NCBI GenBank assembly: GCA_964510165.1
Contig: CAZEBC010000091.1
Location: 1 to 15,606 of the forward strand
From: an uncultured bacterium
GTDB taxonomy: Bacteria; Abyssobacteria; SURF-5
DNA length: 15,606 bases
Reading direction: 5' to 3'
Within the stretch, counting starts at the first letter, position 1; each line of letters begins with the position of its first letter. This document shows positions 1 through 15,606 of the stretch, one piece after another. Both the position numbers and the translations under genes were made by a program. The notes beneath the pieces are model-generated. The model ran no database searches. It had not been told where the DNA came from and saw only the letters and a list, made by a program, of their open reading frames with translations.

Positions 1-120
1 ATAGAGCGCACGCCGAGCGACGGCAAAGCCGCCCGCTTCACCGACCACTGCCTCCAGTGCTCCATCTGCGCCGATTATTGCATATACGGCGCCCTCGAGA
101 AAGTGGGGTCAAATCTTTAA
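1..120 (+). CDS. 4Fe-4S ferredoxin-type protein, 3' partial (runs in from window start)
   Basis: Frame 1 reads IERTPSDGKAARFTDHCLQCSICADYCIYGALEKVGSNL*, with a CxxCxxCxxxC-xxGAL ferredoxin motif; lies directly upstream of an AOR gene. Not in the supplied ORF track. Confidence 0.85.
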   Translation: MERTPSDGKAARFTDHCLQCSICADYCIYGALEKVGSNL

Positions 121-233
121 TCTTTAATCTGACATTTTACGGTCAGTCATAACTACATTGCTTTTAATTATTTGGGATTAAGGAAGCCATTTGGAAAAAG
201 GTCAAAGAGATTCAAGATTAAAGATTTGACCCC
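105..233. mobile_element. MITE/REPIN-like AT-rich non-autonomous element with terminal inverted repeats
   Basis: tggggtcaaatctttaatctt (104-124) is the exact reverse complement of aagattaaagatttgacccca (214-234); pairing continues imperfectly inward; interior is AT-rich in a GC-rich context; no coding capacity. Confidence 0.75.
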
Positions 234-251
234 AATAACGGAGATAAACCA

Positions 252-2144
252 GTGAGCTACTACGGTTACGCTGGCAAAATCCTCTTCCTGAACCTCTCTA
301 GCGGCAAGGTCGAAACCCGCCCGCTCGACATGGACGACGCCGCCCAATTCATTGGCGGACTCGGCCTCAACAACCGGCTCGCGTTCGATCTCATCGAGCC
401 GGGGACCGACCCGCTCGCGCCCGAAAACCCCATCATCCTCGGCGCGGGCCCGCTCATCGGCACGCTCACGCCCGGCGCCTCACGCGTCGTCGGCACATCC
501 AGGTTCCCGCTATCGGGCGCAATCTCGGCGGGCAGCGGCAGCATGACGTTCGGCTTCAACATGAAACGCGCCGGCTACGACAACATCGTCATCACCGGCT
601 CGTCCAACACGCCCGTCTACGTCCTCATCGAGGATGCCTCCGTCCGCATCCTCGACGCCTCCGACATCTGGGGCAGGGATAATTACGACGCCGTGGATGA
701 ACTCTGGCGTCGTCACGGGCGCACCTCCTCCATCTCCATCGGACAGGCGGGCGAAAACCTGGTCAAGTTCTCGATCGGCCTCATCGACAAGATGGCCACC
801 ATCGGCCGCGCGGGCTTTGGGGCGGTCATGGGCGCCAAAAGGCTGAAGGCCATCCTCGTGCGCGGCAGCGGCGGCATCCGCGTCGCCGACCCCAAGGGCT
901 TCATCCACGAGGTAAACCAGCTCTTCACACGCGCGCGCAAATTCAAGCATCACGCGGCCTCCGTCGCGTACGGCATCCTCAACGCGGGCGGCTCGTTCAT
1001 GCTCGGCGAAGAAGGCCCTTACGGCCTCGGGGCCTACACCCGCATCAAGAAGGACCGCATCGCGTGTCCCTCGTGCTTCATCGCCGACAAGGACGTGCTC
1101 GAAACGCCCGACGGCGAATTCGCCGGAATGAAGACCTACACACACAGCTTCGGCATGGTCGCCAACACCGCCTTGAAGGGACAGATAACCGACTGCGACC
1201 GCGCCACTCACATCGTCAACCTGCAAAACCGCTACGGCCTCGGCCAGCAGGAATTCGAGAGCCTGTTCGACCTCATCATCGAGGCCGCCCACGGCGGCGA
1301 CATCCGCGAGGACCAGTTCGGAAAGCTCCATCGCAATTACGAAACCATGCGCGATCTTGTCGAGACCATTACGTTCCGCAAGGGAGCGGGCGACATCCTT
1401 GCCGAGGGCTGGATCGCCACCGTCAAGGAGTTCGGGCTCGACCCCTCGCGCTACACCTCGCACGTCAAGGGACTCGGAACCCAGTTCGACCCGCGCGAGC
1501 GCGGCCTCGGCACCATGGAGTTCGAGCAGCTTGTCAATCCGCGCGGCGGACACCATCAGTCCGGCGGCTCGCCCTCGTACAACCAGGGCGCGCCCGTCGA
1601 GATGTTCGAGAAACACGCCGACCGCATGGGTGCGCCGCCCGACGCGCTCCGCCGGGTCATGGACAGTCCGCTTGGCTTCAACGTCGGCCGCTACACCCGC
1701 TACTCCGAGGACTGGTTCAGCTTGTTCGACTCGCTGGGCATATGCATTCGCAGCCAGAACAACCGCTTCTACAGCGCTGACATCTGCGCGCGCCTGTTCT
1801 CCACTGCCACAGGCATCGAGATGGACAAGCCCGCCATCATGCAGGCCGCCGAACGCGTGTGGAACCTCTACAAGATCCTCAACTGGCGCGAGGGCTTCGA
1901 CCGCAACGCCGACCAGCCGCCCGACAAATGGTTCGTGCCGCTCAAGGCCGCCGGCAGCGAGTTCGAGATGCGCGACTACTTCCAGACGCGCCCGCTCACC
2001 CGCGCCGACCTCCAGCAGTTCCTTGACGACTACTACGCCGAACGCGGCTGGGACCCAAAGACCGGCCTCCCGACACGCGAGAAATTGGAGGAACTCAACC
2101 TCGAGTTCGCCGTCAAAGACCTTGAAAAACGAAGATTACTGTGA
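252..2144 (+). CDS. Aldehyde:ferredoxin oxidoreductase family (tungsten oxidoreductase) protein, divergent
   Basis: N-terminal GYAGKILFLNLS, FIGGLGL, DPLAPENPII, IGQAGENLV, GRAGFGAVMGAKRLKAI, DPR, RGGHH, DSLGIC, and C-terminal YYAERGWDPKTGLPTREKLEELNL; GTG start with ggag SD at 240-243. Confidence 0.93.
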   Translation: MSYYGYAGKILFLNLSSGKVETRPLDMDDAAQFIGGLGLNNRLAFDLIEPGTDPLAPENPIILGAGPLIGTLTPGASRVVGTSRFPLSGAISAGSGSMTFGFNMKRAGYDNIVITGSSNTPVYVLIEDASVRILDASDIWGRDNYDAVDELWRRHGRTSSISIGQAGENLVKFSIGLIDKMATIGRAGFGAVMGAKRLKAILVRGSGGIRVADPKGFIHEVNQLFTRARKFKHHAASVAYGILNAGGSFMLGEEGPYGLGAYTRIKKDRIACPSCFIADKDVLETPDGEFAGMKTYTHSFGMVANTALKGQITDCDRATHIVNLQNRYGLGQQEFESLFDLIIEAAHGGDIREDQFGKLHRNYETMRDLVETITFRKGAGDILAEGWIATVKEFGLDPSRYTSHVKGLGTQFDPRERGLGTMEFEQLVNPRGGHHQSGGSPSYNQGAPVEMFEKHADRMGAPPDALRRVMDSPLGFNVGRYTRYSEDWFSLFDSLGICIRSQNNRFYSADICARLFSTATGIEMDKPAIMQAAERVWNLYKILNWREGFDRNADQPPDKWFVPLKAAGSEFEMRDYFQTRPLTRADLQQFLDDYYAERGWDPKTGLPTREKLEELNLEFAVKDLEKRRLL

Positions 2145-2253
2145 GGCGTCTCGTCAGATAACCGTGTGGGGACGAGCCTCATTCGCCCTCAATGACACAT
2201 AACAACGCATCCGAACCGTGAGGCTGCCCAGCTATCACTAGGAAACAAGTGAC

Positions 2254-2847
2254 ATGTTGATCGGGATGCTGTTTGCAATGGCGATCGTGATGCTGCTCTA
2301 CATCAGGCCGTCGTTCGACAATGTCTTTGTCGCCCTCGCGGTTTACGGCGGCCTCATCGTCGCGATGGTGCTTGCCTTTATCTATTCCGACAGACTCTCC
2401 GCCGGGATCGCGGCCTTCCTTCTCGGCAGCGGAAACGTCGGGAAAATCAAAGAGACCTATAGCCTCGCCGAGCGCTTCGAAATCGAACGCAATTTCAAGG
2501 GTGCCATCGAGATATATCGCAGAGCAATCGAGAGAGACAAAACATCCGTGGTCCCCAGGCTCAAGCTGGCCGACCTGTACTATCAGTTGAATGACTTCGA
2601 CAACTGCCTCGCCTGTTTGCAGCAAGCACTGAACCTCTCGTCCAGGCAGATGTCCGTATCGGAACGCTGCTCCCTCATGAATCGGATGGCCGATCTCTAT
2701 CTGCACAACAAGGCCGAGCCGGCGCAAGCCGTGGAGGTTCTCAGACGCCTCATCAAGGAACACCCCAAGAGCAAGTATGCCCTCTATGCCCGCGACCGCA
2801 TCATGAGCATAAAGGAACAATTCAAGGACCAGACCCCCGGGCAATAG
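2254..2847 (+). CDS. Membrane-anchored tetratricopeptide-repeat protein
   Basis: Two hydrophobic N-terminal segments followed by TPR-like helices (GAIEIYRRAIERD, LKLADLYYQLND...LQQAL, AVEVLRRLIKEHPKSKYA); agga SD near 2240. Confidence 0.8.
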   Translation: MLIGMLFAMAIVMLLYIRPSFDNVFVALAVYGGLIVAMVLAFIYSDRLSAGIAAFLLGSGNVGKIKETYSLAERFEIERNFKGAIEIYRRAIERDKTSVVPRLKLADLYYQLNDFDNCLACLQQALNLSSRQMSVSERCSLMNRMADLYLHNKAEPAQAVEVLRRLIKEHPKSKYALYARDRIMSIKEQFKDQTPGQ

Positions 2848-2881
2848 GCGTCTCACCCCCTTCTTTCTTGCCTTTATTTTA

Positions 2882-2910
2882 TTGACACCCCTCGGACGAG
2901 ATGCTAAAAT
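2882..2910 (+). promoter_or_regulatory. Sigma70-type promoter for the kinase/glycosylation cluster
   Basis: TTGACA (2882-2887), 17-nt spacer, TAAAAT (2905-2910) with extended -10 TG at 2902-2903. Confidence 0.8.
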
Positions 2911-2945
2911 GAACATGTCTCCCTAAGAAAAATCGAGGTTGACCC

Positions 2946-3800
2946 ATGCCAGAGGAAGGCTTTGTAGACAAACGGATAGAGGAGTACCGAATTCTGGCCG
3001 AGATCGGCCGCGGCGGCATGGGAATTGTCTACAAAGCGCTCGACGAGAAGCAGAACCTCCTTGTCGCGATAAAGGTGCTGCCCCCCGATTTTCTGGCGGA
3101 CAAACGCAAATCGCAATATCTCGACCACGAATTCAAGATCGCGCTCGAACTGCGGCATCCCAACATAATCCGTTTCCTCAGGCTCGTCAAGACTGCCGCC
3201 CCCAACGACAAAGTCAAACGGGGATTCCTTGTGATGGAATTGGTGGACGGCTGGAACATGCGCCGCCATATCCAGCAGCAGGACCTCAGCACGTTCCAGG
3301 CTCTCGACCTTGTGACCGCGATATGCAACGGACTCGGATTCATCCATGACCACGGCATCGTGCATGGCGACATGAAGCCCGAAAACATCCTCATCTCTCC
3401 TGCCGGCGCGGTGAAGATCGCCGATTTCGGCCTGTCTCAGGTTGACAGCTTCTTCCAACTGACCCGCGACAAGCTGCGCGGCACCAAGAGATACATGGCC
3501 CCCGAACAGCTCACCAGGAAGAAGGTGGACGTGCGCACCGACATCTATTCGCTGGGCGTATCCCTCTATGAATTGTTCACCGGGCAATCCCCTTATACCG
3601 GAAAGACCCAGGACGAGGTAACGCGCGAAATTGTGGACAGGCGGGTCAAGGCCACGCCTCCCTCAAAGATCAAGCCCAGCCTCCATCATTACCTCGACAG
3701 AGTGCTCATGAAGACCCTCGAGAAGAATCCCAAGGACAGGTACCACTCCGTGCTTGAACTGATGCTCGATCTCAAGCGAGTGGCCCGGGCACAAATCTAG
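2946..3800 (+). CDS. Hanks-type serine/threonine protein kinase, catalytic domain only
   Basis: GRGGMGIV loop, VAIK, HPNI, VMEL, HGDMKPEN, DFG, YMAPE, DIYSLG; gagg SD at 2936-2939; no TM segment. Confidence 0.95.
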   Translation: MPEEGFVDKRIEEYRILAEIGRGGMGIVYKALDEKQNLLVAIKVLPPDFLADKRKSQYLDHEFKIALELRHPNIIRFLRLVKTAAPNDKVKRGFLVMELVDGWNMRRHIQQQDLSTFQALDLVTAICNGLGFIHDHGIVHGDMKPENILISPAGAVKIADFGLSQVDSFFQLTRDKLRGTKRYMAPEQLTRKKVDVRTDIYSLGVSLYELFTGQSPYTGKTQDEVTREIVDRRVKATPPSKIKPSLHHYLDRVLMKTLEKNPKDRYHSVLELMLDLKRVARAQI

Positions 3801-4462
3801 TGAGCACACTCCGTAAACCCGACAAGTTTCAAACAGAGTACTGGGATTCAGGCATCAATTACCGTCCACCGTGGCATCCGGTCGTCAGGGCCTGTGTCAT
3901 CCCCAAGCTTGGTTTCATCAGGAAGAACGTGCCGATCACGAGGAAGACCCGCATCCTTGACGTGGGATCGGGCAATGGAACATATTCCTACCACCTCAGG
4001 GAACTGGCCGACTGCGTCGCCGTGGACTCCTCGCCCTCACTCCTCAGACAAAATCCCTGCAGGAAGGCGCTCGCCGACGCGATTCGCCTCCCTTTCAAAG
4101 ACGATATGTTCGACATAGTCCTCGCGGCCTGTCTGCTCCATCATGTGCCTGACCCCTTCGCGGTCGTGGCCGAGCTCAAGCGAGTGAGCCGCAGTCATGT
4201 CATCCTCATCGAGCCGAATCGGGCCAACCCTCCTCAAGCGCTGTTCTCCCTGCTTGTACGCGAGGAGCGAGGCGGGCTGCGGTTTTCGCGCGCGTTTCTC
4301 GCGCGCTGCGCCGAATCAAACGGCCTGCGGGTGACACACGCCTTGTCAACTGGTATGATATTTCCCAACAAGACGCCGCTCGCGGCAATCGGGTTATTGC
4401 GAATATTCGACCGAAATTTTCGCTTCGGCATGAATTCCATACTCATCGCTGAAAAACGATGA
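3800..4462 (+). CDS. Class I SAM-dependent methyltransferase
   Basis: ILDVGSGNG motif I, VAVDSS, ADAIRLPFKDDMFDIV, LLHH; GTG start shares base 3800 with the kinase TAG. Confidence 0.88.
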   Translation: MSTLRKPDKFQTEYWDSGINYRPPWHPVVRACVIPKLGFIRKNVPITRKTRILDVGSGNGTYSYHLRELADCVAVDSSPSLLRQNPCRKALADAIRLPFKDDMFDIVLAACLLHHVPDPFAVVAELKRVSRSHVILIEPNRANPPQALFSLLVREERGGLRFSRAFLARCAESNGLRVTHALSTGMIFPNKTPLAAIGLLRIFDRNFRFGMNSILIAEKR

Positions 4463-4486
4463 CAGGGGCTGTCCCGTAATTGATAA

Positions 4487-4504
4487 GTGCGAATTCATTT
4501 GCAC
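4487..4504. repeat. REP-like short palindrome
   Basis: gtgcgaat-tc-atttgcac (one G:T pair); a second small palindrome gacag-ggg-ctgtc lies at 4461-4473. Confidence 0.4.
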
Positions 4505-4553
4505 ACCAGCAAGCGAAAATGCTCGAAAAACCACGCGAGTGATGGAGAACCGG

Positions 4554-5273
4554 ATGCATTCGAGCAACTCCCTTATCATAATCCCGGCGTATAACGAGCA
4601 GGATTCCATCCGGGACGTGATCGGAAAATTGAAAGCAAACGCCGCAGACCTGGATTTTGTCGTGGTTGATGACGGCTCGGCCGACGCCACCGCTCTCGTC
4701 GCCGCTCAATGCGGCGCGCCGGTGCTGCGGCTTCCCTGCAATCTCGGTTATGCCCGCGCCGTCCAGACGGGGCTGAAGTACGCCCTACGAGGCGATTACG
4801 CGACGGTTGCTTTCCTCGATGGCGACGGCCAGCACAATCCCGAGGACGTAAAAAGACTTCTTGCCGCGCTCGAGCAACAGAAAGCGGATGTCGTTATCGG
4901 GTCCAGATTCTCCGGTCAGCGCAGGCTTACCGGGCCGCTCGGACGGCGGCTCGGCATGCGGCTTTTCTCTTGGGTCACCCGCATTGCGACGGGCACTCGC
5001 ATCTTCGACACCACATCCGGCCTCAAGGCCATGAACCGCCGCGCCTGCGAGGCCCTTGCCGCCGAACAGTTTGTGGATTTCCATGCCGAGGCGCTCGTCG
5101 CCCTCAGCTTCAAGGGGATGAAGATCGTGGAGATCCCCGTCGTGATGGCCGAACGCAAATCGGGCGTTTCCATGTATAATTGGCTGAGCCACGTGACGTA
5201 TCCGCTCAAGACGATGCTCCTGATAGTGATCTCGGTGTTCAGGGCGTACTTTGAAGGGAGGAACAAGAGGTGA
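4554..5273 (+). CDS. GT2 glycosyltransferase, polyprenyl-phosphate sugar synthase-like
   Basis: IIIPAYNE, VVDDGSAD, NLGY, FLDGDGQH, VIGSRF, DTTSG, R-x-x-G-x-S near the C-terminus. ATG 4554 chosen because of ggag at 4544-4547 (ORF is open from 4539). Confidence 0.92.
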   Translation: MHSSNSLIIIPAYNEQDSIRDVIGKLKANAADLDFVVVDDGSADATALVAAQCGAPVLRLPCNLGYARAVQTGLKYALRGDYATVAFLDGDGQHNPEDVKRLLAALEQQKADVVIGSRFSGQRRLTGPLGRRLGMRLFSWVTRIATGTRIFDTTSGLKAMNRRACEALAAEQFVDFHAEALVALSFKGMKIVEIPVVMAERKSGVSMYNWLSHVTYPLKTMLLIVISVFRAYFEGRNKR

Positions 5274-5635
5274 CTTCACCCGGCGCATTCATGGTCTGCT
5301 TGACAGCCGTCGCATTGGCGGCACTGGTGTTCCACCAACTCCTCAGGCATAGGCTCTATGTCGGCTATGCCGTCGCGTGGCTGCTCGTCATGGCGGGAGT
5401 CGTGTGCCTCACTGTCATTCCGCCGCTCAACCGGTTGACGTGCCGCGTCGCTGAATCGCTGTTTCCCTCGTTCTCGCTCACGATCATCTCTCTGGGATTT
5501 GTCACGCTCGTTCTCATCTATTTCTCCGTGCAACTCTCGATGCTGTCGGAGAGAGTGACCAGGATCGCGCAAAGTCTTGCCATTTCCAACCTCGAACATG
5601 AGATGGCATCGAAAGGCGGCATGCAAAACCAATGA
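5270..5635 (+). CDS. DUF2304-like small membrane protein (GacJ/Rv3632-like GT2 partner)
   Basis: 121 aa, three hydrophobic segments, YAVAWL, C-terminal SVQLSMLSERVTRIAQSLAI amphipathic tail; GTGA overlap with the GT2 gene. Confidence 0.78.
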   Translation: MTSPGAFMVCLTAVALAALVFHQLLRHRLYVGYAVAWLLVMAGVVCLTVIPPLNRLTCRVAESLFPSFSLTIISLGFVTLVLIYFSVQLSMLSERVTRIAQSLAISNLEHEMASKGGMQNQ

Positions 5636-7632
5636 GCGACAAGAGCAGAACCAACATTGTCCTCATCGCAGTCGCCTTGTACTGCGCTCTGAGCTGGGTG
5701 CTCATGCGCTCCGACTACTTCGCGCATGGCGGAAGAACACCCGTCACAGAACATTTCGCCCACCTCCTCTTCACGGCTGTACTTGTGCTGGGCATCGCCC
5801 TTTGGAAGGGCCGCTCCATCGAGTCGTTCATCGCGCGCATGTCTCTGCTCCCAAATCGAGACGCAATCGCAATCTTCGTGATCTTTGTGGCCCTGGCCTT
5901 CTCCATGATGGATTACCCGCGCAATCGCCCGTCGGTTACCCTGCTCTCGCTGGGTTTGATGGAGAGCACTCGTTCACTGGTCGAACGCATGTTTCTCGCG
6001 GGAGCCGCCGTGGCGCTGGCTGGCATAATAACACTGAACGCTCGTGCGCTCGCTGATTCTGTGCGCAACACGGGCGAACGGATACTTCTCCAACCACCGC
6101 GCGCCCGGTTTCTCCTGGCGGCCGCGCTGCTCATGTTCATCGAGACCAATGCCATTTCCTGGCTCCAGTTCCATCATGTTCCCGTGTGTTCGGACGAAGT
6201 GTGCTATCTCTTTCAGGCCAAGGTGTTTGCGGAGGGACGCCTGTGGGCCGACCCTCCCAAGTACCCCGAATTCATCAGTTTCGTGAGCTTCATCGTGACT
6301 GATTCCAAATGGTATTCCATTGTCGCCCCCGGTTTTCCCCTGGTGCTCGTGCCGGGTGTGCTCGTGGGAGCGCCATGGATCGTGAATCCGACGCTCGCGG
6401 CCCTCAGCGTCGCGCTCGTGTTCCTGGTTGCTCGGAGAATGTTCGACGAGCGAACGGCGCGCATTGCAGCGGCCTTGTACCTCGTATCGCCCTTTTTCCT
6501 CCTGCTTTCGTCGGTTCACCTCTCGCACACCGCGACCGCCTTCTTCTTCCTTCTGTTCCTCCTCTTGTTTCTCAAGGGACTGGACCGCGGAGGCTGGTAT
6601 CGGTTCGCGCTCGCAGGAGCGGCGCTCGGAGGAATGATGGCGACTCGCCCGCTGACGGGTCTTGCCGCCTCCGTCCCATGGGCGCTCTATACTCTTTGGC
6701 TCCTTGCAAGTCGGAAGCTTCGCCTCGCAAATGCCGCGCTGATGGCGATCGGGGTCGCCGTGCCGATGACTCTCGTACTTGCCTACAACAATGCAACCAC
6801 CGGTGACCCCTTCACCTTCGGCTATACTGCTCTGTATGGGACCGATTTCCGGCTGGGATTCGTGCAGGGGCCTCCCGAGTTGTCGTTCATTCGATTCAAG
6901 CACACACCGCTTCGCGGACTTATCAACCTCAACAATGGCTTCAGCTCGCTGAACTCGTATCTGTTCGGTTGGCCCATCCCCTCATTGGTTTTTGCGATGG
7001 TCCCCTTTGCAACTTCGTCAAGAAACAAGTGGGATTACCTCCTGCTCGCCCACCTGCTCTCGATCCCGGCGCTTTATTTCTTCTTCATCCATCAGGATTT
7101 CTTCATGGGGCCAAGATACTATTTCTCGGTCATTCCGGCGGCGCTCATATTGACCGCTCGCGGTTTAACACTTGCACCCGAACTCTGGCATCGGCTGGGA
7201 GGCTCGAATGATGAGCGGAAAGCGGCGTCATTCCTGGCGACTCTGATGCTTATCTGCATCGCGTTCAACGCGGCCTGGTTCTTTCCCGAAAGATTGCGGT
7301 TCTACCATATCTCCTCGCCTATTCATCAGGGTGTCACCGCGCCGCTTTGGCGACATCTGGACCCGGATAAGATCAAGAACGCGGTCATATTCATTAACGA
7401 CTTCCCGTTCTCGCTCGCGTATGGGACCGGCCTGTGGCGAAATGACCCTGACCTGAGCGGGAACATCATTTACGTGCGGGATTTGGGCCAGCACAACATA
7501 AAGATGATGGAGATCTACCCGGGCCGAAAGTACTATCGCTACATGGCGGTCACCAATACCTTTGAAGAGTTCGACCCGATTGCCCTGACGAGCGGCCCCA
7601 CCTGCCCGCCTTCCATCGGTTCTAACCCGTAA
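5632..7632 (+). CDS. GT-C fold multi-pass membrane glycosyltransferase (ArnT/PMT_2, GT39/GT83-like)
   Basis: Many TM segments; SDEVCYLFQAK (DE in first external loop, 6193-6198), PGFP, SPF...LSH, TRP, YNNATTGDP, GPRYY; soluble C-terminal domain; ATGA overlap with the upstream gene. Confidence 0.85.
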   Translation: MSDKSRTNIVLIAVALYCALSWVLMRSDYFAHGGRTPVTEHFAHLLFTAVLVLGIALWKGRSIESFIARMSLLPNRDAIAIFVIFVALAFSMMDYPRNRPSVTLLSLGLMESTRSLVERMFLAGAAVALAGIITLNARALADSVRNTGERILLQPPRARFLLAAALLMFIETNAISWLQFHHVPVCSDEVCYLFQAKVFAEGRLWADPPKYPEFISFVSFIVTDSKWYSIVAPGFPLVLVPGVLVGAPWIVNPTLAALSVALVFLVARRMFDERTARIAAALYLVSPFFLLLSSVHLSHTATAFFFLLFLLLFLKGLDRGGWYRFALAGAALGGMMATRPLTGLAASVPWALYTLWLLASRKLRLANAALMAIGVAVPMTLVLAYNNATTGDPFTFGYTALYGTDFRLGFVQGPPELSFIRFKHTPLRGLINLNNGFSSLNSYLFGWPIPSLVFAMVPFATSSRNKWDYLLLAHLLSIPALYFFFIHQDFFMGPRYYFSVIPAALILTARGLTLAPELWHRLGGSNDERKAASFLATLMLICIAFNAAWFFPERLRFYHISSPIHQGVTAPLWRHLDPDKIKNAVIFINDFPFSLAYGTGLWRNDPDLSGNIIYVRDLGQHNIKMMEIYPGRKYYRYMAVTNTFEEFDPIALTSGPTCPPSIGSNP

Positions 7633-7703
7633 CCTCTTGCGCGTCAATATGTTGGGTTTTTGGCTGCGCCCCACATGTCCCCTCTTTTATCCTCGTTTCT
7701 TCC

Positions 7704-7732
7704 TTGACAAAGATGCCTCATTATGCTAGATT
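7704..7732 (+). promoter_or_regulatory. Sigma70-type promoter of the ileS operon
   Basis: TTGACA (7704-7709), 17-nt spacer, TAGATT (7727-7732) with extended -10 TG at 7724-7725. Confidence 0.72.
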
Positions 7733-7784
7733 AATATGCTAAACAGATTTCAGACTTGTCGTGATTTGAAACGGTGAGACGCGA

Positions 7785-10598
7785 ATGCCGAAAACGATAA
7801 AAGACGGGGAAAAAGACTACTCGAAAACTCTGAATCTCCCGAAAACTTCCTTTCCCATGAAGGCAAACCTCCCCAAGAGGGAGCCTGACCTCGTGGCCTT
7901 TTGGAAGGACGCGGACATTTACGGAAAGATTCGCGAGCGCATGGCTGGCAGCCCGAAGTTTATCCTTCATGATGGCCCGCCATATGCGAACGGTGACATC
8001 CATCTGGGGACCGCGCTGAACAAGATATTGAAGGACATGATCGTGAAATTCAGGACCATGAACGGCTTTGACGCGCCGTACGTGCCCGGCTACGACTGTC
8101 ACGGTCTGCCCATTGAGTTCAAGGTGCTCGCGGAACTGGGTGAGGCCGAGAAGAATCTGCCGAAGCCGGAGATACGTAAGCGCTGCCGTGATTATGCCCT
8201 CAAGTACGTGGATATCATGACCGAGGACTTCGAGCGACTCGGAGTTTTCGGAGAGTGGAAACATCCATATCTCACGCTCAGCCATACGTACGAGGAGAAG
8301 ATACTGACAGTCTTCGGTGAGATGTACGAGCAAGGCTTGATCTATCGGGGACTGAAGCCCATCACGTGGTGTTTCAACTGCCGGACCGCCCTCGCCGAGG
8401 CCGAGGTCGAATATGCCGACCACACGTCCCCATCCGTCTATGTGAAGTTCGAGGTGGTTGAAGGTCTGGATGGTCTCGGAGGGAAGCCCTATCTCCTGAT
8501 CTGGACCACGACGCCGTGGACGCTCCCCGCCAACCTGGCCACATGCGTGCATCCGTTTTTCGACTATGTGGCCGTAGAGGTAGGCCCCGAAGTGTACGTC
8601 ATGGCTGAATACCTGAAGCCGGCCGTGCTCGAGAAAACCGGCGCCGACCCGAAATCGAGAGTTTTGAGGCACATGAAAGGGAGCGAGATGGAAGGCATTC
8701 GGTACAGGCATCCTTTCATCGACCGCATAAGCCCGGTGATCCTGGGCGAGCATGTCACGCTTGAACAAGGCACCGGCCTCGTTCACACCGCTCCAGGACA
8801 CGGACAAGAGGACTATGTGGTGGCCTCCAAGTACGGGATTCCCGTATTCTCGCCCGTGGACGACGATGGCCGCTTCACGCCGGAGGCGCCGCTGTTTGCC
8901 GGCAAACACGTGTTCGACACGAACGACGAGATCGTCCGTTTGCTCCGCGACAAGGGAGCATTGCTCCAAGACGAGCAGATCGTGCACCAGTATCCTCATT
9001 GCTGGCGCTGCTTGAATCCGACCATTTTCCGGGCCACCTCGCAATGGTTCATAACTATGGAATCCGACGGCCTCAGGAAGCGCGCGCTCGAGGCGATCAA
9101 GAAGGTGACCTGGATTCCGGAATGGGGCCAGGAACGGATTTATGGAATGGTGGCCAATCGGCCAGATTGGTGCATCTCGCGACAGCGTTCCTGGGGAGTG
9201 CCCATTCCGATCTTCTATTGCGAGAGTTGCGGAAAAGAATTCTTCGATAGCCGCGCGTTCGCACACCTGAAGAAACTGGTGGCCGAACACGGCGTTGATG
9301 TGTGGTTCACCCGCGAACCCAAAGACCTGCTTCCCGAGGGTACTGCGTGCGAGTGCGGCTCTTCCGAATTCGTCAAGGAGGAGGATATCCTCGACGTGTG
9401 GTTCGAATCGGGCGTCAGCCACCGGGCCGTGCTCGAGACCACCGAAGGGCTTTCGTTCCCGGCCGACCTCTACCTCGAAGGCAGCGACCAGCACAGGGGA
9501 TGGTTCCAGTCCTCGCTCCTGCCCGCCGTCGCGGTCAAGGGCTGCGCCCCTTATCGAGCCGTGCTCACGCACGGGCACGTTGTTACCGCAGACGGCAAGA
9601 AGATGTCCAAGAAACTCGGCAATGCCATCTATCCCGACGAGGTGATAGAGAAATACGGAGGCGACGTGCTCAGGCTGTGGGTCGCATCCGAAAATTTCAC
9701 CCAGGACATACGGGTTTCCTTCGAGATTTTCCAGCGGCTCGCCGACGCTTACAGGCGCCTTCGCAATACGTTCAAGTTCCTGCTGAGCAATCTGTATGAC
9801 TTCGAGCCCGACAAGCATTCTGTGCCGTATGAGCGAATGGACGAGATCGACAGATGGGGGCTGCACGCGCTTCAGGAAACTATCGAGCGGGTAACCAAGG
9901 CCTATGAGTCATACGAGTTCTTCACCGCGTTCCACACGCTGTACAACTACTGCACGGTTTCCCTGAGCGCGTTGTATTTCGACATGCTCAAGGACCGCCT
10001 GTACACTCTGTCGGCGGACAATCCGCTGCGCAGATCCTCGCAGACCGCTCTCAACATCATCCAGCACGCCCTCACGCGCATGCTCGCCCCCATGTTGAGT
10101 TTCACGGCGGAGGAGGCTTGGGCGGCCATTCCCAATCAGCCGGGCCGCGAGCCGAGCGTTCATCTGTGCGCATGGCCCCGACTGGAGAAACGCTTTGTCA
10201 ATCAGGAACTGGCTGAACGGTGGCAACGCCTTCTCGATGTGCGTTCTTCGGTCACCAAAGCTCTGGAAATCGCCCGGAGGCAAGGCTTGCTCGGAAACTC
10301 TCTCGAAGCAAAGGTGGTTCTCTATCCAGAAAAACCCGATGAGCACGCTTTGCTGAGCAGCTTTGAAAACATGGCGCCGACAGTGTTCATCGTGTCGCAG
10401 GTGGAACTGCATTCGCCCGGCGAGGAACTTCCAGAGGATATTTTCGTCAAGGACGAGGCCGTTGCGGTGGCAATAAGAAAAGCTGACGGCGAAAAGTGCA
10501 CGCGCTGCTGGAATTACAGGGAGTCCGTAGGAGAGTCGGAAGAGCATCCCTCGCTGTGCAGGAGATGCATCAAGGAACTGGGAGGGACAGATGAATAA
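7785..10598 (+). CDS. ileS: Isoleucine--tRNA ligase (type 1, C-terminal zinc finger)
   Basis: [91 protein letters not shown]-terminal CTRCW...CRRC. Confidence 0.99.
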
Positions 10599-10965
10599 GA
10601 AGGAACTCAAACAGTTGAAGAAGGAACTCGAGCGATTGAGAGACCAACTGACCGATGAACTGCAACATCTGTCCGAGAACAATCTGAACCGCTCTCAACG
10701 CGACTCGACCGGAGACCTTTCCGGGTACTCGTACCACATGGCCGACGTGGGTACCGACAATTTCGGGCGCGAAATGGAACTCAACATCGCCTCCAGCGGA
10801 AATGAAAGGCTTCGCATGGTAGAAGAGGCGATCGAGAGAATCGAGGAAGGAACATATGGAAAATGTGTCTCGTGCGATAACGAAATCCTTTTCGATCGGC
10901 TGAAGGTCATTCCCTACGCGAGGTTATGCATTGATTGCGCGCGCGAGGTCGAAAAGAAATACTGA
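10591..10965 (+). CDS. TraR/DksA family C4 zinc-finger protein
   Basis: Coiled-coil N-terminus, HMADVGTD tip, [14 protein letters not shown]...[14 protein letters not shown]; ggaggg SD; overlaps the ileS stop. Confidence 0.92.
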
Positions 10966-10969
10966 TGCG

Positions 10970-11521
10970 TTGGAGGATGTCTTCCGTGAAACCGTGCGAA
11001 AGGACCCCGAGATTTCCCCAGTGACTGACCTGAACACTCATTCCACTCTCCGCATTCCGCTTCTCCTCGCTGTCATTGTCATCGTCACGCTCGCAGACCA
11101 GTTCACCAAGTGGCTTGTGACACAGGGCCTGACCTTGTTCGAGACCATAACGGTGGTGCCAGGGGGCGTCTGGATCACCCGCGTTCACAACAGCGGCATC
11201 GCGTTTGGCCTGTTTCCCGGCATGCCCGACGTGTTCATGGCGATAACGGTCATGAGCATGTTTGTCATCCTGTATTTCTATCTAACGGTAGAGCCGCGAA
11301 CCTTCCTGCTGAGCATCGGCTGCGCCATGATCCTTGGCGGAGCAATGGGAAACTTGATCGACAGGTACCGGCTCGGGTACGTCGTCGATTTTATCAAGGT
11401 CGGGGGTTGGCCCGCCTTCAACGTGGCCGACTCCTCGGTCAGCATAGGCGTGGGGTTGTTGTTGCTGAACTTCCTGCTCGAAAAAAAGGAGTTGACCAGG
11501 GATGCATCCAATCCTGTTTAA
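10970..11521 (+). CDS. lspA: Lipoprotein signal peptidase (signal peptidase II); start uncertain (TTG 10970, GTG 10994 or GTG 11021)
   Basis: DQFTK, HNSGIAFG, GGAMGNLIDR, VVDFI, WPAFNVADS; canonical position after ileS. Confidence 0.96.
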   Translation: MEDVFRETVRKDPEISPVTDLNTHSTLRIPLLLAVIVIVTLADQFTKWLVTQGLTLFETITVVPGGVWITRVHNSGIAFGLFPGMPDVFMAITVMSMFVILYFYLTVEPRTFLLSIGCAMILGGAMGNLIDRYRLGYVVDFIKVGGWPAFNVADSSVSIGVGLLLLNFLLEKKELTRDASNPV

Positions 11522-12278
11522 GATTGGGCCGTTCGAATTATACACTTACGGCGCGTTCCTGGCAATCGCCTTCCTCACGGCGATTTATCTGGCCTCCCGC
11601 GAGGCCCAGCGAGTCGGACTCAAACCGGAATTCGCGGCGGACATGGGCATCATCGTCATCTTGTCCGCGATCGTCGGCTCGCGGCTTTTCTACATCCTGT
11701 TCTACAACCTCGAATACACTCTCCAACACCCCAGAGAGTTGCTCAGGCTGCAGCAGACCGGCCTCGTGTTTTACGGCGGACTCATCTTCGCAGTCGCGGC
11801 GGGCATCGTGTACTGCAGGCGAAATCTGGTCTCCATCCCGCTTGCCATGGACATCGCGGCCCCAAGCATCGCTATCGGACAGGCCATCGGGCGAATCGGG
11901 TGTCTCATGGCCGGCTGTTGCTACGGCAGGCCGGCCCTCACCGTGCCCTGGGCAATCCAATTCCCGCATCTCGAATATCCTCGTCACCCGACACAGGTAT
12001 ACGAGTCTCTCGCCACGTTCGCAATCTTCCTTGTACTCTTCCAGTTCCGCAAACGCAAGAGCCGAAACGGTCAGGTAATGTGGCTCTACGCGGTCATGTA
12101 TGCATCGGCCAGATTCGTCATCGAGTTCTTCAGAGGCGATAATCCCCATATGCTCCTGGGAATGACCATATCCCAAGTGATAAGCGTTCTGGTCCTGGCA
12201 GCGGCGGCCGCAGCCGCATTTTACCTGTTCTCTCACGGCACGTCCAAAGACGCTCCGGCCGGCGCCAAGAACGCCTGA
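11502..12278 (+). CDS. lgt: Prolipoprotein diacylglyceryl transferase
   Basis: MHPILFKIGP...YTYG, GSRLFY, GLVFYGG, DIAAP...GQAIGRIGC, HPTQVYE, RFVIEFFR, TISQ. Confidence 0.95.
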   Translation: MHPILFKIGPFELYTYGAFLAIAFLTAIYLASREAQRVGLKPEFAADMGIIVILSAIVGSRLFYILFYNLEYTLQHPRELLRLQQTGLVFYGGLIFAVAAGIVYCRRNLVSIPLAMDIAAPSIAIGQAIGRIGCLMAGCCYGRPALTVPWAIQFPHLEYPRHPTQVYESLATFAIFLVLFQFRKRKSRNGQVMWLYAVMYASARFVIEFFRGDNPHMLLGMTISQVISVLVLAAAAAAAFYLFSHGTSKDAPAGAKNA

Positions 12279-12303
12279 ACATTGCTGCTAACGCCAGCTT
12301 TTC

Positions 12304-12330
12304 TGTCATTCCCGCGAAAGCGGGAATCCA
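12304..12330. repeat. CGTC/TGTC-tagged REP-like palindrome (dRS3-like ATTCCC-N8-GGGAAT)
   Basis: tgtc-attcccgc-gaaa-gcgggaat-cca: perfect 8-bp stem (12308-12327) with a GAAA tetraloop, downstream of lgt; may also act as a terminator. Confidence 0.75.
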
Positions 12331-12415
12331 TTTTGCAGCAAAGCATTATGCGCACGACATTGAGCAACGCAAAGCGGCTCAGCCGCAACCAAACAAACGG
12401 ATGAACGGCCAAGTT

Positions 12416-12439
12416 GTAGGGGCGCACGGCGCGCGCTCT
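12416..12439. repeat. Degenerate GTAG-tagged REP-like palindrome
   Basis: gtag-gggcgcac-ggc-gcgcgctct: GTAG tag followed by an imperfect GC-rich stem. Confidence 0.4.
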
Positions 12440-12465
12440 GGTCCTCAAGCGGAAACTCGCGATAG

Positions 12466-13293
12466 ATGATGAACGAAAACAACCGCCTCCATCCCGCGAT
12501 CCAGGTGACCGACCTCACCTTTCAGTACCCCGACGGACACGTTGCGCTCAAGGGCATCTCGTTCAAGGTCAATGTCGGCGAGAGCATCGCGCTGCTCGGG
12601 GCGAACGGGGCCGGCAAGTCAACCCTCCTTCTCTGCCTGGTGGGAATTCTGAAAGGGACTGGCAGTATCCGCATTCTCGGGGTCGAACTCACACCCGAAA
12701 ACGCCTCTGAGGTGCGCCGCCATACGGGGTTTGTATTCCAGAATCCGGAGCACCAATTGTTTTCGACGTCAGTGCTGGACGACGTGCTCTTCGGGCCGCT
12801 CAACCTCGGCGTCGGCAAAGAAGAAGCGCTCGCCCGCGCCGACAAAATCCTGCAAAAACTGAATATGTCACACTTCAGGCGCCGCGCTCCACACCATCTC
12901 AGCCAGGGCGAAAAGAAGAAGGTCGCCCTCGCCACCGCCCTCGCGATGGAGCCGGAACTCCTGTTGCTCGACGAGCCTACGGCAGGGCTCGACCCCAGAA
13001 GCGCCACACAGTTCATCGACATATTGTTCGACTTGAAGGACGAAGGCAAGACAATGCTACTGGCCACTCACGACATGCACCTTGCCGACGAGATGGCCGA
13101 CCGGATAGCAGTCCTGGGGGAAAACAGTGGAATCGTCAGGGAAGGAGCGCCCCGGGAGATATTGACCGACACGGATTTTCTCGAAAGACACAACCTCGTC
13201 CACGCGCATTCACATTGTCACGCGCGAACCCGCCACCAACATCCGCATCTTCACCTGCACTACGACGGCAACCACCTTCCTCACCATGAATGA
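12466..13293 (+). CDS. ECF-type ABC ATPase, CbiO/NikO-like, with His-rich C-terminus
   Basis: FQYPDG, Walker A GANGAGKST, FQNPEHQLF Q-loop, FGPLNLG, HHLSQGEKKK signature, LLLDEPTAGLDP, ATHD. Confidence 0.92.
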   Translation: MMNENNRLHPAIQVTDLTFQYPDGHVALKGISFKVNVGESIALLGANGAGKSTLLLCLVGILKGTGSIRILGVELTPENASEVRRHTGFVFQNPEHQLFSTSVLDDVLFGPLNLGVGKEEALARADKILQKLNMSHFRRRAPHHLSQGEKKKVALATALAMEPELLLLDEPTAGLDPRSATQFIDILFDLKDEGKTMLLATHDMHLADEMADRIAVLGENSGIVREGAPREILTDTDFLERHNLVHAHSHCHARTRHQHPHLHLHYDGNHLPHHE

Positions 13294-13302
13294 AGGAGAA
13301 AC

Positions 13303-13341
13303 AATTTCGGGGACATCATGCAGCATGATGTCCCCGAAATT
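13303..13341. terminator. Perfect 18-bp hairpin between convergent genes (bidirectional terminator or REP-like element)
   Basis: aatttcggggacatcatg (13303-13320), loop cag, catgatgtccccgaaatt (13324-13341). Confidence 0.7.
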
Positions 13342-13371
13342 TGTAAATGGTCTCCCCAATACACCCGGCCT

Positions 13372-14199
13372 TCAGATTACATACAGGAAACGGGTGCAGT
13401 TGGGACATGTCGTCACGGTGTGAGAATCGCGCAGCGCCTGTGCGAACGAAGACGAGAGCTGGATGTTGCAACCGAGGCAAATTTCCTCCTCAACGGCAAC
13501 CACCGGCTGGCTGACCTTCGCCTTCAAACGGTCATAGTGAGCCAGCAGGCGGGAAGCTATGCACGAACGCACCTGCTCGATCTTCTCGGCAAGCGCGTCC
13601 CCCTCGCCCTTTTCCACATCGCGCAGGTTCTCAAGCCTCATCAATCGTATCAGAAGCACGAGGTCCGAGTCGGTGCCCCTCACCATTTTCCCTTGCGCGT
13701 CATCATCAGACCTTGCGGGTGCGGCCGATGGGTGCAACATCAACCCCTCGCTGGCCTGCTCGAGCACTTTGTACATGCTTGTCGTGGAGGGCGATTCCAT
13801 AAGTCTTTCGACGAGGTTCTCGTCGAGCACCAGGCGCGATATCGAAGAGATGAAATACAGATACTTGTGAGCGTCGGAAGGCGGATACAGGATCAGAAAC
13901 ATGAGGTGCACAGGATTCCCGTCGATCGAACGATACTCAATGCCCTCCTTTTTTCGGCCGACCGCGCACAACATGCTGTCGATGGTGTTCACCCGGGCGT
14001 GCGGCACTGCTATCCCCGAACCGATGCCGGTGCTGTCAAAGCTCTCGCGCTCCAGCACCCGCTCCAGCACGGCGTCCATATCATCGATCTTGCCCTTCTT
14101 ATGCAGGAGTCGCGTCAATTCCCGTATCGCATGCAACTTGTCGTTGCTCTTAAGGTTAGAAACTATGCAGTCTTTCGATATATATTCGGTTAACTTCAT
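13372..14199 (-). CDS. PTS EIIA (Fru/Mtl/Ntr type) domain fused to a C4 zinc-ribbon domain (zf-RING_7/DUF164-like)
   Basis: LERESFDSTGIGSGIAVPHAR, GIEYRSIDGNPVHLMFLI; C-terminal LLAHYDRL...VVAVEEEICLGCNIQL...VTTCPNCTRFLY. Start placed at ATG 14199 (MKLTEYI); the track start 14271 overlaps the -10 box; ATG 14211 and 14235 are alternatives. Confidence 0.9.
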   Translation of the reverse strand: MKLTEYISKDCIVSNLKSNDKLHAIRELTRLLHKKGKIDDMDAVLERVLERESFDSTGIGSGIAVPHARVNTIDSMLCAVGRKKEGIEYRSIDGNPVHLMFLILYPPSDAHKYLYFISSISRLVLDENLVERLMESPSTTSMYKVLEQASEGLMLHPSAAPARSDDDAQGKMVRGTDSDLVLLIRLMRLENLRDVEKGEGDALAEKIEQVRSCIASRLLAHYDRLKAKVSQPVVAVEEEICLGCNIQLSSSFAQALRDSHTVTTCPNCTRFLYVI

Positions 14200-14270
14200 G
14201 CTGTTTCTCATCTCTGCCTGTCTTCTCTTTGGCATTAGCCCACCATAATTAGCCTTGGGTAATCCAAACA

Positions 14271-14299
14271 ATTATACCGTTACGCTCCGTCCATGTCAA
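14271..14299 (-). promoter_or_regulatory. Perfect-consensus sigma70 promoter for the EIIA-zinc ribbon gene
   Basis: Minus strand TTGACA (14299-14294), 17-nt spacer, TATAAT (14276-14271). Confidence 0.88.
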
Positions 14300-14325
14300 G
14301 AAATTGCACGCACCTTCCCCCAAAG

Positions 14326-14355
14326 TTGCCGGAAAGGCCTTGTTAGTGGTAGAAT
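14326..14355 (+). promoter_or_regulatory. Putative divergent sigma70 promoter for the lipoprotein gene
   Basis: TTGCCG (14326-14331), 18-nt spacer, extended -10 TG-g-TAGAAT (14347-14355). Confidence 0.55.
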
Positions 14356-14416
14356 TATAAAAACCGCTTCACCGGTCCATGGGATACGTGAACGACAAAC
14401 AATGAGGAGGGCAACC

Positions 14417-14857
14417 ATGCCGCGCAATGTCCCGTCGAAGTTGTTGATGCTCTCGTTCTGCGCAGTTGTGCTGGCGGCGTTCATCGGATGTCAGACAGAT
14501 GGTGTGAGCACCAAGGCACTGGCCGAACCGCCGCCTCCCGCGCCCGCCTACACCTTCCACTACTACCCGCAAGTCAATATATACTACGACGTCGAACGCG
14601 ACCTCTATTTCTATCCGGAGGGCGGCCAGTGGAAAGTCGCGGAGTCCTTGCCCCACGGTGTTGGGCTTGCCGGAGATTTCCTGGTGGTCGACCTGCGCGT
14701 TGGCGCGCCTGCCGCCTTCAACCCGCCGCCACAAGAGTCCGCGCCATCGGCTGAGGCGCCCAAGCAAACCGAGGCGCCCAACGAAACTGCTCTGCCGGAG
14801 CCTGAATCCGAAGTCGTAGTCGTACGGATTGACCAGATGTTAGAGGAACAGCCGTAG
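14417..14857 (+). CDS. Putative lipoprotein of unknown function
   Basis: Strong SD gaggagg (14404-14410) before ATG 14417; basic N-terminus, hydrophobic stretch, lipobox-like FIG-C; Tyr-rich core; Pro/Glu/Ala-rich tail. Confidence 0.75.
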   Translation: MPRNVPSKLLMLSFCAVVLAAFIGCQTDGVSTKALAEPPPPAPAYTFHYYPQVNIYYDVERDLYFYPEGGQWKVAESLPHGVGLAGDFLVVDLRVGAPAAFNPPPQESAPSAEAPKQTEAPNETALPEPESEVVVVRIDQMLEEQP

Positions 14858-15343
14858 CAGAGCCGCCGTACCGTAAGCGGCCACGGACATGATAGCGCCG
14901 GCGATCATCACGCCGGCTGCAATCGAAAGAAACGCGTCGCGCGTCTTGATCCCGAGCACGAACGCCACGGCTGCGCCCGTCCACGCGCCCGTCACGGGCA
15001 AGGGAATCGCCACAAACATCATCAGTCCCAACGCCTCGTAACGCCTCACCTTCTCGCTCTTGCTGCGCGCCCTCTCGAACAGCCAGTTGAAGAACCGCTC
15101 GCCGAGCGAAAACTTGCTGCCAAGCCGCGACATCGGCTCCAGCAACACAAGGATTGGCAAGACCGGGATCAGATTACCCACGATTGACAGAACAAGCGCT
15201 TCGCCCAAGGGAAGGTTTCCCAGCGGCGAAGCCGCGTAGATCATCGCCCCCCGCAACTCGCTGATTGGCAGCATCGCCAGCACGAACGTCACGCCCTTGG
15301 CCGACAAAAAGCTCGACAGGAATAGGGCAAGCGCTTCCCTCAT
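14840..15343 (-). CDS. Small multi-drug export family (COG2426-like) membrane protein
   Basis: LPISELRGA, GNLIPV, FVAIPLPVTGAWTG motifs; ATG 15343 overlaps the surE stop (ATGA). Confidence 0.88.
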   Translation of the reverse strand: MREALALFLSSFLSAKGVTFVLAMLPISELRGAMIYAASPLGNLPLGEALVLSIVGNLIPVLPILVLLEPMSRLGSKFSLGERFFNWLFERARSKSEKVRRYEALGLMMFVAIPLPVTGAWTGAAVAFVLGIKTRDAFLSIAAGVMIAGAIMSVAAYGTAALLRLFL

Positions 15344-15606
15344 TTCCGTATCTTCCAACTCCTGATCTTCTCAATCGCCGAATGGTTGGTAAGGTCCAGA
15401 TGAACCGGAGTGATCGAAATCTTCCTCGCGCGGACCGCGTTGATGTCGCTGCCCGCCGCGTCCGTCCAGCGAGGCTCCCCGTTTCCGATCCAAAAATAAG
15501 GCACGCCCCGAGGGTCCACCTTCTCCACGATCACGTCTCCATATTGGCGCTTCCCCTGGCGAGTAACGATCACTCCCTTGATCTGACTGGCCGGAACGTT
15601 CGGCAC
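15340..15606 (-). CDS. surE: 5'/3'-nucleotidase SurE, C-terminal part (5' end outside window)
   Basis: NVP...IKGVIVTRQG...DPRGVPYFWIG...GSDINAV...ISITPVHLDLT matches the SurE C-terminus. Confidence 0.92.
   Translation of the reverse strand: MPNVPASQIKGVIVTRQGKRQYGDVIVEKVDPRGVPYFWIGNGEPRWTDAAGSDINAVRARKISITPVHLDLTNHSAIEKIRSWKIRK

Follow-up and report, generated by a model that had tools for sequence, protein, structure and literature searches.

The analysed window comprises 15,606 nucleotides of contig CAZEBC010000091.1 from an uncultured bacterium (GTDB lineage Bacteria; Abyssobacteria; SURF-5). On its reverse strand lies a gene (14199..13372) whose 275-residue translation is free of stops and joins an EIIA domain of the phosphotransferase system (PTS) to a C4 zinc ribbon of the CT398 type (Table 1). 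An in-frame ATG at 14211, four codons upstream, is an alternative start. Roughly 60–70 nt ahead of the start codon sits a putative sigma70-type promoter, both hexamers of which recur without substitution in a contig from a different study, X3. A start at TTG 14271 is unlikely, because this codon overlaps the -10 hexamer of the promoter match. The X3 contig spans the whole fusion gene and differs within the coding sequence by substitutions only, the sole indels (14309 and 14316) falling upstream of it; integrity was in this way compared between contigs, not raw reads. On the other side, a terminator-like hairpin separates the fusion gene from a convergent gene for an ECF-type ABC ATPase, and the fusion gene is monocistronic. 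Rfam, searched over the whole window at gathering thresholds, returned 0 matches. On the forward strand, the ORF 14255..14857 would overlap the promoter match if read from TTG 14255; its likelier starts are ATG 14402 or 14417, either of which yields a lipoprotein-like signal peptide.

Table 1. Features of the fusion gene and its immediate flanks, in window coordinates.
Feature	Position	Strand	Basis or remark
CDS of the 275-aa EIIA/zinc-ribbon fusion protein	13372..14199	-	stop codon 13372-13374
Putative sigma70-type promoter, TTGACA-17-TATAAT	14271..14299	-	12/12 consensus positions; pattern only
Terminator-like hairpin, 18-bp stem, T-rich tail	13303..13341	-	pattern match only
EIIA(Ntr)-like domain, residues 1-155	13735..14199	-	Pfam PTS_EIIA_2; PtsN relatives
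Codon of His67, predicted phospho-acceptor	13999..14001	-	IAVPHAR motif, aligned to PtsN PH motif
Codon of Tyr113, at second active-site His position	13861..13863	-	phmmer alignment to 1a6j
Pro/Ala/Asp-rich flexible linker, residues 156-175	13675..13734	-	pLDDT <50, poorly conserved columns
Three short helices, residues 176-232	13504..13674	-	DSSP helices 178-195, 200-212, 216-228
C4 zinc ribbon, residues 233-275, Cys241/244/265/268	13375..13503	-	Zn_ribbon_9

Within the window no PTS gene and no rpoN adjoins the fusion gene, as the initial annotation had stated for the PTS, and rpoN is likewise nowhere next to it in the genome or in the relatives' loci that we examined. In 5 of 6 relatives from its own phylum the fusion gene is convergent to ileS-dksA-lspA-lgt, and at two Hydrogenedentota-labelled loci the order is HIT, aroE, fusion gene, cNMP-binding gene. 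These neighbourhoods gave no hint of a functional partner or of a role in transcription.

The N-terminal part of the protein matched the Pfam family PTS_EIIA_2 (PF00359) over residues 6–148 and profile positions 2–143 of 144 (E 3.8e-31; 108.4 bits against a cut-off of 27) and was modelled by AlphaFold2 (AF2) with a pLDDT of mostly 85–96. Its best solved relatives, by both phmmer and Foldseek, are PtsN structures (1a6j, 3urr, 4gqx and 2a0j); they fill Foldseek ranks 1–6 with TM-scores (by target length) of 0.83–0.90 and rmsd values of 1.6–2.1, 1a6j being the top match (E 1.1e-12). The NCBIfam equivalog models for PtsN were not reached (78.2 against 138.7 for TIGR01419, 64.8 against 221 for NF008145), and among NCBIfam models the highest-scoring was that of the fructose IIA domain, whose cut-off of 103.5 was narrowly missed with 100.1 bits. 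The predicted phospho-acceptor His67 is intact, and Tyr113 aligns opposite His120 of E. coli PtsN (phmmer against 1A6J), the position of the second active-site histidine, which is His111 in EIIA-Mtl. Both assignments, already made in the initial annotation, hold throughout the family: His67, Tyr113 and the four ribbon cysteines are each kept in 116/116 full-length homologs (260–310 residues; 5 of 121 proteins were dropped for length). Also invariant in the family alignment is R51-E52, which lies ahead of the GxGxA loop and matches the R-E of PtsN, R51 presumably being the conserved active-site arginine of EIIA. Most of the wider fusion clusters carry the tyrosine as well; P0150 has a histidine there, and so, read from its sequence, has P0123, a split paralog.

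For the entire fusion protein, the AF2 model (pLDDT 84.8, pTM 0.56) shows two parts that fold well, with a linker of low confidence between them. The second part ends in a match to Zn_ribbon_9 (PF02591, the former zf-RING_7; residues 241–272, E 2.5e-8, 34.3 bits against a cut-off of 29.1), with the spacing CXXC-X20-CXXC, so that both domains that had been read into this one ORF score above their Pfam cut-offs. The polypeptide terminates three residues past the last strand and has no basic tail. Between linker and ribbon, only three short helices are present in the model. They align to CT398 residues 150–234 (phmmer) and to the last ~95 residues of a canonical, 236-residue CT398-like paralog (CT398_CC plus Zn_ribbon_9) that the genome also encodes, and they represent what is left of the second coiled-coil helix, together with the connecting helix, of CT398-type proteins. 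The coil itself is nearly absent, in line with the first description of the gene: CT398_CC (PF24481), which covers the coiled-coil hairpin of ~180 residues, gave no match in the fusion protein at E up to 1, and the CdsZ model (NCBIfam NF047363) aligned residues 198–273 with profile positions 155–231 of 251, scoring 31.3 bits against a cut-off of 275. Foldseek also matched the fusion model to the CT398 structure 4ilo_A (E 6.6e-5). The output module of ~100 residues is the C-terminal end of a CT398/HP0958-type protein without the long coiled coil.

The rarity of this architecture, on which the initial annotation could not pronounce, is not borne out, as at least two candidate phyla commonly carry the fusion. 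In the Hydrogenedentota-labelled phylum, 125 of 135 genomes have it as a single-copy gene, and in the window's own phylum 10 of 11 genomes encode it at full length. Nearly every genome of these two phyla has the gene once, and its product is probably a core regulator in both. We found 304 homologs, with both Pfam domains in 118 of the 120 listed, and throughout their database name is 'PTS sugar transporter subunit IIA'. The module's 150 best relatives include 17 clusters of full-length fusions and 2 in the reversed order, with the module preceding the EIIA domain (P0158, P0268). Split forms also occur. At 9 of 14 loci examined (8 genomes), a gene combining a helix-turn-helix (HTH) with EIIA is immediately followed, in the same orientation, by a free mini zinc-ribbon gene, and in one further MAG an EIIA ORF is followed by a mini ORF. 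EIIA and the module thus belong together, as seen from fusions in both orders and from split gene pairs. Many of the free mini forms bear Lys/Arg/Pro-rich tails, and one source names them 'predicted nucleic acid-binding Zn-ribbon protein'.

The genome, which is 97.05% complete, encodes EI, HPr, HPr kinase and two rpoN genes. A cluster on contig C1 (lptC-lptA-lptB-hpf-hprK-rapZ-HPr-EI) contains neither rpoN nor ptsN, and the fusion gene lies on a different contig, adjoining neither rpoN. The HPr retains both its His and its Ser site. Three other proteins of the genome carry EIIA_2, namely a Na/H exchanger fusion, an HTH fusion (P0123) and a 200-residue EIIA-only protein, and no match was found in this genome to PTS_EIIC (PF02378), PTS_IIB (PF02302) or EIIC-GAT (PF03611). 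The presence of EI, HPr and HPr kinase, with no EIIB/EIIC match, points to a PTS protein with a regulatory role, an output of the relay and not part of a transporter. Co-occurrence with EI, HPr and rpoN, which had been suggested as a check, holds in the genome itself. Across the Hydrogenedentota-labelled phylum, however, it is uninformative: EI is found in 131/135 genomes, including 9 of the 10 fusion-less ones (these are MAGs, in which absences are soft), and RpoN, in 41/41 sampled genomes, is universal and cannot discriminate.

We next turn to the module's partner. Residues 174–275 (48-row alignment) were co-folded with residues 720–1356 of the β′ subunit of RNA polymerase from the same genome (39-row alignment). 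The three runs scored 0.72, 0.71 and 0.72, whereas the best of 3 controls scored 0.00; the mark applied here is reached by 116/157 solved complexes and 2/215 mismatched pairs, which are rough counts, own alignments having been used. The runs shared at least 95% of their contacts, with a partner pLDDT of at least 78. On the module side, the predicted contacts lie mostly in the ribbon (240, 244–252, 254, 257–258 and 266–269); on the β′ side they lie at 1100–1245, inside a stretch aligning to E. coli β′ 1148–1319, which we take to be the jaw and shelf. As the only relatives of the module with known structures (4ilo, 3na7, 5y05/5y06) were solved as free proteins, the co-fold does not reproduce a solved complex. 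An AF3 study that modelled the whole core enzyme proposes this β′ region as the seat of the zinc ribbons of ML1638 and CT398 (preprint 10.64898/2026.07.15.738315), as is predicted here for the fusion module. The model supports binding of the module to β′, in the form of a predicted contact with the C-terminal 637 residues of β′, a surface that β, ω or the N-terminal half of β′ could cover in the full enzyme.

Conservation within the fusion family is consistent with this contact. Contact residues show lower entropy, hence stronger conservation, than other module residues (0.81 vs 1.31 bits, Mann-Whitney p 0.016), also when the cysteines are left out (p 0.034), although the effect may partly reflect the zinc-knuckle core. 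In 128 EIIA-less relatives, canonical and short, contact positions were not more conserved (2.44 vs 2.36 bits, p 0.75), and the conservation argument is therefore confined to the fusion family.

At about an even chance, we consider the best reading of these data to be that a phospho-sensor of the EIIA(Ntr) kind is tethered to RNA polymerase. Judging from the family, phosphate would travel from PEP via EI and HPr, gated by HPr kinase, to His67. The zinc-ribbon module is predicted to sit on the jaw/shelf face of β′, and the polymerase would thereby bear a tethered EIIA domain, whose phosphorylation state might change the partners that it touches or recruits at the polymerase, or the freedom of the module to dock. 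If this is true, transcription would respond directly to the carbon and energy state of the cell. Kinases, transporters and enzymes are targets of regulatory PTS branches, as is, via HPr-Rsd, the competition between sigma factors; in the literature that we searched, as far as its available text goes, no PTS domain is described as residing physically on RNA polymerase. The initial annotation's link within one polypeptide, from a PTS phospho-acceptor domain to a CT398-type zinc-ribbon output, is upheld by this analysis, with the EIIA part closest to regulatory EIIA-Ntr structures. The C-terminus of the protein matches Zn_ribbon_9, the gene is intact in X3, EI, HPr and rpoN are present, and searches of the accessible literature on EIIA with zinc ribbons or CT398, and on PtsN with RNA polymerase and zinc, yielded no report of the fusion. 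In the available part of an E. coli RNA polymerase interaction screen, ptsN appears only as bait, with data missing in one trial (PMC3958368).

Among known systems, PtsN/EIIA-Ntr of Proteobacteria (1A6J, 3URR, 4GQX, 2A0J) is the best match in sequence and structure. The two share the fold, the phospho-acceptor histidine and the active-site arginine, and PtsN, too, acts with no EIIB/EIIC, as the regulatory terminus of a PEP-EI-HPr/NPr relay. Unlike PtsN, the fusion has a tyrosine in place of His120 and 120 extra residues, scores below the PtsN equivalog cut-offs and lies outside the lptB-rpoN-hpf-ptsN-rapZ-npr neighbourhood. PtsN binds its targets TrkA, KdpD, PhoR, SpoT and GlmS in trans, whereas the fusion has its output module built in. 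HPr-Rsd of E. coli resembles our proposal in that PTS phosphorylation state feeds the transcription machinery and not a DNA-binding regulator; it differs in that HPr binds an anti-sigma factor in trans, with no EIIA, zinc ribbon or contact to core polymerase. PTS_EIIA_2 also serves as a phosphorylatable control module in transcription regulators of the MtlR, LicR and LevR type. The genome's own P0123 is of the same general kind as these PRD/EIIA-containing regulators, which bind DNA or sigma54 activator sites; the fusion, in contrast, has no DNA-binding domain and is predicted on the polymerase.

At its other end, the fusion shares the C4 ribbon and connecting helix with CT398/CdsZ of Chlamydia, HP0958/FlgZ of Helicobacter and MSMEG_4306/ML1638 of mycobacteria, but the ~130-Å coiled-coil hairpin of the CT398 type, seat of the reported RpoN contact, is replaced by EIIA on a flexible linker. 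Of 349 family members surveyed in 2011, all but three consisted of a coil and a ribbon; a NIF3 fusion was the single exception described (PMC3372290). The CT398/HP0958 family is widespread and its core function unsettled. A natural truncation that keeps the ribbon end only, yet gives a clean co-fold with β′, supports a division of labour, with the ribbon as polymerase anchor and the coil as variable effector arm.

The adaptor roles for sigma54 or RNA proposed at the outset are not supported as worded, since the RpoN-binding coil is absent and the co-fold puts the module on β′. EIIA-Ntr genes are classically located in rpoN operons, and this, together with the two rpoN genes of the genome and the presence of RpoN in every sampled Hydrogenedentota-labelled genome, would suit a sigma54-specific adaptor or chaperone, whose ribbon end binds or stabilises RpoN and whose EIIA phosphorylation tunes sigma54 activity or stability. 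In the same direction, zinc-ribbon cysteine mutants of HP0958 lose RpoN (PMC3372290), and CT398 is reported to assemble with RpoN and core polymerase (Barta 2015 as cited in PMC5947703). The latter source, however, assigns RpoN binding to the CT398 coiled coil only, and in the AF3 model the distal coil tip touches the core-binding domain of sigma54 (preprint 10.64898/2026.07.15.738315). Because this coil is the very part lost in the fusion, the reading is weaker than a polymerase tether. Moreover, full-length relatives are also described in Actinobacteria, which have no RpoN (PMC3372290), so the ribbon itself needs no sigma54; neither rpoN adjoins the fusion gene, and with RpoN universal in the sampled phylum, co-occurrence carries no weight. 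On balance we regard a sigma54 adaptor as unlikely.

We give a slim chance to an RNA-binding adaptor, in which the ribbon would bind specific mRNAs and EIIA phosphorylation control their fate. HP0958 binds flaA mRNA (Douillard 2008 and Caly 2010, as cited in PMC5947703), and the label and the basic tails of the free mini forms would fit; the fusion, however, has no such tail, the window has no Rfam match, and the conserved face of the module is taken up by the β′ contact in the co-fold. An equally slim chance goes to a module without any role at the polymerase, serving as partner or pseudo-substrate of EIIA, with phosphorylation switching an intramolecular contact, or as partner of some other target such as FliH/CdsL-like export regulators. 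Both domain orders together with split gene pairs are a classic signature of mutually binding parts, and CT398 binds CdsL and FliH via both coil and ribbon (Barta 2015 as cited in PMC5947703), but such a module leaves the strong, control-clean co-fold with β′ unexplained; besides, contact between EIIA and module is compatible with docking on the polymerase. Finally, an ordinary sugar-transport EIIA, suggested by the database names and by the near-threshold fructose IIA score, is very unlikely and was rejected for want of an EIIB/EIIC match in the 97%-complete genome, the more so as PtsN ranks first among the solved relatives, the second active-site histidine is replaced and the zinc-ribbon module is invariably attached.

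Returning to the polymerase-tethered phospho-sensor, the canonical coiled-coil paralog of the genome might, speculatively, use the same β′ site and compete with the fusion for it. A wider picture, rather less likely, would be a whole family of polymerase-resident PTS sensors. The ribbon would be a portable docking tag for the β′ jaw/shelf, at which EIIA would have been parked in several candidate phyla; the mini forms would bridge an HTH-EIIA factor to β′ in a phosphorylation-dependent manner, and fusion, minis and canonical paralog would compete for one site. Were such resident sensors real, PEP/pyruvate and HPr-kinase signals would alter transcription without a DNA-binding regulator, and competition would switch the polymerase between sigma54-supporting and PTS-responsive states. 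The parts of the fusion are small and soluble-looking and suit reconstitution outside their uncultured hosts. As to further loci, a scan of genome contigs with the family alignment drew its patterns from the EIIA domain, so nearly all of the 80 loci kept are plain EIIA genes; only L017, L018, L019, L025 and L043 extended to the C-terminus, L043 consisting of two adjacent ORFs and L019 containing an internal TAA.

The initial annotation had described the gene as an EIIA domain fused to a C-terminal zinc ribbon, and this observation was confirmed: both Pfam domains score above their cut-offs within one intact reading frame, and the description was right in all details that we checked, including the Tyr at the second active-site His and the near absence of the coil. 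None of the NCBIfam models exceeded its own cut-off for the fusion protein, with scores of 100.1 for the fructose IIA domain model (cut-off 103.5), 78.2 for PtsN (cut-off 138.7) and 31.3 for CdsZ (cut-off 275), the CdsZ match being limited to residues 198-273, equivalent to profile positions 155-231 of 251. Among solved structures, PtsN entries best matched the EIIA part (1a6j, E 6e-16), with Tyr113 lying opposite PtsN His120, residues 189-273 aligned with CT398 150-234 (4ilo, E 5.3e-6), and the C-terminus also matched HP0958 (3na7). The AlphaFold2 model, built on a 48-row alignment, had a pLDDT of 84.8 and a pTM of 0.56, so that the arrangement of EIIA and zinc-ribbon module is not fixed by the model. 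Foldseek placed PtsN structures in its top ranks and also found 4ilo_A.

Coordinates of the fusion gene, its protein segments and related features (window unless a contig is named)
Feature	Position	Strand	Remarks
Fusion CDS	14199..13372	-	275 codons, uninterrupted ORF
PTS_EIIA_2	residues 6-148		Pfam, 108.4 bits, cut-off 27
Zn_ribbon_9	residues 241-272		Pfam, 34.3 bits, cut-off 29.1
EIIA fold	residues 1-155		AlphaFold2 model
Linker	residues 156-175		pLDDT <50, AlphaFold2 model
Three short helices	residues 178-195, 200-212, 216-228		AlphaFold2 model; followed by ribbon
sigma70 consensus match	14299-14271	-	TTGACA-17-TATAAT, 12/12 positions; predicted promoter
Hairpin	13341-13303		18-bp stem, T-rich tail; between fusion gene and convergent ECF-type ABC ATPase gene
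Small predicted lipoprotein ORF	14402-14857	+	~150 aa; divergent, upstream of fusion gene; without family match
Long ORF	2904-3587	-	without family match; overlaps Ser/Thr kinase gene 2946-3800 (+)
Long ORF	2179-2916	-	245 aa; without family match; between AFOR gene and kinase gene
HTH(XRE)-EIIA gene P0123, then mini ORF P0122	C121:4071-5364 (locus L012)		own genome; 316 aa and 106 codons
Second mini copy	C111:12926-13222		own genome, contig end
lptC-lptA-lptB-hpf-hprK-rapZ-HPr-EI	C1:38315-44996 (locus L016)		own genome
Na_H_Exchanger with C-terminal PTS_EIIA_2	C21:13233-14717 (L011 5234-6718)		own genome; 494-aa ORF

The fusion is a conserved family and not a one-off. A word-indexed search returned 304 homologs; among those listed, 118 of 120 carried both Pfam domains, the remaining two being short fragments, and His67, Tyr113 and the four Cys were invariant in the 116 full-length homologs. 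In another study (run X3), a contig ~97% identical covers the whole gene and differs in the CDS by substitutions only. Within the window's GTDB phylum (11 species), whose beta' relatives are named Candidatus Abyssobacteria, 10 of 11 genomes hold a full-length copy, the exception being 77% complete. In the phylum to which a Hydrogenedentota-labelled genome belongs, the fusion was matched at E <=1e-40 in 125 of 135 genomes, nearly always over model positions 1-276, in a single ORF and once per genome. The domain pair also occurred in 7 of the 30 nearest ESM Atlas clusters, one of them with 319 members, most commonly labelled Aminicenantota. Both parts are of known kinds and their combination is new; a literature search, with paywalled journals outside its coverage, found no paper on this architecture.

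EIIA and the ~100-residue module are joined in four genomic forms: direct fusion, reversed fusion, an HTH-EIIA gene paired with a free short zinc-ribbon protein ("mini"), and an EIIA/mini pair. The reversed fusions P0158 and P0268 (module at 7-104, EIIA at ~133-269) retain the Pro-His motif as well as the Tyr-Leu signature. In the own genome, P0122 lies 23 bp downstream of P0123 and aligns with the fusion module; the pair is a split counterpart of the fusion. Such HTH-EIIA/mini pairs were present in 9 of 14 loci examined, from 8 genomes (of the other five, one lies at a contig end and two are weak matches), and an EIIA ORF precedes a mini ORF in one Eisenbacteria-labelled MAG. Among the module's best 150 relatives in a 1.84-billion-protein library, 22 carried EIIA, 44 were canonical proteins of 220-245 aa and 84 were <=190 aa, some of these being fragments. 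The word-indexed search gave only 17 clusters of the free mini family; genes of this family are multi-copy in the window's phylum, with five in genome G003. Two further proteins contain the ribbon or module: P0243 (127 aa) fuses a BMC microcompartment-shell domain to Zn_ribbon_9, and P0162, which could be an artefact of assembly or gene calling, joins the module to a 30-residue RNA-cyclase fragment.

The module (residues 174-275), co-folded with the 720-1356 fragment of the own-genome beta' subunit, scored 0.72, 0.71 and 0.72, against 0.00 for the best of three controls; of 157 solved complexes, 116 pass the mark applied, as do 2 of 215 mismatched pairs, counts that are only a rough guide because custom alignments were used. 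The runs agreed in at least 95% of contacts, with a partner pLDDT of at least 78. Predicted contacts comprise module residues 221, 224-225, 228, 240, 244-252, 254, 257-258 and 266-269 and beta' residues 769-772 and 1100-1245; the stretch containing the latter (1090-1260) aligns with E. coli beta' 1148-1319, which we take to be the jaw and shelf. Because solved structures of the module's homologs all show free proteins, the prediction is not recall of a solved complex. The models support but do not prove binding of the module to beta', on a surface that the rest of the enzyme may cover, since only a beta' fragment was used. Inside the fusion family, conservation is higher at the predicted contact residues than elsewhere in the module (p 0.016); in 128 relatives without EIIA it is not (p 0.75). 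The possible occlusion, the conservation result outside the fusion family and the pTM of 0.56 weigh against a polymerase role, to which comparisons of gene neighbourhood and co-occurrence added nothing. The most likely reading, to which we give about an even chance, is that of an EIIA(Ntr)-like sensor that would be tethered to RNA polymerase.

The initial annotation had proposed a phospho-regulated adaptor for sigma54 or RNA. In 2011, only three of 349 family members departed from a coil-and-ribbon layout (PMC3372290), and CT398 is reported to bind RpoN through its coiled coil only, forming a single complex with RpoN and core polymerase (Barta 2015, as cited in PMC5947703). From AF3 models, a 2026 preprint proposes that ML1638 and CT398 are anchored by their ribbon at the beta' shelf/jaw and that the coil tip would reach the sigma site (10.64898/2026.07.15.738315). 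The reading as a phospho-regulated zinc-ribbon device holds in outline, but its target is probably misassigned: the coil reported to bind RpoN is missing from the fusion protein, and the ribbon that it keeps is predicted to be what anchors to polymerase; we therefore consider a sigma54 adaptor unlikely. Somewhat less probable still, and on a par with each other, are an RNA adaptor and a module that partners EIIA without any polymerase role.

The own-genome assembly is 97% complete, and its PTS appears, from gene content, to be regulatory. PTS_EIIC, PTS_IIB and EIIC-GAT gave zero matches in it, and HPr retains both its His and Ser phosphorylation motifs; databases name homologs of the fusion "PTS sugar transporter subunit IIA" or give them a comparable label, and a transport EIIA is very improbable. 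Classically, rpoN and ptsN are located in lpt-hpf-rapZ-HPr-type clusters; here both are missing from the cluster, which retains the classical neighbours, and the two rpoN paralogs, located on C50 and C20, have unrelated neighbours and are distant from PTS genes. The genome also encodes a canonical paralog of 236 aa (CT398_CC plus Zn_ribbon_9). EIIA_2 occurs on four proteins, namely the fusion, a 200-aa stand-alone protein, the Na/H-exchanger fusion and HTH-EIIA, and the exchanger fusion is a further sign that this organism employs EIIA as a general-purpose regulatory plug-in. The stand-alone gene adjoins the exchanger gene divergently.

The fusion gene looks monocistronic. It shares ~200 bp of intergenic DNA, containing the promoter match, with the divergent ORF, which encodes a lipoprotein-like N-terminal signal peptide and has ATG 14402 or 14417 as its most probable start codon. 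Convergent to the fusion gene, an ileS-dksA-lspA-lgt row includes a DksA/TraR-type C4 zinc-finger gene (10591-10965, +), a family that binds RNA polymerase; 5 of 6 relatives have the same adjacency, which may be mere synteny. The ORF at 2904-3587 is probably spurious. At two Hydrogenedentota-labelled loci, whose genomes may be close kin, a small cNMP-binding-domain protein (L017 3215-3643, L018 5188-5676) lies 3' of the fusion gene on the same strand and is followed by a trypsin-like protease.
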